A DNA stretch of 64,000 nucleotides, from the NCBI GenBank assembly GCA_947648915.1, contig CANSPQ010000002.1:50-64049 (forward strand), in the 5' to 3' direction. This DNA comes from an uncultured Bacillales bacterium. Lineage in GTDB: Bacteria > Bacillota_I > Bacilli_A > RF39 > UBA660. Numbering within the stretch: the first letter of the stretch is position 1; each line of letters starts with the position of its first letter. Under the pieces are notes generated by a model. It saw only the letters and a list, made by a program, of their open reading frames with translations, ran no database searches and was not told the DNA's origin. Shown piece by piece: positions 1 through 64,000 of this stretch. The translations under genes were made by a program, and so were the position numbers.

Positions 1-190
1 GGAATCCGATTAAGATTCCTAATACTTAAATTATCATGGTTAGATGGATTTTACACAGAATTTTTTACACTCTCATTTTCTTTGATCTAAAAAGGAATTG
101 TACTTTTCTGTCAATTACAATTCCAACTGTTCAAACTTTAAAAACGTTTTGCGAAACGTTTTTTTGTACCGAAAACAATCTCTTTCCCTC

Positions 191-1075
191 TCATTTTCTT
201 CTTTTAATAACATCATCTTGTTTTAAATCGCCAATCAATAAACTACTATTGGAATTATGTTGACTAAAATTAGACATAACTAGGTTTTCATCATAGTTAG
301 CGTAACAATACTTACAAAAATGTTTACATGAATTATAAACACCAATATCGACCATTTCTACACATCCGCATTTTCTGGCATTCCATTTTTTATACGTTTT
401 ACCAGTGAGTTGATAAGCACAGGTTTTAGACAAGCACTCCCCTTTTACAAATCCATATTGTGTTAAATTATTTTTCTCAAAACAAGTTTGTACTGTCATT
501 CCATTTTTCTGAGCACTTTCACTAAAAGAAATTCCGATTTCCTTATAATCTTCTGTTGTAAACCCCCTTGCTTTTAAAATAGACCCGTTTTTTCTTACAT
601 TTTGATAATCATCGATGAAAGAGACAATAATGTTTTTCACAAATCCATTTAATAAAGAACACATATGACCAAATGCTTTTTTATGATAAGAAATGTCATA
701 TTGTTCACTTAGAAAAATAGGATCGTAACGGATGAATAAATGATCAATCCCAACCATAGTAGATAACTGTTTGATTGCTTCTATGATTTTTCCCTTTGGA
801 GGAACATTGGGTTCAATTTCCTTTAAATAAGGTGTTAATGTTACATGAAAAAGAATTGGTTTATCAATTGATTTTAAATGGTTTAATATTGGAATGGGAT
901 TTTTCGTACAAAACAGAATCGCATCGACATCCTCAAAATAAATCCGGCTAATTTGTTTCGGATAAAAGGGATTCCTAACGTCTACAAATCCTTCTTGATA
1001 TCGTTTCAGAAACCACTCAGAATAAAAAGCCACAATATCTGTTCTACCACTTACATTTAAAATCATATAACACAC
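191..1075 (-). CDS. DUF1848 family protein (GTG start)
   Basis: Full-length resemblance to DUF1848 proteins. The C-terminal Cys cluster CGCVE...CKHFCKYCYANYD is typical of the family. 294 aa. Confidence 0.55.
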   Translation of the reverse strand: MCYMILNVSGRTDIVAFYSEWFLKRYQEGFVDVRNPFYPKQISRIYFEDVDAILFCTKNPIPILNHLKSIDKPILFHVTLTPYLKEIEPNVPPKGKIIEAIKQLSTMVGIDHLFIRYDPIFLSEQYDISYHKKAFGHMCSLLNGFVKNIIVSFIDDYQNVRKNGSILKARGFTTEDYKEIGISFSESAQKNGMTVQTCFEKNNLTQYGFVKGECLSKTCAYQLTGKTYKKWNARKCGCVEMVDIGVYNSCKHFCKYCYANYDENLVMSNFSQHNSNSSLLIGDLKQDDVIKRRK

Positions 1076-1115
1076 TCCCTACTATATTAGAAAAACAGAT
1101 TTGGTCAAATCTGTT

Positions 1116-1421
1116 TTATTTTTTCTTTGGTTTTAACTCCTTACAAGTATCTACAATCATATTTCTTAATCGCTCAGAATCTTCTAAATCTTCTACCCAA
1201 TACATCAATTTCGCACCTTTATAAGGAAGTGCCTCTTTCAAATTGTATTTTTGATTGCTGGTTGTCTCTTTGATTAAAAATCGTTCTTCTTCATAAATTC
1301 CACCAAAATAAATATTCTGGTAATAAAATAGATAACCACCCATCATAGGACGATATGTGATAGAATCTAAACATTCTAATTTTTCTAATATATAATCTTT
1401 GTATTCTTTTGCAGTTGCCAT
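1116..1421 (-). CDS. TfoX/Sxy N-terminal domain protein
   Basis: ~100 aa with MGGYLFYY...GG core typical of the TfoX_N domain. RBS AAAAGGAG before the ATG. Confidence 0.5.
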   Translation of the reverse strand: MATAKEYKDYILEKLECLDSITYRPMMGGYLFYYQNIYFGGIYEEERFLIKETTSNQKYNLKEALPYKGAKLMYWVEDLEDSERLRNMIVDTCKELKPKKK

Positions 1422-1470
1422 AGATAACTCCTTTTATTTTGCAGTTGCCATAGATAACTCCTTTTATTTT
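1411..1470. repeat. perfect 2 x 30-bp tandem duplication spanning RBS and start codon of the TfoX_N gene
   Basis: gcagttgccatagataactccttttatttt occurs at 1411-1440 and again at 1441-1470. The second copy creates an upstream mini-ORF MATAK-stop. Confidence 0.9.
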
Positions 1471-2066
1471 GCAGAGAAAATACTATTAATAGACGGAAAT
1501 CTTCTTAAAACATCATCAATATTAGTTTCTATTTGATTCATCATCGTTTCATTATAATTTGATTTTCTTGAAAAAGAAATTTCATAAGGTCTAAAGATAA
1601 TAACAAATTCATTTTGATGTTCTGTTCCTACCTCTTCCCGATCTCTTTTAAAATTCAAATGCATCTTGATTTCTAAACTACTAATGTCTTTTAATCCTTT
1701 TTCTTGGATGGCATCTTCAAATTCCTGAAAATTTTCACAAACAATATTACTATACTGTTTTCCTCTAATTGCAATTTCAAAAAGAGATGCTCCTTTTTTA
1801 AAACTGTAATTATATTCACCATGTTGTTCTTTGTTTTTTTCTACTTCATCTGTAAGTGCAGTAAATTTTTGATATTCATCCGCACAATATTGTACTAAAT
1901 AAGTAATACATTCTCCCGTTGGGATAATTGTTGAATAATTGTGTTGATTTTGAATTCCAAATGGTGTATTTTCATCGATATAATTGTTCATAGTCCACTC
2001 CCTCTTTTCATTATTCAACCACTTCTTATTCCTTTTTACGAATTGATATTGATACATCAAACTCAT
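1464..2066 (-). CDS. hypothetical protein
   Basis: 200-aa ORF with no recognisable motifs. Same strand as the neighbouring genes. Confidence 0.35.
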   Translation of the reverse strand: MSLMYQYQFVKRNKKWLNNEKREWTMNNYIDENTPFGIQNQHNYSTIIPTGECITYLVQYCADEYQKFTALTDEVEKNKEQHGEYNYSFKKGASLFEIAIRGKQYSNIVCENFQEFEDAIQEKGLKDISSLEIKMHLNFKRDREEVGTEHQNEFVIIFRPYEISFSRKSNYNETMMNQIETNIDDVLRRFPSINSIFSAK

Positions 2067-2142
2067 AAATATATCATATCAAATAAAAAAGAAAGCTTCA
2101 ATATCTTTCTCTAAAATTATCATAATTTCTTGAAGTTTATTC

Positions 2143-3411
2143 TTATCTTATCTTTCCTTTTTCTTCTGATAATATCATTCCCAACAACTCTGATTCTGTC
2201 ACTTGGATTACCTTTCCACAACATGGTTTGAAATTTGGATTTCCATAAACAATCCAAATTACATTTTCATTTTTTAAATCTTCTTTGGGCATATTTCCTG
2301 GACCAGGGATTCCATCGGTAAATATAATTTTATTGATTTCTTTTTTTCTTGTGAAAGAACGAACGGCTAAATCCCAGTCTTCTGTCCATGCATACTTATG
2401 TGATTCTTCTGGAATCACAAAATGATCAATATCATCATTTGACTTTATTTCTACCATTTTATAATATTTTTCATTAAAACACCCTACTTTTAATTTGGAA
2501 TGATGTAATATCGGTTTGATTATCCTTAAAAAAGATTTTACTAAATTTAAACTAACTGACCCAGAAACATCAATTAAAACCTCTGTTTCCGCTTCTTCTT
2601 CTAACTCGTCTTCTTCTAATCTATATGCATAATTATTCTCAGCAATGGAACGTCGATTACTCCAAATAATCTCGTCTTTATTGACTTCTCTTCTTAAAAG
2701 AAGTAGCCAATCAATCGCATTATTTTCTTCCCCTATTGTGCCTAATTCATTTTGAATCTTATTTTTTTTCCATTCCTTTAATACTTGTTCTTTTTTCTGC
2801 TTCAAATCTTTTTTGGCTTTTGCAATGCGTTCCTCTCTATTTTCTCTAAATTCTTGTTTTTCATCAATTTTTGTATCTGGCTTTTGAACCTGATCTTCAC
2901 CTGTTTCCATTTTTTCAAAAGCTTCTTTCCAAAGACTATGGTCATCCCTCCAAGTGGATTTTGTATAATCCCCATCCTCATTTAACAATTTTTCATATAA
3001 TTGTTCTGCTGTATAGGATAACGCATCTGGATAAGTAAAATAATCTTCTTCTATCTGAAATCCATCTCTTACCAAATTGGCATTGATGATTGCATCGGTA
3101 GCTTCATTCCATACGTCTAAATCTTTCTTTTTGCCATCCTTTTTTAAACGGTACATATGAAGAAATTGCATATGCATAAGCTCATGCGCCAAGAGAAATA
3201 AACGTCCCTCAAGTTCTAAGCTTACAAAATAATCAGGGTCAATCAAAATCTTTTTTCCATCTGTTGCCCCTGTATGATACTTTAAGTGACGATGATATTC
3301 AATTGGTGTAGCTGCAAGTAAACTTGCAAAACGAGGATAGCGAATCATTAGAATATTTTTTGCTTCATTCATTAAATCCATAGACAACTCTCCTAAAATG
3401 CTACAACACAC
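2143..3411 (-). CDS. VWA-like domain protein with N-terminal putative metallopeptidase domain (DUF2201_N/DUF2201 type), partner of AAA_5 ATPase
   Basis: HExxH motif (LAHELMHMQF) in the N-terminal half. The C-terminal half is VWA-like (LIDVSGS). Last gene of the three-gene operon with the ATPase. Confidence 0.6.
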   Translation of the reverse strand: MCCSILGELSMDLMNEAKNILMIRYPRFASLLAATPIEYHRHLKYHTGATDGKKILIDPDYFVSLELEGRLFLLAHELMHMQFLHMYRLKKDGKKKDLDVWNEATDAIINANLVRDGFQIEEDYFTYPDALSYTAEQLYEKLLNEDGDYTKSTWRDDHSLWKEAFEKMETGEDQVQKPDTKIDEKQEFRENREERIAKAKKDLKQKKEQVLKEWKKNKIQNELGTIGEENNAIDWLLLLRREVNKDEIIWSNRRSIAENNYAYRLEEDELEEEAETEVLIDVSGSVSLNLVKSFLRIIKPILHHSKLKVGCFNEKYYKMVEIKSNDDIDHFVIPEESHKYAWTEDWDLAVRSFTRKKEINKIIFTDGIPGPGNMPKEDLKNENVIWIVYGNPNFKPCCGKVIQVTESELLGMILSEEKGKIR

Positions 3412-3773
3412 AATTGATAAAGATTGGGTGCAATATTTTTTAAAGATTCTTTTGATACTACTGTAAAAACAATAATGACATTGGAAGGAATTGAATACCC
3501 CATAAATTCTCTATCTTTGATGAGTCCAATATATTTTTCTTGTTGCGCCATAGTTAATGTATCTATTCTGCGAATGACAAAATACGTTGTTTTTCCATTG
3601 CTAGAAAGTTGTTCCAATTTGGATTTGAAAATGGGATTTCCATAACGAAACAAATAGGTATCTTCTATACTAGCATCCATATATGCAGTTTGTCCTAAGT
3701 TTTGATACATACAATCCAGTATAATAGCACCAGTCGCACTCCCTCGTTGTAACTCTACTAATTCCTGATTCAT
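3393..3773 (-). CDS. hypothetical small protein (operon member between ATPase and VWA protein)
   Basis: 126-aa ORF. Translationally coupled: ATGA overlap with the upstream ATPase and an overlap with the downstream VWA gene. Confidence 0.4.
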   Translation of the reverse strand: MNQELVELQRGSATGAIILDCMYQNLGQTAYMDASIEDTYLFRYGNPIFKSKLEQLSSNGKTTYFVIRRIDTLTMAQQEKYIGLIKDREFMGYSIPSNVIIVFTVVSKESLKNIAPNLYQLCVVAF

Positions 3774-5530
3774 CTACTTTTTCCAACTCCCTCTATTTGT
3801 CCCTTTTTCAGTTCTAATTGTTGTAATTCACTCATTTTCAACATCCGCATCTCATCATTTCCAACCCATAGTAAATCATATAATTCACGATATTCAGGAT
3901 CACAATATTGCTGAACAAATTCTCTACAAGTACCAACTTGATGCTCATCAGCTAACAACAATGCCACCATAGAAGCATATCGCTCATTAGTGTTTCTTGG
4001 TAAATCTGCTTGGGTATAGGTTTTATTAACGACTTGTTCTATGGTAAGTGTTGGAATATTATAATAATTCAAAAATTCTCTTGCCCAAGATTCACGCAAT
4101 TTGGTTGCGATAGACATTTGTAGTAAATGTTCTACATCTTTGCCCACATATTTGCCTTCCACTAAATTTTTTTCAAAGGCACATAGTGTATGAGAAATGG
4201 ATGTCCACCCTCTTGGATCATTTGTTCTACCACGACAACCATTACGATCTTTATCCCTTTCCCCTACCTCTGGTTCTTCATAAAAGTATCCAATCGAGGA
4301 AATATCTTCTCTTCTTTGATTTTCCATATATTTTGAAACAATATATCCAATCACAGAAGGATGTAACTGATTCGGAATTGCATATTCATAAATCCATTCT
4401 GAAACACGTGGTTCCATATCTAATATATGATCAAATCTCTTTTCTAGTGGTTCTGCTAATTCCTCGGCAACACTAGAATATTTTTGCGGATTTCCAGTTG
4501 CCACAATCACTGTATTTTCTGGCAATTTTAATCCACTTCCCGTTTCTACAATCCGATTCAAAACGAGGGTATAGACAAGTGATTGTACCACTGGTTTTAC
4601 ATTCAAAAGTTCATCTAATAATATTACAATTTTTTCATTACTTGTCTTTGATCTTTCATATATGGTATCCGCAAGGTCATATAAGCTTTGAATATTACTT
4701 GCAACCATTTTCTTTTCTTCTTCCGTCGCACAATTTAAAATCGCTTGCTTGGCAAAATTAGGCGGAATATTTTGACCTGTTTGAAAGTTACTAGAACCAA
4801 CCACCTTCTCAGGAAGCATATTGTTGGTCAATTTGAGATAGATTAAATTTGGATATAATTTACGAATACGCTCTGTCTTTCCAATTCCAGATGGCCCTCT
4901 TAATAGTACGGATTCCCCTGCTTCAATCCAATTTTGAATCATTTCGGTATATGTCATTTTTCTTCTCTCAGATGCGATTGTGGTATCTGGATTGAGATTT
5001 TGAAGTCTTGTTTTACGAATACTGGTATCGGTATCAGGTATCAGGTAATCCACTTTATTTGTCTGTATTTCTTTTGCAAAACAGTTATCCATATATTTTT
5101 TGATATCTGTCTTTGCAAAATCTCCCTTATAATTTCTAATCTGATTGAATTGCACACCTGCAAACAAAATGGTTTTAGGAAGCACAATGTCATTCTTTTT
5201 ATCTACGAACCAACGAACTTTCTCTACTTTCACCCAATATGGTTTCCCGATTTTTATTTTTGCTCCTGTTGAAAGCACCTTTCCCGCCCCATTTTTATCA
5301 CCCAAAAAGCGAATATATCTTTCTTGCATATACTCGTACTCAATAAATTCACGTGCCTGAAAAGGCATGTCATAATCATCATAAGCAACAGAATCTGTTG
5401 TATATTTGTTTCCTGTTTCCTTCATACCAATTTGGTATGTATTTTCCAATTGTCTTGCAAAATTATCTTCCACTGCAGTTTGTGGAAATTCTCCAAAATC
5501 AACTTCAAGAAGTCCACTTGCCCCTCTCAC
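3770..5530 (-). CDS. AAA+ ATPase, AAA_5 (MoxR/McrB-like) family. In frame with the upstream DGR target ORF.
   Basis: Walker A LLRGPSGIGKT. Walker B/sensor ILLDELLNVKP (DEINRAP-like). ATGNPQ arginine-finger region. The assigned start is a GTG with no convincing RBS. Confidence 0.7.
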   Translation of the reverse strand: MRGASGLLEVDFGEFPQTAVEDNFARQLENTYQIGMKETGNKYTTDSVAYDDYDMPFQAREFIEYEYMQERYIRFLGDKNGAGKVLSTGAKIKIGKPYWVKVEKVRWFVDKKNDIVLPKTILFAGVQFNQIRNYKGDFAKTDIKKYMDNCFAKEIQTNKVDYLIPDTDTSIRKTRLQNLNPDTTIASERRKMTYTEMIQNWIEAGESVLLRGPSGIGKTERIRKLYPNLIYLKLTNNMLPEKVVGSSNFQTGQNIPPNFAKQAILNCATEEEKKMVASNIQSLYDLADTIYERSKTSNEKIVILLDELLNVKPVVQSLVYTLVLNRIVETGSGLKLPENTVIVATGNPQKYSSVAEELAEPLEKRFDHILDMEPRVSEWIYEYAIPNQLHPSVIGYIVSKYMENQRREDISSIGYFYEEPEVGERDKDRNGCRGRTNDPRGWTSISHTLCAFEKNLVEGKYVGKDVEHLLQMSIATKLRESWAREFLNYYNIPTLTIEQVVNKTYTQADLPRNTNERYASMVALLLADEHQVGTCREFVQQYCDPEYRELYDLLWVGNDEMRMLKMSELQQLELKKGQIEGVGKSR

Positions 5531-5571
5531 TTCGTTCGAGGAGATGGAAGAGATAGAAGAGTATGGTAAAG

Positions 5572-5645
5572 CTGGACGGGCTCCTACATCCCGTTTCCTA
5601 ACATCATCTTAGTCCTCATAACCGTCATCATTAACGACGCGCGCG
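5572..5645 (-). repeat. DGR variable repeat (VR)
   Basis: 74 bp, 65/74 identical to the TR at 7173-7246. All 9 mismatches are at TR adenines on the minus (RT) strand. The GC-rich 3' end GGAGCCCGTCCAG is identical in both copies (IMH-like). Confidence 0.85.
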
Positions 5646-5854
5646 TCATTATCTCCATCTGAAGTTTTTGTCCACCACCAACCAGTACGGTCTTTTAATG
5701 TACTTCCTTCACTTGTATATGTACTATCTGCTACATAACCACCTAATAAAATAGCAAAATCCGAAATTGCACATTTGGTTCCATACAATTTAAATATATC
5801 TAATTGTTTATCACCAAATATTTGTTCTGTTTCTAAAAAAGTAAAATCTAACAT
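5609..5854 (-). CDS. DGR target protein (81 aa) with C-terminal VR. Its stop codon lies inside the VR.
   Basis: RBS GGTGGTGA 5 nt before the ATG. The C-terminal codons AAT GAT GAC GGT TAT GAG GAC correspond to TR AAT AAA AAC GGT AAT AAG AAC. C-terminal signature GWWWTKT...ARVVN. Confidence 0.7.
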   Translation of the reverse strand: MLDFTFLETEQIFGDKQLDIFKLYGTKCAISDFAILLGGYVADSTYTSEGSTLKDRTGWWWTKTSDGDNDARVVNDDGYED

Positions 5855-5916
5855 AGTAAATCACCACCTATATCATAACATAATTTTGCTCATTGTAGAC
5901 ACCTTTTGTCATTTTT

Positions 5917-6972
5917 TTACAGTTTATTTATATCTTTCAACAAAATTGCCTGTCTAAGAAAACACTCGCTTGTATTTTTTATATGATTGTAAAAAGCATT
6001 TTTTCGAATCAATACATAAGTTTCATCGACAATTCCCTTTTGATATAATTTATTCATTGTTTTTAAATGTTTTTTCATTCTCTGTTTCGAAGAATATCGC
6101 AATTTCATAATCAATTTCCCACTAGGTGTAACAATATGTCGATATCCTAAAAAATCAATTCCATTTTTGACCATACCAATTTGTGTTTTTTGATTGAGTT
6201 CTAATTTTAACTCATTATGGCATATGCTTTCTATTTCATTCTTGCAATATTTTAAAAACTTTTTGTCCTCATGAATTAAAATCATATCATCCATATACCT
6301 TACATAATACTTTACTTGCAGCACCTCTTTGATGTATCGGTCTACTACATTTAAATAATAAAGGGCAAACCACTGACTCGATTGATTTCCAAGAGGCAAA
6401 CCCTTATTGGCAGCATTTGGTTGCTCCTGAATTAACTTTCGAATCATCCACATTTCATCTTCTGAAAAGTCAATCTTTTCAAGTAAGGTGATTAAAATTT
6501 GATGATCAATACTTGGAAAGTATTTATGAATATCACATTTCAAAAAATAAAATTGATTATTTCTTACTTTCCTATATGTCTCTCCTAAAAATTGATGTAG
6601 CCGATTAATTGCAAACGTAGTACCTTTTCCTTTTCGGCAAGCACAATTATCATAGATCAATTTCTTTTCTATTTTTGGTTTTAAACAAACATCGCAAAAG
6701 CAGCGAATCACCACTCTGTCTTTAAACGGCAAAGCTTCTATTAAACGCTCTTTTGGTTCATAAATATAAAATATTTTATAAGAACCCAATTGATATTTAC
6801 GCTTATAAATATCTTGCATTAACTCATGTATATAAACAGCCAAATTGGTCTCAAACCGAATCACTTCTCCTTTGTGTTGTTTGGATTTTCGGCAATTTTG
6901 ATATGCTTCATATAAGTTTTCAAATGTAAAAATTTCTTTTAAATTCATAAATACTCCCCAAAAAAGAAACAC
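5917..6972 (-). CDS. DGR reverse transcriptase
   Basis: RT motifs, including YxDD (YVRYMDDMIL). Motif 4 reads GLPLGNQSSQWFALYYLN, the DGR-specific [IL]GxxxSQ form rather than the group II/retron SP form. 351 aa, the usual DGR RT size. Confidence 0.85.
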   Translation of the reverse strand: MFLFWGVFMNLKEIFTFENLYEAYQNCRKSKQHKGEVIRFETNLAVYIHELMQDIYKRKYQLGSYKIFYIYEPKERLIEALPFKDRVVIRCFCDVCLKPKIEKKLIYDNCACRKGKGTTFAINRLHQFLGETYRKVRNNQFYFLKCDIHKYFPSIDHQILITLLEKIDFSEDEMWMIRKLIQEQPNAANKGLPLGNQSSQWFALYYLNVVDRYIKEVLQVKYYVRYMDDMILIHEDKKFLKYCKNEIESICHNELKLELNQKTQIGMVKNGIDFLGYRHIVTPSGKLIMKLRYSSKQRMKKHLKTMNKLYQKGIVDETYVLIRKNAFYNHIKNTSECFLRQAILLKDINKL

Positions 6973-7172
6973 CCCATATAACGCCCAAAGAATGAATTCA
7001 TTCGTTGTTTGTGTGAGTGTTTATATATTTTTTCCATCGCATCTAAGACTTCTCTTTTAGCAATTAGAAAAGAAGAAAATTCCTTCACCTTACAATACAG
7101 GTTTATTTTACCAAAAATAAACTTCTCTCATCTGTTTTCTAGATTTTTCTTAAAATCTCTTCAAAAGTGAAT

Positions 7173-7246
7173 CTGGACGGGCTCCTACATCCCGTTTTCT
7201 AACATTATTTTAGTTCTTATTACCGTTTTTATTAACGACGCGCGCG
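7173..7246 (-). repeat. DGR template repeat (TR)
   Basis: The adenine-rich copy on the RT strand: ...AAT AAA AAC GGT AAT AAG AAC TAA AAT AAT GTT AGA AAA CGG... Located between the avd-like ORF and the RT. Confidence 0.85.
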
Positions 7247-7325
7247 AAGAAAAACAACGGGGCCTAAAATAAAAACGCACAAATGTAAATTTTCTCCTTA
7301 ATTAAAGATTTTTCAATCTAAAATC

Positions 7326-7910
7326 CTAACCTTTCTTACGCCATCTTTCATCATCACTCTTTTTCCAAGCAGCGATTAAATTAATGGCTTCTGCTAATTG
7401 AATGGATATTTGTTTATACTGTTTTTTCAAAATACAATTACAACTCTCCGCAATCATCGCAACATATCCCAATAATTTTAGCTTTACAATAGTCGCTTTT
7501 TGAAATTGTACTCTTATCATCTTATTTTCTTGAGAGTCCATTCTCGTCAAATTAGCTTGCAACAACAATTCCAATGTATCCAAACAATAGTTCTGCATTC
7601 TATTTACAAATACACCTCTAAACTTTTTAGGAGATTTTTCTGTCACTGCGATTACGTAAGCACCCAACTTCTTTACAACCGTAATTACTATTAAATCATT
7701 TGCATTAAAGGGAATCTTAGAAATTCTTTCCAATTCCTGATCTTCTATTTCTAATTTTTCCCTTAAAGCATTTATATTTATTTTTTGTTCATTTACACTC
7801 GCAAGTGCTTTTTTGATTGCAACTGCATCATCTATACTATTTACACTTGTTTCATATTGTTCTACTTGCTTTGGTATTTTTAAACTACCATTTCTATTTA
7901 CCTGCAGCAC
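7326..7910 (-). CDS. Avd-like accessory variability determinant (four-helix-bundle protein), probably with an N-terminal extension or a later non-ATG start
   Basis: The C-terminal ~120 aa align loosely with the Bordetella phage bAvd pattern (Y..A...SPKKFRGVF..., LDTLELLLQAN). Basic, helical. Immediately upstream of the TR. Confidence 0.5.
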   Translation of the reverse strand: MLQVNRNGSLKIPKQVEQYETSVNSIDDAVAIKKALASVNEQKININALREKLEIEDQELERISKIPFNANDLIVITVVKKLGAYVIAVTEKSPKKFRGVFVNRMQNYCLDTLELLLQANLTRMDSQENKMIRVQFQKATIVKLKLLGYVAMIAESCNCILKKQYKQISIQLAEAINLIAAWKKSDDERWRKKG

Positions 7911-8023
7911 TACATCACAACTCCTAGTTGGTATTATAGCACAAGTTATTATTTTTTTAAAATACCTAGATTGTTATAATTTAAAGAATAAATTTTAACA
8001 AAATATACAAAAACAATATTTAT

Positions 8024-8048
8024 TAAAAAAAAATCACATTTCTGCGAC
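8024..8048 (-). terminator. intrinsic terminator hairpin (GTCGCAGAAATGTGAT + U9) of the TCGCAGAAATGCGA family
   Basis: Stem-loop with G-U wobbles only on the minus-strand RNA, followed by T9. Confidence 0.4.
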
Positions 8049-8113
8049 AATTTTGTTACAGATTTTTAAAATCTGTAAGGTTATTTTTTTCTTTGTAAAA
8101 TAAGGTAAAATCA

Positions 8114-8142
8114 TTTACTAATAGTCCAATAAATAGTATGAT
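8114..8142 (+). promoter_or_regulatory. sigma-A-like promoter for the small peptide A mRNA
   Basis: TTTACT-17 bp-TATGAT. Confidence 0.4.
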
Positions 8143-8217
8143 GAATATAGGAATACAAGACTTTGTTGGGTTTTTGCCGAACTTCCATTCAATTGGATAG
8201 AGGGGAGGCTTGAGATT

Positions 8218-8310
8218 ATGAAAAAAAGAGTTTTTATTTTGAAAATTCTAAATAACATTATTCTCATTTTGTTCCTTCTACTTTTATTAGTAGCCGAGAT
8301 AAAGAAATAA
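8218..8310 (+). CDS. 30-aa hydrophobic peptide (type I toxin-like) MKKRVFILKILNNIILILFLLLLLVAEIKK
   Basis: Strong RBS GAGGGGAGG 7 nt upstream. Single TM-like core with a charged C-tail. A paralogous module lies at 22653. Confidence 0.45.
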   Translation: MKKRVFILKILNNIILILFLLLLLVAEIKK

Positions 8311-8411
8311 CACCCTAATTCAGTGAATTAAGGTGCAAACCAATTTGGTAAGCACTCAACTTTGCAAGAAGTCAAGTGTTCCATTTTTATTGTATGGAAT
8401 TTCTTCCATCT
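8300..8411 (-). ncRNA. putative cis-antisense sRNA (type I antitoxin-like), module A
   Basis: Transcribed from TTTACA-17-TATAAT. Begins with the hairpin ATGGAAGAAATTCCAT. Ends at the hairpin 8311-8335 plus UUAUUUCUUUAU, which overlaps the last codons of the peptide ORF. Confidence 0.45.
8311..8335 (-). terminator. 12-bp hairpin (CACCTTAATTCA/TGAATTAGGGTG) plus U-run. Terminator of the antisense sRNA overlapping the peptide ORF stop.
   Basis: Seen in sequence. The U-run is present on the minus strand only. Confidence 0.5.
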
Positions 8412-8417
8412 ACATAC

Positions 8418-8446
8418 ATTATAATATATTATTTTGACTTTGTAAA
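8418..8446 (-). promoter_or_regulatory. near-consensus sigma-A promoter (TTTACA-17-TATAAT) on the minus strand
   Basis: Plus-strand tgtaaa at 8441-8446 and attata at 8418-8423. A conserved paralog lies at 22835-22863. Confidence 0.5.
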
Positions 8447-8492
8447 CTAGTTTGCCAAATTTTTCTTATAAAATAACATGCTAAATTGGAGC

Positions 8493-8515
8493 AAAAGAAA
8501 ATCGCATTTCTGCGA
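8493..8515 (-). terminator. intrinsic terminator TCGCAGAAATGCGA + U-rich, downstream of the 8516-9148 gene
   Basis: 6-bp stem, GAAA loop, then UUUUCUUUUG. Confidence 0.5.
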
Positions 8516-9148
8516 CTAATTTAGTACCTTTTGTTTTTGATTATCTTTTATTGCACCTGCTATTGTACAATAGCAATTTTTATTACCATTATAGAAAATT
8601 CTAAATAATTGTGATATCATTTGTGGTGAAGAAATACGAGTCGTATGAATCATACCATTTTCAATTGTTTGCTTTTCCGTTATTGTAAAATTTTCAAAAT
8701 CTTGAAGTAAAAATATAAGTTCTGCTAAATAGTTGTCTATCATATTAGAACATATTTTATTAAGTTCTTTCTCTAGATATATACTAGCCTCATTTATAAA
8801 TGTCATTTGAGAAAATTCTTCATCACAACTAGAACAATCCATAACAGGTATTAAAACACTTATTCTTCCTGCTAATCTTATTAATTCTTCACGTTCCAAA
8901 CCAAACAGTTTTTTACACGCATAATTGTTCATTGGTATTTGTTTGGTTTTATAATATTTGGAAAAAATTAGGATAATATTATTTCTTAATTCTGTAATAA
9001 TCTCTGTTTCATTTTTACCAATGACACTTAATGGTTCAATTCCTGGTTGAAATAAACACATATTAACATTTAATTCTGAATTGAGTATTTCTAGTATATT
9101 TTTCAAAATTTTAGTCTGACCTATAACTTGTTCACTTATTTCTGCCAT
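8516..9148 (-). CDS. hypothetical protein
   Basis: 210-aa ORF with no recognisable motifs. Confidence 0.4.
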   Translation of the reverse strand: MAEISEQVIGQTKILKNILEILNSELNVNMCLFQPGIEPLSVIGKNETEIITELRNNIILIFSKYYKTKQIPMNNYACKKLFGLEREELIRLAGRISVLIPVMDCSSCDEEFSQMTFINEASIYLEKELNKICSNMIDNYLAELIFLLQDFENFTITEKQTIENGMIHTTRISSPQMISQLFRIFYNGNKNCYCTIAGAIKDNQKQKVLN

Positions 9149-9313
9149 AATTATAAATCCTCCTTTGCAAATATTAGTTGCTATTCTATATGAAAAATAC
9201 TAAATTGTCAAATTGATTCAATGTTAAATTAAATATTAAGTAAATAATCACCAAAAACTTTATGATGTATAGCAACCTCCCCAAGTGAATAGCAATTATA
9301 TTAACAATCATTA

Positions 9314-9389
9314 ATGGTGTTCTCGACAGGACTCGAACCCGTATCGGTCCCTTAGGAGGGGACTGCTCTATCCTGCTGAGCTACGAGAA
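9314..9389 (-). tRNA. tRNA-Arg(CCT)
   Basis: Cloverleaf: acceptor GTTCTCG/CGAGAAC; anticodon stem GTCCC/GGGAC with loop CTCCTAA; T-loop TTCGAGT; CCA encoded. Confidence 0.85.
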
Positions 9390-9438
9390 CCTGCTAATAT
9401 TGTAACACACTGAAGTGCAAAAAAAAATAGGTTTTGAC

Positions 9439-9963
9439 CTATTTTAAAATATTTAACATTAGTAATAAAGAAAAATTAAGTCCATAAGTGAATTGATATT
9501 TGAATTTACGACAAAATTCATAAGTTCCAACAAGCTTATCTACTGCGCATACAATCCAACTCTCTGCATACTTTGGAATGCGATAATCAACAGGAAACAT
9601 ATGCGTTTTAATGATATCTTCTTCCTTCTCTGTTAGCTGAAAATACTTCTTTGCATTTTCAGCTGCTACCTTAGGGTGTCCTGTTGTAAATAATACAACT
9701 TTATCCTTTGTTTTTTCATAATCGGTTGTGCGATCTAAGAAGAAATCGTGCAACAAACCAGCACGTGCTACCTGATCATAATCCAACCGTAAAGCTTTCG
9801 CAAGTTTATAAGAGTAGTAAGAAACCCTAATGGAATGATTCATTCTTGTTGTCCCATGATGTATCACTGTTTCTAACTGACTAAATTCTTTATTCTCTAA
9901 AATCGGACTCACCAATCTCATATAGTGATTGTCCCGATGATAATTGACCATTTTTACTTTCAC
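9439..9963 (-). CDS. HD domain phosphohydrolase
   Basis: H...HD motifs (HHGTTRMNHSIRV ... LHDFF). Confidence 0.55.
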   Translation of the reverse strand: MKVKMVNYHRDNHYMRLVSPILENKEFSQLETVIHHGTTRMNHSIRVSYYSYKLAKALRLDYDQVARAGLLHDFFLDRTTDYEKTKDKVVLFTTGHPKVAAENAKKYFQLTEKEEDIIKTHMFPVDYRIPKYAESWIVCAVDKLVGTYEFCRKFKYQFTYGLNFSLLLMLNILK

Positions 9964-10085
9964 CTCAAGTACTATTACATTATATCATAAAATTACGTAT
10001 TTAATCATTATTTTTGTAACATTTTTGAAATTTATTTTTTAATTTCATAATAGGCCTTGGAAAACCTATGTTTTTACACATAGGT

Positions 10086-11123
10086 TTAAGAAATCACCAC
10101 ATTTTGATAAGTTGGAAAAATTTGAATAAAAGTATTACCATCATTCACATGAATTTCAGTTCCATCTAGATAGGAATATACCGTCTGTGCGGATCTAGAA
10201 GATTTACTCCAAGTAATCGGTACAGCGTAACCATTTGTAATATAGTAGCCTGTTCCTGTTCCAACTGTATCTAAATTTTGTCTTCCATAAGAATCTAAAT
10301 TATAATTATTGACATTTGCAATAATAATATTTTTAAAATGGTATTGTTCATTCGTTACTGCATCTTTATGTATTTCATCATTTACAGAACGTAAATATAC
10401 CTTTTGTTCCGCATCATATTGATAAGAAGTTATCACATATGCAGAATATCTTAACGTAATCGTATTCGCAACCATCGCATCTTCTCTCGTCTCTAAGCCA
10501 ATTTCATCAATACTGTAACTCAGTAGTAAAGGTTGATTGGATGTAGTACGGTATCCTTTCGCCATTGCCATATTTTGAATACGTTCCATATCAGTAAATG
10601 CCGTATGTTCATATGCAACTCCTAAAGTTCGATCTCGATAAAAAGCATCATCATATAAACCATTAATATTGGAAATACCCAAAGCAGAAATATCGATCTG
10701 TGCTTGTGGGCTCCATCCATAATGTACATAAATGGCATCATGTTCTAATGCATAATCTAAAAAATTATGACGCGAACTACGAACTGATCCAAGACGTGCC
10801 GTTGTTTGATCTTTAAATACTGCCATCAAACGGGTGAGACCACCTTCTACAATCATTTCATATACCACATACGCATCTTGTAACCCTGCATGATTTTTCC
10901 TTGCTTGTGCATGGTTATTAATCATCACAGCATAAGGCCTACTGTTAGAATCTTCATTGATAATTTGCAATTTAGGAACTGGCACTTCTACTTCTGGTTC
11001 CTTTCCTTTATCTTCTTGTGATGTTGATTCTTTTCCCTTTAATAAATACATTCCACCAACAATCCCACCTGCAACAATAAGAATTACAAGTATTCCAATC
11101 AAAACTTTTTTCATATACTTCAC
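10086..11123 (-). CDS. DUF3048 (YerB-like) membrane-anchored protein
   Basis: N-terminal signal/TM segment. Family-typical ...VYEMIVEGGLTRLMAVF core. Confidence 0.5.
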   Translation of the reverse strand: MKYMKKVLIGILVILIVAGGIVGGMYLLKGKESTSQEDKGKEPEVEVPVPKLQIINEDSNSRPYAVMINNHAQARKNHAGLQDAYVVYEMIVEGGLTRLMAVFKDQTTARLGSVRSSRHNFLDYALEHDAIYVHYGWSPQAQIDISALGISNINGLYDDAFYRDRTLGVAYEHTAFTDMERIQNMAMAKGYRTTSNQPLLLSYSIDEIGLETREDAMVANTITLRYSAYVITSYQYDAEQKVYLRSVNDEIHKDAVTNEQYHFKNIIIANVNNYNLDSYGRQNLDTVGTGTGYYITNGYAVPITWSKSSRSAQTVYSYLDGTEIHVNDGNTFIQIFPTYQNVVIS

Positions 11124-11187
11124 CTAAATTCATTATAGCGAAAAAAAAGAATGATTACCACAAAAGATAATCATTTCCACATTTACT

Positions 11188-12351
11188 TTACAGTACAATA
11201 CCATGAAAAGCCATATAAACTAAGAATACTGCAAAGATAGTTGTTAAAATCCATCCGTTAATTTTTTCTGAACGAGTGGACTTATAAGGAACACCCACAG
11301 CCATGGTGAGTAAATAGCCTCCTATTAACCCACCAATATGAGCAGCATTGTCAATTCCAGAAATGGTAAATCCAACGATTAAATTGAGTACAATTAAAGG
11401 AATGACTTGCGATTTTAATACGGTTCCCAAATAAATTCGGTAATGATATCCAAAATACAACAATGCTCCAAATAGTCCAAATATGGCACCGCTTGCTCCT
11501 GCACTAATATAATCAGAAAAAACAATTGAAAGTAAATTTCCCATAATAGCACTTAATAAATAAACCAATATATATTTAAATCTTCCTAAAAAACTTTCAA
11601 TCTGTGAACCTATAATATAGAGTGCATAATTATTCATAATGAAGTGCAACAAACCAATATGGACAAAAGCACTCGTAACCAAACGATAATATTCCCCACT
11701 CCGTACCGCAGCACCATAATTTGCTCCAAAATCGACTAAAGTAGATACATCCCTACTTCCCTCTCCAAATAGATACATAGAAAGAAATACAATCGTATTA
11801 ATCGCAATCAAAAGATAAGTCATAATTGGTTTCTTTTGTTCAAATACTGCTTGTGCTTTTTTCGATTCTTCTTCATTCTTTTGACTAATATCCTTCGTAA
11901 TTTTCATAAAAAGTTCAACACCTTTTTCTTTGAAAGAGGTTTTCTTTGTAATTGTAGGAAACTCTTCTAAAATAAAAGGATATTTTTTAAGATCAGATAT
12001 TTTTTGAATATTTGCACAACTGATATTCCCAGCATGAATATAATCATCTATATGGACACTTTCTCCCAAATTGACAAACAAAGATAAAGCTTCCATATGT
12101 AAAGAACAAGTTTTCTTTTTCACTTTCTTTAATATTTGTTTGGTACGATATAAATCAAAACTCATCTGTTCGTCATTATGAATATAATTAGAAACAATGC
12201 GAACAACTGGATAAGAATTCTCTAAATTTTCTAACCAGATTTCATTTTTTGCACCATGTAATACGATTGGACTATATCCTTGTTCTGTTATGAAAAAATG
12301 TAATAATTTCATAACAAGTTCATCACTTTTTTCTAACATAATCTCTTCCAT
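11188..12351 (-). CDS. rhomboid family intramembrane serine protease (GluP-like, N-terminal cytoplasmic domain)
   Basis: GASGAIFG catalytic Ser motif and AAHIGGLIGG His motif in the C-terminal TM core. Confidence 0.7.
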   Translation of the reverse strand: MEEIMLEKSDELVMKLLHFFITEQGYSPIVLHGAKNEIWLENLENSYPVVRIVSNYIHNDEQMSFDLYRTKQILKKVKKKTCSLHMEALSLFVNLGESVHIDDYIHAGNISCANIQKISDLKKYPFILEEFPTITKKTSFKEKGVELFMKITKDISQKNEEESKKAQAVFEQKKPIMTYLLIAINTIVFLSMYLFGEGSRDVSTLVDFGANYGAAVRSGEYYRLVTSAFVHIGLLHFIMNNYALYIIGSQIESFLGRFKYILVYLLSAIMGNLLSIVFSDYISAGASGAIFGLFGALLYFGYHYRIYLGTVLKSQVIPLIVLNLIVGFTISGIDNAAHIGGLIGGYLLTMAVGVPYKSTRSEKINGWILTTIFAVFLVYMAFHGIVL

Positions 12352-12414
12352 AATTTCCTCCAGTCAGTAATAATATTGTAACTTATTTCATAGGATAAGT
12401 AAAGAGGTGCTTAC

Positions 12415-12870
12415 ATGAAAAAAATACTCAAATTTTTACTTATTTTAGCTCCATGGTTTCTAGGCGGTTTACTATTTTCTTCCAATACAGGCTTTTACCA
12501 GTCATTAAATCTTCCTTTTTTCGCACCACCTAGCTTCTTATTTCCTATTATATGGACCATTCTTTATATCTTGATTGCAATTAGTATTTATAAAGTATAT
12601 GAAATTTATCACTTTAGTACCCTAAAAAGTTATAATCAATCTTTGCTATGTAATTATATTCTAAATCAACTATTCCCATTTTTCTTCTTTACATTAGAAA
12701 ATATCTTTCTAGGTTTTGTAGACTGTGTTGCGACTTTGATTACATCTCTTTTTGTCTACTATGAAACCAAAGAAATCGACAAAAAAGCAAGTAAATTCTT
12801 GCTTCCATATATATACTGGTGTCTATTTGCTTGTATCTTATGTATTACCATTTATTTTATGAATTTGTAA
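12415..12870 (+). CDS. TspO/MBR family protein
   Basis: 5-TM, about 150 aa. PPSFLFPIIWTILYILIAIS signature. Confidence 0.55.
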   Translation: MKKILKFLLILAPWFLGGLLFSSNTGFYQSLNLPFFAPPSFLFPIIWTILYILIAISIYKVYEIYHFSTLKSYNQSLLCNYILNQLFPFFFFTLENIFLGFVDCVATLITSLFVYYETKEIDKKASKFLLPYIYWCLFACILCITIYFMNL

Positions 12871-13759
12871 GCTGATTTACAATATGTGAGAAACATTCGG
12901 GAAGTTCACATGTAAACTCCATATACTTTCCAGTTGTTGGATGAACAAACCCTAGTTCTTTCGCATGGAGGCATTGTCCTGTATCATCTATTATTTTACG
13001 GCGACCATAAACAGGATCATTGACAATTGGATATCCAATATAATTCATATGCACACGAATTTGATGTGTTCTTCCTGTTTCTAGCTGTAGTTCAATTAAA
13101 GTGCAATTGGAAAAACGTTCTAATACTTTGAAATGGGTTACTGCATGTTTACTGTTGATATCAGTCACTGCCATTTTTTTACGGTCACTGGAATCCCTTC
13201 CAATAGGAGCATCGATGGTTCCAGTATCGCTAGCAACAACGCCCCAAACGAGTGCAACATACTTACGGTGTGTTGTTTTTTCTTCTAGTTGTTTGGCCAA
13301 AGATTCATGTGCTTTGTTATTTTTCGCAACCACCAATAACCCTGTTGTATCCGCATCAATCCTATGTACAATACCAGGACGAAATTCACCATTGATATCA
13401 CTTAAACTTTTAGAATGGTATAATAACCCATTCACCAAAGTCCCACTAGGATTTCCAACTGCAGGATGGACAACAATTCCATTCGCTTTATTGACAACGA
13501 GTAAATCATCGTCTTCGTAGACAATATCCAAATCCATTTTTTCTGGTTTTAAATCCATAATTTCTTCTTGGTATTCTTCTGCAACTATTTCATCATTTTC
13601 TTTGACAAGGTAACTGCTTTTTACTTTTTTTGCATTCACCATTATTTTTTCTTCTTTTATCATGTCTTGAATTTTACTTCGACTTAAATTCAGTTGTTTT
13701 GATAAATAGGCATCAATTCGTGTATTCGAATCTACTTCTGTTACAACATACTTTTGCAC
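12857..13759 (-). CDS. rluD: 23S rRNA pseudouridine synthase RluD (RluA family). GTG start at about 13759 after GGAAGGAGGAA.
   Basis: S4 domain at the N-terminus. HRIDADTTGLLVVAKN catalytic motif. Conserved lspA-rluD order. Confidence 0.8.
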   Translation of the reverse strand: MQKYVVTEVDSNTRIDAYLSKQLNLSRSKIQDMIKEEKIMVNAKKVKSSYLVKENDEIVAEEYQEEIMDLKPEKMDLDIVYEDDDLLVVNKANGIVVHPAVGNPSGTLVNGLLYHSKSLSDINGEFRPGIVHRIDADTTGLLVVAKNNKAHESLAKQLEEKTTHRKYVALVWGVVASDTGTIDAPIGRDSSDRKKMAVTDINSKHAVTHFKVLERFSNCTLIELQLETGRTHQIRVHMNYIGYPIVNDPVYGRRKIIDDTGQCLHAKELGFVHPTTGKYMEFTCELPECFSHIVNQLTNS

Positions 13760-14241
13760 ATACGTTCCTCCTTCCACATGACAACAATGAGGAAACAAGC
13801 TCCTATTACAACAGCGATATCCGCTAAGTTAAAAATAGGAAAATCATAGCCAAATAGGTTAAAATCTAAATAATCAATGACACCTGCACGGAAAATACGA
13901 TCCATCAAATTTCCAATTATTCCACCAAATAAAAGTCCAAAAGATAGGATATTCCATCTATCTTTTTTCTGTTTCAATACCCAAATAAATAGTAGATAAA
14001 GAATAACAATCGATACTACAACAATGGGTATTTGTGATCCAGAAAATAGACTAAAAGCCACTCCTGTATTTTTAACCAATGTAAATGAAAAAAATTGGGG
14101 AATCAATTGGATGCTTTCCCCAAATGTCATAGAAGTTGTAAATAAATACTTAATAAATTGATCTAGTATCACTATAATACTAGCAATTCCCCATATTTTT
14201 TTCAAACAATCACCTCTATTATTTTTTTGAAAATTGAACAA
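13741..14241 (-). CDS. lspA: lipoprotein signal peptidase II
   Basis: NTGVAFSLF and FNLADIAVVIG motifs. 4 TM. Confidence 0.75.
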   Translation of the reverse strand: MFNFQKNNRGDCLKKIWGIASIIVILDQFIKYLFTTSMTFGESIQLIPQFFSFTLVKNTGVAFSLFSGSQIPIVVVSIVILYLLFIWVLKQKKDRWNILSFGLLFGGIIGNLMDRIFRAGVIDYLDFNLFGYDFPIFNLADIAVVIGACFLIVVMWKEERMCKSML

Positions 14242-15148
14242 CTTTATCCTTTGAAATCACTTCTGTTCCCCTAGTTTGGTATAATGAATCGAATTTTTCT
14301 TGGGATTGCTTTCTTGTTTCAGGTTCGTTTGATTCAATTTTACAACGCCTTTCATAGAACTGAAATATTTCTTGCAAAGACAATTCATTTTTTATGATAT
14401 CCTCCATTAACCAGTCATACTTTCCTTTATGATTTCCCATTCTATAGGACTGTTCTTCCAATAATAATTCTGGTAGTTCTAATCTACCCATCTTTCGGAA
14501 CAGTTTTTTACAATTATAATTATGTATTTTGATTGAAATTGCACTGATACTACTTGAAGCTGCAAATGAAATGGTAGCAAGCAATTGTGCAGAAAACTGT
14601 GGGGTTAGAAATCTTCCAAATGCACTAACACATATAATACTTAAAAATAGCCCTATCATCATCGCTACTGGCATCACAAACATTCTATCCAAAATATGTT
14701 TTCGATATTCTTGTTCTAGAGTATCCTCTGTAACTAACTTATCCATTTCTTCATACTGTTCTTCTAATTGATTTTCTAGTTTCATTTGATTTTCACCCAT
14801 ATTTGTATGGTTTTCTTCGATTGATTCTAATTTGTAATCAATTTTGTATTTTGTAGATAGATGTATAATTATTTTTTGTTCTCCTTCTAAAAAATCTATA
14901 CACTTTTTTATAATATCAATACGAGTATTCAATTTGTTTTTTTCAATTTGATATTTGGTGTTTCTTTCTATTTTATCTTTCCTTTTTTCGCCTTTTTGAT
15001 AGAACTGATGGCCACTTTCTAGATTCTCGATTCTTTCATAAAGTTTATTATACTCTTTTTGTAAGGCATTGATACTTGACTGTAAATTTACCATATTATT
15101 AGCTCCTTCTATGGGCGCTATTATAACATTGCACTTACTACTTGTCAA
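14219..15148 (-). CDS. hypothetical coiled-coil membrane protein
   Basis: Long charged coiled-coil followed by two TM segments. Confidence 0.4.
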   Translation of the reverse strand: MTSSKCNVIIAPIEGANNMVNLQSSINALQKEYNKLYERIENLESGHQFYQKGEKRKDKIERNTKYQIEKNKLNTRIDIIKKCIDFLEGEQKIIIHLSTKYKIDYKLESIEENHTNMGENQMKLENQLEEQYEEMDKLVTEDTLEQEYRKHILDRMFVMPVAMMIGLFLSIICVSAFGRFLTPQFSAQLLATISFAASSSISAISIKIHNYNCKKLFRKMGRLELPELLLEEQSYRMGNHKGKYDWLMEDIIKNELSLQEIFQFYERRCKIESNEPETRKQSQEKFDSLYQTRGTEVISKDKVVQFSKK

Positions 15149-15197
15149 ATTGTAATCTATATAATAGTCACTAGGTCAAAGGACAGTTTCTTACCTC

Positions 15198-16874
15198 TCA
15201 ATGAGACAATTGTTGTTCTATATAAGAAATAACATTGTCAATTTTAATCTCCTTTGTTTCTCCTGTTTTACGTAATTTTACTTCTACAATTCCATCACTG
15301 ATTTTCTTTCCAACTGTAATACGAATAGGAATCCCAATCAAATCCATATCATTGAATTTCACACCGGGTCTTACATTACGATCATCTAAAACAACTTCTA
15401 TTCCCTTGCTTTCTAACATGTCATGTAACTCACATGCATATCCATTTTCCACAATATCTACAATGGCAACTTGGTAAGGTGCAACAGACGTAGGAAAGCA
15501 AATACCATATTCATCATGATTCTGCTCCACAAGTGCTGCTAAAATTCTTCCAATTCCAATTCCATAACATCCCATTTGAACAGGTTGTAATTGATTACTC
15601 ATATCACTATAGTATAAACCTAAACTTTCTGAATATTTGGTTCCTAATTTAAAGGTATTTCCGATTTCAATTCCCTTTTTAAAGTATAAAGATTTTCCAC
15701 ATTTTGGACAAACATCATGCTCTTTCACATTTTTAATATCTCCTGACATTTGATACTTAAAATCTTTCGTATTTACATTTTGATAATGATAATCTGTCTC
15801 ATTGGCACCTACTACATAATTATGCATTCTCAAGACATCTTCATCTACAATAACTGGAATATCTAAGCCAATTGGACCTGCAAAGCCAATTTTTGCTTTC
15901 GTAATGCGCTCTACATCTTCAGGTTCTGCAAGTACAACTTCTTTGGCATGCAACAATTTTTGAAGTTTTGTTTCATTGAGATCACGATTTCCAGAAATCA
16001 TACAAGCATAAAAATTTCCATCCACTTGATAAATTAAAGTCTTCACAACCCTATCTTCTGAAACATTCAAATAAGATGTAATCTCTTCTATTGTCCCATG
16101 GTTTGGTGTATACACTTTCTCAAGTGGTAATAATTCTTCTTTCTCTTCCTCTTTTGGAACACATTTGCTAACCTCTATATTAGAAGCATAATCACATGAT
16201 TCACAAAGAACCAATATATCTTCTCCAATATCGGTAACCGCTTGAAATTCTTCTGACAAAAGGCCACCCATCACACCTGTATCTGCAGTTACAATCTTAT
16301 AGTCTAACCCAAGTCGGTTAAAAATGGCTTGGTAAGCTCGATACATTTTTTGATAAGATATATCCATACCCTCTAAGTCAATATCAAAACTATAAGCATC
16401 TTTCATAATAAATTCACGTACCCTGATTAATCCATATCTTGGTCTTGGTTCATCACGATATTTATTCGCCATTTGATATAAATTAAAAGGCATATCTTTA
16501 TAAGATTTTATCTTTTCTTTCGCTACTGCTACAAATAATTCTTCATGTGTTGGTCCAAGTACATAATTACGATCCATTCGATCTTTTAAAGAAAACATAC
16601 TAGATCCAAAAATATCTCTTCTTCCGCTTGCGACATAAACATCCTCAGGAAGTAAACTAGGCATTACAAGTTCTTGTGCACCTGTTTTATTCATTTCTTC
16701 TCTTACAATCGCTTCAATCTTTTGCAATACACGGTATCCAAGTGGTAAATAGGAATAAATTCCCGTACCTATTTTTTTTACCATACCACTACGTACCAAC
16801 AAATTTCCACTTATACTTTCTTCTTCTTTACTATCTTCTCTCATTGTAAAAAAGAAACTTGATTTTAATTTCAT
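15198..16874 (-). CDS. proS: proline--tRNA ligase (bacterial type with INS editing domain)
   Basis: Class II aaRS motifs. 558 aa. Collinear with ProRS. Confidence 0.9.
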   Translation of the reverse strand: MKLKSSFFFTMREDSKEEESISGNLLVRSGMVKKIGTGIYSYLPLGYRVLQKIEAIVREEMNKTGAQELVMPSLLPEDVYVASGRRDIFGSSMFSLKDRMDRNYVLGPTHEELFVAVAKEKIKSYKDMPFNLYQMANKYRDEPRPRYGLIRVREFIMKDAYSFDIDLEGMDISYQKMYRAYQAIFNRLGLDYKIVTADTGVMGGLLSEEFQAVTDIGEDILVLCESCDYASNIEVSKCVPKEEEKEELLPLEKVYTPNHGTIEEITSYLNVSEDRVVKTLIYQVDGNFYACMISGNRDLNETKLQKLLHAKEVVLAEPEDVERITKAKIGFAGPIGLDIPVIVDEDVLRMHNYVVGANETDYHYQNVNTKDFKYQMSGDIKNVKEHDVCPKCGKSLYFKKGIEIGNTFKLGTKYSESLGLYYSDMSNQLQPVQMGCYGIGIGRILAALVEQNHDEYGICFPTSVAPYQVAIVDIVENGYACELHDMLESKGIEVVLDDRNVRPGVKFNDMDLIGIPIRITVGKKISDGIVEVKLRKTGETKEIKIDNVISYIEQQLSH

Positions 16875-17325
16875 AAAATTTCCTCTTTCCTTATTCTATT
16901 TAATTCATCATATGTTACCCACAAGGGGAAATTTATTCAAATGCATAAATATCACTTCCAATACAAGTATTATATCATAACACTTGAAAAAATGTCATTT
17001 TCAGTCAATAATTTCTATATTTTTTCTTACATATATCAAAATTGATTTATAACAAATTAGAAAGAAATGATTGAATGGAACAATTACCTACTATGATTTC
17101 TACAAAAGATTTGGCTTATTTAAGTGATATTTTTGGATGGAATTTCACAGCTTCAAAAAAAACCAAAAAGACTTATTTGCACTTGCTTTTAAAAAAGGTT
17201 GGTACCCTTTAGAAAAAACAATACCAAATAAAATTGGAAAAATATAATATGTTAAAACAAAAATTACAAAATAATTCCTCTCAAGAACCAGTTATGGTTA
17301 TTTTAAGTTACAAAAAAGAATTTAC

Positions 17326-18102
17326 CTAATATAGGATAAATTCTTCTGCATCTATCTGCATTACAGCTTCTGCAAAATTATACAATGCTAATCTTTGCTT
17401 ATCTTTTAATCTCATTCCATTTGAAGTATCTAATGTTCCAAACTGATAAAATTGATAACGTGGATTTTCATTTACTTTCATAGTATCTACATATAACTGA
17501 TACTCATATCCATGCTCCACATTTGTATAAGGTTCCCCAACAATATCGTATCTTGCTCGAATTAAGCGATAAAATTGTTTACTGTCTTCATTATAAAAAG
17601 TAAGTCTTGCTTCATCATTCTGATTTACTCTTTCTAAAAATTGATTCACTAATTTCGGATTATCAATTTTACCATCTTGGATTGTCACATAATTTTTAGG
17701 AGCATCCAAATTCGCATCTTCTATGTTGCTAGAAAAGACAGTCCACCCAGTAGGTAAAATCATAGCGATTGTATTTTCGGTTTCATACTGAAATCCATAT
17801 TCACTCCCAAAATTGGATTCGTTTTCTTGACTTGGTGTTTCATTTGGAAAAACAGTGGTATGGATATAGTCATCTGGATTTCCACAACGTCCTTCAACTG
17901 TCGATAATTTACCGGTATCATAATATAGAATACCATTTACCTTTACCATTCTTGGTACTTTCTTTTCTTCCCCTAATAGATTATTTTGTTTTTGTTCCCC
18001 ATTTTCTGTTACATGTTCTTTTTCTTGAAATAATTTTGTTCCTACAAAATATCCTCCAATAACGAATACAAGTAATATTCCTAACCATATTCCCTTTTTC
18101 AT
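17326..18102 (-). CDS. hypothetical secreted/membrane-anchored protein (ECF sigma operon)
   Basis: N-terminal TM/signal segment. 4-bp overlap with the upstream gene. Confidence 0.4.
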   Translation of the reverse strand: MKKGIWLGILLVFVIGGYFVGTKLFQEKEHVTENGEQKQNNLLGEEKKVPRMVKVNGILYYDTGKLSTVEGRCGNPDDYIHTTVFPNETPSQENESNFGSEYGFQYETENTIAMILPTGWTVFSSNIEDANLDAPKNYVTIQDGKIDNPKLVNQFLERVNQNDEARLTFYNEDSKQFYRLIRARYDIVGEPYTNVEHGYEYQLYVDTMKVNENPRYQFYQFGTLDTSNGMRLKDKQRLALYNFAEAVMQIDAEEFILY

Positions 18103-18710
18103 TTGATTCCTCCTATCATTTGTTTTAATATTTTTACAAAGGAAGATTCTTCTATGCCATAACCTATAACATAATAAGAATAATCTTGATCTGTAAAACT
18201 TGCCTGATAAGAATCCCCATAATATGTAATTGTAACTGGAATTTCTTCAATCATAGAAACCTGTAGACTCTTCTCATATCGTACCAAATCTTCTTCTACC
18301 TTAGCAATCGTAACACTAAGTGTTCTATCATTCTTATGATATGTTAAGCGATACCGATGGAAATAATACTCAAGTATCCAATCTTTGATCCATGGATGAA
18401 TCAAAGGAACCTTAGTCAATAAATCATTTTTCTTATTGATTTCACACCTTATAAAACAATCTTCCAATTTAAGATAGGTTCGATCAGATGTATCACCCAA
18501 ATAAGTATGATTTATAATAATTGAATCTTCTTTTGTTAATACATTTGGAATAGAAGTTTTTTTGGGTTGATAAAACAGTGACCCTATTAGCAAAATTATT
18601 ACGAGTGGGAGACAATATTTCCAAACATGTACTTGCTTTCTTGGCTTTGGATATTTCATTGGAATTTCTAAATTTAAATTTTTATAAATCATCTTTTCTA
18701 ATTTTTTCAT
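18099..18710 (-). CDS. putative anti-sigma factor (single-pass membrane protein)
   Basis: Cytoplasmic N-terminus, then one TM segment. Overlaps the ECF sigma gene stop. Confidence 0.4.
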   Translation of the reverse strand: MKKLEKMIYKNLNLEIPMKYPKPRKQVHVWKYCLPLVIILLIGSLFYQPKKTSIPNVLTKEDSIIINHTYLGDTSDRTYLKLEDCFIRCEINKKNDLLTKVPLIHPWIKDWILEYYFHRYRLTYHKNDRTLSVTIAKVEEDLVRYEKSLQVSMIEEIPVTITYYGDSYQASFTDQDYSYYVIGYGIEESSFVKILKQMIGGIK

Positions 18711-19213
18711 TCTCGCACCTTCTTTCTTAATTTTTTTAATGCATAAGAATACTTAGAACGTACTTGGCTATGTGTCATGGATAATAGTTTTGCAATTTCC
18801 AAATGATTGAGACCACCAAATAGATGTAAGACAACAATTTGTCTTTCTAAATCATTTAAATAAGCTAAATACTCTTCTATCATAAGAGAATCTTCGTTTT
18901 GAATGAGATTGTGTTTATGGAGTTCCCTTTCCAAATCACAATCTTCATAAGATAGTTCTTTATTTTTTTCCAAAAAAGTATACGCTGTGTTTTTTCCAAT
19001 CGTATAAATCCATGTTTTTGGATTCATCCAAGGATGATAAGACTTGTAATATTTTAAAATTCGCAAAAAGACTTCTTCTGTAATATCTTCTGCATTATCA
19101 TAATTTTTGACCATACTAAGAATAAATAGAAAAAGAGGTCGTTTGATCAATTGATATACCTTTTCGATATTTTCTTGTTCATCTAAATGTATTAGCCATG
19201 TTCGCAAGTTCAT
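18707..19213 (-). CDS. RNA polymerase sigma factor, ECF subfamily (ATG at 19213 after GAAGGAA)
   Basis: Region 2 and region 4 (HTH ...LEIAKLLSMTHSQVRSKY...) are recognisable. Confidence 0.75.
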   Translation of the reverse strand: MNLRTWLIHLDEQENIEKVYQLIKRPLFLFILSMVKNYDNAEDITEEVFLRILKYYKSYHPWMNPKTWIYTIGKNTAYTFLEKNKELSYEDCDLERELHKHNLIQNEDSLMIEEYLAYLNDLERQIVVLHLFGGLNHLEIAKLLSMTHSQVRSKYSYALKKLRKKVRE

Positions 19214-19279
19214 AGTATTCCTTCTTTTGTATATATACATCTATTATACTAAAAAAAAGATGAAAGTGTGGAATCATTT

Positions 19280-21013
19280 TCATCTTCTACCCATACCATT
19301 TGGACGACCCATATCATTTGGATGATTTCCACCCATTCCTCCACCACTTCCAATAGAAGTTGTGATACTAGTGATTGTAAAGGTTTGATCAGTAGTTCCA
19401 TTCACTTGAATGGTATAGGTTTCTCCTTTTTGAAATTTTGGAGAAGCAATGACTAAAGAATTATAAGATTTATTGGATTGATAAGATAGTATCTCATTTT
19501 CTTTTGAATCGATAATAGTAATAATGGTATCTTTCGTATAATTTGTAGGAAAAACAATTTGTACATTATAAATACGGGAAGAATTGCTCACACCTTGCAT
19601 CATTCCACTTGCACCACCTGCGTATAACGTTCCACCATTTACAATAAAACCACTATCATAATCGAGAGCTCCATTGCCATTATCCGTTGGTCCATCTACT
19701 GTAACAGTTCCACCATTCATATAAGCAGTTCCATTGACATCAATGCCATCACCACTCGCACTCACATAAATCGTCCCATCATTGATTGTCAAAGTCCGAT
19801 TGGTATTACTAGAATAACGATTTTCACCGGGTCTTCCCATTGCCGAAGCATCATTTCCTCCTGCAACATTAATTCCATCATCACGAGAGAAGATAGAGAG
19901 ATTCCCACCATTAATTGTAATTTTAGTGCTTTCAATTCCTTCATAACTCTTTGCAATATCGATTGCTCCTCCATCAATAATGAGCTCTGTATTGGCATGA
20001 ATTCCATCATCCCCAGAGTGAATTATAAATGTTCCTTTCTGAATTCCAATAGAACCGTTCGAGTGAATAGCATCATCAGAAGAATCAATTGTAAAGATTC
20101 CATCTTGTATGACAAGATTACTACCAGATTTTATCCCTTTTGCACTACTAGAATCTGCTTGACTAAGATGATTACTTCCCCACATTCCCCATGATGTTTC
20201 TGTACTAGCATTACTACTACCTCCACCTGTTGTAATAGAAAAATGGCCACTTTCAATCAACAATTTTGTTTCAGCTTGAATTCCATCTAAGTCAGCATGA
20301 ATATCAAAAGTTCCATTCTCAATATAGACATATCCTTTTTCGAAATCCGTATCATTGGTGGATTTTATACCATCTCCACCACTTGTGATTTTAAATTTAC
20401 CATTTTGAATATGAACAGAGTCTTTTCCTCGAATTCCATCATCTTTAGATGTAATCTCATAAGTTCCTGAAACGATTTTTAAATCATCCTTACTCACAAT
20501 CGCATCCTCATGATTGGAAACAACAATCAAAGTTCCTTCTCCCATTAAAGTCAAATCATCATGACTAAAAATGGTGCCTATTTCATCCTCTTCATAACCA
20601 CTATAAACATTTCCATCCTCTAAATAATTTGTAGTGCCCTCTACTGTTTCAATTACGACATCACCAGCTTCTTCTACATAAATTGCAGGTCCACTGGAAT
20701 TGGTAATACTTACATGATCCAAAACCAACTTAATATTGTCACTCGTATGTATTGTAATCAAACCATCTTCAATTGTACCTGTTAGATGATAAATGCCTTC
20801 TTCTGTAAGTGTAATACTAGTCTCAAGTATATAATTGGTATCTTGATAAAAAGACCAATCAATTTTTTCGTCATCATCATCTGTATGGATATTCATAGTA
20901 ATGGAATCTGTAGTACTATGAGATAGTTTCATCTTATGATTGTCCTGTAAAATCCACCATATACTAATACCAAATAGCATTGCTAATACAAATAATACTA
21001 GTTTCTTTTTCAT
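19280..21013 (-). CDS. secreted parallel beta-helix repeat protein (Cthe_2159-like carbohydrate-binding family)
   Basis: Signal peptide. About 15 repeats of the form G/S-DDGI-x-. Gly-rich C-terminus. Confidence 0.5.
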   Translation of the reverse strand: MKKKLVLFVLAMLFGISIWWILQDNHKMKLSHSTTDSITMNIHTDDDDEKIDWSFYQDTNYILETSITLTEEGIYHLTGTIEDGLITIHTSDNIKLVLDHVSITNSSGPAIYVEEAGDVVIETVEGTTNYLEDGNVYSGYEEDEIGTIFSHDDLTLMGEGTLIVVSNHEDAIVSKDDLKIVSGTYEITSKDDGIRGKDSVHIQNGKFKITSGGDGIKSTNDTDFEKGYVYIENGTFDIHADLDGIQAETKLLIESGHFSITTGGGSSNASTETSWGMWGSNHLSQADSSSAKGIKSGSNLVIQDGIFTIDSSDDAIHSNGSIGIQKGTFIIHSGDDGIHANTELIIDGGAIDIAKSYEGIESTKITINGGNLSIFSRDDGINVAGGNDASAMGRPGENRYSSNTNRTLTINDGTIYVSASGDGIDVNGTAYMNGGTVTVDGPTDNGNGALDYDSGFIVNGGTLYAGGASGMMQGVSNSSRIYNVQIVFPTNYTKDTIITIIDSKENEILSYQSNKSYNSLVIASPKFQKGETYTIQVNGTTDQTFTITSITTSIGSGGGMGGNHPNDMGRPNGMGRR

Positions 21014-21021
21014 AGTGTCAC

Positions 21022-21690
21022 CTATATTTCCATAGTATCAATGGAATGTGTCAAGGCAACTTTTAAATTTCCATTTCGTACTCTTAAAGCATCTATAAAT
21101 TCTTTTTCATTTGTATTTTGATTTAAGATAATACGATAATGTAAATCAAATAGACTACCCATGTTTGTTGTTTTTACTTTTTCTAAGGTAACCTTTTTGA
21201 CATAGGTATCAAATACATCTTGAAACATTGTTGTATAATCCAAATCTTCTGGCACAATGATACTCAAAATCCGTTCGTTAGGATAATCAAAACATTTCAA
21301 CTGATAAAGGAAAAGAATGGATAAAATGGTTATAGATGTAATGATTCCCGCAAATACAACATGACCCATTCCAGTTGCAAGTCCTACTGTCATCGCAAAA
21401 AATATGCTTAATATTTCAATACTTGTTCCTGGTAAACTTCGGAATCTAACAAGACTAAAAGCACCGACAATCGCAACGGAAGTTCCTAAATTTCCATTGA
21501 CCATTAAAATAACTGTTTGAACCAAAAGAGGTAAAATGACCAACGTCATCAAAAAATTTTGATTTGATTTTGAAACTTTCCTATGTGTATATGCAATGGC
21601 AAATCCTAGAAGGATAGAAACAATGGAACAAATCAAAATAGAACTAAATTCGATACTACTACTGGTATTTGAAAATAAACTGTTTAACAT
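21022..21690 (-). CDS. DUF4956 domain membrane protein
   Basis: 4-5 TM segments plus a C-terminal soluble domain. Typical partner of VTC-domain proteins. Confidence 0.5.
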   Translation of the reverse strand: MLNSLFSNTSSSIEFSSILICSIVSILLGFAIAYTHRKVSKSNQNFLMTLVILPLLVQTVILMVNGNLGTSVAIVGAFSLVRFRSLPGTSIEILSIFFAMTVGLATGMGHVVFAGIITSITILSILFLYQLKCFDYPNERILSIIVPEDLDYTTMFQDVFDTYVKKVTLEKVKTTNMGSLFDLHYRIILNQNTNEKEFIDALRVRNGNLKVALTHSIDTMEI

Positions 21691-22373
21691 ACTAACATCT
21701 CCTTATCTTTTTGATAAATACTGCCATACTTTGAAAATGATGTCGGATATATTCCAGGGTCCGATAAGGAACGAACAAACCAAATTGGCATAGCTCCTAA
21801 TGTTTTCACTTCCATAATATATTTTTTTTCTTTAAAATAAAGTGTTCCCGCATCTCCCAATTCCAGTTTTAAATGCTCTTTTCGGCTTCTTAAATTTTGA
21901 TCAATCGTAATTCGAATATCTTCTTTGGTTCCTTTATAACTATGCCTATCGTAAGCAATGAAATAAGAAGGAATTAATTTATAATATTGAAATAAATAGT
22001 CAATTTCACGCATAATTTGATTTTCCTTGTCATAATGATTATTTTCCATATATTGATAAAATTCAGTTAATTGTAATTTCATTCTTCTTTTACCAACTAC
22101 CCCCTTATATTTTGATTTAATCTCTAAGAAAACATCACTTTCTAAAGAAGGCACATTATAACTCCGTAATCGAACCTTTTCTTTAAATACAGGTTTTTCT
22201 AATGAATTTACAATCAAGTCCCTATCTTTTGTGTCAAAATAAATATTACAAATTGTAGTATCAAAAAATATATCCTTTTGAATATAATGTTCAATCTTTC
22301 TCATCAAACTGGTATATTGTTCTTCTGTTAACAAATATTTTTCTTCGACACGTTTAAAATGATTTTGGTACAT
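21684..22373 (-). CDS. VTC (polyphosphate polymerase-like, CYTH fold) domain protein
   Basis: N-terminal EEKYLL (ExExK-like) tunnel motif. About 230 aa. Confidence 0.55.
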   Translation of the reverse strand: MYQNHFKRVEEKYLLTEEQYTSLMRKIEHYIQKDIFFDTTICNIYFDTKDRDLIVNSLEKPVFKEKVRLRSYNVPSLESDVFLEIKSKYKGVVGKRRMKLQLTEFYQYMENNHYDKENQIMREIDYLFQYYKLIPSYFIAYDRHSYKGTKEDIRITIDQNLRSRKEHLKLELGDAGTLYFKEKKYIMEVKTLGAMPIWFVRSLSDPGIYPTSFSKYGSIYQKDKEMLVC

Positions 22374-22483
22374 GTAAATTCTCCTTTCTAAAATTCAGTT
22401 TATTCTTTTTTTATGTCAATATTATGAGCAAATTAAGAAATTTTTGTGAAAAAGAATCTGTAAAATTTAAAAACAATGGTAAA

Positions 22484-22504
22484 CAAAAAATCGCATTTCT
22501 GCGA
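22484..22504 (-). terminator. intrinsic terminator ATCGCAGAAATGCGAT + UUUUUUGUUU
   Basis: Third copy of the conserved 14-nt hairpin. Confidence 0.45.
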
Positions 22505-22548
22505 TAGGGATACTAAGAATTTTAATTGGTATATTCTTGATTATTCTC

Positions 22549-22577
22549 TTGTTTTGATATTTCATTAATAGTATAAT
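22549..22577 (+). promoter_or_regulatory. sigma-A-like promoter (TTGTTT-17-TATAAT) for peptide B mRNA
   Basis: Seen in sequence. Confidence 0.4.
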
Positions 22578-22652
22578 ATATTTAGGAATACTTAGTTTGC
22601 TTAGGTACTATTTCCTTTCTTTTACTTTTGTAAATGAAAGGAGGCGTGTATT

Positions 22653-22730
22653 ATGAAACAATTAGAAAAAACACTTTGCTTAATCATAATCCTCCTTATT
22701 GCTGTAATTTTTATTATGACAATAAAATAG
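22653..22730 (+). CDS. 25-aa hydrophobic peptide (type I toxin-like) MKQLEKTLCLIIILLIAVIFIMTIK
   Basis: RBS AAAGGAGG. Paralog of the 8218-8310 module. Confidence 0.45.
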   Translation: MKQLEKTLCLIIILLIAVIFIMTIK

Positions 22731-22828
22731 TACCAACATATGTTGGTACAAAACCAAATAGGAAGTAGTACCTAGCCTCTTGACAACTAAGTATTCCCTT
22801 TTTTTATTGTATGAAGCTTCCTTCATCT
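22718..22828 (-). ncRNA. putative cis-antisense sRNA, module B
   Basis: Promoter TTGTAT-17-TATAAT. 5' hairpin ATGAAGGAAGCTTCAT. Terminator is the 10-bp perfect hairpin GTACCAACAT/ATGTTGGTAC plus UAUUUUAUUG overlapping the peptide stop. Confidence 0.45.
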
Positions 22829-22834
22829 ATATAC

Positions 22835-22863
22835 ATTATACTAAATTTTAGTTTAAAATACAA
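22835..22863 (-). promoter_or_regulatory. sigma-A promoter (TTGTAT-17-TATAAT) on the minus strand
   Basis: Plus-strand atacaa at 22858-22863 and attata at 22835-22840. Confidence 0.5.
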
Positions 22864-22906
22864 GTTTCTTATAAATTTTTTTGTCTGCTATTAATTTATA
22901 GAAAAA

Positions 22907-22923
22907 GACAACTAATTGTTGTC
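22907..22923 (-). terminator. tig terminator hairpin GACAACAATTAGTTGTC + U-run (overlaps the stop codon)
   Basis: Seen in sequence. Confidence 0.5.
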
Positions 22924-24171
22924 CTTTAATACTTCTAATGCTTTACGCATTTCTAAATCATATTTTACCATATCTAAACCACCAAATAGTTTTAAAAGTT
23001 CTTCTTTTTTCATACTATATTTTTCTGCTAAACTATTGGCTTCTTTTTCCGTATCTTCTTCTGTTACTTCAATTTTTTCTGCTTTGACAATTTCTTCTAA
23101 CAATAATCTTGAAGATACTCTTTTGAAAGCTTCTTCTTTCATTTGTTCTTTTAAAGCCGTTTCATCAGAATTGGTAAATTGATAAAATTGTTCTAATGTA
23201 ATTCCTTGCATCTTTAAATTTTCTTCATATTGACGCACCATACGATCTAATTCATCTGCTACCATCGCATCAGGAATATCCACTTCCATATTGGCAACTG
23301 CTTTCTCTAAAATTTCATCCATGAAATGGTCTTCCGCATGGTGCATTTTATGTGCCTCTATATTTTCCTTTAATTGACGCTCTAATGCTTCTTTGGAATC
23401 AATACCTTCCATTCCTAAATCTTCAAAGAAATCCTTATCAAATTCAGGAAGTTTTGTTTCTTTAATTTCATTTACTTTTACTTTGAATACAACTGGTTGT
23501 CCCTTTAAATCTTCGGCATGATAATCTTCAGGGAACGTAATATCAATTTCTTTTTCTTCACCCTTTTTCATACCAATTAACTGTTCTTCAAATCCAGGAA
23601 TAAAAGTTCCACTACCAATCACTAAAGAGTAGTTTTCACCCTTACCACCTTCAAAGGCAACACCATCTTTGAATCCTTCAAAATCGATAATTGCAGTATC
23701 ATCATTCTCTACACTACCATCTTTTACTACACTTTCGGCATAACGTTTTCTCGTTTCTTCTAAGGCATGTTCTACTTCTTCTTTAGAAACTTTTACTTCT
23801 TCTTTTTTGACACCTAATTTCTTATATTTTCCTAATTTTACTTCTGGTTTCGTTGTTAAGATAAATAAGAATTCAACATAATCTGCAGAAATAGATTTTA
23901 AACTTGCTTGTGGTTGCGCAACAATGATGAGATCTCCATTTTCCTCTAACATTTTGGTATATGCATCTTGTAAAACACGGTCTGCGGCATCTAACCATAA
24001 ATTTTCTTCACCATATTTTTTTAAGAACACATCCTTAGGTGCTTTTCCAGGGCGAAATCCATCAATTTTGGCTTTTTTACTTGCTTCTTTGTACGCATCT
24101 TCTTTCGCCTTTTCCCATTCTGCTCCTTCTATTTTAATTGTAATTTCATGTACATTTTTATTCTTTTCCAT
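22912..24171 (-). CDS. tig: trigger factor (ATG at 24171 after GGAGGG)
   Basis: Ribosome-binding GFRPGKAP motif, FKBP-like middle domain, C-terminal arm. Confidence 0.85.
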   Translation of the reverse strand: MEKNKNVHEITIKIEGAEWEKAKEDAYKEASKKAKIDGFRPGKAPKDVFLKKYGEENLWLDAADRVLQDAYTKMLEENGDLIIVAQPQASLKSISADYVEFLFILTTKPEVKLGKYKKLGVKKEEVKVSKEEVEHALEETRKRYAESVVKDGSVENDDTAIIDFEGFKDGVAFEGGKGENYSLVIGSGTFIPGFEEQLIGMKKGEEKEIDITFPEDYHAEDLKGQPVVFKVKVNEIKETKLPEFDKDFFEDLGMEGIDSKEALERQLKENIEAHKMHHAEDHFMDEILEKAVANMEVDIPDAMVADELDRMVRQYEENLKMQGITLEQFYQFTNSDETALKEQMKEEAFKRVSSRLLLEEIVKAEKIEVTEEDTEKEANSLAEKYSMKKEELLKLFGGLDMVKYDLEMRKALEVLKDNN

Positions 24172-24251
24172 AATTCCCTCCATCAATATATTTTAGTATA
24201 CCTGAATATGGTATTTTTTTCAAGTTTATTTCAAAAAAACACTTAAAGTGT

Positions 24252-24722
24252 TTAGTTGATTTCGACAATTTCTACTTCGTACTTTCCTTGTGGACTTTCT
24301 ACAGTTACTTTGCTTCCTACCTTTAAACCCATAATTGCTTTCGCGATTGGAGATTCATTGGAAATCTTGTTTTGAAATGGATCTGCTTCCATACTTCCAA
24401 CAATAGAATATACTTCTATTTCTCCATCCTCTACGTATTTTAGTTTGACAGTAGATCCAATGGATACTTTATCCGTAGAAGTTTCTTTAATAATGACGGC
24501 TTTTTCAATCATTGCCTCTAATTCCGTAATTCTACCTTCTACCTCCGCCTGAGCAGTACGTGCTGCATCGTATTCGGCATTTTCACTTAAGTCACCTAAA
24601 GCACGTGCATCTTTTAATGCATTTATAATTTCAGGTCTTTTTTCTAATTTTAAATAATCAAGCTCTTTTTTAATTTCATCTAAGCCTGTTTCTGTTAAAT
24701 ATATCTCTTTTGTGTTTGACAT
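24252..24722 (-). CDS. greA: transcription elongation factor GreA
   Basis: 156 aa. Coiled-coil N-terminus with acidic tip. FKBP-like C-terminus. Confidence 0.85.
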   Translation of the reverse strand: MSNTKEIYLTETGLDEIKKELDYLKLEKRPEIINALKDARALGDLSENAEYDAARTAQAEVEGRITELEAMIEKAVIIKETSTDKVSIGSTVKLKYVEDGEIEVYSIVGSMEADPFQNKISNESPIAKAIMGLKVGSKVTVESPQGKYEVEIVEIN

Positions 24723-24784
24723 AAGAACGCCTCTTCTCTCTATCTATAAAACATTACAAATGATACTATAGAATTTTTATTTTG

Positions 24785-25987
24785 TCAATCTTTTTTAATA
24801 CGAATTAGATTATTCGGATACACTCTTTCTTCTATCTTCATCTGCACAATTTGCCTTGGATGCCTTACAACGGAAATAAATTCTTTCTTTTCATCTAATA
24901 TTTCTTTCACTTCGTATGTTATTGTATGCAACTGTGGACCAAATATTTCAACGGTATCCCCCACTTTAAAATAATTTCTCTGTTCAATTGTTGCATATTT
25001 TGTTTTTTCATTATAATCTAAAATAACTCCTAAAAAATCTTGATTGGAAACTTCAACTCTACCATTATAATAGCCACAAGTAGAATCATTTTCGCCACCA
25101 AAGAATTGAGGTACAGAATCCCTGTTCGCACAATTTCTTAATATTCTTTCGTACGCTATATTATATTGATAAGATTCTGGATTGTTACAATAATCATCAA
25201 TCACTTTCCGATATACATTTAAAACGGTTGCGATATAATAAATCGAACGCATTCTTCCTTCTATTTTAAAGGAAGTAATCCCCATATCAATCATGTCAGG
25301 TAAATACTTTAGCATCGATAAATCCTTACTGCAGAACGTGAAAGGTTGTTCTCCAACGAAATGTTTCAACTGATCATTATATAAATCAAAGTCCCATCTA
25401 CAAATCTGGCTACATCCACCACGATTGGCGTCTCTTGCGGTTAAAAAGTTGGACAAGACACATCTACCACTCATAGAGGCACACATAGCGCCATGGATAA
25501 AACATTCTATTTCTAAATTTGTCTTTTCTATAATTTCTTTAATCTCTTCTTTTCTGGTTTCTCTTCCTAATACAATTCGTTTTACACCCTGTTGTTCCCA
25601 AAAACGACATGCTTCTATATTTAAAGTGGATTGTTGGGTGGATAAATGAATTTCTAAGTTTGTATTTGCTTTGGCAATTTCAATAATGGTGGGATCACTG
25701 ACAATAATGGTATCGACACCACATTGTTCCAACCGTATTAGGTAATCTTTGACCAAAGAAATTTCTTTATTATGTAAGACAATATTAACCGTTACATGAA
25801 CACGCTTGCCTCGTTCATGTGCATAATGACATCCTTCTTTGATTTCTTCAAAGGTAAAATTTTTGGCATTGGCACGAAGGCCTAGTGCAGGTCCTCCAAT
25901 ATAGACTGCATCTGCACCATATTCAATTGCCCATTTTAATCGTTCTAAATCGCCGGCTGGCGCTAATAATTCTGGTTTTTTAATCAT
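24785..25987 (-). CDS. U32 family peptidase (YrrO/TrhP-like)
   Basis: E-x-F-x-H-G-A-(L/M)-C-x-(S/A)-x-S-G-x-C motif region (FIHGAMCASMSGRC). Confidence 0.7.
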   Translation of the reverse strand: MIKKPELLAPAGDLERLKWAIEYGADAVYIGGPALGLRANAKNFTFEEIKEGCHYAHERGKRVHVTVNIVLHNKEISLVKDYLIRLEQCGVDTIIVSDPTIIEIAKANTNLEIHLSTQQSTLNIEACRFWEQQGVKRIVLGRETRKEEIKEIIEKTNLEIECFIHGAMCASMSGRCVLSNFLTARDANRGGCSQICRWDFDLYNDQLKHFVGEQPFTFCSKDLSMLKYLPDMIDMGITSFKIEGRMRSIYYIATVLNVYRKVIDDYCNNPESYQYNIAYERILRNCANRDSVPQFFGGENDSTCGYYNGRVEVSNQDFLGVILDYNEKTKYATIEQRNYFKVGDTVEIFGPQLHTITYEVKEILDEKKEFISVVRHPRQIVQMKIEERVYPNNLIRIKKD

Positions 25988-26891
25988 AATGCTTCACCTG
26001 ATATACTGTTTCTTTATAGAAAAATCCTTTATCGGTATTTCCATCTAATAAGGTATCAATTGCTTCATCACTACCATTTTGATTATGGAATAAAGTGATT
26101 ATTTTTAAAAATATATCTCGATCTATAAAATTCTCATTACATAATACGTAATCAATCCCTTTTTCCTGAAATTCTAAATATTCTTGATACCCATTTAGAA
26201 TATGACTAGCATATACAAAAGTCCCCTCTTCATTATCGACAATAGGATATCTATTTTCCTCTTTTTCCATATAGTAAACGGAAGACTGACCATTTAATTG
26301 AAAGTGATTTAAGTAGTTCTTAATTTCATGACGTTCTGATACAAACATTGGAAGATGTCCTAAAATTGGAACAATCAGTGGCATATTGGTGTGTTTTTTG
26401 ATTTCCAAAATCTCTTGTTTGGTAATTTCTCCAGATACATATGCCATATCTGCCCCATGGCGATTCCAATAATTCATGGTTGCATAATTGGTGGTTAAAT
26501 GTTCTGCACCCCAAATCAGTGGTATATCAATTTGGTATTCCTTTTTCATTTGGATCACTGCAACATCATAATATAGAATTCCATCAATCTGTAAATCCGC
26601 AAGTTTCTGCATCACTTCTTTGACAGATTCTAGTTCATTACTATGAAAATTTTTATTGAGTGCAACAAAAAGTTGTTTCTTTTTTCCTTTTAAAATGGAT
26701 AATATATGTTCAATATATTCTAAATCTACCGTAAATAAGAAATTGATACTCATACCTTTATATCCCAATAAGATAGCATCGGTTTGATCTATCAAATCAT
26801 CTATATTCGGATATGCTGGCATTGCCATTATCTTTGTCATATATTTCACCGTCTTCATTATAACATATATTTTCAAAAAAACGAAAAACAT
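25980..26891 (-). CDS. U32 family peptidase (YrrN-like)
   Basis: Paralogous U32-like fold. Adjacent to and overlapping the previous gene. Confidence 0.6.
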   Translation of the reverse strand: MFFVFLKIYVIMKTVKYMTKIMAMPAYPNIDDLIDQTDAILLGYKGMSINFLFTVDLEYIEHILSILKGKKKQLFVALNKNFHSNELESVKEVMQKLADLQIDGILYYDVAVIQMKKEYQIDIPLIWGAEHLTTNYATMNYWNRHGADMAYVSGEITKQEILEIKKHTNMPLIVPILGHLPMFVSERHEIKNYLNHFQLNGQSSVYYMEKEENRYPIVDNEEGTFVYASHILNGYQEYLEFQEKGIDYVLCNENFIDRDIFLKIITLFHNQNGSDEAIDTLLDGNTDKGFFYKETVYQVKHYD

Positions 26892-26948
26892 CCTTTTACT
26901 TATATTGTTTTATTGGAGCCATAACTTTTTCTTCATCTACTTAATTCT

Positions 26949-27422
26949 TTAAAATTTTCTGTTATTGATTTGTTCTAATGCCTTTTGTTTTTTCAAGGCA
27001 AGCACCTTATTTCTTTGAAGTATCATCGAAGGATGATTGCTCAAACATGGATTTTTACTAACTGATATTGCTTCATCATATCTTTCTTTTAAAGTCAAAA
27101 TATGCATTTTTTGTGCCTGAATGGTATAATTATTTGGATATTGATCACAAAGTAACAAGGCTTCTTCATCCTGACCAGAATCTTTCATAATTCTAATGCG
27201 CCTAGATACCATATCTATATCATTTTGGTATTCTTTCTGGCAACATATAGGAAAAATTTCATCTGCACGTCCCATGATTTGCAACAATTGGAAACGCAAA
27301 GACTGTACTGGACTCCAATGTATACATTGTGGATTTTCACAAATAGAAAGCGCACCTTCAAAGTCTTGTTGCAACATTTTTTCTTTTATTCGTTCAATTA
27401 CTTGTTTTTGATAGTCTATCAT
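26949..27422 (-). CDS. hypothetical protein
   Basis: 157-aa ORF. Confidence 0.35.
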   Translation of the reverse strand: MIDYQKQVIERIKEKMLQQDFEGALSICENPQCIHWSPVQSLRFQLLQIMGRADEIFPICCQKEYQNDIDMVSRRIRIMKDSGQDEEALLLCDQYPNNYTIQAQKMHILTLKERYDEAISVSKNPCLSNHPSMILQRNKVLALKKQKALEQINNRKF

Positions 27423-27567
27423 ATATCATACCTCTTTCCCTATACTATTAAAATACACTTACTTTTTATTTTAATATAAGAGCCAGAATCTAAATTAGTT
27501 CTTACATAAATGTTTAAATTCGTATTATTTATTATATATTCTATTATTAAAAAAGTAAAGAAAAACG

Positions 27568-28155
27568 CTAGACCTTTTTTCTAACGCTTACTCCAACGCC
27601 ATCTCCAACTGGATAAATCGTTGTTTCATAATATGGATTATTTTCTAAAAATTGAGTGTATTGGTTTAATTTACGAACCATGCCTCTTACATTACGACTT
27701 AAAGTTACTTCATCCGCATGAACCAATCCATGAAAATTAAGATTATCTGAAATAATTACTCCATGTTTACTTAAATTTTTTTCAAATTTTTTAAAAAACT
27801 TAAGATATTGACTCTTGGCTGCATCAATGAAAATTAAATCAAAAGTATCGTTTAACTCTACCTCAAATGCATCTTGGAATAACACAGTAATCCGATTTTC
27901 TAATCCGAATTTTTGAATATTACGCATCGCTTCCTCATAACGTTCTCTATCTCTTTCAATTGTGGTAACCGTTATAGCAGAATCTACCAAACACATACGA
28001 ATTGCCGAATATCCAATCGCAGTACCAAGTTCTAGTATTCTTTGAATATGGTGTTCTTTGATATAGTCTAAAAGGAAACTAATGCCATCATGCTCCATAA
28101 TCGGAACATGGTGTAAAGTGGCATACGCTTCCATTTCTTTGATTCTATGATCCAT
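27568..28155 (-). CDS. class I SAM-dependent O-methyltransferase (YrrM/TrmR-like)
   Basis: SAM-binding LELGTAIGYSA motif. Conserved position next to mltG and the U32 genes. Confidence 0.65.
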   Translation of the reverse strand: MDHRIKEMEAYATLHHVPIMEHDGISFLLDYIKEHHIQRILELGTAIGYSAIRMCLVDSAITVTTIERDRERYEEAMRNIQKFGLENRITVLFQDAFEVELNDTFDLIFIDAAKSQYLKFFKKFEKNLSKHGVIISDNLNFHGLVHADEVTLSRNVRGMVRKLNQYTQFLENNPYYETTIYPVGDGVGVSVRKKV

Positions 28156-29215
28156 ACCAATTGCCAGCTTCTCTCAATTTTTGAATAGTACTTTCATGTT
28201 CTTTTAACGTCTTTGAAAAATATACTTTCATATTTTTATCAGACGCGAAATATAGATAATCTGTATCAGATGGATGTAAAACAGCTTCTATCGCATCAAT
28301 TCCAGGATTGGAAATTGGTCCAACAGGAATTCCATCTACAACATAAGTATTGTAATCATTTTTTTTGAGATACGAATCACCAAATGCATCGCGTCCCATA
28401 ATTTTATGATCTCCATAATAAGCAGATGCACAACTTTGAAGTCTCATTTTTTTATCCAAGCGCGTTAAAAATACACTTGCCATTTTTCCAAAATCATCGA
28501 CATTATTTCCTTCTGATTGAATCATAGACGCTAATGTTATAATTTCATGTAAAGAATATTCATTTTTTTCAATATCAGTTCGAACTGTTTCTAATTTTTT
28601 ACCCATTTGATTTAACATCGTTGTAAAAATCTCTTCTACAGTTACATCTTTATTCAAAAATTGATAAGTGTCAGGAAATAAATAACCTTCAATAGGGTAA
28701 TAAGTATCCTTTTTAATACGATTATTTAAAAACCAATACTCGTCAATCAAAGAATCAATATAAACATCATCACTTGCTTTTTCAAGTACTTCTTCTTCTG
28801 TATGATTTGTATTTTGGGCTATGACTTCCGCAATTTGCTCCATATTAAGTCCTTCTCTAAAGGTAATGGTAATCACATCTGGATTATAAGTAGAACCTTG
28901 TTTTAATGTGTCTACTATTTTTTCAACACCCATATTTTCACTCAGTAGATATTTACCTGCCTCTAATCCTTTTACCTGATATAACTTAATATACAATTTA
29001 TAGAAAAATTCCGATTTGATTAGGTTTTGTTCTTTCAAATCTGCTCCAATTGTAGAAAATGTCTGTCCTGTTTTTACCTCAAATTCAACAAGTTCACTGT
29101 TATTACTCACTTTTCCTATATTTACTTTATAAATGGTACAACCAATGATAATAAGTAATGCACTAACGACAACTAAAATGCCTGCTACTATAGTAAATTT
29201 TTTCATATACATCAA
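28145..29215 (-). CDS. mltG: endolytic murein transglycosylase MltG (YceG family)
   Basis: N-terminal TM segment plus the YceG-like domain. Confidence 0.75.
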   Translation of the reverse strand: MMYMKKFTIVAGILVVVSALLIIIGCTIYKVNIGKVSNNSELVEFEVKTGQTFSTIGADLKEQNLIKSEFFYKLYIKLYQVKGLEAGKYLLSENMGVEKIVDTLKQGSTYNPDVITITFREGLNMEQIAEVIAQNTNHTEEEVLEKASDDVYIDSLIDEYWFLNNRIKKDTYYPIEGYLFPDTYQFLNKDVTVEEIFTTMLNQMGKKLETVRTDIEKNEYSLHEIITLASMIQSEGNNVDDFGKMASVFLTRLDKKMRLQSCASAYYGDHKIMGRDAFGDSYLKKNDYNTYVVDGIPVGPISNPGIDAIEAVLHPSDTDYLYFASDKNMKVYFSKTLKEHESTIQKLREAGNWYGS

Positions 29216-29224
29216 AACGAGCGA

Positions 29225-29575
29225 TTATTGCTCGTCTTCTCCATTCTTCGTTGCATTCGCAGATTCTTGTAATTCATTTAAAATGGTCTCAATAATCTTC
29301 CATTCCTTTTCTGTTTCAATTGGTTCTAATTTGGTTTCATCTTTATCTGGTTCATAAATAGATGCATATACCTTTGTATTTCCTTCTTCATCGGTTGTAT
29401 TATCTGTATATACCATATAATTTTTACCTGTTTCATCTGATTCAAATGTAAATAAAACTTCACACTCTACTTCTTTTCCTTCATCATCAAATACTTTAAA
29501 TGTCATTTTTTCTTCTTTCATAATTCTATCCTTTCTTTTTATCCAAATACGTCTGCAATATAATATTGGCAGCAA
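29225..29575 (-). CDS. DUF1292 (YrzB-like) protein
   Basis: Acidic protein, about 100 aa. FKVFDDEG...Y..Y signature. Confidence 0.55.
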   Translation of the reverse strand: MLPILYCRRIWIKRKDRIMKEEKMTFKVFDDEGKEVECEVLFTFESDETGKNYMVYTDNTTDEEGNTKVYASIYEPDKDETKLEPIETEKEWKIIETILNELQESANATKNGEDEQ

Positions 29576-29945
29576 CAGAATCTACTTTGGTCTTTCTTTT
29601 TTTTCTAGAAAGATCAGCTTCTAGTAAATAATGGGTTGCTTCCACTGTACTTAAGCGTTCATCTTGCAATACTACATCCATATTTAAATATTCTTTTAAT
29701 TTTTGTTGAAATAAAAGTGTTGTTTCTCCTCTATCTCCAACTGTGTTATTCATATTTTTGGGAAATCCAAGTACAATCAAATCTACTTCTTGTTCTTGAA
29801 CTATTTCTTTAATTTGCGGTAATAATACATTATAATCGCTATCTGGAAAACGAATCGTTATATAAGAACTTGCGATAGTTTTGGTAGAATCACTGAGAGA
29901 AATTCCCAATGTTCTTGTACCCAAATCAAGTCCCATTGCTCGCAT
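29526..29945 (-). CDS. ruvX: Holliday junction resolvase-like protein RuvX/YqgF
   Basis: GLDLGTRTLGISLSD N-terminal motif. Confidence 0.8.
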   Translation of the reverse strand: MRAMGLDLGTRTLGISLSDSTKTIASSYITIRFPDSDYNVLLPQIKEIVQEQEVDLIVLGFPKNMNNTVGDRGETTLLFQQKLKEYLNMDVVLQDERLSTVEATHYLLEADLSRKKRKTKVDSVAANIILQTYLDKKKG

Positions 29946-30184
29946 TATTTTACAACCTCTTTGACCAGCACCTCTAACAGTTTACTACGATCAAATTGCA
30001 TCATCATACTTCTCGCACCCTCATAGCTAGTAATATATCCAGGATCTCCACTCATAAAATACCCTACAATTTGATTTATGGGATTATAACCTCTTTTACG
30101 TAAGATTTCCATCACGTTTCTCATTGTCTCTAATGCAAGTGCATCATTGAACTCTACGTAATCATATACCTTGGTTTCTTCCAT
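29945..30184 (-). CDS. UPF0297/IreB family protein
   Basis: 79 aa. Conserved position upstream of ruvX. Confidence 0.55.
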   Translation of the reverse strand: MEETKVYDYVEFNDALALETMRNVMEILRKRGYNPINQIVGYFMSGDPGYITSYEGARSMMMQFDRSKLLEVLVKEVVK

Positions 30185-30306
30185 ACTATCCCCACCTTAT
30201 GAATACATGTTCATTGTATCATTTATAAATCAGTTTGGCAATCATTTTATTAGGAATAAATTCTGAAAAATGAAAAGTAAAATTTTTCAACAAAACGAAA
30301 AAATAT

Positions 30307-30795
30307 CTATTTTTTAGATATCTTTTCACCACGAGCCTCATTTTTCTTTGCACTCTTTTTTAATAAATCTCTGATTTCTTCTAGTAATAAAACTTCTTCT
30401 GACTTTACTGTTTTTACTTCTTCTATCTTCTCTTCTTCTTTTTTCTTTCCTAAATTTTCTAACGCATTCATCGATTTAATCATTAAAAATACGACAAATG
30501 CCATAATGACAAAGTTAATCACATCGGTTAGAAAAGCACCATAAGTTAGATGTAATTTCCCAATATTGAATACATAGGAACTAAAATCTACCTCACTAAA
30601 ACTTCCTAAAACAGGAGAAATTAGATTATCCGTTAAACTTTTCACAATACCTTGAAAAGCAGAACCAATTAATACCCCGACTGCCAAATCCATTACATTA
30701 CCACGTAATATGAAAGTTTTAAACTCTCCAAAAAATTTAGAGCTTTTCTTTTTCATTTGTTCTACTTCTTTTTTTACATTTTTCTTTCTTGCCAT
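30307..30795 (-). CDS. mscL: large-conductance mechanosensitive channel
   Basis: [15 protein letters not shown] motif. 2 TM. Confidence 0.8.
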
Positions 30796-30799
30796 AATA

Positions 30800-32551
30800 T
30801 CACTCCAATACTGCCTTAATTCTTCTTACTCCTGCACTGCTTGCTTCTTCCTTCTGAATACGGAAATGTCCTAATTCACTTGTATTTTTGACATGTGGAC
30901 CACCACATAATTCTTTGGAAACTTTCCCTATACTATATACTGTTACAATATCTGGATATTTATCAATAAACATACATTCCGCACCAAATTTGATGGCCTC
31001 TTCTTTTGGCATTTCTGTTACAACAACATCAAGTCCTGCCTCTATCCATTCATTGACCAAAGCTTCTGTTTTTTCCTTTTCCTCATCGGTTAACTTGTGA
31101 TCACAAGAGAAATCAAAACGCATTCTTTCTGGTGTAATATTACTTCCTTTTTGATGAACATCTTTACTAACCACAACTTTTAAAGCAGCATTTAGTAAAT
31201 GGGTAGCGGTATGATATTTGGTTTCTATTTCCCCATCTCCAGACAAACCACCTTTGAATTTTTGAACAGATCCTGCTCTCGATTTTTCTTGATGTTCTTT
31301 GAACTTCATTTGAAAACCTTCTGTATCTACAGTAATTCCTTTTTCAGATGCAAGTTCTTCTGTTAACTCAATCGGAAAACCATAGGTATCATATAAATGA
31401 AATGCTACATCTGCTGGAATTGTGTCTGTTTGTAAATGATTGATCTCTCTTTCAAATTCTTTGAGTCCCTTTTCTAAAGTACGATTGAATTTATTCTTTT
31501 CCTCTTTCAATACAGATAAAACGGTTTCTCTATTTTGTTCAATCTCATGATAATAGCTTTGATATTGATCCATTATTGTCGATGCGATTTGTTCTTCCCA
31601 ATTACTATTGATATCAATATTTAACTTTTTCGCATGGCGAATTGCTCTACGAATCAAACGTCTTAAAATATATCCTTGATCCGTATTACTTGGACGAATG
31701 CCTGCCTCATCTGCCGCAATAAAGACAGCAGTTCTAAGATGATCCGCAATAATACGCATACTCACCTTAGCATCCTGATAAGAAATGCCACTAATCTCTT
31801 CAATTTTATGAATGGTATCTTTCCAAATAGAAGTTTGATAGTTATCATCGACACCTTCTAAAATCGCAACAACTCTTTCTACACCCATTCCTGTATCCAC
31901 ATTTTTTTTGGGAAGCTCTGTTACAATTCCATCTACACTTTTATGATATTGCATAAATACATTATTCCATATTTCAACCCAACGATTATCTTCTGGATCA
32001 AAGAAATCTGGTACAGGATCTAGACTACGCCAGTAAAAAATCTCAGTATCTCCACCACAAGGACCAGATTCTCCTGCAATCCAAAAATTATCGTCTACCC
32101 CCAAATAAGCAATCTTAGATTCCCCAATACCCAATTGTCTCCAAATACCTGCACTCACTTCATCTCTTGGAATATCCTCGTTTCCCTCAAATACAGTAAC
32201 CGCAAGCCTTTCCACTGGTATTTTTAATACAGATGTCAAAAATTCAAAACTCCAAGTAATACTTTCTTCTTTAAAATAATCCCCTAAACTCCAGTTTCCA
32301 AGCATTTCAAAGAAGGTATGATGCGAACTATCTCCTACTACATCCAAATCAGTTAAACGAATGCACTTTTGATAATCGACAAGTCTTGTGCCATAAGGAT
32401 GTGGTTGTCCTAGCAAATAAGGAATTAATGGTTGCATTCCTGCGGTATTAAATAATACCGTTGGATCATTTTCTGGAACAACAGGTGCACTTGGTATTTG
32501 TTTATGACCCTTACTAATAAAAAAATTAATATATAAATCCTTTAAATTCAT
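30800..32551 (-). CDS. alaS: alanine--tRNA ligase (catalytic plus editing domains; no C-Ala domain)
   Basis: [18 protein letters not shown] class II motif. Editing-domain H..THLL and CGG.HV motifs. Ends after the editing domain at 583 aa. Confidence 0.8.
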
Positions 32552-32552
32552 A

Positions 32553-33101
32553 TTACATTACCTCTTTCATAATTGTTTCTACTTTTACTTTTAAATCTGC
32601 TAAGGTACCATCGTTGATAATTTTGTAGTCGTATTTATCAAAATGATCCAGTCCTACTTCGGTACGATGCTGTTGCTGTGTTATGGTCAATTCTGATTCC
32701 AAATTAGGACGACTTACGTAAAGCACATAGACATATTTGAACTGTTTTTGTAAAGTCGTAATTTCTTCTTCTAATCTAACATCAGAAATAATAATAACAT
32801 CATAAAAGTATGAATACACCTTGATATCTTCACACATGCGATGGATAAAGAAAAATTCATCTATTTGTTCACGAATAAGTGAAGTTCCAAGTTGTTGTAA
32901 CAATTCTCTTGGTTTGGTTTCTTCACTGCCATCCCAATCACTAATCCGTTTGGCATATTCCTTAATGTAATGGGAATATTGTAATTTAATTACTTTCTGA
33001 TTGGAATAATAATCACAAATAAAATCTCCTACTGTGTCTTTTCCATTTCTCGCTTTTCCAGCAATCAAAAATATTTTTGGTTCCTTATTTTGATATTCCA
33101 T
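32553..33101 (-). CDS. P-loop NTPase, dNMP kinase-like
   Basis: Walker A IAGKARNGKDT. Confidence 0.4.
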   Translation of the reverse strand: MEYQNKEPKIFLIAGKARNGKDTVGDFICDYYSNQKVIKLQYSHYIKEYAKRISDWDGSEETKPRELLQQLGTSLIREQIDEFFFIHRMCEDIKVYSYFYDVIIISDVRLEEEITTLQKQFKYVYVLYVSRPNLESELTITQQQHRTEVGLDHFDKYDYKIINDGTLADLKVKVETIMKEVM

Positions 33102-33310
33102 AAAATGCTCCTTTCAAAAGAAAAACCACGGGTATTTTCTAGGAACGAAAAAAACCGTGGTACCATCCTAATTGTGTCTTATTTTGGATAACGGATTTCA
33201 TCCGGTAATTACACTAGAAGATAGCTTTCAAAAATAAACTTAGATTCGTTTTCACCTACCACGAATTCTCTTCATTTCTACTTATTTTTTACTTTTTCTT
33301 CATCATCGCT

Positions 33311-34459
33311 TTAATCATTATAATTTAGTATACCATATTTTTCATCAAAAAACATAAAAATCGATTTACATACGGCAATAATTGGTGTTGAAATCGCCAT
33401 TCCTATGATACCAAAGAAATATCCAAACACGAGTAATCCAATAATAATCGTTACAGGATGTAATTTGGTAGTCTTACTCATAATGAGTGGTTGTAAGAAG
33501 TTTCCTTCTATAAATTGAATCACTGCGATTACAATGAGTGTGAGTATTCCTGTCATCGGTCCTTGAGAAAATCCGACAATTACGGCAGGAGCTCCCCCAA
33601 TATAAGGACCCGCAAAAGGGATTACATTGGTAATTCCACAGAAGAGTCCAAATAGAAGAGGTGCTTTTAATCCAACAATCCATAATCCTAAAGAGGTAAT
33701 GACAAAGATAAGTGTACAATCGATTACAGCACCCTGTACAAATCTTCTTAAAGAAGTATTGACCTCATTGAATAAATCTCTCGTATCATTCTGCATTTTC
33801 CTTGGCAATAAAGTAATTAAAACATCGCTCGCATTATCAAAACTCATAAGTAAATAGAATCCAATAATGAGACCAACTACAAAACTTCCTGCTCCAGAAA
33901 AGAAACTGCTAATAAAAGTAACAATCATTTCTGGTAAATCTTTCGTCAATCCGACACCAAAGTCTTCTATTTTTTGAAACAAATCTTCTTTTACAGCAAG
34001 GGCATCAAACCCTTCGAAATGACTTAATTGATTAAATCCTGTATCAATCCAACCTTTTACCGTTTCCACAATAGAAGGTAATGTTTTTGCAAAATCGTTG
34101 ATTTGACTTGCCAAAACAGGGATAATAGATCCTATTACAATCGCAAGTCCACCCACTAATAATACATAAGTAATAATCGTTCCATATCCTCTTCTGATTC
34201 CTTTTTTCTTTAACCATTTGACAAAAGGGTCAAAAAGCCAAGCAATAAAGAAACCAATAAAAAGTGGCGAAATTGTTTTTAATAAAATGATTATTGTATT
34301 TTTGAGTTTTAATTCTTTAAATAGCATTGTCAAAATATAGATTGCTAAAATAATTAATAATACATATACAATTCTTAAAATTTTTTCAGATGTACTAATG
34401 ACATGATTGAGTTTATGATAATCAATTTTCTCATTTGTCTTTTCTTTTTTCTGAAACAT
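33311..34459 (-). CDS. AI-2E family transporter (UPF0118/PerM)
   Basis: 8-TM topology. Family-typical length and charge pattern. Confidence 0.65.
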   Translation of the reverse strand: MFQKKEKTNEKIDYHKLNHVISTSEKILRIVYVLLIILAIYILTMLFKELKLKNTIIILLKTISPLFIGFFIAWLFDPFVKWLKKKGIRRGYGTIITYVLLVGGLAIVIGSIIPVLASQINDFAKTLPSIVETVKGWIDTGFNQLSHFEGFDALAVKEDLFQKIEDFGVGLTKDLPEMIVTFISSFFSGAGSFVVGLIIGFYLLMSFDNASDVLITLLPRKMQNDTRDLFNEVNTSLRRFVQGAVIDCTLIFVITSLGLWIVGLKAPLLFGLFCGITNVIPFAGPYIGGAPAVIVGFSQGPMTGILTLIVIAVIQFIEGNFLQPLIMSKTTKLHPVTIIIGLLVFGYFFGIIGMAISTPIIAVCKSIFMFFDEKYGILNYND

Positions 34460-34534
34460 AGGTCACCCATCCTTTCTGCATATTATACCAAATATTGGTT
34501 AAAAATACTACATAAATGAAAAAAATGACATACA

Positions 34535-34876
34535 TCATTTATTTTCTTCTATCCAATTATGAATCAACTCTTTTGGCATGTAGCCATTTTTGGTTGCGAC
34601 TGGTTTCCCATCCTTAAATAGAATCATAGTTGGGACACTCATAATACCATATGTTTTTGATAGGTTTGGGTTTTGATCCACATCAATTTTTACAATCTGA
34701 ACTTCACTTCTTTCACTTGCAATTTCTTCTAAGACAGGTCCTAACATTTTACAAGGTCCACACCAAGTAGCAAAAAAGTCTACAACTGTGATATTCCTTG
34801 CAACTAACTCATTAAAATTATCTTCATTCCCTATGATTACGCTCATTTTATTGTTCCTTTCTTTCTCTACACTCAC
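34535..34876 (-). CDS. trxA: thioredoxin
   Basis: WCGPC active site. Confidence 0.85.
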   Translation of the reverse strand: MSVEKERNNKMSVIIGNEDNFNELVARNITVVDFFATWCGPCKMLGPVLEEIASERSEVQIVKIDVDQNPNLSKTYGIMSVPTMILFKDGKPVATKNGYMPKELIHNWIEENK

Positions 34877-35597
34877 GTGCTGTATGGTTTCTATAACATT
34901 CTAACACTTCTTCTACACCATCAATTTGTAATTTATTTTTTTCAATCAATTTATCCACTGAATTTATAGTGATAATATTGTATCCTAAAAATAAGTCTAA
35001 TGTATCCTTATTAAATTCATTCGCATTTGGCGCTTGTTCATATTTTTCCTTTAAAGATGTAAATTCTTCTACTACTTTTAAAGTCTCATCTGCAAATAGA
35101 GATAAAATTGGCGTATTTTTAAGAATACTTGGTCTCATTTTAGAATCTTCTACCACACCAATATGGAAGACAGGTAAACTCAAAATATATAATACGATAA
35201 ATATCCATACAAAGGATTCCAATGCACCTATAATTGCGCCCAATATTTTAGATGGAATTCCTAAAATAATTGTAAAATTCAAAATTTTCTCGAAAATAGA
35301 ACTTGCAAATAACAATAATTTTAAAATGACAGTTAAAATCGCAACTAAAATAAGGAGTGCAATGAACTCATATAACGCGATATTTAAAACGGTTACTCCT
35401 TTTAAAACACCACCAAATTTGAAAAATGGTAAATGCTCATACATGAAAATAGAAACAGGATTTTTTAACCAAAATGCAAGCACAACGACAAGAAATACCC
35501 CTAGAAATGAAAGTACTTGCTTCGTAAATCCTCTTTTAAAACCAATCACAGCGCCTAATAATATCATTAAAATAATAATTGCATCTATTATATTCAT
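34848..35597 (-). CDS. CvpA family membrane protein
   Basis: 4 TM. CvpA-like N-terminal MNIIDAIIILMILLGAVIGFKRGF. Confidence 0.55.
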   Translation of the reverse strand: MNIIDAIIILMILLGAVIGFKRGFTKQVLSFLGVFLVVVLAFWLKNPVSIFMYEHLPFFKFGGVLKGVTVLNIALYEFIALLILVAILTVILKLLLFASSIFEKILNFTIILGIPSKILGAIIGALESFVWIFIVLYILSLPVFHIGVVEDSKMRPSILKNTPILSLFADETLKVVEEFTSLKEKYEQAPNANEFNKDTLDLFLGYNIITINSVDKLIEKNKLQIDGVEEVLECYRNHTARECRERKEQ

Positions 35598-35700
35598 ATT
35601 AGTATCATTCCCTTCTATCCTAATTATATTACAAAAAATGGAAAAAAGAAAGAAATAATCTTTGTGTTATGGTAAAATGGTAATAGATGGAGTTGATACT

Positions 35701-36660
35701 ATGACGATATCCTTTCAAATCAGTGAAAATACGAAAGAAAAAATGATTGAATATTTTGAGGATAAAAAGAGACCAAAAACACCTGCATATGCTGTTTTTC
35801 AGGCAGATGAAGCAGATACTGTAGTTACATTGTATGAATCTGGTAAAGTGGTCTTTCAAGGGGTTAGTGCCGATATTGATGCCAATCTATGGAAAGAAAC
35901 AGAGCGACATTTAAACCCACTTTCTAACATTAAAGAAAAAAATAGTGAAGACAAAAAGAAAAAGGATAAAGAAGAAATTAAGATAAACACAAAAATCTAT
36001 CAGGCTTCTACAATCGGATCGGATGAAGTGGGAACTGGTGACTATTTTGGACCAATTGTTGTAACGGGTGCTTATGTGGCAAAAGAAAACATTCCTTTTT
36101 TGGAAGAGTTAGGTGTCAAAGATTCGAAAAAATTAGATGATGCCAAAATCTTAGAAATCGTACCAAAATTAATTCAAAAAATACCTTATGCTTGTTATGT
36201 ACTATCCAATCAAGAATATAATCAGAAATACAGTGATAACATCAATATGAATAAGATCAAAGCCATATTGCATAATAAAGTATTGCTTGCGATGACAGAA
36301 CAGTATCCAAAGACAGACTATGTAGTAGTAGATGAATTTGCAAAACCTAATTTATATTTTAATTATTTAAAAGAAACACCAACCTATCGCAATATTACTT
36401 TTATGACAAAGGCAGAAAGTAAGTGTTTATCTGTTGCTTGTGCTTCTATGATTAGTCGCTATGTTTTTATTAAAGAATTTGAAAAATTAGAAAGAATAGT
36501 GAATATGCATTTACCAAAAGGTGCCAGTAACTTAGTAGACGAGACAGGAGCTAAATTGGTACAAAACTATGGATTTGATATTTTAAATAAAATAGCTAAA
36601 TTAAGTTTCAAAAATACAAATAAAATTAAAGATATAGTAAAAGAAGATTCAATAAGCTGA
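35701..36660 (+). CDS. rnhC: ribonuclease HIII
   Basis: N-terminal DUF3378-like domain, then the RNase HII-like GSDEVGTGDYFGP catalytic motif. Confidence 0.75.
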   Translation: MTISFQISENTKEKMIEYFEDKKRPKTPAYAVFQADEADTVVTLYESGKVVFQGVSADIDANLWKETERHLNPLSNIKEKNSEDKKKKDKEEIKINTKIYQASTIGSDEVGTGDYFGPIVVTGAYVAKENIPFLEELGVKDSKKLDDAKILEIVPKLIQKIPYACYVLSNQEYNQKYSDNINMNKIKAILHNKVLLAMTEQYPKTDYVVVDEFAKPNLYFNYLKETPTYRNITFMTKAESKCLSVACASMISRYVFIKEFEKLERIVNMHLPKGASNLVDETGAKLVQNYGFDILNKIAKLSFKNTNKIKDIVKEDSIS

Positions 36661-36670
36661 ATCTTCTTTT

Positions 36671-39091
36671 TTATTCAAAACCACCTTGACATGTGTTACT
36701 TCCTGTCTTACAGGCATTCCAATTGGAATTTACATAGCCACCCTGACATGTATTACTTCCCCTTATACAAGAATTCCATGTCGTATTTACATAACCACCT
36801 TTGCAAGTATTACTTCCTGTCTTACATGCATTCCATGTAGTATTAACATAACCAGGTTGACAAGTATTGCTTCCCGTTAAACATGCATTATATGTAGCAG
36901 ATGTATAATTGTATTTCCAACATAAAGAGCCATTGTCATTATATCCACTTGGGCAAGAATTAACTGTATAATGACAAACATAATATGTGCCTGTTGCCTC
37001 TTTTTGACAATTAGAACTTCCATATTTCGAACAGAAGTTTTGACAAGCAGCAGCAGTAGTACCAGCACTTTGAGTTTTTTGCGTTTTCGTATAACTTCTT
37101 GTAGAAGTTGTTCTACATTGATTTCCATTGACTAAAGTTCCACTGGTACATGAATATCCACCTTGGCAAGTATTACTTCCCGTTGCGCATTCACGATATT
37201 CTTGATTATATCCGCCTTGGCAAGTATTACTTCCAGTTGCGCATTCACGATATTCTTGGTTATAGCCACCTTGACAAGTATTACTTCCTGTTGCACAATC
37301 ACTCCATACAGAACTCTCATAACCACCCTGACAAGTATTACTTCCCGTTTTACAACTATTATACTTGTAAGTTCTTGTAGCAAGATAAGTATTTCCTGCC
37401 TTATCTTGACATTCGTAAGTTTTAGTTACATTACTTGTTCCTGACAATGTCCATGTAGTTCCTGCTTTATCAGGATGAATTTCATTATTATCTTTACAAG
37501 TAACCCCTGTCATTGAAAATTCAGCTGTTGGAGGAATATTATCTACTTTATAATTCAAACCACAGGCAATATCACTTTCAATCCCAGTTTTACTAATAAT
37601 TTTTCCACATACTTTTTGTCCTACTGTATTGTTTCCTATAGAAATATTAGTTCCAATTGATACTTCAGTCGTAGGATTACAAGTTTCATCAGAAGTAATA
37701 CAATAATACCAAGAAGCAATTCCACTTGGACCACTACTTTGCTTTTCAACTTGTAGGGATACTGACTTGTACCATCCTTCTATTCCTGCACTTACATTCG
37801 CTTCTTTTATCGTAGCAACTGGTTTCACACGATCGATATTAGAAACATTGAAGGCACTAGCACTTTTATAATTTAACCCATCACTTACTTGAGCAATGAC
37901 AGATCCATTATCTGAAAACGTTAAAGTTGGACTTGAATCTACTTGATACCATATTCCAGCTTGTAAGTTCTTTGTTTTTCCACCTTCACAAGTATAAGAT
38001 CCATTATAAACGCTACTGCATGAAATAGCATCTATATCAGATATAACATCTAAAGAAGGTTTAATCAGATATACACCATCTTTACTAAATTGAACAGTCA
38101 CATCTACATTTCCCGCAGTCCATCCAGTTGGTGTATGTGTATAAGTAGGGACTTCTAACTCTGCTACTGAAATCTGTTTTACTTCACTTTCCTTATACAA
38201 ATTATTTTCTTTTTTACTTTCTACATAAGTTCCATTATATACTCTAACTTTAACGGTATAAATAATAGGATCTAATTGAGTGAAAGTATAAGTATTACTG
38301 GACTGAATATCGGTCCACGTTGTTCCATTATCATTACTAAATTGATATCTAGCAATTCCGCTTTCAGAATCTATACCAGAAGCAATCACTGTTATACTTT
38401 TACCAGAAGTACTATAACTAAAGTCTGCATTCGTAGGAGCCGTTTTATCAATATTTATGTTAATCTCATTCTTGCCTCTTACTTCGCTAATATTTCGAAT
38501 ATAACAATAAACAGTAACAGGTACATCTCCAATTGTTTGATATTCCGCTGTTCCAATTTTTCCTACACCCTTAATAGTATAATCATAATTTTCTCTCAGT
38601 CCAATTCCATAATTTAAAGGTCCTGCCTTTACCGGCATTGTATTCATAATAACAATAGGATTGATTCCATACCATCCATTCGCACCCATCTCTTCTTTTG
38701 TTTTTAATTCGCAAGTTGGTACACTTAAATCACAATCTCCATCATATATTTCTAATGCATCCTTTTCCCCAATTGCACAATATCTTCCATCACTCACATT
38801 AGAAGCTTTTACATTACCAGACTGACCAAGAATTAATCTTCCTGAAACAAAGGTATTATTTTTAAATTCAATATCTTTTACTTCGATTCCTTCTTCTGGA
38901 ATTTCATCTAAGTTATGTTGTACTAAATAATATTGTATTTCTTGAAATGCTTGATATACACTATCTTTAAATGCATTTCTTCTAGCATTTTCAATACTAT
39001 CCATTATTGTCGGTACTGCAATAAATGCAACAATAGCTAATATAATGACGACCGCTAATAACTCTACTAATGTAAATCCTTTTTTCTTCAT
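36671..39091 (-). CDS. large (806 aa) type IV pilin-like protein with Ig-like middle region and eight C-terminal Cys-rich tandem repeats
   Basis: Class III signal peptide KKGFTLVELLAVVIILAI (cleavage at G/FTLVE). Repeats C-x-TGSNTCQGGY-x6-8, with a period of about 22 aa. Confidence 0.65.
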   Translation of the reverse strand: MKKKGFTLVELLAVVIILAIVAFIAVPTIMDSIENARRNAFKDSVYQAFQEIQYYLVQHNLDEIPEEGIEVKDIEFKNNTFVSGRLILGQSGNVKASNVSDGRYCAIGEKDALEIYDGDCDLSVPTCELKTKEEMGANGWYGINPIVIMNTMPVKAGPLNYGIGLRENYDYTIKGVGKIGTAEYQTIGDVPVTVYCYIRNISEVRGKNEININIDKTAPTNADFSYSTSGKSITVIASGIDSESGIARYQFSNDNGTTWTDIQSSNTYTFTQLDPIIYTVKVRVYNGTYVESKKENNLYKESEVKQISVAELEVPTYTHTPTGWTAGNVDVTVQFSKDGVYLIKPSLDVISDIDAISCSSVYNGSYTCEGGKTKNLQAGIWYQVDSSPTLTFSDNGSVIAQVSDGLNYKSASAFNVSNIDRVKPVATIKEANVSAGIEGWYKSVSLQVEKQSSGPSGIASWYYCITSDETCNPTTEVSIGTNISIGNNTVGQKVCGKIISKTGIESDIACGLNYKVDNIPPTAEFSMTGVTCKDNNEIHPDKAGTTWTLSGTSNVTKTYECQDKAGNTYLATRTYKYNSCKTGSNTCQGGYESSVWSDCATGSNTCQGGYNQEYRECATGSNTCQGGYNQEYRECATGSNTCQGGYSCTSGTLVNGNQCRTTSTRSYTKTQKTQSAGTTAAACQNFCSKYGSSNCQKEATGTYYVCHYTVNSCPSGYNDNGSLCWKYNYTSATYNACLTGSNTCQPGYVNTTWNACKTGSNTCKGGYVNTTWNSCIRGSNTCQGGYVNSNWNACKTGSNTCQGGFE
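36680..37330. repeat. about 66-bp tandem coding repeats (8 copies) within the pilin-like gene
   Basis: Recurrent ccttgacaagtattacttcc(c/t)gtt units in the DNA. Confidence 0.7.
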
Positions 39092-39177
39092 AATGCACTT
39101 CCTCTTCTCTATTCTATAGTTAGTATACCATTTTCCCTATTTTTCCGCAAGAAAAAAGAAATATTCAACTAATATTT

Positions 39178-40479
39178 CTACTGTGACAAAAGTTCAATTA
39201 AGCTATCTTCTAATTTCGATAAATCATTTGGACTCATAAATAAGATGACTGAGCCTTTATGTTTACCTAGCATTTTTGCATCTTCCATTGAAATGGGTTC
39301 TCCATGATTCAATCTTCCTATGATAAGCTCAGAAGTAACCTCAGGAAAATCTTCTTGTTTTTCTCTAGCAGGATGAATTTTCATAACATAAGAGTAATCC
39401 GCATGATTCATCGCATTCGCCAAATCCTCTGCAAACTCCTGTGTACGAGAAAATGTATGTGGTTGAAAAACAGTTACAATTTTTTTATTTGGATATTTTT
39501 GTTTTACCGCCTTAATTGTCGCTTTCACCTCATTTGGATGGTGCGCATAGTCATCAATGATAATGGTATCTTCGATGACTGTCTCTGAAAATCTTCTTTT
39601 TGCACCTTCAAACGTTTTAAATACTTTCGCAACTTCTTTGGCTTCCAATCGCTCATAGTAACAAGTCGCAATGGTAGCTAAAGCATCCATCAACATATGT
39701 TTTCCATAGATTGGTAAATCAAAAAATCCATAGTAGTTACCTTCCACGGTTACTTCAAAACTAGTACCTGTTTCTTTGTATTCTACGTTACTTGCAATAA
39801 TATCATTGTCATCATCTAATCCATAAAAGAAAATAGGTGGATTTACTTCTAATAAATGGGTATAAGGATCATCTCCACATGCAATAATCATTTTTTCAGC
39901 CTTGTTGGCATAACTCTGATAAGCATCAATGACATCGTTGATATCTTTAAAATAATCCACATGATCCATATCAATATTCGTAATAATCGCATATTCTGGT
40001 GTATAAGCAAGGAAGTGCCTACGATATTCACAAGATTCTAACACAAAGTATTCATTGTCAATTCCTGCATATCCTGTTCCATCCCCGATTAAATAATTGG
40101 CACCCTTAAGCTCATTGAATACATGTGCGAGCATAGAAGATGTCGTTGTTTTTCCATGACATCCTGCTACACAAATCGTTTTGAACTTTTGCGTCAAATG
40201 TCCTACCATTTCAGAATAGGTATAAATAGGTAATTCCAATGAAAGTGCTTTAGCCACTTCTGGATGTTCATCACCAAAAGAAGCGCCGCGGATAATTTTC
40301 ATGCCTTCCTTGATATTGTTTTCATCAAATGGTAACACAGGAATGCCAAGATCATGTAACCCTTGTTCGGTAAAGAACGTTTCTTCCACATCACTTCCCT
40401 GTACTTCATATCCAAGTTCGTTCATAATTTGCGCTAACGCACTCATACCTGACCCTTTTATTCCAATAAAATGATACAT
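39178..40479 (-). CDS. murC: UDP-N-acetylmuramate--L-alanine ligase
   Basis: HFIGIKGSGMSALA N-terminal motif. GKTTTSSM P-loop. DYAHHP and FQPH.FSRT motifs. Confidence 0.75.
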   Translation of the reverse strand: MYHFIGIKGSGMSALAQIMNELGYEVQGSDVEETFFTEQGLHDLGIPVLPFDENNIKEGMKIIRGASFGDEHPEVAKALSLELPIYTYSEMVGHLTQKFKTICVAGCHGKTTTSSMLAHVFNELKGANYLIGDGTGYAGIDNEYFVLESCEYRRHFLAYTPEYAIITNIDMDHVDYFKDINDVIDAYQSYANKAEKMIIACGDDPYTHLLEVNPPIFFYGLDDDNDIIASNVEYKETGTSFEVTVEGNYYGFFDLPIYGKHMLMDALATIATCYYERLEAKEVAKVFKTFEGAKRRFSETVIEDTIIIDDYAHHPNEVKATIKAVKQKYPNKKIVTVFQPHTFSRTQEFAEDLANAMNHADYSYVMKIHPAREKQEDFPEVTSELIIGRLNHGEPISMEDAKMLGKHKGSVILFMSPNDLSKLEDSLIELLSQ

Positions 40480-40490
40480 AATATTCCTCC

Positions 40491-41189
40491 TTATGATAAA
40501 ATTTGGATCACAAATGGTCCCAATATTAATAATAAAATTAATGGTACAATAAATAATACGGATATAATACTAATTTTATTTGGGATTTTTGCCATTTCCC
40601 CTTTTATCGCCAAAATTTGCTTGTCCCGCAAAAAGTCAATTTGATGATACATCGTATCAATAATACTATTTCCAAATACACTCGTCTGTGTAATATTTAA
40701 AATAATATTATTGATTGTCTCCGATGGAATTCTTTTCTTCATATGTTCTAAAGCTTCCATAAGCGATTTTCCAAATTTAATTTCAAACAATGTCTTTTTA
40801 AACTCCCGCGCGATTTCTGAATCTACATTAAATACAGTAATCTCTAACGCATTTTCTAGATTTCTGCCAGATTCTAGTGTCAGTGTCAAAATCTCAAAAA
40901 AATATAAGGCTTCTTTATCCAATTTACGTGTTCTTGCTTTAATTGGTCTTGTTAATGTCACATATCCAAATAAATAATAATAAAGAATGGTAAGCAGTGG
41001 TGCAAATAAATAACCAGATTTCATTATATATAAGATGAGACAAAAGACAAGAATAGAAGTAAGAAGACGGATGTTCATATAAGTAACTGCATCATATTTT
41101 ACTTCATCCCCAAGTAATAACAACTGGGAATCGACTTTTGCAATATCTTTTTCCGAATAAATTTTACGCGTTAAATTTCGATGGTTCAT
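40491..41189 (-). CDS. type II secretion system F domain protein (TadC-like)
   Basis: T2SSF domain. 3 TM. Confidence 0.55.
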   Translation of the reverse strand: MNHRNLTRKIYSEKDIAKVDSQLLLLGDEVKYDAVTYMNIRLLTSILVFCLILYIMKSGYLFAPLLTILYYYLFGYVTLTRPIKARTRKLDKEALYFFEILTLTLESGRNLENALEITVFNVDSEIAREFKKTLFEIKFGKSLMEALEHMKKRIPSETINNIILNITQTSVFGNSIIDTMYHQIDFLRDKQILAIKGEMAKIPNKISIISVLFIVPLILLLILGPFVIQILS

Positions 41190-41193
41190 CTTC

Positions 41194-42720
41194 TCACATC
41201 CTTACCTTCATGATCTTTCTTACTACAAAAATATAACAAATGTAAATGATTAATATAATGCCACATAAGATGAGTCCAAGTGGTGTTGAATACATTGGAA
41301 CAAAATAAGATGGATTAATGAGACTGATAAATAAGATAAATAATGGTGGAACGATAAATAATACATACACAATAATTTTAGAACTTCCTGTTAAAGAAGC
41401 AAGTTCTAATTTCAGTTTTTTCTTATTGAATAGAGATTTTTCAATAGAAGAGAATACTTGAATAATATTTCCACCCGTTCTATTTAAAATAGAAAGAGAT
41501 GCAGTTAGATAAGTAACTTCTTCTAATTGAATACGCTCTGAAAACCTTCTAAATGTTTCTTCGATAGACAGTCCATATGATAATTCTAAACTCATTTTTT
41601 TAAATTCTTCTGCCATAGAACCTTCTAACTCTTTGGTGACCAAATCTACTGCTTGAATAATACTTCTTCCCGATTTGAATGCATTATTCATAATCATAAT
41701 TGCTTGTAATAAGTCATTTTCTAATGTATTTCTATAGATTTTATATTTAGAAAAATATAGGATATCTGGGAAGAAAAAGCCAAAGAGAAATGGAATCAAT
41801 AATTCATAAGATGCAAATACATGATACTGAATTGCCATTGAAAAAATAGCAATCAATATAAATCCTACTCCACAAATTAATTTGGTTGCAACGGCATCCA
41901 TACCTGTTTGATAAAAAGGACGATATAATGGAATATATTTTTCATAACGTTTACTATACTTTCTTAAAAAAACAGATTTTCCTAATATTTTTGCAAGTCT
42001 CTGGTTCCACTTTTGACAAGCTTTTGTAAATTTTTCAAACACTGAAACAGAATGATTGCGAACACCCTGAACGCTATATTTAGAAATGCGATGTTCTAAT
42101 CGTACACTTTTTTGGTAACGATAAATACGATACACAATTACAGTAGCAAGCGTCAACAATAATAATTGTAGTCCTAATAAAGAAGTTTGATGATTCGCAA
42201 CAATCTGTAATTGGACCGTTTTCGTTGCCACATTACCTGCTTGATCAGTTACTGTATAAATTAATTCCTGTGTTCCCAATTTAGAAAGATCTAACTCTGA
42301 AGCATTTGAAACCACTTGGCTCGTCAAATCCCCATCCAATGCATCATATGCAGTAATATAATCATTGAAATCAATCGTCGTATTTTTAGTCGGTTTTTCT
42401 ATTTTGAGTAAACTTCCTGTACTGGTATCTTTCATCTGAATGATAGGGGCTTCCATATCAATATGATAGATTCCACTTTCAATTACTTCAGTTTTTCTAC
42501 CCTGATAAAGTGTTAGAACAATTTTGTATTCTCCTGTTTCCTGTAAAAGAAAATCGGTTGTTTTGGCACCTGCAACGGTACCAGTTTCAAATACCTCTTG
42601 ATCTTTCATTACCTCATAAGTGTAACGGGTAACGGAAGAAATAGGCGTATAAGAAATTTCTAGGATTTGATTGGTATAATCTACTTGTTCATACAAAGAA
42701 AAGCCATTTGTTTCTCCCAT
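41194..42720 (-). CDS. TadB-like T2SSF domain protein with N-terminal extracellular extension
   Basis: C-terminal T2SSF domain. N-terminal ~190 aa is a non-TM domain. Confidence 0.5.
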   Translation of the reverse strand: MGETNGFSLYEQVDYTNQILEISYTPISSVTRYTYEVMKDQEVFETGTVAGAKTTDFLLQETGEYKIVLTLYQGRKTEVIESGIYHIDMEAPIIQMKDTSTGSLLKIEKPTKNTTIDFNDYITAYDALDGDLTSQVVSNASELDLSKLGTQELIYTVTDQAGNVATKTVQLQIVANHQTSLLGLQLLLLTLATVIVYRIYRYQKSVRLEHRISKYSVQGVRNHSVSVFEKFTKACQKWNQRLAKILGKSVFLRKYSKRYEKYIPLYRPFYQTGMDAVATKLICGVGFILIAIFSMAIQYHVFASYELLIPFLFGFFFPDILYFSKYKIYRNTLENDLLQAIMIMNNAFKSGRSIIQAVDLVTKELEGSMAEEFKKMSLELSYGLSIEETFRRFSERIQLEEVTYLTASLSILNRTGGNIIQVFSSIEKSLFNKKKLKLELASLTGSSKIIVYVLFIVPPLFILFISLINPSYFVPMYSTPLGLILCGIILIIYICYIFVVRKIMKVRM

Positions 42721-42738
42721 TCCAACATCACCTTATTT

Positions 42739-44067
42739 CTATTCAAATATATCTTTTAATGTATCAATGCCACGACTTTTAATTTTTTCATATACCTGTG
42801 GCACATAGTCATGTAATAAAAATTCTCCAATTACCTCACCATTATCCAAAAGTCCTGTTTGTGTAAATGAGAATATTTCCTTGACAGAAATAACGTCCTG
42901 ATTAAAACCAGTTACTTCACAAATACTTGTAATTTTACGTTTTCCATCAGAAAGTCTTTGGATATGTACGACAATATCAATCGCATTTTCTATATATTCA
43001 CGGATGGCTTTGACAGGGATTTCCATTCCCGCCATTAAAATCATCGTTTCTAGCCGGTTTAGCGCATCGGCAGGTGAATTGGCATGCATCGTCGTTAAAC
43101 TTCCATTATGCCCTGTATTCATTGCCTGTAACATATCAAATGCTTCTTTTCCACGAACTTCTCCTACAATAATACGATCAGGTCGCATACGAAGGGAGTT
43201 TAAAACCAAGTCACGAATCGTAACTTCCCCTTCCCCTTCATAGTTGGTAAGACGTGTTTCTAGAGAAATGACATGCTCCTGTTCCAATTTTAATTCGGCT
43301 GCATCTTCAATCGTAATAATACGTTCTTGTTTACCAATAAAAGAAGATAACACATTGAGTAAGGTTGTCTTTCCTCCACCCGTTCCTCCACAGATGATAA
43401 TATTTAATTTGGCCTGAACACAAGCTTCTAAAAAACGCGCCATATATGGAGTGAGTGCGCCACTTCTTAAAAAGTCATCGATATTAGCAAGTTCTTCTTT
43501 GAATTTACGAATGGTTAAGACAGGTCCCTTTAAAGAAAGTGGTGGAATGACTGCATTCAAACGTGATCCATCTTCGAGTCTCGCATCCACCATAGGACTA
43601 GAAGTATCAATGGTTCTACCCAAAGGTTGAATCATTCTTTGAATCGTACGAATAATATGATCATCATTGATAAAAGATACACTATCATCCTTTACCACTT
43701 GACCATCTAATTCAATATAAATCTCATTGGTTCCATTCACCATAATTTCTGTAATTTGTTTATCATCAAGTAATTCTGTTAGAGGTCCATAACCACTAAT
43801 TTCATTGTCAATCAAATTGTAGATATAACTGCGCTCTACATTACTGAGATCATAACCTTCAATCGTTTTATCGATTTCTGCTTTGACAAATTCATCCATT
43901 GTTCCATTGGAAGTAATATTATGGTCAATCAAATTTTGAATGATTTTATTTCGCAATTCTTCTAGTAAGCCTTTATTTGGAAATGCATCATAATCTTTTA
44001 CTTCTTGAATATTTGGATTCTCTACCTTAATATCAAATTCTTCTGTAAATTTTCGCAATTCTCTCAC
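42739..44067 (-). CDS. CpaF/TadA secretion ATPase
   Basis: Walker [10 protein letters not shown]. VirB11-like family. Confidence 0.8.
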
Positions 44068-44832
44068 CTACTTTTTTTGTTCTTTTAACATAGACTCTAG
44101 CATTTTTTCAAAATGGGTAATTCCTTTTTTATGCTTTTTACGAATATGTGGATCCAATGTAAGAATTTTTCCATCTAAGACATATTTATCGATATTTTTG
44201 ATGTAAAAAGAATTCGGAATGGTATAGTCAATATTATCTTTAATGATATTTTTGATGTCGTAAAAGGAAAAATAATCTTTTTGACGATCACTCGCTTCAT
44301 TTAAAATAATCTTATAGTTTTTCTTATCCATATCTTGGTAAATAGAAACCATTGTCCGCATATTTTTTAAATCAACAGGGTCATTGGTGATAATATATAA
44401 AATCTGATCGCTATAATCTAAGTTGACCAAATTGATATCACTTAGATTATGGTTGGTATCCACTAAAATCACATCATATTTTAATTTGGCTTTGGCATAA
44501 ATTACCTGCAAATATTTACTATTTATTTTTCCTGCTGTCCTTGGATCTTTTGGAGCAGGTATGACATCAATATATTCATCATAAGTCGTAATATAGTCCT
44601 CTAAATTATGAAAACGGTTATTGTTCAAATCATCCATCAGTTGAAATAAATCATGTTCTATCTGTATATTAAGAGAAGCTGCAATTCCACCAGAATATAA
44701 ATCTAAATCAATAATCAAAGTTTTCATTTTACGCATTTTTATAATGCCTGCCAAATTGAGTACTGTGGTTGTTTTTCCAGTCCCACCTTTGACAGAGGTA
44801 ACTGTAATTACTTTTGCTTGTCTTACGGACAT
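44068..44832 (-). CDS. ParA/MinD-like ATPase (CpaE/TadZ-like)
   Basis: Deviant Walker A KGGTGKTT. Confidence 0.6.
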   Translation of the reverse strand: MSVRQAKVITVTSVKGGTGKTTTVLNLAGIIKMRKMKTLIIDLDLYSGGIAASLNIQIEHDLFQLMDDLNNNRFHNLEDYITTYDEYIDVIPAPKDPRTAGKINSKYLQVIYAKAKLKYDVILVDTNHNLSDINLVNLDYSDQILYIITNDPVDLKNMRTMVSIYQDMDKKNYKIILNEASDRQKDYFSFYDIKNIIKDNIDYTIPNSFYIKNIDKYVLDGKILTLDPHIRKKHKKGITHFEKMLESMLKEQKK

Positions 44833-44836
44833 ATTA

Positions 44837-45214
44837 TCACTCCTTTATGATTCTTTTATTTTCAAGTATACTTTTTTTCATTGTAATGACAGTATCTTTT
44901 TCTTGATATAAAAATGGAAAAATAGATTTGACTGTTTTCGTAACGGAAATGGTAATTCGATCTTCTGTAATATGAATTTCTGAATTTTCTATTGTCTTTA
45001 AATTGAGTATCAATAATTTACGAATATCAGTTTCTAATGTAGAAGACTCTCTATGCTCCATTCCATATTCTAACGCATTGATAACCGCATGGTCTACTTT
45101 ACGTTTTTCAATATGTAAATGACCAATATCAATTAAAAATCCCAGTACAAGTAGTAAAACTGGTAGTAACAAAACAAATAAAACTAATGTTTGCCCTTTA
45201 TGATTCAGTTGCAT
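44837..45214 (-). CDS. TadE-like pilus assembly protein
   Basis: N-terminal GQTLVLFVLLLPVLLLV hydrophobic segment. Confidence 0.45.
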   Translation of the reverse strand: MQLNHKGQTLVLFVLLLPVLLLVLGFLIDIGHLHIEKRKVDHAVINALEYGMEHRESSTLETDIRKLLILNLKTIENSEIHITEDRITISVTKTVKSIFPFLYQEKDTVITMKKSILENKRIIKE

Positions 45215-45545
45215 TTAGTATGGTTAAACTCTCTTTTACAGTATAAGGACTATTCAGTATTTGATTGAGTCCTGGCGTTATGATGTCTACTTTTTTTGTT
45301 AGAACAATCGTCGTATAGGTTTCTTTTAAATCATAAGAAACCGATAACTTTTTACCACTCAAATAGCGACTTAATTCTTGTTCCTGTTTCTGTACATATA
45401 AGTCTTTTACCACATCTAAGTCATTTTGTAAGCGGTATTTTTCATAGATAATAGTTCCAAAATCAATGGAAGCAAATACCAACAATAAAAAGACAGGTAA
45501 AATCATTACAAATTCGACGAGTGCTTGCCCACTTGTTTTTTTCAT
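45198..45545 (-). CDS. TadE/TadG-like pseudopilin
   Basis: GQALVEFVMILPVFLLLVF motif. Confidence 0.55.
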   Translation of the reverse strand: MKKTSGQALVEFVMILPVFLLLVFASIDFGTIIYEKYRLQNDLDVVKDLYVQKQEQELSRYLSGKKLSVSYDLKETYTTIVLTKKVDIITPGLNQILNSPYTVKESLTILNATES

Positions 45546-45625
45546 ATCATCACGCCTCTTTACCTTATACCAATTATAGCAAAAAAAAAAAGATTACTCA
45601 ACAAAAAATGATACGATGTATCATT

Positions 45626-45847
45626 TTATCTATCGACGCATTGCCCTTGTCCTGGTTTTGGCCCTTCTACATATACTTTATCTGTTAAATTACATGCGGA
45701 TTTTGTCATAGAATCTTGTAAATAACCACCTAGCAATTTTACAACAGTGACAACTACTACACTGATAACTGCAATGATTAATAAATATTCAACAAGCGCT
45801 TGTCCCCTACGATTCCATTTTGTCATAAAATCCCTCCTGCATAACAA
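45626..45847 (-). CDS. Flp/Fap family pilin
   Basis: G/XXXXEY motif (GQALVEY) plus a hydrophobic helix. 66-73 aa. Confidence 0.55.
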   Translation of the reverse strand: MLCRRDFMTKWNRRGQALVEYLLIIAVISVVVVTVVKLLGGYLQDSMTKSACNLTDKVYVEGPKPGQGQCVDR

Positions 45848-45880
45848 TCTCTATATTCATATTATACTGTTTTAAACAAT

Positions 45881-46243
45881 TTGTCAAATATTTTTTGGTA
45901 TGTTATAGTAGTTGTGGTGATTCTTATGACCATTCAAATTGGAAATCAGATTTTAAAGATAAAAGCCTGTACCACTTTCTTTTCTAGATGCTTAGGTATG
46001 ATGGGTCAGAAAAAGACACTTTCTTACGGCCTTTACTTTCCAAAATGTAAGAGTGTTCATACCTTCTTTATGCGCCAAAATATTGATATCGTTATGGTCA
46101 ACTCAAAAAACGAAATTGTTGCTTTTTATCAAAATGCGAAACCATGGCATATTTTCTATTCCAAAAAAGCCTATGCATGTTATGAATTTTCAGTTGGAGT
46201 TTTAAATGGAGTTACAATTGGAGACTTCATTATTTTAAAATAA
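45881..46243 (+). CDS. DUF192 domain protein
   Basis: Family-typical length and C-terminal GxxxGD pattern. Confidence 0.45.
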   Translation: MSNIFWYVIVVVVILMTIQIGNQILKIKACTTFFSRCLGMMGQKKTLSYGLYFPKCKSVHTFFMRQNIDIVMVNSKNEIVAFYQNAKPWHIFYSKKAYACYEFSVGVLNGVTIGDFIILK

Positions 46244-46289
46244 TAGACCTTAGGTCTTTTTTATTACAAAAAAAACGTTTGATAACGTT

Positions 46290-46991
46290 TTAATCATCAC
46301 GATTTTGAAACATCAAAATCAAACGAAGTAAATTTAAGATAGAAGAAATTAAACTTGCAACATAAGTCATAGCAGCTGCACCTAACATATTTTTGACATC
46401 CTCTTTTTCTTCTAAGTCTACTAATCCTAATTGTTCTAGCTGAATCCCTGCCCTTTTGGAAGCATCAAATTCAACCGGCAATGTAACAAGTTGGAATAAG
46501 ATGGTTGCAAGTAAAATTAAGATACCAATCATTAAATATCCAGTAATTCCTGCTAATAAGGAAATGATAATGGAAAAATAACCCAAATAACTCACTAAAT
46601 TTACAAATGGGACTAAAGCACTACGAATACGCATAAAACTATAATTTTCTTTGTCTTGAATCGCATGTCCACATTCATGTGCTGCAACGGAAATAGATGC
46701 GATAGAAGTCCCATGAAATATTTCTGTAGATAATCGTACTACTTTTCTGCTTGGGTCATAGTGATCGGTTAATGTTCCTTTGGTTTCTACAACATGGATA
46801 TCTGTAAGTCCATTTTGATCTAAAATCATACGTGCAACTTCTTGACCAGAAATTCCTTTTTTACATGTAATTACTTTACTTTTTGCATAAGCAGAATTAA
46901 TCTTCAATTGTGCAGATAAAACAATAATAAATCCAATGACTGCAAGTGCTATTGTTATGATATTTTCATAACCGAATGTTAAATAGTTCAT
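46290..46991 (-). CDS. zinc metallopeptidase (YugP/Zn_peptidase_2-like membrane protein)
   Basis: HECGHAIQ HExxH motif. TM segments. Confidence 0.6.
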   Translation of the reverse strand: MNYLTFGYENIITIALAVIGFIIVLSAQLKINSAYAKSKVITCKKGISGQEVARMILDQNGLTDIHVVETKGTLTDHYDPSRKVVRLSTEIFHGTSIASISVAAHECGHAIQDKENYSFMRIRSALVPFVNLVSYLGYFSIIISLLAGITGYLMIGILILLATILFQLVTLPVEFDASKRAGIQLEQLGLVDLEEKEDVKNMLGAAAMTYVASLISSILNLLRLILMFQNRDD

Positions 46992-46994
46992 AAA

Positions 46995-48413
46995 TTACCT
47001 CTTTTCTATTTCGTATAAAATTCCTTCTCTAGTATCTTTTAAAATAATGCCTTGCTCCAATAACTCTTGTCTGATTTGGTCTGCTAAAGCATAGTTCTTA
47101 TTTTGTTTTGCAAGTATTCTTTCTTTAATTTTCTCTTGAATATACGCTTCTAATTCCGTGTCAATGACAGTTTCTTTGCTTTCAAATAATCCTAGTGATA
47201 AAACCGTTTCAAAGTTTTCTATCAAAGCAATTTTGGTTACAGAATTCAGTTTTTCTTCTTTTAAGACATCATATAAAACGGTAAGGGCATTGGCTGTATT
47301 CAAATCCTGTTCCAAAGCTTCCTGAAAACGACGTTGGTATATCTGATATAAATCCATCTGTAATTCACCGGTTGTATCTTGTTGCAACGCTTGCACTTTC
47401 CTTACTAATTTTTCGTAAGTGGATGCAGCTCGGTCTAAATTTTCATAAGAGAAGACAAGTTGTTTTCGGTAATGCGATTCTAAACAAAACAAACGATAAG
47501 CAAGTGGGTTATATCCTTTTTCTTTTAAAAGAGATAGTGTCAAAAATTCTCCTTTGGATTTACTCATTTTTCCAGTACTATCATTTAAATGTTCTCCATG
47601 ACACCAATAATTACACCATTTATGTCCTAAATAAGCTTCACTTTGCGCAATTTCATTGGTATGATGTGGGAAAATATTATCCACACCACCACAATGGATA
47701 TCCAAATATTCTCCTAAATTAGCAATACTAATTCCAGAACATTCAATATGCCATCCTGGATAACCAGTTCCATATTTGGAATCCCATTTTAATTCTTGAT
47801 CTTCAAATTTAGACTTTGTAAACCATAACGCAAAATCGGCTTGGTTTCTTTTACAACTATCTTCTTCTACACCTTCACGAACACCAACAACCATATCATC
47901 TGCTTTATGATTGGTTAAAGCATAATAATCATCTAATTTTGTGACATCAAAATAAACATTTCCACCTGACTGATATGCATACCCTTTTTCCATTAAAACA
48001 TCTATGATTTTTAGATACATATCAATATAACCGGTTGCTTTACAAATCGTTTTAGGGCGTTTGATATGTAAATCATCCATATCCTGCAAAAAGGCTTGCG
48101 TATAAAATTCAGCAATTTCTAATACTGATTTATGTTCTCTTTGGGCTCCCTTTACCATTTTATCTTCACCAGAATCAGAATCACTACTTAAATGTCCTAC
48201 ATCTGTGATATTCATAACACGATTGACAGAATATCCAATGTAGTTTAAGGTACGTTCTAAGATATCCTCAAAAATATAAGTACGTAGATTTCCAATATGT
48301 GCATAATGATAAACCGTTGGTCCACAGGTATACATTTTGACTTCATTCACATCATATGGAACAAATTCTTCTACTTGTCTGGTTAATGTATTATATAACT
48401 TCATAGACTTCAC
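46995..48413 (-). CDS. cysS: cysteine--tRNA ligase (likely start at MKLYNTL)
   Basis: HIGN (HYAHIGNLRTY) and KMSKS motifs. Confidence 0.9.
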   Translation of the reverse strand: MKSMKLYNTLTRQVEEFVPYDVNEVKMYTCGPTVYHYAHIGNLRTYIFEDILERTLNYIGYSVNRVMNITDVGHLSSDSDSGEDKMVKGAQREHKSVLEIAEFYTQAFLQDMDDLHIKRPKTICKATGYIDMYLKIIDVLMEKGYAYQSGGNVYFDVTKLDDYYALTNHKADDMVVGVREGVEEDSCKRNQADFALWFTKSKFEDQELKWDSKYGTGYPGWHIECSGISIANLGEYLDIHCGGVDNIFPHHTNEIAQSEAYLGHKWCNYWCHGEHLNDSTGKMSKSKGEFLTLSLLKEKGYNPLAYRLFCLESHYRKQLVFSYENLDRAASTYEKLVRKVQALQQDTTGELQMDLYQIYQRRFQEALEQDLNTANALTVLYDVLKEEKLNSVTKIALIENFETVLSLGLFESKETVIDTELEAYIQEKIKERILAKQNKNYALADQIRQELLEQGIILKDTREGILYEIEKR

Positions 48414-48461
48414 CTTCCTTGTTATTATAGCATATCTATTTTGGAAAGAAAAGAAACTTTG

Positions 48462-49427
48462 TTAGTTCACACAATCTAACACAACTTGATAATCCAATAG
48501 TTCTACTTGATTAGAAATTGGTGCATCCAGCTTTTCAGAAGATGCCAAATCTGTTGTTAAATATTTTTTATTATCGTCTGGAAAAACAGTTACAATTGTT
48601 CCACCTATTTCCTCTTCTAATAAAATAGCCCCAAGCATATTGGCACCCGAAGAAATGCCAACACCAAGTCCTAACGCTCTTCCTAATTTTCTTGCCATTT
48701 CAATCGCATCTGTATCATGAATCTGAATGACTTTATGAATCATATTTTGATCCACTATTTTTGGAATAAAATCATCTCCGATTCCTTCTATTTTATGAGA
48801 GGATACTGTTCCTCCAGATAAAAGCGCCATGGTATCTGGTTCCAAAGCACATATTGTTGTATGTGGGTTTTCTTCTAAGATACGTTTGCCAATTCCCATT
48901 AGAGTTCCACCAGTTCCAATACCAGATACAAATCCATCAATCGGATGAACAGAATTTACGATTTCTTTTCCTGTTGCTTCATAATGAGCAAGTACATTAT
49001 CGGGATTGGAAAATTGATTGGCTAAAAATCCATTATGTTCCATTGCAAACTGGTTTGCTTCCTCTATACATCTAGAGAAACCGCCTTCTTCTTTGGAAAA
49101 TAAAGTTACATCTGCTCCAAACAATTTCATAATACGCAAACGTTCTACACTCACCCAATCTGGCATATAGATATGACATGGATGATGATAATAAGCAGCT
49201 AGTGCAGCCAAAGAGATACCTGTATTCCCACTAGTTGCCTCTACAATTGGCATATTTGGTTTTAATTCTCCTCTTTCTTTTGCCTTACTTAGTATATAAT
49301 AAGCAACACGGTCTTTAATACTTCCTGTTAGATTATACGATTCTAGTTTTGCATATACACTTTTTTCTTTTCCTTTGTATCGATACTTTATTTTTACCAT
49401 AGGGGTATTTCCTATCATTTCAATCAC
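48462..49427 (-). CDS. cysteine synthase/PLP-dependent CysK family
   Basis: PLP-lysine region TGSIKDR. GTGGT loop. Confidence 0.75.
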   Translation of the reverse strand: MIEMIGNTPMVKIKYRYKGKEKSVYAKLESYNLTGSIKDRVAYYILSKAKERGELKPNMPIVEATSGNTGISLAALAAYYHHPCHIYMPDWVSVERLRIMKLFGADVTLFSKEEGGFSRCIEEANQFAMEHNGFLANQFSNPDNVLAHYEATGKEIVNSVHPIDGFVSGIGTGGTLMGIGKRILEENPHTTICALEPDTMALLSGGTVSSHKIEGIGDDFIPKIVDQNMIHKVIQIHDTDAIEMARKLGRALGLGVGISSGANMLGAILLEEEIGGTIVTVFPDDNKKYLTTDLASSEKLDAPISNQVELLDYQVVLDCVN

Positions 49428-49539
49428 CTATTATACTATAAGAAAGATTGACAAAAAATTGACTTTTTTTTCGAATTTTCCTTAATTTTATTGCATAAGA
49501 TAAAGTAATATGTTATGATATAAAGGCAGTGATGCGAAT

Positions 49540-49616
49540 GGACCCTTAGCTCAGTTGGTTAGAGCATCCGGCTCATAACCGGGCGGTCGATGGTTCGAGT
49601 CCATCAGGGTCCACCA
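49540..49616 (+). tRNA. tRNA-Met (CAT anticodon; could be tRNA-Ile2 lysidine type)
   Basis: Cloverleaf with anticodon loop CTCATAA. CCA encoded. Confidence 0.85.
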
Positions 49617-49620
49617 ATAT

Positions 49621-49705
49621 GCAGGTGTGGCGAAATTGGCAGACGCGCTAGACTTAGGATCTAGTGCCTTACGGCATGGGGGTTCAAGTCCCTTCACCTG
49701 CACCA
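49621..49705 (+). tRNA. tRNA-Leu(TAG)
   Basis: Anticodon stem CTAGA/TCTAG with loop CTTAGGA. Long variable arm. CCA encoded. Confidence 0.85.
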
Positions 49706-49711
49706 TATGTT

Positions 49712-49745
49712 TATTAAGCGTTGTGAAACAACGTTTTTTTATTTA
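49712..49745 (+). terminator. intrinsic terminator AAGCGTTGTGAAACAACGTTTTTTTATTT
   Basis: Seen in sequence after the tRNA pair. Confidence 0.5.
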
Positions 49746-49859
49746 ATACAAAAAAGATAGTCTCGTTTTGACCTTGTTTTATATTGTGTTCAATTTTTCT
49801 AACAGTTTATAAAGAGTTTAAAAAAATATCCAAGTTATTATAATCAAAAAATAACCAAT

Positions 49860-50189
49860 CATTCTTTTCGCCACAGTAAAGCATTGCATTTGTTAGAAAC
49901 AGGAGTTAATCTCGTTTACATTAGAAATATATTAGGGCATAAATCAATTACTACAACTGAGATTTATGCAAAAACTAATCCTGAAATAAAACGAAAAGCA
50001 ACCGAAAACAATAGTCAAAGCATCAAAGTCAGTGATAGGTATAGTTCAAAAAATAAGAATGATTTATTAAACTGTTTAAAACCTAGTCGTCAAAAACTAG
50101 GTTTTAAACAGAAAATCATTAGTTATGAAATTTGTTTTGAATTTAAACACTATTCTGATATAAACGCTTCTCTTTTTGTAATTTTTTAA
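49860..50189 (+). pseudogene. tyrosine recombinase (phage integrase) C-terminal remnant
   Basis: HSFRHSKALHLLETGVNLVYIRNILGHKSITTTEIYAKT is integrase box II (R-H-R-Y region). There is an in-frame stop about 20 codons upstream. The N-terminal ~300 aa are absent. Confidence 0.6.
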
Positions 50190-52284
50190 CTAAGGCTTCA
50201 ACAGTTGGAGTTTTATGACTGGCATCTATACTTGCTTCTCTTATAATACTTTCTTGTTCTAAAGTATAGTTATATAATTGCAATGTACGATTTAAACCTC
50301 TTTCATATTTACTTTGTTTGTTAACCGATAAATCTTGAAAAGATGATGTTATAAATTCATGTATTTCGTTAAGTATAATTCTATTATTAAGTTCGCCTAT
50401 TGCTTCAATCTCAATCATTCTATCAGTTACTGAAATTTCATTCAAAGCATGATTAATATATTGACTATTGTCAAATGAAAGACATACTTGAACTCCATTT
50501 TTATCTAACACAACATCAGTTCTTTTTGTGCGAGAATTTAAAATCGGAAATTTTAAAATTTCTTCAAAATTTACTGCAACATTTGATTCAATCATTTTTT
50601 GTCTAAAAGTTTCAAAATTATCATCTGGTAAATTTTCTTCAATTTCACTTCTAGAAGAGTATACCTCCCCCTTTTCAAGTGGCATTTTACATGTGGCTTT
50701 TATTTTTTCTTTACCATTTTGTTCAACTTTTCGTATTCTTAATGAACCACCATTTTTATACAAATCTAAATTCATTGTATCATAGTATTCATCATTATTT
50801 TGTTTTTTTGTTGTTCTAACTACTTTAAAACCCTTTGATACAAAAACAGATATGATTTGATTCAGTAATGTGTCTTGATCTAATATATTAGATTCTTTAA
50901 AATTATCTCCTACAATATACTTTAATTCAAATTCTTCTGGCTTTTTATTTAATTCTTCTATCATCTTTCTTACCTCACCATCATATTTTTTAAAATCTTC
51001 TACATTCAACCCAAGTTCTATCCTTAATAATTCAGGATTAAAGAATATATAACTATCTTCTAATACCTCTTGTGGTCTTATCAAATTAGTACATTCTGTT
51101 AAATCCATTATTCTATTACCGTTTTGAATATTTAATTTTTGCTCTTTCTTATATAATTTAGTTTTTGTTCCAATACTTACAATTGAAAGTGTACTATCTA
51201 AGTCGATATCTCCAAATATTTCTTTTAATCTACTTTTTATTTTATCAATTGAAATATCATTATTTATTAAAATATAATCACTAATATTACTAAAATCACA
51301 TAGATATGACATAATAAAATCCAAATTTATTTTAGCTAAAATGTCAAATGATTTTTTAAAATCTTCATCTTTCATTTTAAGAAAATCATTTAAATTCCTA
51401 ACTCTTGGATCAGATGATAACGTTTTAAAACTATTTGAAACGGGTACTCTATGTAAAATGGTAGAATTCCTATATCTTTCTATTATTTTTTCGAATATAT
51501 AATCTCCCAAAACAGAAACTGGACTTAAATAAACATCTCTATACATTTGATATCTTTGTAGCAAAACATTTTCTATACCAGCTAATCCTTTTCTATTAAT
51601 TAAAAGTTCATATTCTTGATTGTTATTGACCACAACATTCAAATTTGAAATAATTCGTTTTAAATCTATTGCTGAAGCAATGCCAACATAATAAGAATCA
51701 CGAAGTAAATAATCAATTCTATCTGCATCTAACTGATAGGAAACAAGATTATTAAGTAGTTTTGTAAAACTATCTTTTCCTAATTCATCTTTATCATTAA
51801 TCTCAGCTATAAAACTTGCAATTTTTTTTACTTTTTGTTTTCCAAAAAGTTTTGTTATCACTTGATTCACTTCTGTATCTCCAAGTAATATATCTGTAGT
51901 TCTTTTTTCATGTGAATAATTTGTTACCAATTCTAATGAATGAGAAAATGGTCCATGCCCTATATCATGCAATAACATAGAACATAAAGCAATGTCTTTA
52001 TCATCTTTGCTAAGTTCTATATTATAGTTTTTTAATATTTCTTCTAATCTTTTTAAAAATAAAGACATAACATAAAAAGCACCTACACTATGACTTAATC
52101 TATCATTTTGTGATAATTCCTTAAATTCTAATTGTGAAAAACCATTTTGCGAAATACCTGATAATCGTTGCATTTCTTTTGTTAAGATTATTTCAGAAAA
52201 TGGATATGATACAATTATCTTTCCATAAATTGGATCTTCCACGATTAATGATTTATCTTTGTTTTCAATACATACAAATGCCAT
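50143..52284 (-). CDS. HD-domain (dGTPase/SAMHD1-like) phosphohydrolase fused to a C-terminal CYTH domain. Real start at 52284 after GGGAGG.
   Basis: LLHDIGHGPFSHSLE and DADRIDYLLRDS in the N-terminal half. EFELKY (ExExK) CYTH tunnel motif in the C-terminal half. Confidence 0.6.
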   Translation of the reverse strand: MAFVCIENKDKSLIVEDPIYGKIIVSYPFSEIILTKEMQRLSGISQNGFSQLEFKELSQNDRLSHSVGAFYVMSLFLKRLEEILKNYNIELSKDDKDIALCSMLLHDIGHGPFSHSLELVTNYSHEKRTTDILLGDTEVNQVITKLFGKQKVKKIASFIAEINDKDELGKDSFTKLLNNLVSYQLDADRIDYLLRDSYYVGIASAIDLKRIISNLNVVVNNNQEYELLINRKGLAGIENVLLQRYQMYRDVYLSPVSVLGDYIFEKIIERYRNSTILHRVPVSNSFKTLSSDPRVRNLNDFLKMKDEDFKKSFDILAKINLDFIMSYLCDFSNISDYILINNDISIDKIKSRLKEIFGDIDLDSTLSIVSIGTKTKLYKKEQKLNIQNGNRIMDLTECTNLIRPQEVLEDSYIFFNPELLRIELGLNVEDFKKYDGEVRKMIEELNKKPEEFELKYIVGDNFKESNILDQDTLLNQIISVFVSKGFKVVRTTKKQNNDEYYDTMNLDLYKNGGSLRIRKVEQNGKEKIKATCKMPLEKGEVYSSRSEIEENLPDDNFETFRQKMIESNVAVNFEEILKFPILNSRTKRTDVVLDKNGVQVCLSFDNSQYINHALNEISVTDRMIEIEAIGELNNRIILNEIHEFITSSFQDLSVNKQSKYERGLNRTLQLYNYTLEQESIIREASIDASHKTPTVEALVKKLQKEKRLYQNSV

Positions 52285-52607
52285 AAATAACCTCCCTAAA
52301 CAAATTATACAATAAATTGACACATTTTTAAATACCTCTTTATTACAATTCAGAATAAAAACATGAAAAATAAAACATGCATACGATAAGGTATTATAAA
52401 ATGATGGTAAAATGAGATTTTGAAATAAAAAATTGATTAACAAAATATTAAATATATTGGAAAATATAACTATATAGTTAATCATATATAAAATTAAAAT
52501 AGTATCTTGGGTGTAATAAATGAACCACCTCGCCGCAGAGCAGACGGGTATCACAAGGTTTATTATCCATAATTCGTTGCAAGCAGCGGGGAATTAAACC
52601 CCTAACA

Positions 52608-52640
52608 ATTAACAGTTCACTGAACTGTTAATTGTTTTGA
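52608..52640. repeat. perfect 16-bp-stem palindrome AACAATTAACAGTTCA-c-TGAACTGTTAATTGTT within a GC-richer structured segment
   Basis: Seen in sequence. Adjacent GGGGAATTAAACCCC hairpin. No U-run on either strand. Confidence 0.6.
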
Positions 52641-52747
52641 TTAAAAAATGGTAATTTTTATATTTTAAATTTCCAAATTGATAGTCCTACCATGCACAAA
52701 CTAGGACAGAGCGATAGTTTACAAAAATAAAAAGCGTTTTACGCTTT

Positions 52748-53167
52748 TTATTTTTGTATCATATTTAACAAATTAATTTTAAAGATGTCTTTATCAGAAT
52801 GTTCCTTAGAGACCATAACACCCTTATAAGTAATTAACTCAGATTGGTGTCCTTCTGATAATATATCAACTGGTTCCAATTTATCTAACATAATAATTTT
52901 TTCTTGTTCATATACAATATAATATAATTCGATTGCACCATGCACTTTTGCAAATAACATATCTGTAGGTAACTTTAATTTATAGGTAACTGTTCCATTT
53001 GATTTATTAGTAGAGATTACTTCTCCTAAAAATTGCCCTTCTTTTAAACTTGGATAATACTCAAAATACAGTTTTTTATACGCTAACATATTGTATTTTT
53101 TTAAGGAGCGTTCTAACTTATGAAATTCATTTTCATTGATATAATCGAATAAATAAGTTTCTTTCAT
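52748..53167 (-). CDS. hypothetical protein
   Basis: 139-aa ORF. Confidence 0.35.
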   Translation of the reverse strand: MKETYLFDYINENEFHKLERSLKKYNMLAYKKLYFEYYPSLKEGQFLGEVISTNKSNGTVTYKLKLPTDMLFAKVHGAIELYYIVYEQEKIIMLDKLEPVDILSEGHQSELITYKGVMVSKEHSDKDIFKINLLNMIQK

Positions 53168-53263
53168 ACAACGCCTCCTATTCTACTATATTCAAATTAT
53201 AGCATTCCCTACTAGAAAAGTCAAACAAAGATAACAAAAAAAGGTAGTTTACGCTACCCTATT

Positions 53264-55435
53264 TTACATTTTTACTTTTGTAGAAATATCATACATTTCA
53301 GAATCTGCTAGTAACATTTCATCATTTGGAATATGAAACATAATCGTATCTAATACTGCTCGCATTGCTCTTAACTGTAATAAATTAGATGCAACTGGTT
53401 CAAAATGTGTTTCAATTTCTATATAATCATCCTCGATAATTACTTCATCTTCCACTTCTACCCCAACTGTCGAATCATCTACCGGAACATAAGTTGTATT
53501 CTCCTCTACACTTGGCGTTGGCGTTGGAGCCGGAGTTGATTCTTGTGGTGCAGTAACATTTGTATTATCCTCTTTGTATCCTTCTTCTGAAACAGATTCC
53601 TGAGTATCTACTGTTTGATTTTCTACAGGCTCGAAATATGTTGTAGATTGGGAAGAATTGCTATTTTCAAAAGCTATTCTATCAGCATCTCCTACAGAAT
53701 ATCCTGACTCATAACCAGATAAATAATCTGTTGAAGTAGATGCTGGATTTTTTTCCCAACCATGATTTCCATGCGTATATCCAAGTTGAAATCCAGCTGT
53801 ATATTCAGCAAAAGAATCTACTACATTCCCATTTAAATCGCCGATCGTATGAGGTGCGTTTTGTTCAAATTGTTGCACAACAGCAACTTTATATTCTTCT
53901 TGAATTTGTTCTGGTGTTTTTCCAGTTGGATCAACACCTACACTTTCAATTTCCTCTACAGATACTTCAACTTCTTCTCCTGCTTCTGTTTGCATAGGAA
54001 CAGAAGGAACTATTTGTTGAGATGTACCCCTACCTACATATGATGAGAAGGTAGGATTTTCTACAAACGGATAATCTAAAATACAATCTTGTACACCATT
54101 ATAGATTTCCCACTCTACTTGGTTTCCTGTTAATATTTCTAAATCGGAAACGTTGAATAAATCTTGGTCACGATATTCTCTTGCATAAGCTAACTTATCA
54201 TCTAACATTTCGCGAAGAGAAGTTTCAGCTTGCGCTCTTTCGCTCTTATTTTTCTCTCCTGTTGGAGCAATAGCATTACAATTATATAAATCTTCACACA
54301 AGACATTTGTTAAATCATACGGTAAACCATTTGGTAATTTTTCATCAATTGCCAAGGCCATTCTACCTACCATTTCATAAGTAGCACGTGTATATAGGCG
54401 TCCATCTTCTAATTTAAAGTTGTATTCTAGAAAAGTTATAATTTCCCTTTCTAAATCTCTTTTTTCAGATGTGCTTTCCGCAACATTATATTGCGCAACC
54501 AATGACTGAATATGCATCAAAACTTCTGCACTATCTTTATCGGCAATAATCAAATCATATGGTATCATTGTATCTGGAGTTACTGTTAAAGTATCCTCTG
54601 CAAATTGATTCATACAAAATTGATAATTATCTATTATGGATTGTGATGTTTTGTTAAAATACTCCAAACGTGCATAATCCATAGGATCAATCTCTTCTAA
54701 ATTTACAACTAAATAGAAATCCATAAATTTGCGAATAGAATCTTCTGATGAGAAGTCCACACCACAAGGACGATTTTCTAATATAAAGGAAATTGACTGT
54801 GCAATCATAGCTTTATTATCATTGACATCAAATGATAGATAAGAAGGCAATATATTTTCTTGCACTGGTACTTCTTTATTGGCATTGTCTTCTATATCCT
54901 TTATCACTTCTTGATCCATGTGATGAATGTTAGAATCATCTTGATTAAAAGCCATATTTTCTTTTAGTTCAATTATTTTAAGAGATGTTGCCTTTGTTGC
55001 AAACCCAGCTATTGTAAAAGCTACAAGACTTAGACCTCCTGCAACAAGTTTAAAATGTTTTCCAGAAAACTTATTATGAAAAATCCTCTTTCCGCTTTCT
55101 TTATTGATTTGATGCATTAGCTTATCGAGTCTCTTTTTTTCTTTTGCACTCACTTCTCTTGTATCTGATTCAACTTCTTCCATTGTTTCTTGTTCTATTG
55201 TTACGTCTTTTGATTCAAACATATATACATTTTTTGAAATCGAATCAATTGTACTACATAAAGTATGTTTTTCTTGTTCAGAAACCTTACTTTTATTTAC
55301 CGTATCTTTAAGTTCCTTAGCTTGACGCTTTATTGTAGCAGGACTTAATTTCTCTGTTTCTATCTCTGATTTAAACATATTAATGAATCTCAGAAGTTCA
55401 TCATGATTAAATTCTTCTATTTTCATAAACCTCAA
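53264..55435 (-). CDS. hypothetical large protein with central TM segment and acidic, Thr/Pro-rich C-terminus
   Basis: 723-aa ORF. TM segment FKLVAGGLSLVAFTIAGFA. Confidence 0.4.
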   Translation of the reverse strand: MRFMKIEEFNHDELLRFINMFKSEIETEKLSPATIKRQAKELKDTVNKSKVSEQEKHTLCSTIDSISKNVYMFESKDVTIEQETMEEVESDTREVSAKEKKRLDKLMHQINKESGKRIFHNKFSGKHFKLVAGGLSLVAFTIAGFATKATSLKIIELKENMAFNQDDSNIHHMDQEVIKDIEDNANKEVPVQENILPSYLSFDVNDNKAMIAQSISFILENRPCGVDFSSEDSIRKFMDFYLVVNLEEIDPMDYARLEYFNKTSQSIIDNYQFCMNQFAEDTLTVTPDTMIPYDLIIADKDSAEVLMHIQSLVAQYNVAESTSEKRDLEREIITFLEYNFKLEDGRLYTRATYEMVGRMALAIDEKLPNGLPYDLTNVLCEDLYNCNAIAPTGEKNKSERAQAETSLREMLDDKLAYAREYRDQDLFNVSDLEILTGNQVEWEIYNGVQDCILDYPFVENPTFSSYVGRGTSQQIVPSVPMQTEAGEEVEVSVEEIESVGVDPTGKTPEQIQEEYKVAVVQQFEQNAPHTIGDLNGNVVDSFAEYTAGFQLGYTHGNHGWEKNPASTSTDYLSGYESGYSVGDADRIAFENSNSSQSTTYFEPVENQTVDTQESVSEEGYKEDNTNVTAPQESTPAPTPTPSVEENTTYVPVDDSTVGVEVEDEVIIEDDYIEIETHFEPVASNLLQLRAMRAVLDTIMFHIPNDEMLLADSEMYDISTKVKM

Positions 55436-55462
55436 CCCTTCCTCATTCTATATTAAAGTATA

Positions 55463-56932
55463 TTATTTTTCTCGTTTTTGACCAGAATACTCATATTTAT
55501 CATTTAATAATTTCGTATCATTATAAGTACTCCATTTTTTATCTTCTTTAATAGAAGTTACATATTTTCTTTTTTTATAACTGTAAGTTTTTACTTCTTT
55601 TGTTTCATAAACTGGTGTTTTTGTTGTAGTTGTTTCATATCCAGTAATTTTCTTTACTTCTGTTGTAAGTGGTATTGTTTGATATACTGGTTCAACACAC
55701 TTATATTCGGATAAATTTTTTGTAGATAATTTCCATACTTTATAGATTCTACCAACAGTAGAAGTACAATTGTTTGGACAACTTTCATCTACAAAACGAA
55801 CAAATTCATATTTATAACCCGCTTGATTTGGTTTTTCATAGAACGTTTGTGTTCCTACATAAACCCATTGATCTCCTGTGGCTGTTTCTCCTGTAGATAC
55901 GTAATCATATTTGTTACATGTTAAAATTGTTTCTGTCCCAATAGTCTTAACTTCAGTAGAATAAATTGGTTTAGACTTATCTGTTGCAGTTGTAACATTA
56001 TATCCTACCAAGACTTTTTGTTTAGTAGTTTTGGTACGAACAGCTGTATATTGGTCTGCTTGTACAGGTGTTGTAGAATATTCTGACCAATCACTTTCTT
56101 CCCAGTGACTGTTGTCAATTTTCTTAACATATTCCCATTCATATTCCTTTTCAGGATCTTTTGGATCCTCTGGATCAGTAGGTTTATCTGGCTTGTCTGG
56201 TTCAACTGGTTTCACAGGTGGATTAATTACCACATTGTTATTGGTTACATTATTGTTAATCGTTGTATTGTTATTGGTTACATTATTAATGGTAGTATTA
56301 TTTACAACTGGTTTTGTTTCAACTGGTTTCGTTGGATAAACAACTGGTTGTTTTACATCACTTGTTTGCTTTTCACAAATGGCTGTTTGACAGTAATCAT
56401 AACATCCCATATATACTAATAAATAGTTTTCTTGTTCAGCACATTTTAAATTAACCTTCATAACAAATTCATTTTCATGTTTTGCTACTTCAACATAAGA
56501 GTCAACTAAATCACATTGTTCCCCATCACGATCAACAAAAGGTAAAATAATCTTTTGATTTAACATTTCCCCTAATGTCATTTTAACAGTTTCTCCAACC
56601 GTTTTAGGTAATCTCTCAGTTGTATAATAAGATTTTGCTGCATCCTTCATTGCGACAACATTATTATTGAAGATTTGATCATAAAAAACAGCAACATTGT
56701 TCTCTTTATTGATTCCATTAATTGCATTCTTTAAATCACTCTTCATTGGAAATAGCCATATTAAAATAAAGATAAATAAGGCTACAAATAAGAATTGTAT
56801 CATTACATTTCTTATTGAAAAATTATTTGTTTTTTCTTCATACATATAAATTCCCCCTCCGTTTATGCCCTGTATAATAGCATAAAACCTATTATTTGTC
56901 AAATGCAAACAAAAATAACCAAAAATTAACAA
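55463..56932 (-). CDS. hypothetical membrane-anchored surface protein with Asn/Thr-rich low-complexity region
   Basis: N-terminal TM segment. NNTTINNVTNNN and PVKPVEPDKPDKP tracts. Confidence 0.4.
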   Translation of the reverse strand: MLIFGYFCLHLTNNRFYAIIQGINGGGIYMYEEKTNNFSIRNVMIQFLFVALFIFILIWLFPMKSDLKNAINGINKENNVAVFYDQIFNNNVVAMKDAAKSYYTTERLPKTVGETVKMTLGEMLNQKIILPFVDRDGEQCDLVDSYVEVAKHENEFVMKVNLKCAEQENYLLVYMGCYDYCQTAICEKQTSDVKQPVVYPTKPVETKPVVNNTTINNVTNNNTTINNNVTNNNVVINPPVKPVEPDKPDKPTDPEDPKDPEKEYEWEYVKKIDNSHWEESDWSEYSTTPVQADQYTAVRTKTTKQKVLVGYNVTTATDKSKPIYSTEVKTIGTETILTCNKYDYVSTGETATGDQWVYVGTQTFYEKPNQAGYKYEFVRFVDESCPNNCTSTVGRIYKVWKLSTKNLSEYKCVEPVYQTIPLTTEVKKITGYETTTTKTPVYETKEVKTYSYKKRKYVTSIKEDKKWSTYNDTKLLNDKYEYSGQKREK

Positions 56933-56998
56933 TTTTTTTCATTTTTCAAGCATTTTTCCTTTTCATGAATGGCTATTATATCATTATTTTTCCATTTG

Positions 56999-57265
56999 TC
57001 AAATTTTGATTTGCACAATCGTACATCCTGGATTAAAATAATGAATTTGATATTGTAATACATTTTTATTTTTCTTTAATGTCTCATGCGTTGTCTTACG
57101 AAGTATTCCACTTCCAATTCCATGAACAATCAGACATATTTCTTGTTTCATACACAAATTGTCACGAATAAAATCATCAATTGCAACTCTTGCAGTCTCT
57201 CTATCATAACCGTGTAAATCAAGTGTTGGAAAACGCTCTAAAAACAAAATACTATTTAAATTCAT
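56999..57265 (-). CDS. Smr domain protein
   Basis: LDLHG motif. 88 aa. Confidence 0.55.
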   Translation of the reverse strand: MNLNSILFLERFPTLDLHGYDRETARVAIDDFIRDNLCMKQEICLIVHGIGSGILRKTTHETLKKNKNVLQYQIHYFNPGCTIVQIKI

Positions 57266-57334
57266 TCTAATCCATCCAATCCCATCCTATTCGGAAAAAT
57301 AAATTTTATCACAACCATTGTATAGAAAAAAAGA

Positions 57335-57805
57335 TTATTGTGCAATCTTCTTTCGACGAAACCAATTATAGAAATAAATTCCTACACTAGATCCTATCAA
57401 ATCAATAAATACATCTTTTAATTGTCCTGAACGTCCTGAAACAAATACTTGATGAATCTCATCAGTACAAGCATAAATAAGACATATTAATAAAGAAAGT
57501 ATACACCATTTTTTATGAACATGGGTTGCACTTCCAACAAGTATTCCTAACACAAAATATAAAAAGAAATGTGCCATCTTTCGAACCAACACAGTAATCA
57601 TATCAAAAGAAAGACTTGGAGCCAAATAGGTAAAAAAAGATTCTACTTTCTCTACAAAAAAGGAACTTGTTTCAGTTGATTGTACTCCCGACTCATTTGA
57701 AAATAGAAATATGAGTACCATCCATGCAAATACAAGAAACCATTTGATATACTTTTTCATTTCTCCAATTTTCTTTCTAAAAATAACATAGCTGAATAGA
57801 ACCAT
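57335..57805 (-). CDS. VanZ-like family protein (probable start at MKKYIKW)
   Basis: 4 TM. TDEIHQ motif. Confidence 0.55.
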   Translation of the reverse strand: MVLFSYVIFRKKIGEMKKYIKWFLVFAWMVLIFLFSNESGVQSTETSSFFVEKVESFFTYLAPSLSFDMITVLVRKMAHFFLYFVLGILVGSATHVHKKWCILSLLICLIYACTDEIHQVFVSGRSGQLKDVFIDLIGSSVGIYFYNWFRRKKIAQ

Positions 57806-58833
57806 CTATAATAATAGTATAATCCTTTATATTTTTCATTTAATAAATAAGTAGATGTATGATAGGTGGAAATACCCATTTCTTTTAAACTAACAGGATC
57901 TGGATTTCTACGTAAATGAAAAAGCATTTCTTTTACCTCTTTTTGATTACAAATGGATTCCATATACGCTATCAATTCATATTTGTTATATCCCCCGTTT
58001 TTTCTAAGTTGATAGAATAAATAGGTAAGTTGATATAACATTTTTATGGTTGCTAAACCTTTATAATGTTTTTTATCCTTTATTCCAAAATCAGTAATTG
58101 CATTATATAGAGCATAATGTACTTGGCACATATCATTTATTTTTTTACGAAGAATCTCTATATCCATTGATTTCGTAATACCATCCATATTTTTTCTATA
58201 AATATAAAGTTCATCAGGAATAAACAAAATGGATTTCATTTCTTTATAAATCGCTAAATTACAAGCTAAATCTTCATTATATAGTAAATTGGAATTTACT
58301 GATGTAATTTTACACATTGTTTTTTTACAAATAAGTTGGCGACAAATAGAATTACAGTTATTGGTATGATATAATAAATCAAAAAACTGTGGTTCAAATT
58401 CTTCTACAGTCATTTTTACATTACGATTTAAAATATTTTTAGGTATTTTAATTTCCTTACCTTTTAATTTTTTGTATTGGCAATGTACAATATCTACTTT
58501 ATATTCTAATAAATTTTGGTACATGATTTCAACCATGTCCTTTTCAATCCAATCATCACTATCTACATACATAATATATTTTCCCTTGGCATTTTCATAT
58601 CCTTCGATACGACAAAAGCAAGTTCCTTTATTTTCGTGTGATAAAACACAAATTCGGTCATCTTTCTTAGCAAATCTTTGGATAATTGACTTTGTTTTAT
58701 CTGTGCACCCATCCAATATTATCAGTATTTCTAGATTTTGATAAGTTTGCTTGCAAATAGATTCCAAGCATTCCTTTATATATTGTTCTGTATTATAAGC
58801 AAGTACAATTATACTAATCAATTCTTGTTTCAT
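57757..58833 (-). CDS. family 2 glycosyltransferase
   Basis: N-terminal ISIIVLAYN...DGCTD...YIMYVDSDD (DxD) motifs. Confidence 0.7.
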   Translation of the reverse strand: MKQELISIIVLAYNTEQYIKECLESICKQTYQNLEILIILDGCTDKTKSIIQRFAKKDDRICVLSHENKGTCFCRIEGYENAKGKYIMYVDSDDWIEKDMVEIMYQNLLEYKVDIVHCQYKKLKGKEIKIPKNILNRNVKMTVEEFEPQFFDLLYHTNNCNSICRQLICKKTMCKITSVNSNLLYNEDLACNLAIYKEMKSILFIPDELYIYRKNMDGITKSMDIEILRKKINDMCQVHYALYNAITDFGIKDKKHYKGLATIKMLYQLTYLFYQLRKNGGYNKYELIAYMESICNQKEVKEMLFHLRRNPDPVSLKEMGISTYHTSTYLLNEKYKGLYYYYRWFYSAMLFLERKLEK

Positions 58834-59095
58834 AGTACTTCTCCTATTATTTTTTGTTGTCTTTTTTCATTATACTTGTTTTATAAAATTTGTCAACCAA
58901 ACGATACATAAATGATATGATTATCTTCTTAAAAAATAGTAGATTGAAAACCCTCTACTTTTTATCGATAATCCAAATTGTATTATAATCAATATCATGC
59001 TAATTTCCATTAGAATCTAAATAAGTTCTATTTATGAAATAAGTCATACTATTATATATAATAAATCTATAAGTATGATCTCCCTTTTCTTTCAT

Positions 59096-59707
59096 TTAAT
59101 CTATTTCAAAATGAGCAACAACCTCATTAATCATATCATCTAAGTCAGCTTTACCATCATTTATCATTACTTTAAATTTTTCTTTCCTACACTGCCTCTC
59201 TATTTCTTTAGAAAATAGAAAATCTCTCTCCATCCAATTTTGAAATGCCTTTGCTTTATCTGAACATCCACTTAGCATTTTAGGAACATATTCTCTTTTT
59301 TTATAATGAAATATTTGAAATTCTTTTGTTGGAATTATCGCTAAATACATATTATCTGCAATACCTAATTCTTTCATTAATGATGGAATATAAGCACATC
59401 CTTCCGTAATAATATTCTTATCACAATTTATCTGTTCTAATTCCCTTATTATACTATCAAATATTTCCTTGTATATACCAAATTCTTCATTTTTTTGTAT
59501 TATAGGATCTCTCATCCATATTTCTTCATTTGTCATAGATAAATTTTCTTTACACAATGATTTGCCATTTAATGCCGCCATCTTCATATATTTATCTAAA
59601 TAATCATCAACCTTAAAATAATATAAATTATATTTTTTAGCAATAATTTCACATATTGTACTTTTACCAGCACAGGGAGAACCACCTACAAAATACACTT
59701 TTTTCAT
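59096..59707 (-). CDS. P-loop kinase-like protein
   Basis: Walker A GGSPCAGKST. Confidence 0.4.
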   Translation of the reverse strand: MKKVYFVGGSPCAGKSTICEIIAKKYNLYYFKVDDYLDKYMKMAALNGKSLCKENLSMTNEEIWMRDPIIQKNEEFGIYKEIFDSIIRELEQINCDKNIITEGCAYIPSLMKELGIADNMYLAIIPTKEFQIFHYKKREYVPKMLSGCSDKAKAFQNWMERDFLFSKEIERQCRKEKFKVMINDGKADLDDMINEVVAHFEID

Positions 59708-60113
59708 ACTTCTTTTCTCCTTTAAATTATTTTTAAAAGCTTATTTTTATGCTACTAAATTGTTATTCTAAATAAATGAATAATCTTTTTTATTAAAGTA
59801 TAATAATCCATTCAATGTTATTCTTGATTCTTCATGATAAAATTTCAACTTTAGTTTAATAATAATCGCATTTTTAATACCTCATATTCCTATCATGCAA
59901 ATACAAAATAAGACTAAGATTTGCAATTATAAGCCATCTTAGTCTTTAATATTTTAACTAAAACACATTTTCACTCTTTGTGAACTATCTTATAAACTTA
60001 GAATATAATCTTTAAAATTATTTATTCATTCTTTCTTGGATAGCGGCCTGTACCACTATCCCATTCGGGATGAGTAAGAATATTAAATAACTAAAATTAC
60101 TTATATTTATCAC

Positions 60114-60620
60114 TTATTCTATTTCTTTTAACATTTGTTGTTTTAATCTATCTATATCAGTAAAAAATAAATTTGTTCCTCTTTTCTTTAATCCTAACAT
60201 ATTTTTAAATAAACTTTTTATTTCATTTTGTAGGTCAGTTGGAACCTTTAAAGGAACTCCATCTACTGTATGCACATGATCTATATATTTTTCTAATGTT
60301 GGAAATGCATTTTGAAGTAATATTGCAGCATCTTCATCAGCTATTTTTCTAATTATAATTGTATTACAAAAACCATATTTTTCTATTTTTTTATCAATTA
60401 TTTTTTGATATTTTTCTACTTTAGAACTTATGGGAATAAACCATAATATTTCCTTATCTTTAATAGTAAAATAAGTTGGTCTTTTCTTACCTTTTTCATG
60501 GTTTTGCATTAAATTCTCATCATTTACAACATCAAAATATTCATCTTTTATGTGATATAAATAGCCTGTTTTAATATCCATGTGCATCATCTCCATAATT
60601 AATATAATACCATAAAGCAA
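60114..60620 (-). CDS. type III toxin-antitoxin toxin, ToxN/AbiQ family endoribonuclease (probable start at MDIKTG)
   Basis: About 155-168 aa. KRPTYFTIKDKEILWFIPISSK matches the ToxN/AbiQ core pattern (RP.Y....I......LW..P.SS.K). Upstream architecture matches type III TA. Confidence 0.55.
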   Translation of the reverse strand: MLYGIILIMEMMHMDIKTGYLYHIKDEYFDVVNDENLMQNHEKGKKRPTYFTIKDKEILWFIPISSKVEKYQKIIDKKIEKYGFCNTIIIRKIADEDAAILLQNAFPTLEKYIDHVHTVDGVPLKVPTDLQNEIKSLFKNMLGLKKRGTNLFFTDIDRLKQQMLKEIE

Positions 60621-60650
60621 AAGAAAACTCCATCTTACGATGAAGTTGTT
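60611..60650 (-). terminator. intrinsic terminator (AACUUCAUC-GUAA-GAUGGAGUU + UUCUUUUGCUUU) between the antitoxin repeats and the toxin gene
   Basis: 9-bp stem with one G-U wobble, then a U-run, on the minus strand. Confidence 0.45.
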
Positions 60651-60668
60651 CTACATTTTCAACCAGGA

Positions 60669-60766
60669 TCATTTATTAGTCGCACCACCTGGAAGCGAAA
60701 AACATTGTCGCCTGGAATCACTTATTATTCGCACCATCCAGAAGCGAAAAACATTTTCACCACTTT
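60669..60766 (-). ncRNA. ToxI-like antitoxin RNA: 2 tandem 49-nt repeats
   Basis: tcatttattagtcgcaccacctggaagcgaaaaacattgtcgcctggaa versus tcacttattattcgcaccatccagaagcgaaaaacattttcaccacttt. Preceded by the promoter TTGACA-17-TATATT at 60782-60810. Confidence 0.5.
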
Positions 60767-60781
60767 TAAAGTAGCAATATA

Positions 60782-60810
60782 AATATACTATATTTTGCTG
60801 AAAATGTCAA
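60782..60810 (-). promoter_or_regulatory. sigma-A promoter TTGACA-17-TATATT driving repeats-terminator-toxN
   Basis: Seen in sequence. Confidence 0.45.
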
Positions 60811-60963
60811 TCTAGTATATATAGATAGTATATTCAAAAATGTTTCAGTTAATACTTATATTTATCATTTCCAATATCGATTGCTATTCAATATTAAAGA
60901 CTATTTATTTTTCTTTTTAACACTGTTTAATTTAATGGTGTTTATATATAAATTCTATACTTA

Positions 60964-62079
60964 TTAATTATCATCTATCCATATTTTTATTTTATGATTA
61001 CAATATACAGGACCATCATAAACTATTGCCACACTATCAACTGCTCTACTCAATGCTACATATATGGCATTCTTTGTAGATGACGTTTCAATTTTTTTAT
61101 TTGATTTTATATATTGTTTTAAATCAGCTGTTGGATAAATTATAGTTCTTGCAAAAGTACAGCCCTTTGAATTCTTATAATTTATACTTTTATAATAATC
61201 ATTAACTTTAGTTTTTTTATTATATCGTAATTGAATAGGTTTATATTTTGATAAGTATTTATTAAGATTTGATGTCCTAACAATAAATATGCCTTGTGAT
61301 TCTTTACTTGGAATATCGATACTTTCTAAATCCCCATATTCTGGATAAAAATCATTTAAAAAATCAACTATATATTTATGACATCTTCTACAAATATTCA
61401 AAGATGTTTGATCAATTTCAAATTTTGTTTTTTTGCATTCAGTACTTACGAATTTATCTATTTTTCCATTACTATATTTATCATACTTTGAATCGCAATG
61501 CGTGTTGTAAATATTTTGTCTTGGATCACCAACAATTATTAAATCACTATCTAAATCTGAAAATTCTTTTATTATTTCTAAATCATATCCTACCATATCT
61601 TGTACTTCATCTATAAATATTTTATTAAAGATACTTGTAATTCTTTGAAATACTAATCCTTTTGATGCTTTATTTATTCTTAAAACTAATTTTGCCAGTT
61701 TATCAGTATATATCCTATTATGATTATCAAAATAATACTTATCAAAGTCTTTCTCTCCATAATAAACTGGAAATCCACTATTACTATTAAATCTTAATCC
61801 AGATTTTCCTTCAACAAAATTAATCCCATTCACTTTTGCTATATTTAAATCTCGCTTATATGGCATTATACCATGTTCTAATAAAAAAGAAAACCATGTT
61901 TGAACTATGATATTTTTAGGAATATACCCTTTATTATCTATTATTTTGTCTTTTATTTCATCTCGACATCTAATAGTAAAAGTTGTAATTAAAACTCTAC
62001 CAGACTCTTTTAATGCTTCTTCCACTATGTAGGTTGTCTTTCCTGTACCAGCGCCAGCTAACAATAATTTATTACTCAT
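60964..62079 (-). CDS. UvrD-like helicase core (GajB-like), short form
   Basis: Walker A AGAGTGKTT. Motif II FIDEVQD. GDPRQ. VALSRA (motif VI). 4-bp overlap with the upstream OLD-family gene. Confidence 0.55.
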   Translation of the reverse strand: MSNKLLLAGAGTGKTTYIVEEALKESGRVLITTFTIRCRDEIKDKIIDNKGYIPKNIIVQTWFSFLLEHGIMPYKRDLNIAKVNGINFVEGKSGLRFNSNSGFPVYYGEKDFDKYYFDNHNRIYTDKLAKLVLRINKASKGLVFQRITSIFNKIFIDEVQDMVGYDLEIIKEFSDLDSDLIIVGDPRQNIYNTHCDSKYDKYSNGKIDKFVSTECKKTKFEIDQTSLNICRRCHKYIVDFLNDFYPEYGDLESIDIPSKESQGIFIVRTSNLNKYLSKYKPIQLRYNKKTKVNDYYKSINYKNSKGCTFARTIIYPTADLKQYIKSNKKIETSSTKNAIYVALSRAVDSVAIVYDGPVYCNHKIKIWIDDN

Positions 62080-63731
62080 TTTATTGCTTCCTCAATATAC
62101 TCTGGAAATTTTATTTTTTCTGTTGTGTCAAAAATTTTTAATGCACATTCAGTCTTATTGGAAACCATATATTTAATTAACTCATCATCAGATTCTTTAT
62201 TTAAACCTAAAATACTATTTAATGTCGCTAAGTCATTTGCTCGTAAAATACAAGGTTCTAGTGTATCGTAATTAAACTTCCCACCATTTTTAGATTTTAA
62301 GTCTCCTTGGTCAATATGTGTATTCTTATCATACTGAATTTTTACATAATGCTTCTCATTATTGCCTAAGTAATTTTCATATTTTTTGTTCAGTGCTTCT
62401 ATATCGCCATCATTATCAGTAACAACAACAGTATTCTTTTTTATCAAATCAGCAATTTCTAGAAATCTAAGAAATGATGTTCCTACAGATATAACGTCAA
62501 TTTCATCTTCTATAGGTAAATTATTATACTTATCGATATATGCTTTTTGAACAACTAATTCATCAGCATCTCCTTCGACCAAAATAGCCTTTTGACATAA
62601 CAAAAATCTTAAGGTATCATACCCTGGTTTCTTCATAAAAAAATTAAATGTTTCTTTGCTCAAAGTTGTAAATTTTGTATAATCATTTTCATTTAGTAAA
62701 ATCAAATTTTCTAAATTAAGTTTGTTTGCAACAAAACTACTATGTGTAGTTATAAAAATTTGTTTGTTTTCATTGACTTTAACTATTTCGTTTAAAAGCT
62801 TACTCATCTTAGGATATGATAAATGGTTTTCTGGTTCTTCTATTAATAAAACAGATGCCAAATCAGCATTTTTACTATTTAAAGACAACTCAATTTTAAC
62901 TGCTGATTGAATACCTTTTCCTATAAACTCAAACGGAATAGAATTTATTTTTGTTATTATACTTTTTTCCCAATCATTTGATTTTAATGATTCAACATCT
63001 ATTTGAACTGTAGTGTTTAATATATGTGTATTTTTACTAAGCTTTTCATTTATATCTTTCATTAGTTTGTTCGTAATAAAACTATCTTGAACATCACGAT
63101 ATAATTGCGAAATACCAATTACTTCAGATTTTTCTAAGTTATCTCTCACTATTTTAGATACATAAGAATCAGAACTATTTCTTAAGTTACACTCTGATGT
63201 GTCTATTATTGTTGACTTTGTTGGAGTTGTTCTTCCTGTTATATCAACACCAGCAGAATTTTTCCAACTAACTGTGTAATATTCAATTGGTAATGAGTAA
63301 ATATCACCCGTACTTATATATAATTGATACTCTTCTTCAAATTTTGAATCAAACTCTATTGTGTATGAAACACAGCCTACATTTTCACCATCACTATTTT
63401 CTTTTCCTAAAATAATTGGATCACATTCTTCAAAATACAATTCTATAAAACATTTTGGTAACTTAGTTGTCTTATCTGTTTTTATATTTTTTAAATAATC
63501 TTGAACGCTATTATTATTAAAAATATCTTGAACTAAATTGTTTTTTAAGTATTTGCCTCTAAAAAAACCAGTAAGGCATAAGTGAATAGCTTCTAATATA
63601 GTTGATTTGCCAACATCATTAATTCCAACCAAAACATTTAATTTACTATTGAATTTTATTTCATAATCACCAAAACATTTAAAATTTTTAATTTTAATTT
63701 TACTAATGTACACAAGCTCACTTCCTAACAA
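62076..63731 (-). CDS. OLD-family ATP-dependent endonuclease (ABC ATPase plus TOPRIM), GajA-like
   Basis: N-terminal Walker A GINDVGKST. ABC signature region. C-terminal TOPRIM ILVEGDADE. Confidence 0.65.
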   Translation of the reverse strand: MLGSELVYISKIKIKNFKCFGDYEIKFNSKLNVLVGINDVGKSTILEAIHLCLTGFFRGKYLKNNLVQDIFNNNSVQDYLKNIKTDKTTKLPKCFIELYFEECDPIILGKENSDGENVGCVSYTIEFDSKFEEEYQLYISTGDIYSLPIEYYTVSWKNSAGVDITGRTTPTKSTIIDTSECNLRNSSDSYVSKIVRDNLEKSEVIGISQLYRDVQDSFITNKLMKDINEKLSKNTHILNTTVQIDVESLKSNDWEKSIITKINSIPFEFIGKGIQSAVKIELSLNSKNADLASVLLIEEPENHLSYPKMSKLLNEIVKVNENKQIFITTHSSFVANKLNLENLILLNENDYTKFTTLSKETFNFFMKKPGYDTLRFLLCQKAILVEGDADELVVQKAYIDKYNNLPIEDEIDVISVGTSFLRFLEIADLIKKNTVVVTDNDGDIEALNKKYENYLGNNEKHYVKIQYDKNTHIDQGDLKSKNGGKFNYDTLEPCILRANDLATLNSILGLNKESDDELIKYMVSNKTECALKIFDTTEKIKFPEYIEEAIK

Positions 63732-63779
63732 AATAATTATAGCATTAAAAGAATACCTTTGTTAGAGAAAAAATAAATT

Positions 63780-64000
63780 TTATACTTTTTTATTATATGA
63801 TTCTAGAGCTTTTATTATATATTGTTCTATATACCTTTTATCTCTTTTTAATAATTCTTTTGGTAACACAGATTCTATCTTTTCTTTATTGAAGGATATT
63901 CTATCATTTTGATTACCTTTTTTCTCATCAAGTATTTTTTCAATTACATCAAAGGTTAATTCATGCTTCTCACTTAGCTTTCTAATCTTTATTGCTTGAG
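63780..64000 (-). CDS. 3' end of an unidentified gene (partial, runs off the window)
   Basis: Open frame ...QAIKIRKLSEKHELTFDVIEKILDEKKGNQNDR...ESYNKKV-stop. Confidence 0.3.
   Translation of the reverse strand, partial: QAIKIRKLSEKHELTFDVIEKILDEKKGNQNDRISFNKEKIESVLPKELLKRDKRYIEQYIIKALESYNKKV

Follow-up and report, generated by a model that had tools for sequence, protein, structure and literature searches.

Features of the locus

The stretch of DNA analysed here (64,000 nucleotides from an uncultured Bacillales bacterium; hereafter, the window) holds at ~8025-8450 a compact set of elements, designated module A, in which a short ORF for a hydrophobic peptide and its promoter face a convergent promoter for a predicted antisense small RNA (sRNA). 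The peptide is referred to below as a putative toxin, and the long-range helix predicted between the two ends of its mRNA as P1. The features of module A are the following:

8025..8050, minus strand: left-boundary terminator, hairpin GUCGCA-GAAA-UGUGAU followed by nine U (repeat motif, conservation)
8056..8090, plus strand: upstream insulator hairpin TTACAGATTTT/AAAATCTGTAA and T-run, just 5' of the toxin promoter (self-complementary at 8056-8078)
8114-8119 and 8137-8142, plus strand: toxin promoter TTTACT-17-TATGAT (9/12 match)
8150-8181, plus strand: 5' strand of P1, in the leader, mRNA positions 2-33 (RNAfold, RNAduplex, cognate energies, covariation)
8200-8208, plus strand: Shine-Dalgarno (SD) sequence GAGGGGAGG, 9 nt before the ATG (read from sequence)
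8218-8310, plus strand: putative toxin ORF, 30-aa hydrophobic peptide MKKRVFILKILNNIILILFLLLLLVAEIKK (translation; pN/pS)
8298-8336, minus strand: putative terminator of the sRNA, with a hairpin of 12 pairs (8336..8310) and then UAUUUCUUUAUC, overlapping the final codons and stop codon of the toxin ORF
8298..8411, minus strand: predicted sRNA of ~110 nt, consisting of 5' hairpin, A-rich linker, middle hairpin and terminator
8344-8382, plus strand: 3' strand of P1, in the 3' UTR, which is also the core target of the antisense (same evidence as the 5' strand)
8384-8391, plus strand: U-tract of the toxin mRNA UUUUUAUU, its presumed 3' end, directly after P1 (read from sequence)
8409..8394, minus strand: sRNA 5' hairpin AUGGAAGAAAUUCCAU, at the start of the predicted RNA
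8446..8441 and 8423..8418, minus strand: sRNA promoter TTTACA-17-TATAAT (11/12 match, the best of the region)

A previous sequence-only reading of this DNA had pointed out a plus-strand promoter, a near-consensus minus-strand promoter, a strong ribosome-binding site and a 30-aa hydrophobic peptide, all of which are found at the positions listed. The leader, which that reading had put at 80 nt, measures ~69 nt from the predicted +1 of the toxin mRNA (~8149).

Paralogue and homologues of the cassette

The same parts recur in the window in a paralogous module B, whose elements are the following:

22480..22865, plus strand: whole paralogous module
22488-22504: left hairpin
+1 near 22584, plus strand: toxin promoter TTGTTT-17-TATAAT
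22653-22730, plus strand: ORF, MKQLEKTLCLIIILLIAVIFIMTIK
22734-22753: hairpin
near 22800, plus strand: predicted closure of P1, before the U-run
22863..22835, minus strand: convergent promoter TTGTAT-17-TATAAT

The predicted mRNA folds with z = -4.6 in module A and z = -9.6 in module B, and the corresponding values for the sRNA are -4.4 and -4.2. When run on the window, the family pattern retrieved exactly these two modules and no others. A DNA-pattern scan returned 31 further copies in 30 loci of metagenome-assembled genomes (MAGs), with at most five matches per genome. The loci belong to gut or rumen MAGs labelled Bacilli, Erysipelotrichaceae or Tenericutes, and one of them (L019) is a tandem array of three copies. 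Intact copies have a common layout of promoter, leader, strong SD, ORF of 22-31 aa, post-stop hairpin, U-tract and convergent promoter. Since this layout is shared by a paralogue in the window and by more than 30 homologous loci, the features of module A cannot be attributed to chance.

Since the pattern that retrieved most homologues lies in the sRNA promoter region, the conservation of the sRNA block is in part a matter of ascertainment. An independent scan keyed to the toxin promoter returned only four loci, all from one metagenome, in which intact toxin genes occur only alongside an sRNA block. The sole copy apart from such a block (L031) is syntenic, and its ORF is split by an insertion with IS3-like transposase ORFs, which is the only, and indirect, hint of toxicity in these data. 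Some decayed copies have kept the sRNA end, while the 5' part of the toxin gene is gone; they are not counted toward toxicity, because the sRNA-promoter pattern would bias their number.

In Rfam only tRNAs were matched at gathering thresholds, a permissive search adding sub-threshold noise, and no description of this cassette family was found in the literature searched. The cassettes look like a previously undescribed family of uncultured gut and rumen Bacilli.

The peptide ORF

Between the ORF of module A and that of its homologue in L018 there are nine synonymous and three conservative changes (pN/pS 0.09), and the ratio ranges from 0.06 to 0.14 in the comparisons with L006 and L018. Across the family, pN/pS was below 1 in 13/13 ORF pairs tested. 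Judged from these substitution patterns, the ORF of module A is coding and under purifying selection. This mostly synonymous change is the opposite of the lack of ORF conservation that the sequence-only reading had set against its own proposal.

Every intact homologue carries an SD and a hydrophobic ORF of 22-31 aa. The peptides diverge fast, keeping no more than a charged N-terminus, a single hydrophobic helix and a short tail of polar residues. That of module A holds no P, G or W. In Pfam and NCBIfam (E <= 10) all of its matches fell below threshold and were to unrelated families, with no type I toxin family among them, and a search of 1.84 billion protein representatives yielded no hit. An exact look-up of this peptide and of a 210-aa neighbour returned no record for either.

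Peptides that are small, amphipathic to hydrophobic and charged at their ends might also be exported or surface-active products (a bacteriocin, a PSM-like cytolysin or a pheromone precursor), with an antisense RNA limiting their output. The family peptides show no likeness to a double-glycine or Sec-type leader, neither copy in the window is adjoined by genes for transport, immunity or modification, and the genomic contexts vary from locus to locus, all of which renders export very improbable.

Long-range pairing and predicted occlusion of the SD

The sequence-only reading had noticed that the 5' end of the leader could fold back on the region downstream of the ORF. The comparative data indicate that this fold-back is real and longer than described: in module A the predicted P1 stops one base short of the U-tract, and in every intact copy it runs from +2 to the U-run, ending 0-1 nt before the U-tract. 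TATAAT stands at the equivalent place in the homologues, with the 5'-3' helix beginning 6-8 nt downstream in every intact copy. The -10 box of module A itself, TATGAT, has one mismatch with respect to this family hexamer.

Duplexes between cognate arms have a mean energy of -34.1 kcal/mol versus -18.2 kcal/mol for non-cognate arms. RNAalifold, applied to a plain MAFFT alignment, recovered 24 P1 pairs, with compensatory changes in 21 of them. Moreover, 86.8% of the P1 alignment cells are able to pair, versus 33-45% in slid controls, and the observed pairing was reached by none of 500 shuffles. Taken together, these alignments and energies support the existence of P1 in the toxin mRNA. Because the arms differ between copies while remaining complementary, and the G-U pairs are possible on one strand only, the pattern is one of covariation at the RNA level and not of conserved terminal repeats.

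The same observations bear on whether the cassette could be a non-coding repeated intergenic element, such as an insulator/terminator cassette or a MITE-like sequence, with an ORF and hexamers that are incidental in AT-rich DNA. The genome has 30.7% G+C and promoter-like hexamers are frequent (12 versus 5.9 expected); in addition, the cassette holds several terminator hairpins, and its 5' and 3' arms do form an inverted repeat. Nevertheless, such an element would not account for arms that change in sequence and stay complementary with strand-specific G-U pairs, nor for an ORF under purifying selection that is always accompanied by a strong SD, and no copies were present in the viral contigs, annotated plasmids or annotated phages searched. 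A non-coding origin is for these reasons regarded as extremely improbable.

A terminator scan of 7800-8700 detected no terminator-like site on the plus strand. Lacking a terminator hairpin of its own, the toxin mRNA probably draws its terminator stem from P1 as well.

The SD appears to be engaged in a second structure. Its predicted partner in module A is the CU-rich stretch UUCCUUCU within the ORF; in the predicted ensemble it is unpaired with a probability of 0.27, and the ORF accounts for 64% of its pairing partners. Ensembles predicted for most family members likewise have the SD mostly paired. They show no clear shift in SD accessibility upon sRNA binding, and consequently a translational effect of the sRNA is not evident in these models.

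The predicted antisense sRNA

From a predicted +1 at ~8411, the sRNA would overlap the toxin mRNA over ~90 nt at its 3' end. The sequence-only reading had described it as an RNA of ~110 nt that starts with a hairpin and ends at a 12-bp hairpin with a U-run, and these sequence features are indeed present. The terminator scan flagged the 12-pair hairpin as terminator-like on the minus strand only (two such sites versus 0.3 expected). On the plus strand, the hairpin 8310-8336 is followed by AAACCAAUUUGG, the U-run being found on the minus strand only. In module A the minus-strand form of this hairpin is the more stable one (-16.0 versus -11.4 kcal/mol), although the preference is not significant family-wide (15 versus 8 modules, p = 0.075). 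A post-stop hairpin of different sequence occupies the same place in every intact homologue.

The other two hairpins favour the minus strand throughout: the 5' hairpin is more stable on it in 23/23 modules and the middle hairpin in 22/22 (one tie). The middle hairpin covaries, and is the only one recovered by MAFFT and RNAalifold from the whole sRNA; the 5' hairpin and the terminators are too variable in length and sequence to align, and were for that reason judged by sequence listing and per-sequence folds. A -35 box at a spacing of 16-17 nt, which lies outside the search pattern, exists in 23/23 modules. These comparisons support the conservation of the antisense promoter and hairpins.

The sequence-only reading had further noted that the 5' arm of the sRNA is complementary to a stretch of the toxin leader. 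The 7-nt match, CTTCCAT at 8183-8189, does exist, but it is not conserved in the family. Pairing between these segments was rejected as a family feature, as the mean energies of -8.94 kcal/mol for cognate and -8.58 kcal/mol for other combinations (sd 2.28, 23 modules) reveal no cognate preference.

Cassette boundaries and genomic setting

On its left side, module A is bounded by two hairpins. The minus-strand terminator would keep antisense read-through from leaving the cassette. The window has three occurrences of its motif, AAATCRCATTTCTGCGA, versus 0.02 expected; in L012, L014, L018, L020 and L029 the motif precedes the sRNA block by ~350 nt, and L006 has a compensated variant (CTCA...TGAG). 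Two wobble pairs of its stem, as read from the sequence, are possible on the minus strand only. The plus-strand insulator is kept with compensated stems in L006, L009, L012, L014, L018 (ACCAAT/ATTGGT), L020, L026 and L029; it was not flagged by the terminator scan because it has only two G-C pairs.

Module A neighbours a diversity-generating retroelement (DGR), a tRNA and an HD-domain gene, and module B the genes for trigger factor and a VTC-domain protein. The possibility that the cassette belongs to the adjacent DGR was discarded, given that there is no DGR near module B or the other loci.

Proposed mechanism

Module A is most probably a chromosomal type I toxin-antitoxin (TA)-like cassette of an undescribed family with a bsrG/SR4-like layout. 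The central proposal of the sequence-only reading, a type I TA-like module, is thereby strengthened by the conservation of the ORF, by the antisense -35 boxes and the hairpins favoured on the minus strand, by the covariation of the fold-back, and by the multiple and tandem copies. Within this proposal we infer the two transcripts, the toxicity of the peptide, the involvement of RNase III and the role of P1 in termination.

A sigma-A-type promoter would give rise to an mRNA of ~245 nt encoding a 30-aa membrane peptide with a single helix. The ~33 nt at the 5' end of this mRNA would pair with the ~39 nt that precede the U-tract, closing both ends. With its SD duplexed with the CU-rich stretch of the ORF, the full-length message is proposed to be, therefore, poorly translated. 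The convergent promoter would produce an RNA of ~110 nt, a perfect complement of the 3' ~90 nt of the mRNA that spans the 3' strand of P1, the post-stop hairpin and the last codons. The first contact would most likely occur between complementary hairpin loops; pairing of the sRNA would then displace the leader from P1 and build a long duplex, which could be cut by RNase III, leading to degradation of the toxin message. A drop in the sRNA would allow the message to be translated and the peptide to damage the membrane.

A different product that has to be considered is a benign small membrane protein, that is, a regulatory or structural micro-protein whose level is tuned by a cis-antisense RNA. 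The comparative data speak for coding, RNA structure and an antisense promoter, none of which demonstrates toxicity, and many small hydrophobic proteins of Gram-positive bacteria are not toxins. A protein of this kind would hardly be expected to diverge so fast that only a charged N-terminus, a helix and a polar tail are kept, to exist in multiple and tandem copies, to be encoded by an mRNA predicted to be heavily locked by P1 and SD sequestration, to have insulating terminators at the boundary of its cassette, or to have one copy disrupted by an IS-like insertion. As these traits together are the usual signature of a type I toxin and not of a housekeeping micro-protein, a benign role is judged unlikely.

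For the type I TA-like cassette, a bolder version of the mechanism may be contemplated, in which P1 is itself the intrinsic terminator of the toxin mRNA, with the transcript's own 5' end, ~200 nt away, as the upstream arm. The antisense, copying the leader sequence, would invade P1 by strand displacement, and the whole unit would be insulated by boundary terminators of its own on either strand. This version is offered as a doubtful, though conceivable, extension. If true, 3'-end formation, protection of both ends and antitoxin control would all hang on one helix.

Significance

The family is skipped by gene callers, despite being present several times per genome in one clade of uncultured Bacilli from gut and rumen. 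It would represent another type I TA-like family of known design, and would add a new principle only if P1 acts as a long-range terminator. What it offers is a putative toxin mRNA with a covariation-supported 5'-3' lock, in Gram-positive-type bacteria and in many natural specificity classes. Orthogonal mRNA/antisense pairs of such a kind are in use as portable RNA regulators (PMC12721322). The modules could be incorporated into MAG annotation, and they mark variable regions; module A lies beside a DGR and a tRNA.

Comparison with known type I systems

Sequestration of the SD and long-distance pairing between the 5' and 3' ends are counted among the hallmarks of type I toxin mRNAs (PMC8594479). 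The closest architecture to that of module A is bsrG/SR4, a type I TA of the SPbeta prophage of B. subtilis, in which two convergent RNAs, as is predicted for module A, overlap where the mRNA ends, with the last part of the ORF included. Both systems encode a small hydrophobic peptide, that of bsrG being 38 aa long. In the bsrG mRNA, a helix is formed by 5' nt 1-35 with 3' nt 232-262, and SR4 overlaps the 3' end of the message (PMC3834814), so that the likeness drawn by the sequence-only reading is apt. The resemblance extends to a structured toxin mRNA, with a helix between the 5' ~35 nt and a 3' segment and a double-stranded SD, and to the proposed action, which starts from duplex formation at the terminator loop and is followed by mRNA decay (PMC3834814).

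Despite these similarities, there is no peptide or RNA sequence similarity between both systems (Pfam, NCBIfam, Rfam), and the predicted sRNA of module A has ~110 nt compared with the 183 nt of SR4. The predicted mRNA/sRNA overlap of module A (~90 nt) is shorter than that of bsrG/SR4, which comprises 123 nt, and the sRNA 5' hairpin of module A is left out of this overlap should the U-tract be the end of the mRNA. While bsrG has a separate terminator stem-loop (SL4) after P1, P1 abuts the U-tract in the module A family. Finally, in contrast to the SPbeta-borne bsrG/SR4, the family is chromosomal and multi-copy, belongs to uncultured gut Bacilli and had no viral or phage match in the collections searched.

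TxpA/RatA, BsrE/SR5 and YonT/SR6 are other Gram-positive type I TAs with 3'-overlapping antisense RNAs. The putative toxins of the module A family, of 22-31 aa, are shorter than those of these systems and have no homology to them in Pfam or NCBIfam, and the RNAs match no antitoxin family of Rfam.

The sequence-only reading had also likened module A to Fst/RNAII. This system (par of pAD1) and its relatives SprA1/SprA1AS do share with it the convergent promoters, the small membrane peptide and an SD held in an intramolecular helix (PMC7472228). Also in Fst, the 5' end of the toxin RNA is sequestered by a helix, named 5'-UH (PMC7472228). Nevertheless, this likeness does not hold for the defining features of Fst/RNAII. 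The two RNAs of that system share a bidirectional terminator, whereas module A has none and its predicted mRNA runs ~55 nt past the hairpin. DRa/DRb provide Fst/RNAII with a second complementarity at the initiation region, in whose place module A has only the non-conserved 7-nt CTTCCAT. The Fst toxin signature, P/D/S/TXXXG(C) in the helix and a conserved Trp that precedes a charged tail (PMC7472228), is absent from the module A peptide.

The Gram-negative systems hok/Sok and AapA1/IsoA1 have no sequence relationship to module A. Their antisense RNAs bind the 5' part of an mRNA whose lock is opened by 3' processing. As is predicted for module A, these messages are closed by pairing of their 5' and 3' ends, with the SD occluded (PMC8594479). 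In module A, by contrast, the antisense gene is situated at the 3' end; since the predicted antisense RNA has that lock's 3' strand as its complement, it resembles the leader and would compete with it.

Organization of module A

As far as sequence comparison reaches, the toxin-antitoxin-like interpretation of the sequence-only reading is supported, and a type I toxin-antitoxin cassette is the best-supported account of module A, the cassette at about 8025-8450. The region reads as had been described for its promoters, ribosome-binding site (RBS), peptide ORF and minus-strand hairpins, except that the leader, given as 80 nt, is about 69 nt long according to the predicted +1.

Predicted parts of module A
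8025-8050, minus: first boundary hairpin, a terminator with a nine-U run; stem compensated in one copy
8056-8090, plus: second boundary hairpin with a T-run; compensated stems, e.g., ACAGAT/ATCTGT versus ACCAAT/ATTGGT
8114-8119 and 8137-8142, plus: toxin promoter, TTTACT, 17-nt spacer, TATGAT; predicted +1 near 8149
8200-8208, plus: RBS, GAGGGGAGG
8218-8310, plus: peptide ORF, encoding MKKRVFILKILNNIILILFLLLLLVAEIKK
8336..8310, minus: sRNA terminator hairpin, 12 pairs followed by UAUUUCUUUAUC, over the last codons and stop of the ORF
RNA start, minus: predicted sRNA 5' hairpin, AUGGAAGAAAUUCCAU
8446..8418, minus: sRNA promoter, TTTACA-17-TATAAT, the best match of the region (11/12); predicted +1 near 8411

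A scan of 7800-8700 returned two terminator-like sites against 0.3 expected, both on the minus strand, and Rfam models detected only tRNAs in the window.

The peptide ORF

In all intact copies among the homologous loci fetched from MAGs and metagenome contigs (designated L plus a number), a strong Shine-Dalgarno (SD) sequence precedes an ORF of 22-31 aa, whose product combines a charged N-terminus with a single strongly hydrophobic segment and a short tail that is polar or rich in Lys. The module A peptide is near-unchanged in several MAGs. An unconserved ORF with synonymous-site decay had been named as evidence against the module, and the opposite was found: the ORF differs from that of L018 by nine synonymous and three conservative non-synonymous changes (pN/pS 0.09), the ratio is 0.14 against L006, and it lies below 1 in 13/13 pairs tested across subfamilies. 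The peptide matched no toxin family of Pfam or NCBIfam, even at E <= 10, and none of 1.84 billion predicted-protein representatives, and the cassette family is therefore unannotated; no description of it was found in the literature either.

In L001 and L023 the ORFs slip out of the hydrophobic frame where homopolymers occur (A8 and A7/T6), which could reflect pseudogenes or MAG assembly errors. The toxin ORFs of L001 and L024, the latter from a record labelled 'uncultured Tenericutes bacterium', stop at TGA; if these organisms decode TGA as Trp, the ORFs would extend into the hairpin. This question leaves modules A and B untouched, because the window has long ORFs under table 11.

Paralogues and distribution

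The search for paralogues proposed by the sequence-only reading was productive. Self-comparison of the window revealed module B (about 22,480-22,865), flanked by the trigger factor gene and a gene with a VTC domain, with its parts in the same order and a different 25-aa peptide, MKQLEKTLCLIIILLIAVIFIMTIK. Sequence conservation between both modules is found mainly at three places.

Places conserved between modules A and B
1: toxin -10 box and +1, TAGGAATAC
2: mRNA U-tract together with the antisense RNA's -10 box and initial bases, TTTTTATTGTATG...CATCTAYATACATTATA
3: left-hand hairpin, AAATCGCATTTCTGCGA

When the second of these blocks was used to scan 185,579 species-representative genomes, 31 matches in 30 loci were obtained, all in MAGs, labelled as uncultured Bacilli, Bacillales, Bacillota, Firmicutes, Erysipelotrichaceae or Tenericutes and originating from gut samples, among them those of mouse, rabbit and ruminants. 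Five matches fall in a single assembly, and three in each of two others. No viral contig, annotated plasmid or annotated phage was matched.

Tandem copies were added by a profile search of the fetched loci. On the minus strand of L019 (about 2060-3290) it identified an array of three intact modules, spaced by about 365 nt and encoding MTKREFYLYSIILLLFLVIIILLLK, MTKREISQFIIILLLFLVILLLLIK and MTKREISQYIIILLLFLVIIILLLK, together with a fourth, decayed copy; the sRNA -10 box is TAAAAT in the two upstream copies. In five loci (L002, L003, L005, L010 and L030) the sRNA end is kept, and the toxin promoter, the leader or the two together are missing.

The 5'-3' helix of the putative toxin mRNA

The fold-back between leader and downstream sequence suggested for module A has been borne out by duplex search, cognate energies and covariation. 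In the predicted mRNA, positions 2-33 pair with 8344-8382 (RNAfold, z = -4.6), forming a long-range helix, P1, which stops one base short of the U-tract at 8384-8391; module B has an equivalent helix of different sequence (z = -9.6). When the last 55 nt before the T-run were searched, alignment-free, against the upstream region, the best duplex of every intact homologue was found to start 6-8 nt past a TATAAT box and to end flush with the T-run, and copies without the 5' part yielded no such duplex. Leader and 3' arm pair at a mean of -34.1 kcal/mol when cognate versus -18.2 kcal/mol when non-cognate (sd 6.8), and by the energy matrix the family falls into at least eight specificity classes. 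RNAalifold, applied to a plain MAFFT alignment of leader and 3' arm, predicted 24 pairs, of which 21 show compensatory changes; 86.8% of P1 cells are paired, compared with 33-45% when partners are slid by 1-3 columns, and 0/500 shuffles matched the observed pairing or covariation score.

In predicted ensembles the SD is mostly paired, its partner being an anti-SD in the leader or a CU-rich segment of the ORF; in module A it is unpaired with a probability of 0.27, and the ORF accounts for 64% of its pairing. Sequestration of the SD is thus a prediction of these models. As the scan of 7800-8700 found no local plus-strand terminator for the toxin mRNA and P1 abuts the U-tract in every copy, P1 may double as the terminator stem, although we consider this unlikely. 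Only if P1 proved to be a long-range terminator would the cassette be surprising.

The predicted antisense RNA

Because the sRNA -10 box and the bases at the start of transcription were fixed by the retrieval pattern, finding them conserved carries no evidential weight. Four features that this pattern did not include support, at the level of comparative sequence, a real minus-strand transcript. A TTGACA-like -35 box at a spacing of 16-17 nt is present in 23/23 modules analysed. The inner stem of the 5' hairpin occurs in compensated variants (GGAA/UUCC, GAAG/CUUC, GAAA/UUUC, GCAG/CUGC and GCAA/UUGC). The middle hairpin covaries, with double changes in five of eight pairs and many G-U pairs, and is more stable on the minus strand in 22/22 modules (one tie), by a mean of 5.1 kcal/mol. 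Each intact copy also holds, directly 3' of the stop codon, a strong hairpin of differing sequence whose U-run is the complement of the A-rich last codons. In module A this hairpin has two wobble pairs exclusive to the minus strand (-16.0 kcal/mol there versus -11.4 kcal/mol), and across the family the strand preference is not significant (15 versus 8).

Being complementary to the 3' strand of P1, the antisense RNA resembles the leader in sequence and must compete with it. The proposed pairing of the sRNA motif AUGGAAG with CUUCCAU in the leader is indeed present in module A, but as a family feature it was rejected, since duplexes between sRNA 5' domain and leader are no better when cognate (-8.94 kcal/mol) than when non-cognate (-8.58 kcal/mol, sd 2.28). 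The match is treated here as chance or as private to one subfamily.

Boundaries, subfamilies and genomic neighbourhood

The two hairpins upstream of the toxin promoter are found in the subfamily of module A and in a second one, with peptides of the type MEYLVMLVILILLLDL(K/R)PKNKD (L009, L012, L014, L020, L033 and L034). They would bar outside transcription from the toxin gene and confine antisense read-through to the cassette. Both subfamilies share these hairpins, the toxin promoter and the sRNA block, whereas leader, ORF and 5'-3' helix are unrelated between them; the cassette is therefore modular and appears to exchange its core. Some copies of the second subfamily have additional upstream start codons (ATGTCTATGTG...). 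After the sRNA promoter, L002, L003, L006, L009, L021 and L026 carry a plus-strand hairpin with T-run, GTTTCCGATTTGGAAATTTTTTG, which may be a right-hand boundary terminator; it is missing from module A in the window, whose right flank diverges from about 8425 on.

An independent metagenome scan, with the toxin promoter instead of the sRNA block as query, gave four loci, all from one metagenome. Two are intact and both have the sRNA block, one is cut by the contig end, and the fourth (L031, 4364-8203) is the syntenic copy of module A, in which a 2.55-kb insertion with IS3-like transposase ORFs (92 and 276 aa) and a 232-aa ORF interrupts the toxin ORF past about codon 10. None of these four loci, a small sample, holds an intact toxin gene without the antisense promoter.

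A diversity-generating retroelement (DGR) adjoins module A at 5566-7910.

DGR features in the window
5917-6972, minus: reverse transcriptase (RVT_1)
7326-7910, minus: bAvd-like gene
7167-7246 and 5566-5645: 80-nt repeat, 86% identical

The mismatched positions are adenines in the minus-strand reading of the 7167 copy, the TR-to-VR pattern, and the VR-like copy lies just 5' of an AAA-ATPase ORF (3770-5530, minus) rather than at an obvious C-terminus. L031 lacks the reverse transcriptase segment (window 5646-7166), which has apparently collapsed between the two repeats. On the other side, a 210-aa ORF (8516-9148, minus) has no Pfam match, and its terminator (8500-8517) is a near-copy of the left-end hairpin of module A (8031-8047), flanking bases included. 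In the MAG locus L021 (CAMUMB01) the neighbour genes are 97-99% protein-identical to those of the window, which thus stems from that organism or one closely related to it. The 210-aa ORF and about 800 bp are absent there (400-480), and the tRNA gene (window 9318-9390) is the immediate neighbour of module A.

Proposed mechanism and comparison with known systems

It is hypothesized that the toxin mRNA is made closed and poorly translatable by P1 and the sequestered SD. Abundant antisense RNA would pair with the 3' ~90 nt of the message, displacing the leader, in an interaction that probably begins at complementary hairpin loops; the long duplex would then be cleaved, through RNase III if other systems are a guide, and the message would decay. 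Loss of the antisense RNA would then lead to translation of a membrane-damaging peptide. Support from the comparative data extends to a coding ORF, to P1, to the promoter and hairpins of the antisense RNA and to the pattern of copy numbers. The two transcripts themselves, the toxicity of the peptide, the nuclease and any translational effect are inferred. As a kind of system the cassette is familiar; its family is new and unannotated, and can help annotation as well as the mining of RNA devices.

The likeness to Fst/RNAII claimed by the sequence-only reading did not hold: that system is defined by a bidirectional terminator common to both RNAs, DRa/DRb complementarity at the initiation site, a PXXXG motif and a conserved Trp (PMC7472228), and none of these was found when tested. 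With hok/Sok and AapA1/IsoA1 the cassette shares a 5'-3' lock in the toxin mRNA (PMC8594479), although their antisense RNA acts at the 5' end, unlike that of the module A family. The likeness to BsrG/SR4 was well chosen as regards architecture, with no sequence similarity. In the bsrG mRNA, nt 1-35 pair with nt 232-262 in a helix also named P1, with the SD in a duplex, and SR4 overlaps the mRNA 3' end, promoting its decay and also inhibiting translation (PMC3834814). This combination of 5'-3' helix, duplexed SD and 3'-overlapping antisense RNA makes it the closest design found. Unlike bsrG/SR4, the cassette has a shorter sRNA, no separate terminator stem-loop past P1 and boundary terminators, and it is chromosomal, multi-copy and from a different clade.

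Follow-up and report, generated by a model that had tools for sequence, protein, structure and literature searches.

The window, the whole 64,000-nucleotide stretch of DNA analyzed here, encodes a 713-residue protein in which an HD triphosphohydrolase core is fused to a CYTH (triphosphate-tunnel) domain. We estimate at roughly 55% the probability that this fusion is a bifunctional nucleotide-degrading enzyme, carried on a horizontally acquired cassette and acting on the (d)NTP pool, whose HD domain makes inorganic triphosphate (PPPi) and whose CYTH domain splits it. Judging by homology, the HD domain would hydrolyze (d)NTPs to nucleoside and PPPi; fold, motifs, and the fusion itself suggest that the CYTH domain would act as a tripolyphosphatase, converting PPPi to PPi and Pi. 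Cleavage would eliminate PPPi, a strong chelator of metals and probably also a product inhibitor, and would make depletion irreversible. Biologically, the enzyme may control the (d)NTP pool or clean it up, and it could possibly restrict phage DNA synthesis in the manner of SAMHD1.

Pfam, AlphaFold2, and Foldseek bear out the original prediction of an HD phosphohydrolase fused to a CYTH domain. In the N-terminal portion, Pfam HD (aa 63-166) and HD_assoc_2 (aa 206-278) both score above gathering, and the full-length AlphaFold2 model has a pLDDT of 87.8 and a pTM of 0.79. The top solved relative in a sequence search of the PDB was the Enterococcus faecalis dNTP triphosphohydrolase EF1143 (2o6i, E 4e-30), followed by SAMHD1. 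When the N-terminal ~440 aa were submitted to Foldseek, EF1143 was retrieved at E 2e-20 (TM 0.74-0.78), with 4lrl, 2o6i, 2q14, and 2hek spanning TM 0.74-0.81 and SAMHD1 at TM 0.65-0.70; by both Foldseek and Pfam HD_assoc_2, the whole catalytic-core fold is present, including the HD-associated lobe. The window protein thus shares with EF1143, the Bacillus subtilis YwfO type (HD plus HD_assoc_2), and SAMHD1 the same ~440-aa fold and all metal-binding and catalytic residues, at a sequence identity of only ~22-36%, and the expected chemistry would be the same (dNTP to deoxynucleoside and PPPi). For SAMHD1-type enzymes, PPPi is the known product. Unlike these relatives, the window protein continues into a 268-aa C-terminal CYTH domain.

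The conserved HD residues include R62, H65, H106-D107, H110, H115, E118, H125, D186, D188, Y192, R195, and D196. The H...HD...D metal site and the residues equivalent to SAMHD1 R164, H210, H215, H233, and Y315 are present, and neither domain shows any variation in its catalytic residues among 82 homologues. Across 150 representatives of 50%-identity clusters, the HD metal ligands and accessory His, Arg, and Tyr residues are retained, with Y192 replaced by Phe in a few. The gate differs from SAMHD1: the position of L150 in the SAMHD1 KQLG motif is occupied by N47, not by a hydrophobic residue. Within the nearest subfamily this position is Asn, Thr, or Cys, and it is Leu in HD-only proteins and distant fusions. 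PMC5207538 attributes to SAMHD1 L150 the exclusion of 2'-substituted sugars; Asn in place of the Leu gate suggests that the substrate may not be restricted to dNTPs.

The C-terminal portion was modeled separately by AlphaFold2 (pLDDT 86.9, pTM 0.84), and Foldseek answered affirmatively whether it folds as a CYTH domain. The best match was Escherichia coli YgiF with tripolyphosphate (5a60, E 5e-10), and YgiF, SaTTM, and AtTTM3, all tripolyphosphatases solved with tripolyphosphate bound, were retrieved at E 5e-10 to 1e-7, ahead of class IV cyclases and thiamine triphosphatases. Pfam CYTH covers aa 484-610 (E 5e-8, above the gathering score). The model predicts a closed β-barrel tunnel, with β-strands between model residues 12 and 190 and, at 220-243 (protein residues 659-682), a helix of the plug type. 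As originally proposed, this half begins with the ExExK motif: EFELKY at aa 451-456 lies in strand β1, and E451-F-E453-L-K455 is invariant. The remaining key residues are S514xR516xR518, K533, R545, E547, R588, D605, E625xE627, and R662. In its eight-stranded tunnel fold, its ExExK, small-xRxR, and ExE motifs, and its C-terminal plug helix, the domain resembles YgiF, Nitrosomonas europaea NeuTTM, Sulfolobus acidocaldarius SaTTM, and Arabidopsis thaliana AtTTM3, at 14-19% identity to solved structures. It differs from these tripolyphosphatases in its extra helical inserts and tail and in its fusion to a predicted PPPi-producing enzyme; the partner in YgiF is a CHAD domain, not HD.

Functional class was assigned using three sequence rules (Vogt et al. 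2021, PMC8233210), all of which indicate a hydrolase. The sequence lacks an HF motif four residues ahead of ExExK (LNKKPEEFELK), its second motif reads SxRxR (S514-L-R516-I-R518, invariant), and its third reads ExE (E625-I-E627, invariant). By these published rules, the domain is predicted to belong to the triphosphatase class and to be neither an adenylyl cyclase nor a thiamine triphosphatase; the latter assignment fails on the W/YxRxR motif, with Ser514 at the aromatic position. CYTH enzymes can act on NTPs and on longer polyphosphates as well, and the motifs do not distinguish these activities from PPPi hydrolysis.

Table 1. Features of the HD-CYTH locus and its surroundings, in window coordinates.
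Feature	Position	Strand	Comment
tRNA-Met	49540-49616		
tRNA-Leu(TAG)	49621..49705	+	integration hot spot
Strain-specific insertion, 3,012 bp	49707..52718	.	begins exactly at tRNA-Leu 3' end; empty-site comparison
Tyrosine recombinase C-terminal remnant	49884..49985	+	includes catalytic-Tyr motif region; Pfam Phage_integrase
13-bp hairpin	50076..50107	-	36 nt past stop codon; read as terminator; z-score -4.3
HD-CYTH fusion gene	50143..52284	-	intact, 713 aa + stop codon
CYTH / triphosphate-tunnel domain	50146..50949	-	aa 446-713; plug helix and C-terminal helical tail
EF1143/SAMHD1-type HD triphosphohydrolase core	50950..52284	-	aa 1-445
GGGAGG ribosome-binding site	52291-52296	-	7-12 nt upstream of ATG 52284
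Promoter-like site, TTTAAA-17-TATAAT	52304..52332	-	20 nt upstream of ATG; consensus match only
CptN-family type III toxin	60114-60620		two 49-nt repeats upstream
Gabija	60964-63731		

With a promoter-like site and a terminator hairpin of its own, the latter lacking a clear U-run behind it, the gene forms a self-contained cassette. It reads from the ATG at 52284 to a stop codon ending at 50143; this start, with its GGGAGG site, was proposed at the outset against an over-extended ORF call, and the homologues agree. All of them begin at the same Met ("MAF..."), and the longer 803-aa ORF from a GTG is therefore an artefact. Homologues of 50-89% identity share both the start and the architecture. 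The exact window protein is absent from the gene-position collection. At the DNA level, similarity to other loci extends only 37-52 bp beyond the ORF, ending on the 3' side at 50106, and GC content at the gene is 25%, compared with ~31% for the window.

Comparison with relatives shows horizontal acquisition of the gene as cargo of a now-decayed element at tRNA-Leu. Close relatives were found through a protein-database search with CysK; a metagenome scan with CysK reached 63% identity at best. In a syntenic relative (L130), the position of the window's 3,012 bp is taken by an unrelated 392 bp between flanks that are ~80-82% identical in DNA, and L127, a second relative that is 94% identical, likewise departs from the window at 49705. 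The difference from L130 identifies the gene as acquired cargo and not a positionally conserved housekeeping gene, which was the alternative posed with the original prediction. Within the insertion are an integrase remnant, the HD-CYTH gene, and a 434-bp AT-rich upstream segment with a structured GC-rich element that has no match in Rfam. The tRNA and integrase remnant noted at the outset were confirmed: tRNA-Met and tRNA-Leu are present, and the remnant aligns to positions 139-170 of 172 in the Phage_integrase profile (E 4e-5) with 23.9 bits, short of the 27.1 needed for gathering. The remnant is 37% identical over 38 aa to the integrase of homologous locus L013, which is generic similarity only. 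No att-type direct repeat matching the 3' end of tRNA-Leu was found in 49.5-64 kb or in 52285-52800; the far border of the insertion is thus set only by comparison with L130.

The HD-CYTH fusion represents an uncharacterized family in uncultured gut Firmicutes. At least three fusion architectures occur, namely HD-CYTH (~680 aa), HD-HD-CYTH (~1,500 aa), and HD-CYTH-CYTH (~910 aa), with identity among them down to 28%. The recurrence of HD and CYTH in several architectures argues for functional coupling. The same CYTH domain also appears in stand-alone copies (L034, L035, P0137, and others), indicating that it can work without an HD partner. In many relatives, a separate HTH_3-CYTH protein, probably a ligand-sensing regulator, is encoded 4-15 bp upstream of the fusion gene; the window contains no such partner gene (tblastn E > 3). 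The claim that the fusion was not a characterized system holds, but the architecture had already been listed: the same two-domain combination was catalogued by Iyer & Aravind 2002, as cited in PMC8233210. In the literature searched, it was catalogued only, and no paper linked triphosphate tunnel enzymes with dNTP triphosphohydrolases.

The fusion had been placed inside a defense island, next to ToxN and Gabija. A toxin and Gabija are indeed present, but the toxin is of the CptN family and not ToxN, and the two lie 7.8-8.7 kb from the HD-CYTH gene. Five intervening genes are kept in fusion-less L130; Gabija and the CptIN-like module are part of another variable region. The island description was overstated, and the defense reading as a whole is borne out only in part. 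The window protein is also distinct from the anti-phage dGTPases (Tal et al. 2022; NF041026, PADLOC dGTPase), which share the HD superfamily and the idea of dNTP depletion but are of the Dgt type, a different HD family from the EF1143/YwfO/SAMHD1 type found here. It scores 19-21 bits against family cut-offs of 383-400 (NF041026: 19.1 vs 400), and the PADLOC dGTPase match (E 3.6e-5) spans 64 aa only and is limited to the HD motif.

Whether the cassette is nonetheless a dedicated single-gene anti-phage system is a tentative possibility, and one compatible with the main mechanism: the dNTP pool would be emptied upon infection, as by SAMHD1 or the bacterial defense dGTPases, with the CYTH domain in support. 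The strain-specific insertion at a tRNA beside an integrase remnant, the low GC content, and the stand-alone-cassette behavior point in this direction, as do the surroundings of certain homologues. The closest (89% identity) lies between Wadjet JetABCD with a Mob_Pre relaxase and a serine recombinase, a 75%-identical homologue sits beside SIR2-HerA, a methylase/helicase pair, and Mob_Pre, and at L013 a tyrosine integrase lies 2 kb from the fusion gene. However, such hallmarks of mobile elements or defense mark only 4 of ~16 contexts read gene by gene, the window included (a raw count). The rest are ordinary, with neighbors such as gmk and an rRNA methylase, murC and relA, pcrA-ligA, secA and uvrA, or ftsZ. 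A PADLOC scan of 142 pooled neighboring ORFs gave scattered matches only, as counts without locus resolution, and ten neighbors of L011, L013, and L016 gave no defense matches. Neither PADLOC nor NCBIfam has a defense model that recognizes the window protein, which drew sub-threshold HD-motif matches only, and the window's own Gabija and CptIN-like module belong to a separate region. Nor was the fusion found by tblastn in phage and plasmid collections or by a pattern scan of IMG/VR, where only HD-only housekeeping homologues appeared; a BFVD fold search returned HD-only and CYTH-only viral proteins. The ordinary neighborhoods could instead signify that the protein is the clade's housekeeping YwfO/EF1143 orthologue with an extra domain, inherited vertically at a fixed locus. 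Chromosomal surroundings are stable in several species, a NUDIX/PHP/CoaE/EzrA locus around the fusion is constant across 17 contigs, and L001 and L015 have RNase HIII, CvpA, and thioredoxin on the side where the window has them. We nevertheless regard this reading as improbable, given that L130 lacks the gene at the site and L127 diverges there too, that proteins at least 86% identical occur in at least five different contexts, and that several loci adjoin relaxases or recombinases.

Other readings concern the CYTH domain. Instead of splitting PPPi, it could gate or complement the HD enzyme, either by sensing triphosphate in a regulatory role or by hydrolyzing another substrate, such as NTPs, thiamine triphosphate, long polyphosphate, or RNA 5'-triphosphate ends. 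SAMHD1 and EF1143 require allosteric nucleotide activators, which would suit a sensor, and the HTH_3-CYTH neighbor of relatives offers a CYTH domain in a probable ligand-sensing regulator. The substrates of CYTH proteins are also diverse (PMC8233210). We consider such roles unlikely because the full two-metal set (ExExK, RxR, ExE) is invariant, which a pure sensor would not need, the sequence lacks the W/YxRxR motif of thiamine triphosphatases, and the top structural matches are tripolyphosphatases. Far less plausible still is a CyaB-like class IV nucleotidyl cyclase, with the protein making or degrading a cyclic-nucleotide signal. Annotations frequently call CYTH proteins adenylate cyclases, and the class IV cyclases 3n0z and 2fjt do appear lower in the Foldseek list (E ~1e-5). 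Yet no HF precedes ExExK, both Arg residues of xRxR are retained where cyclases have a small residue in place of the first, and ExE stands in place of the cyclase ExA. These motifs contradict cyclase activity and, with it, the suggestion of a nucleotide-signalling effector.

The bifunctional PPPi-making and PPPi-splitting enzyme would bear on a gap in the biology of its relatives. CYTH tripolyphosphatases have been proposed as "metabolite proofreading" enzymes, and the structures of NeuTTM, YgiF, and AtTTM3 are well described, but their physiological source of PPPi is an open question, for which polyphosphate breakdown has been suggested (PMC3440374). A conserved fusion of CYTH to an enzyme with PPPi as product, arrived at in several architectures, offers a concrete and easily testable answer. 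The most far-reaching joint reading would have SAMHD1-type enzymes as the physiological PPPi source for bacterial CYTH tripolyphosphatases (with the HD-CYTH family as first genomic evidence), mobile copies as a new anti-phage system that depletes nucleotides through a single gene, Asn in place of Leu at the gate possibly extending substrates to ribonucleotides, and the HTH-CYTH protein of relatives as a repressor sensing PPPi or another triphosphate; we doubt that all of this holds together. If neither the PPPi link nor phage restriction holds, the protein would be an uncharacterized but ordinary enzyme of nucleotide metabolism. If mobile copies do restrict phages, a SAMHD1-type enzyme, distinct from Dgt-type dGTPases, would join the bacterial nucleotide-depletion defenses, and it would also follow that cells must dispose of the triphosphate while burning their dNTP pool.

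Three domains are recognized by Pfam in the 713-residue product of the HD-CYTH gene, each above its gathering score: HD (residues 63-166), HD_assoc_2 (206-278), and CYTH (484-610). Among solved structures, the closest sequence relative of the N-terminal half is the E. faecalis dNTP triphosphohydrolase EF1143 (2o6i, 3irh, 4lrl; E 4e-30), and further relatives are BT4208 (2q14), Aquifex O67745 (2hek), and SAMHD1. A full-length AlphaFold2 model built from 82 sequences (pLDDT 87.8, pTM 0.79) was compared using Foldseek; its first ~440 residues superpose on EF1143 (E 2e-20, TM 0.74-0.78) and also on SAMHD1. Across the 82 family members, no variation occurs at the metal ligands and accessory residues of the HD domain (R62, H65, H106, D107, H110, H115, E118, H125, D186, D188, Y192, R195, and D196). 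According to PMC5207538, Leu150 of SAMHD1, the Leu of the KQLG motif, shuts out 2'-substituted sugars. The equivalent residue here is Asn47 (codon at about 52144-52146). In the subfamily closest to the window protein, this position is occupied by N, T, or C, whereas HD-only proteins and the distant fusions retain Leu. This replacement may alter the sugar specificity of the HD domain.

The CYTH fold that the original prediction assigned to the C-terminal half was recovered in a separate model of residues 440-713 (pLDDT 86.9, pTM 0.84). Foldseek matched this model best to tripolyphosphate-bound E. coli YgiF (5a60, E 5e-10), followed by SaTTM, HpAC1, and AtTTM3, with class IV cyclases and thiamine triphosphatases ranked below. 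The tunnel residues E451, E453, K455, S514, R516, R518, K533, R545, E547, R588, D605, E625, E627, and R662 are likewise invariant in the 82 family members. Vogt et al. 2021 (PMC8233210) distinguish CYTH functions by three sequence rules: a cyclase requires HFxxxxExExK, has a small residue in place of the first Arg of xRxR, and carries ExA; thiamine triphosphatases carry W/YxRxR; and triphosphatases combine small-xRxR with ExE. At these positions, the window protein reads LNKKPEEFELK, SLRIR, and EIE, motifs that under these rules place the predicted CYTH domain in the triphosphatase class.

Because all homologues in the family alignment start at an aligned Met ('MAF...'), the initiation codon originally proposed is correct, and an 803-amino-acid ORF from a GTG is an artefact. 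Given the promoter-like match, the 3' hairpin, and the terminator of the adjacent 139-amino-acid gene, the HD-CYTH gene looks monocistronic.

Features of the HD-CYTH locus, its surroundings, and related loci (window coordinates unless a related locus is named)
Feature	Position	Strand	Details
HD-CYTH ORF	50143..52284	minus	intact, 713 codons + stop
Start ATG	52284	minus	GGGAGG 7-12 nt upstream
Promoter-like match	52332-52304	minus	TTTAAA-17-TATAAT, sequence match
13-bp hairpin	3' of HD-CYTH stop codon	minus	
18-bp palindromic terminator	end of 139-aa gene upstream of HD-CYTH gene		
Window-specific segment	49707-52718		integrase remnant, HD-CYTH gene, and upstream DNA
GC-rich element	52505-52650		~130 nt
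Three ORFs	52748-56932	minus	139, 723, and 489 aa
Tad/Flp pilus locus	about 39.2-46.0 kb	minus	Flp, TadE, CpaE-like ATPase, T2SSE ATPase, two T2SSF proteins
P-loop kinase-like ORF	59096-59707		weak Zeta_toxin and AAA_18 matches
CptN-family type III toxin ORF	60114-60750 incl. repeats	minus	168 aa; PDB 4rmo, E 3e-20
Two tandem 49-nt repeats	60653-60750	minus	precede CptN-type toxin
Gabija, complete	60964-63731	minus	GajB 60964-62079 (PADLOC E 3e-118), GajA 62076-63731 (7e-185)
HTH_3 (XRE)-CYTH genes	L040:9250-9987, L045:7255-7986, L132:7266-7997, among others		

EF1143 and SAMHD1-type enzymes are established to set free inorganic triphosphate (PPPi). Tripolyphosphate hydrolysis is the archetypal activity of triphosphatase-class CYTH proteins (PMC3440374, PMC4641920, PMC8233210), and the PDB ligands in the Foldseek matches agree. 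The HD domain would convert (d)NTP to nucleoside and PPPi, and the fused CYTH domain would remove this product by splitting it into PPi and Pi. Product removal is the simplest reading, since a conserved fusion that has arisen more than once joins a PPPi producer to a PPPi hydrolase. That the CYTH domain instead acts as a sensor or on another substrate is unlikely. A CYTH cyclase, as a route to the nucleotide signalling raised in the original prediction, is contradicted by the CYTH motifs and highly improbable.

The HD-CYTH architecture is common to more than 100 clusters (90% identity) at 50-89% identity, all of them belonging to uncultured Bacilli, 'Tenericutes', and Clostridia of the gut; their names go no further than 'HD domain-containing' or 'CYTH domain-containing' protein. 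When the representatives of 50%-identity clusters were searched exhaustively, four groups emerged: many more HD-CYTH proteins, with identity down to 28%; HD-HD-CYTH giants of ~1,500 amino acids (P0141 and P0144, ~1,450-1,570), in which two tandem SAMHD1-like HD domains precede CYTH; HD-CYTH-CYTH proteins of ~910 amino acids (P0132, P0135); and stand-alone CYTH proteins of 215-250 amino acids. In a subset of loci (L011-L014, L019, L040, L045, L132-L135), an HTH_3-CYTH gene (243-247 amino acids) precedes the HD-CYTH gene by 4-15 bp; this partner is absent from the window. Its product may be a triphosphate-sensing regulator. The CYTH part of the L040 protein also carries triphosphatase-type motifs (EMEIK, SLRLR, EIE).

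Close relatives were found by searching with the neighboring CysK. L130, from a 162-kb contig, is ~80-82% identical to the window in DNA and collinear on both sides, with GT2, VanZ, and genes of 488, 670, and 139 amino acids on one flank and tRNA-Leu, tRNA-Met, cysK, cysS, the Tad pilus locus, and murC on the other. The interval separating the 139-amino-acid gene from tRNA-Leu measures 392 bp in L130 and 3,012 bp in the window, and the two sequences are unrelated. Synteny breaks at the last base of tRNA-Leu, and a second relative, L127 (94% identical), parts from the window at the same base. Three unrelated sequences directly follow the tRNA-Leu(TAG) 3' end in the three genomes (window 49705/49706, L127:1-187, L130:9318-9709). 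This 3' end marks a recombination hot spot. The 3,012-bp segment is 25% GC versus ~31% for the window, and its DNA ceases to resemble that of any other HD-CYTH locus 37-52 bp beyond the ORF. The HD-CYTH gene is therefore horizontally acquired cargo at a tRNA hot spot rather than a housekeeping gene with a conserved position; a fixed housekeeping orthologue, contradicted at this locus, is quite improbable.

The GC-rich element, which lies in the AT-rich DNA upstream of the HD-CYTH gene within the insertion, has a stable predicted fold on both strands (z about -3.8); on the plus strand, it closes with a 15-bp hairpin and a trailing U-run. The element matched neither Rfam nor the other loci and could represent either a small RNA or a remnant of the integrated element. 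The three ORFs beyond the insertion, which had no Pfam or PADLOC match, are not part of it because they are conserved in L130. By eye, the 723-amino-acid translation seems to contain a hydrophobic stretch that may span the membrane, together with a tail that is acidic and of low complexity. The Tad/Flp locus was assigned by collinearity with annotated L127 and L130.

The fusion described in the original prediction is confirmed; the proposed defence island held up in part. Mobile-element or defence hallmarks occur in some contexts, including the window: an 89%-identical homologue is flanked by Wadjet, a Mob_Pre relaxase, and a serine recombinase; a 75%-identical one is surrounded by SIR2-HerA, a methylase/helicase pair, and Mob_Pre; and locus L013 has a tyrosine integrase. 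Other neighborhoods are ordinary (PHP, LysR, and a two-component system; pcrA-ligA; secA, uvrA, and murD; gmk, rRNA methylase, and pseudouridine synthase; murC and relA; ftsZ and uridine kinase; and a NUDIX/PHP/CoaE/EzrA locus stable in 17 contigs). Gabija and the CptN-type toxin lie beyond five L130-conserved genes in a second variable region (window about 58.9-64 kb versus L130:1-3300). There, L130 carries Abi_2, ParB_N, and HTH genes and the window the kinase-like ORF, a CptIN-like module, and Gabija: the same site with different defence cargo. The CptN-type ORF was recognized by neither Pfam nor PADLOC; its two repeats are probably a CptI-like antitoxin RNA. A pooled PADLOC scan of 142 neighbors of family genes gave scattered hits only, and none of the defence models recognizes the HD-CYTH protein. 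A dedicated defence role is possible, though less likely than not.

Our literature search found no paper characterizing the HD-CYTH fusion or tying triphosphate tunnel enzymes to dNTP triphosphohydrolases, in line with the original view that this is not a characterized system; the HD+CYTH combination is nevertheless already in the list of Iyer & Aravind 2002, as cited in PMC8233210. The window gene is a mobile member of this uncharacterized but catalogued architecture, and the fusion offers a clear and testable mechanistic hypothesis.

Follow-up and report, generated by a model that had tools for sequence, protein, structure and literature searches.

A CptIN-family type III toxin-antitoxin locus that closes a mobile Gabija island at the 3′ end of ppdK

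Organization and family assignment of the locus

[quoted passage not shown] The product of its 155-aa open reading frame was found to pass the curated NCBIfam CptIN equivalog model NF047359 with 165.1 bits, against a cut-off of 90, over profile positions 1-150 of 150. A PDB search with phmmer returned the E. rectale toxin CptN (4RMO_A) as the sole match (E 2.5e-20, residues 6-144), and BLASTP revealed 36% identity to this crystallised protein over 147 aa (E 1e-25). The type III class and the order of promoter, repeats, terminator and toxin, both proposed in the initial annotation of this DNA, were correct. Less ordinary is the position of the locus, which closes a small mobile anti-phage island inserted at the end of ppdK.

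All of the elements lie on the minus strand (Table 1), and each of those named at the outset, namely the TTGACA-17-TATATT promoter, the two tandem 49-nt repeats, the intrinsic terminator and the toxin reading frame, was confirmed. The promoter matches 11 of 12 consensus positions, and is the best site of the region; as a class, promoter-like sites occur in this AT-rich DNA no more often than expected (9 against 10.4). The terminator hairpin, at 60647-60626 and followed by UUCUUUU, has a dG of -12.4 kcal/mol (z = -4.4), and a hairpin with a U-run occurs at the same position in the related loci listed. The promoter, the terminator and the repeat junctions are conserved across related loci. The cptN gene starts with the ATG at 60581, preceded by GGAG 9 nt upstream, and its stop codon ends at 60114; a longer TTG-initiated version of the reading frame received no support from the homologues.

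Table 1. Coordinates of the cptIN elements and of the neighbouring island features in the window
Feature	Position	Strand	Remarks
attR side: displaced original ppdK 3′ end (CAGGCCGCTATCCAAGAAAGAATGAATAAATAA, encoding QAAIQERMNK and stop)	60018..60050	-	Direct-repeat remnant
Conserved non-coding cassette tail, ending in CCCGAAUGGGAUAGUGGUA	60051..60113	-	Right-hand boundary of the island
cptN toxin gene, 155 aa, predicted endoribonuclease	60114..60581	-	NCBIfam NF047359 and PDB 4RMO_A match
Ribosome-binding site GGAG	60591..60594	-	9 nt before the cptN ATG
Intrinsic terminator between antitoxin and toxin	60617..60647	-	9-bp stem, GUAA loop, U-run
Partial third repeat AAAUGUAG	60651..60658	-	Gives the last GA↓AAAUG junction
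cptI unit 2, 49 nt, CAAUGUUUUUCGCUUCCAGGUGGUGCGACUAAUAAAUGAUCCUGGUUGA	60659..60707	-	S1 UCGC/GCGA, S2 CCAGG/CCUGG; 75.7 bits
cptI unit 1, 49 nt, AAAUGUUUUUCGCUUCUGGAUGGUGCGAAUAAUAAGUGAUUCCAGGCGA	60708..60756	-	S1 UUCGC/GCGAA, S2 CUGGA/UCCAG; 76.8 bits
Short 5′ leader with a partial repeat (..GUGGUGA) at its end	60757..60775	-	Gives the first GA↓AAAUG junction; putative transcription start
-10 hexamer TATATT	60782..60787	-	17-nt spacer from -35
-35 hexamer TTGACA	60805..60810	-	cptIN promoter; within the ~0.8-kb cassette conserved across loci
gajB, Gabija helicase	60964..62079	-	PADLOC GajB, E 2.7e-118; upstream neighbour, same island
gajA, Gabija OLD-family ATPase/TOPRIM nuclease	62076..63713	-	PADLOC GajA, E 7e-185
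orf157, 3′ part only	63780..64000	-	Island gene truncated by the window end

The mobile Gabija island at ppdK

The island measures ~5.4 kb, and consists of HTH and ParB-like genes, orf157, GajA, GajB and cptIN. The two Gabija genes are adjacent and overlap by 4 nt, with GajB being a UvrD-like helicase. The 545-aa gene call for GajA was taken from identical islands; a TTG-extended GajA reading frame has the wrong start codon, and its exact-match look-up was empty, whereas that of GajB succeeded. Comparison among genomes revealed that the island is 99-100% identical in four of them, even though their adjacent ppdK genes are only 60-84% identical. Insertion is precise and occurs in the 3′ end of ppdK, with a short common core, CA(A/G)GC, at the junctions. 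The island brings a new ppdK 3′ end (QAAIREKENK and stop), and the old end survives at the opposite junction in the form of a direct-repeat remnant. Precise placement in the same gene of divergent hosts makes the near-identical Gabija-CptIN island a clean example, open to test, of defence genes that spread horizontally with no resident integrase.

Islands that target tRNA or tmRNA genes insert at the 3′ end of the gene and supply a replacement for it. The ppdK island resembles them in that a replacement 3′ end is provided and the old one is left as a remnant, but it differs in having a protein-coding target and no integrase or other recognisable recombinase within its ~5.4 kb. Inspection of the att core by eye gave no convincing dif-like palindrome. 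Neither the predicted circular attP junction, in which GATAGTGGTA is joined to CAAGCTGCTATACGCG, nor the right-end motif of the cassette has an exact match in viral contigs. The sole “viral” contig that carries a relative resembles a conjugative element. A gene for a Xer-like tyrosine recombinase lies directly upstream of ppdK.

Across the related loci, the cptIN cassette is constant beside ppdK and the cargo between the two varies, with Abi_2 or AbiU2 neighbours in five of the loci. One may tentatively suppose that a whole family of islands without an integrase has this cassette as its conserved, attR-proximal core. Such islands would insert site-specifically within the final 11 codons of ppdK in gut Bacilli (RF39-like MAGs) and carry interchangeable anti-phage cargo (Gabija here, Abi_2 or AbiU2 elsewhere), with at least one of them having moved between species very recently. 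CptIN would then serve as both an addiction module and a defence gene, and the recombinase would act in trans; the ppdK-linked Xer-like enzyme, or a helper element, is a candidate for this activity.

It is rather doubtful, though by no means far-fetched, that cptIN acts mainly in addiction or stabilisation of the island, killing or arresting the cells that lose it, and not in abortive-infection defence. The attR-proximal position of cptIN in an island that is nearly identical next to divergent ppdK genes, as well as the constancy of the cassette beside variable cargo, would suit such a function, and plasmid maintenance by the E. rectale system (CptIN_Er) is reported in PMC4627078. Two cptIN loci were also found to give no protection against six coliphages (PMC3401426). 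However, those tests were performed with coliphages in E. coli, not in the native host, and abortive infection is known from the related systems ToxIN, AbiQ and TenpIN (PMC3401426). The anti-phage neighbours, Gabija here and Abi_2 or AbiU2 in the five related loci, form the usual signature of a defence island. Addiction and defence are also compatible with each other.

A block at 49534-49744, found again in the vicinity of cptIN in six loci, was identified as tRNA-Met and tRNA-Leu, and an Rfam scan of the whole window yielded three tRNAs only.

The CptN toxin

Purifying selection on cptN is strong, with a dN/dS of ~0.07 (median 0.066 over 75 pairs). The sequence of the second repeat unit is exactly identical in 46 related loci, despite cptN dS values of 0.5-1.4; purifying selection acts on protein and RNA alike. 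Homologues of the toxin number 2774, and 275 species genomes contain both search motifs, indicating that CptIN is abundant in uncultured gut Bacilli.

Alignment to 4RMO, read against the description of the active site in PMC4627078, revealed that the two serines of the catalytic triad are kept, whereas the Ser-Ser-Arg of E. rectale CptN (CptN_Er) is replaced by Ser-Ser-Lys. Of the residues with which CptN_Er recognises the scissile adenine, Asp81 is kept in this protein, whereas Ala takes the place of Ser85 and His that of Tyr104. The cleavage specificity of the toxin may therefore differ from that of CptN_Er. The motif IPISSK is present in 67 of 78 relatives. AlphaFold2 modeling on 14 close homologues (at least 84% identity) gave an unusable model (pLDDT 40, pTM 0.25).

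Substitutions at the positions that contact the scissile base, together with the change of the triad arginine to lysine, might be taken as signs of an inactive relic, with a decayed toxin or repeats that have lost their function. This is very unlikely, since the reading frame is intact, SSK and HVHT are near-invariant across the 78 relatives, and the low dN/dS, the identity of the RNA unit among loci, and the conservation of promoter, terminator and junctions all argue against decay.

Comparison with known type III systems

The original definition of the CptIN family dates from 2012 and gives 1.9-3.4 copies of a 40-48-nt repeat and a toxin of ~149 aa (Blower 2012, PMC3401426), and the structure of its pseudoknot and of the 2:2 complex was solved in 2015 (Rao 2015, PMC4627078). 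For comparison, the E. rectale CptI sequence was recovered from metagenome contigs as 2 × 45 nt, and was placed in the register of PMC4627078 (G13, U30, G35, G44 and A45). The locus described here shares with E. rectale CptIN (4RMO) a promoter, two tandem repeats, a terminator and a ~155-aa toxin of the same curated family (36% identical); the presence of two units fits a 2:2 complex. The RNAs are also alike in layout, with an A/U-rich 5′ tail, a 5-bp S1, a very short L1 and a 5-bp S2, followed by an A-rich L2 that contains AUAAAUG and a 3′ end of ...GGUUGA. A covariance model built from the units of the present clade did not detect E. rectale CptI, and the presumed homology of the RNAs therefore relies on architecture and a short common motif, not on alignable sequence.

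Compared to the 45-nt E. rectale CptI, the present unit is longer, at 49 nt (49-52 nt across the clade), and exceeds by 1 nt the 40-48-nt range given in the 2012 census (PMC3401426). The segment between the 5′ strand of S2 and the 3′ strand of S1 has 4 nt (UGGU) instead of 2, L2 has 11 nt instead of 9, and the 5′ tail is extended by 2 nt. A single nucleotide separates the two E. rectale units, whereas the S2 helices of the two units differ in most loci of the present clade (see below). [quoted passage not shown]

The initial annotation had placed the toxin in the ToxN/AbiQ family, and had suggested that the longer unit and the lower copy number might define a distinct subfamily with its own pseudoknot. 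The suggestion of distinctness was correct in substance, but the distinction had been published already in 2012 and 2015. Two repeats of 40-48 nt are the norm for CptIN, and the “distinct subfamily” thus describes a family known since 2012. The assignment to ToxN/AbiQ, in contrast, was not upheld. A Pfam search at E ≤ 0.1 gave no ToxN or other credible family (two chance-level matches only), the AbiQ model of PADLOC was not matched, and the PDB search at E ≤ 10 recovered no ToxN, AbiQ or TenpN chain; the curated CptIN model was passed instead.

A locus of the ToxIN/AbiQ family, possibly of a new ToxN subfamily, is a highly improbable reading, and at the family level the profile and PDB searches have refuted it. 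The operon architecture does match that of ToxIN, and CptN and ToxN share a common fold and active-site geometry (PMC4627078). In ToxIN of Pectobacterium atrosepticum and Bacillus thuringiensis, and in AbiQ/antiQ, the toxin also processes a repeat RNA into inhibitory pseudoknots, and a terminator likewise separates the repeats from the toxin. However, no match to these systems is detectable at the sequence level, and their units are ~34-36 nt in 5.5 (ToxI) or 2.8 (antiQ) copies, compared to 49 nt in two copies here. The ToxIN complex is a triangular 3:3 assembly (PMC4627078). TenpIN, also a type III system, resembles the present locus in having few long repeats (39-57 nt, ~2.2 copies; PMC3401426), but its toxin belongs to another family, which gave no match here.

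The CptN model is absent from PADLOC, and the repeat region matched no Rfam family at E ≤ 10 beyond chance-level matches, so that, as far as these scans show, Rfam holds no CptI family. Standard defence annotation thus misses these CptIN loci, even though Gabija and Abi genes adjoin them.

The cptI repeats and their pseudoknot

The two direct repeats have a period of 49 nt and are 78% identical (39/49). They were picked up by a repeat search and by an offset scan, in which the repeat score was 14.5, whereas 300 dinucleotide shuffles gave 2.2 ± 1.2, with a maximum of 8; they escaped Tandem Repeats Finder, even at its lowest score. A covariance model applied to the window found exactly two units, the next match (E 0.06) being not significant. 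Partial copies at both ends extend the array to ~2.3 units.

The absence of the repeats from homologous loci, which the initial annotation had named as a ground for rejecting its proposal, was not observed. Two units, with a period of 49-52 nt, were found in all 75 related loci from gut Bacilli MAGs with usable upstream sequence. Three conserved junctions of the form GA↓(A/C)AAUG, where the arrow marks the unit boundary, bracket exactly two units. The 5′ junction reads GA↓AAAUG in 57 of the 75 loci, while for the internal and the 3′ junction conservation extends to 74-75 of them, with the 3′ junction kept in every one. The lengths of the units vary between loci (49, 50, 51 or 52 nt) through indels of 1-3 nt.

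Covariation among 56 distinct repeat units supports the prediction that cptI folds into an H-type pseudoknot, with a layout like that of the 45-nt E. rectale CptI. In the predicted helices, 96.3% of cells are paired, compared to 30-53% when slid, 6 of the 10 pairs have changed on both sides, and none of 500 shuffles reached the observed score. A nested alternative, in which UCGC pairs with GCGA of the 3′ tail (the minimum-free-energy fold of unit 1), was ruled out by the covariation. Nested-structure folding of the single units was no better than that of shuffles (z -0.6 and 0.0), as expected for short pseudoknots, and lends the structure no support. The L2 loops are A-rich (UAAUAAGUGAU and CUAAUAAAUGAU in the two units), and have AUAAAUG in common with L2 of E. 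rectale CptI (AUAUAAAUG). An extended A-minor twist, formed by an A-rich L2 loop plus a kink U, is a trait of CptIN. The 56-unit set provides support for the CptI pseudoknot outside E. rectale.

It is scarcely credible that the repeats serve as a DNA element (operator, iterons or recombination site), or code for a small peptide, instead of an RNA antitoxin: small reading frames do lie over them, at 60640-60774 on the plus strand and 60571-60672 on the minus strand, and the locus adjoins an integration junction, but the compensatory changes in two crossing helices are explained by RNA pairing alone, the indels between loci break any reading frame, and the integration junctions themselves are elsewhere, at 60050 and beyond the window.

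Proposed mechanism

We infer the toxicity of cptN, the antitoxicity of cptI, the processing of the precursor and the formation of a complex, and the following scheme is built on the ToxIN and CptIN paradigm. The constitutive promoter, of the sigma-70 type, would produce a short precursor that contains the two 49-nt units. Most transcripts would end at the intrinsic terminator, and occasional read-through would give the cptN mRNA, so that the antitoxin RNA would be in excess over the toxin. CptN, the predicted endoribonuclease, would then cut the precursor at the three GA↓(A/C)AAUG junctions, the putative cleavage sites, to release two 49-nt RNAs; as is characteristic of CptIN, this cut would leave a 2′,3′-cyclic phosphate. 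Each RNA is predicted to form an H-type pseudoknot, in which S1 has 4-5 bp and is crossed by an A-rich loop, and S2 has 5 bp. The single-stranded tails of the RNAs would bind two CptN molecules, which would be held in an inactive ring of probable composition 2 protein : 2 RNA, as in E. rectale CptIN. A disturbance of transcription or of RNA stability would deplete the labile RNA and leave CptN free to cut RNAs of the cell or of a phage; plausible triggers are infection by a phage and loss of the island itself.

The two units differ in their S2 helix in 59 of the 75 loci, by changes that are compensatory. Two deliberately different pseudoknots would allow an asymmetric 2:2 complex, or would prevent misfolding between units. 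The conserved unpaired nucleotides, UGG and those at the GA↓AAUG junctions, are candidate contacts for the protein.

Classification and Layout of the Locus

The cptN open reading frame (ORF) was found to match NF047359, the NCBI curated CptIN equivalog, with 165 bits (cut-off 90) and coverage of the whole profile, and its sole PDB match was 4RMO_A, the CptN toxin of Eubacterium rectale (E = 2.5e-20; 36% identity, 147 residues). The same ORF yielded no credible Pfam family at E <= 0.1, no matching PADLOC model, AbiQ included, and no ToxN, AbiQ or TenpN chain in the PDB at E <= 10. Because NF047359 and 4RMO were matched and the ToxN and AbiQ searches came back empty, the locus is classified, by sequence, as a type III toxin-antitoxin (TA) system of the CptIN family, rather than of the ToxIN/AbiQ family named in the initial annotation; the type III class, which had also been proposed there, is right. 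Blower et al. 2012 defined three type III families (PMC3401426), and for cptIN gave a repeat length of 40-48 nt (mean 44.8), a copy number of 1.9-3.4 (mean 2.4) and a toxin length of about 149 aa (PMC3401426). Given these norms and the two-repeat structure of E. rectale, 2 x 49 nt is the ordinary appearance of a CptIN antitoxin; the long unit and low copy number, once put forward as a peculiarity, are a defining trait of this already known family (PMC3401426), and the sole formal departure from the 2012 range is a unit longer by 1 nt. The locus belongs to a known family and as a TA system adds little; the interest beyond routine TA lies in the strong covariation set and in the Gabija-CptIN island at ppdK (pyruvate phosphate dikinase), which is mobile and lacks an integrase.

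The promoter, two tandem 49-nt repeats, terminator and ORF described initially are all present, with the strand and ORF start now precise. The promoter matches at 11/12 positions and is the top promoter-like site of the region, and the terminator hairpin has a dG of -12.4 kcal/mol (z = -4.4). The 49-nt repeat is far above chance expectation, scoring 14.5, whereas 300 dinucleotide-shuffled versions of the intergenic region scored 2.2 ± 1.2 (maximum 8), and a covariance model run over the 64-kb window found exactly units 1 and 2 (next match, E = 0.06); on these two grounds the repeat observation is confirmed. Tandem Repeats Finder did not report the repeats, whose units are identical at 39/49 positions. 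The GC content is 41.8% in the cptI RNA units, 30.7% in the window and 25.2% in its island part. A perfect 10-nt inverted repeat (AATATACTAT / ATAGTATATT; window 60782-60791 and 60825-60834), kept as part of the cassette, flanks the -35 hexamer on both sides, overlaps the -10 hexamer and is a possible operator.

Table. Features of the cptIN locus and its island (window positions; L162, L163 and L165 are further contigs with the island)
Feature	Position	Strand	Remark
cptIN locus, all elements		minus
-35 hexamer TTGACA	60810-60805	minus	17 nt before -10 hexamer
-10 hexamer TATATT	60787-60782	minus
Short leader	between promoter and unit 1	minus
cptI unit 1, 49 nt	60756-60708	minus
cptI unit 2, 49 nt	60707-60659	minus	direct repeat of unit 1
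Partial third repeat copy, 8 nt	after unit 2	minus
Terminator	60647-60617	minus	9-bp hairpin, GUAA loop, then UUCUUUU
Ribosome-binding site GGAG	before cptN ORF	minus
cptN ORF, 155 aa	60581 (ATG) to 60114 (stop codon end)	minus
Island	60018-64000, running past window end	minus	also L162:6640-12034, L163, L165
Old ppdK 3′ end at attR (right junction)	60050-60018		encodes QAAIQERMNK-stop

The cptI Pseudoknot

An H-type pseudoknot was tested on an alignment of 56 distinct cptI units, with helix S1 formed by columns 9-13 and 28-32, and helix S2 by columns 16-20 and 45-49. Standard pairs occupied 96.3% of the cells, compared to 30-53% with the partners slid by 1-3 columns; 6/10 pairs showed changes on both sides, with double changes in 86 cells, and none of 500 shuffles matched the observed pairing or covariation score. 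Covariation was seen in S1 (UUCGC/GCGAA, UCCGC/GCGGA, CUCGC/GCGAG) and in S2 (CUGGA/UCCAG, CCAGG/CCUGG, CCGGG/CCCGG, CUAGA/UCUAG, CUGAA/UUCAG, CCGAG/CUCGG). The nested fold of unit 1 preferred by ViennaRNA, which pairs UCGC with the 3′ tail, finds no support: it leaves one pair unpaired in 35 of the 56 units, and where column 10 changes from U to C, the compensating change is at column 31 rather than at column 53. Since units differ by 1-3-nt indels between loci, the small ORFs overlapping the repeats cannot share a conserved reading frame. In 59/75 loci S2 differs between the units, reading CUGGA/UCCAG in unit 1 and CCAGG/CCUGG in unit 2, with three compensatory differences; each version is conserved across loci, and the difference may block inter-unit mispairing or recombination, or yield an asymmetric complex.

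The E. rectale CptIN complex was solved by Rao et al. 2015 (PMC4627078). Its antitoxin, CptI_Er, a 45-nt H-type pseudoknot, derives from two repeats in the genome; cleavage of the precursor by the toxin itself falls after A45, and two proteins and two RNAs form a ring (PMC4627078). The E. rectale locus, recovered from human-gut metagenome contigs (toxin 98% identical to the 4RMO protein), consists of TTGACT, 17 nt, TAAGAT, 2 x 45 nt, a terminator and cptN. In the register set by residues G13, U23, G24, A29, U30, A33, G35, G44 and A45 (PMC4627078), its unit, AAGUUUACCACUGACCGAUAUGUGGUAUAUAAAUGGUCGGGUUGA, was compared with window unit 2, CAAUGUUUUUCGCUUCCAGGUGGUGCGACUAAUAAAUGAUCCUGGUUGA. Both have an A/U-rich 5′ tail, a 5-bp S1, a 1-2-nt loop L1, a 5-bp S2, an A-rich loop L2 with AUAAAUG, and the 3′ end ...GGUUGA; by analogy, the window RNA would be cut after its invariant GA. 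The window unit differs in a 5′ tail longer by 2 nt, in an L2 of 11 nt rather than 9 nt, and in having UGG(U) where E. rectale has AU, between the S2 5′ and S1 3′ strands, the UGG being invariant across its clade. Because the covariance model of the window's cptI subfamily did not detect the E. rectale repeats, the relationship is architectural, not one of alignable homology.

Signs of Function and Proposed Mechanism

Compared with 75 relatives, the window's cptN gives a median dN/dS of 0.066 (range 0.02-0.24; dS 0.5-1.4), and the unit 2 sequence is identical in 46 loci against that cptN dS. The catalytic Ser-Ser is kept (IPISSK in 67/78 relatives), whereas the third residue of the triad is Lys rather than the Arg of CptN_Er, and the scissile-adenine readers Ser85 and Tyr104 of CptN_Er are replaced by Ala and His. 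These SSK and HVHT replacements are near-invariant among relatives, and we read the protein as a functional enzyme that may not have exactly the specificity of CptN_Er.

We infer toxicity, antitoxicity, processing and stoichiometry by applying the ToxIN/CptIN paradigm (PMC4627078, PMC3401426), with which every testable sequence-level feature agrees. The promoter would transcribe a short cptI precursor; RNA would exceed toxin because the terminator would halt most transcripts. CptN would cleave the precursor at GA↓(A/C)AAUG into two 49-nt pseudoknots, whose tails would link two CptN molecules in a closed, inactive 2:2 ring, and loss of the RNA supply would free the RNase.

Related Loci and Distribution

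A large protein collection contained 2774 CptN homologues; the best 120, all but one of them unnamed, shared at least 84% identity. When one genome of each species was scanned, a relative turned up in 275 genomes. Eighty related loci (72-99% toxin identity) were kept, nearly all from gut MAGs and mostly labelled uncultured Bacilli or Tenericutes. Two tandem units are retained in every homologous locus with usable upstream sequence (75/75), with lengths of 49/49 nt in 57, 51/51 nt in 13, and mixed or 50-52 nt in the others. The order of partial repeat, unit 1, unit 2, partial repeat and terminator is constant; the internal junction GA↓CAAUG is found in 74/75 loci, the 3′ junction GA↓AAAUG in 75/75, and the 5′ junction in 57/75. 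Three junctions around exactly two units fit a complex of two RNAs.

CptN relatives of 31-36% identity, all annotated as hypothetical, were found on 15 plasmids in PLSDB, including NZ_CP048628.1 of Megamonas funiformis and C. perfringens plasmids; the 2012 census listed no plasmid-borne cptIN (PMC3401426). No relative was found in phage records. The sole IMG/VR contig with one (IMGVR_UViG_3300011008_002676; 74% identity, two cptI units) also carries a SpaA-type adhesin, LPD28, a VirB4/HerA-like ATPase and an M23 peptidase, and looks from its gene content like a conjugative element, not a phage. With PADLOC v2, which lacks a CptN model, E. rectale CptN matches only AbiQ (E = 0.008), and Rfam 15 scans gave no match to the cptI repeats; therefore, these loci go unannotated in standard defence-system screens.

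The Mobile Gabija-CptIN Island

Nucleotide homology between the window and the 80 loci is limited to a cassette of ~0.8 kb (roughly 60838-60049), whose start lies ~25 nt before the -35 hexamer and whose end, ...GATAGTGGTACA, lies 65 nt beyond the cptN stop. Where at least 3 kb of sequence was available upstream (59 loci), ppdK lies upstream on the same strand in 34; it directly adjoins cptIN in 15 loci, and in 18 the gap to the promoter is 0.2-3.8 kb, several being filled by cargo genes. Across all loci, Abi_2 is among the nearest upstream genes four times and AbiU2 once; on the downstream side lie unrelated housekeeping genes. Two cptIN loci stand in tandem in some genomes (L025:1876-2840, L069:409-1361).

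In the window, gajA (PADLOC E = 7e-185) and gajB (E = 3e-118) lie upstream of cptIN on the same strand. Contigs encoding exactly the window's GajB revealed the complete gene order, a Xer-like recombinase gene and ppdK followed by the island with HTH_3, ParB_N, orf157, GajA, GajB and cptIN, and then three more, unrelated downstream contexts. Sliding identity between the ppdK genes of these contigs is 60-84%; from the last 11 ppdK codons to GGTACA, ~5.4 kb are 99.3-100% identical among the island contigs and the window, and identity collapses beyond. The near-identical island is present in four genomes. At the left junction, host ppdK meets CAAGCTGCTATACGCGAAAAGGAGAACAAATAG, which the island carries as a replacement 3′ end and which encodes QAAIREKENK-stop; at the right junction, ...GATAGTGGTA meets CA(A/G)GC and each host's own old ppdK 3′ end, with cptIN as the last island module beside it. 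The precise junctions and the identity pattern are the signature of site-specific integration at the ppdK 3′ end and of recent passage between species.

No recognisable recombinase or integrase was found among the island genes. A Xer-like tyrosine recombinase gene (Phage_int_SAM_1 and Phage_integrase) lies in host-specific sequence ~0.8-0.85 kb upstream of ppdK in 2/3 backgrounds reaching that far (L162:2289-3188, L163:2358-3236; also L164, a duplicate of L162); that it acts on the island in trans is pure speculation. In L165 (~7390-7450), a leftover cptI tail and terminator right after attR suggest successive insertions at one ppdK site.

Because cptIN sits in a mobile Gabija island, two non-exclusive roles are possible: to abort infection as part of a defence island, or to stabilise the island post-segregationally. 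CptIN_Er stabilises plasmids (PMC4627078), and in E. coli neither of the two cptIN loci assayed conferred protection from six coliphages (PMC3401426).

The first host gene after attR (59096-59707, minus strand) encodes a 203-aa P-loop kinase-like protein with sub-threshold Pfam matches only (AAA_18, SKI, Zeta_toxin). Elsewhere in the window are an 803-aa protein with HD and CYTH domains (50143-52554, minus strand) and a tRNA-Met and tRNA-Leu pair (49540-49705, plus strand). In six other loci this same pair occurs no more than a few kb from cptIN; this reflects conserved tRNA sequence and is probably unrelated to cptIN.
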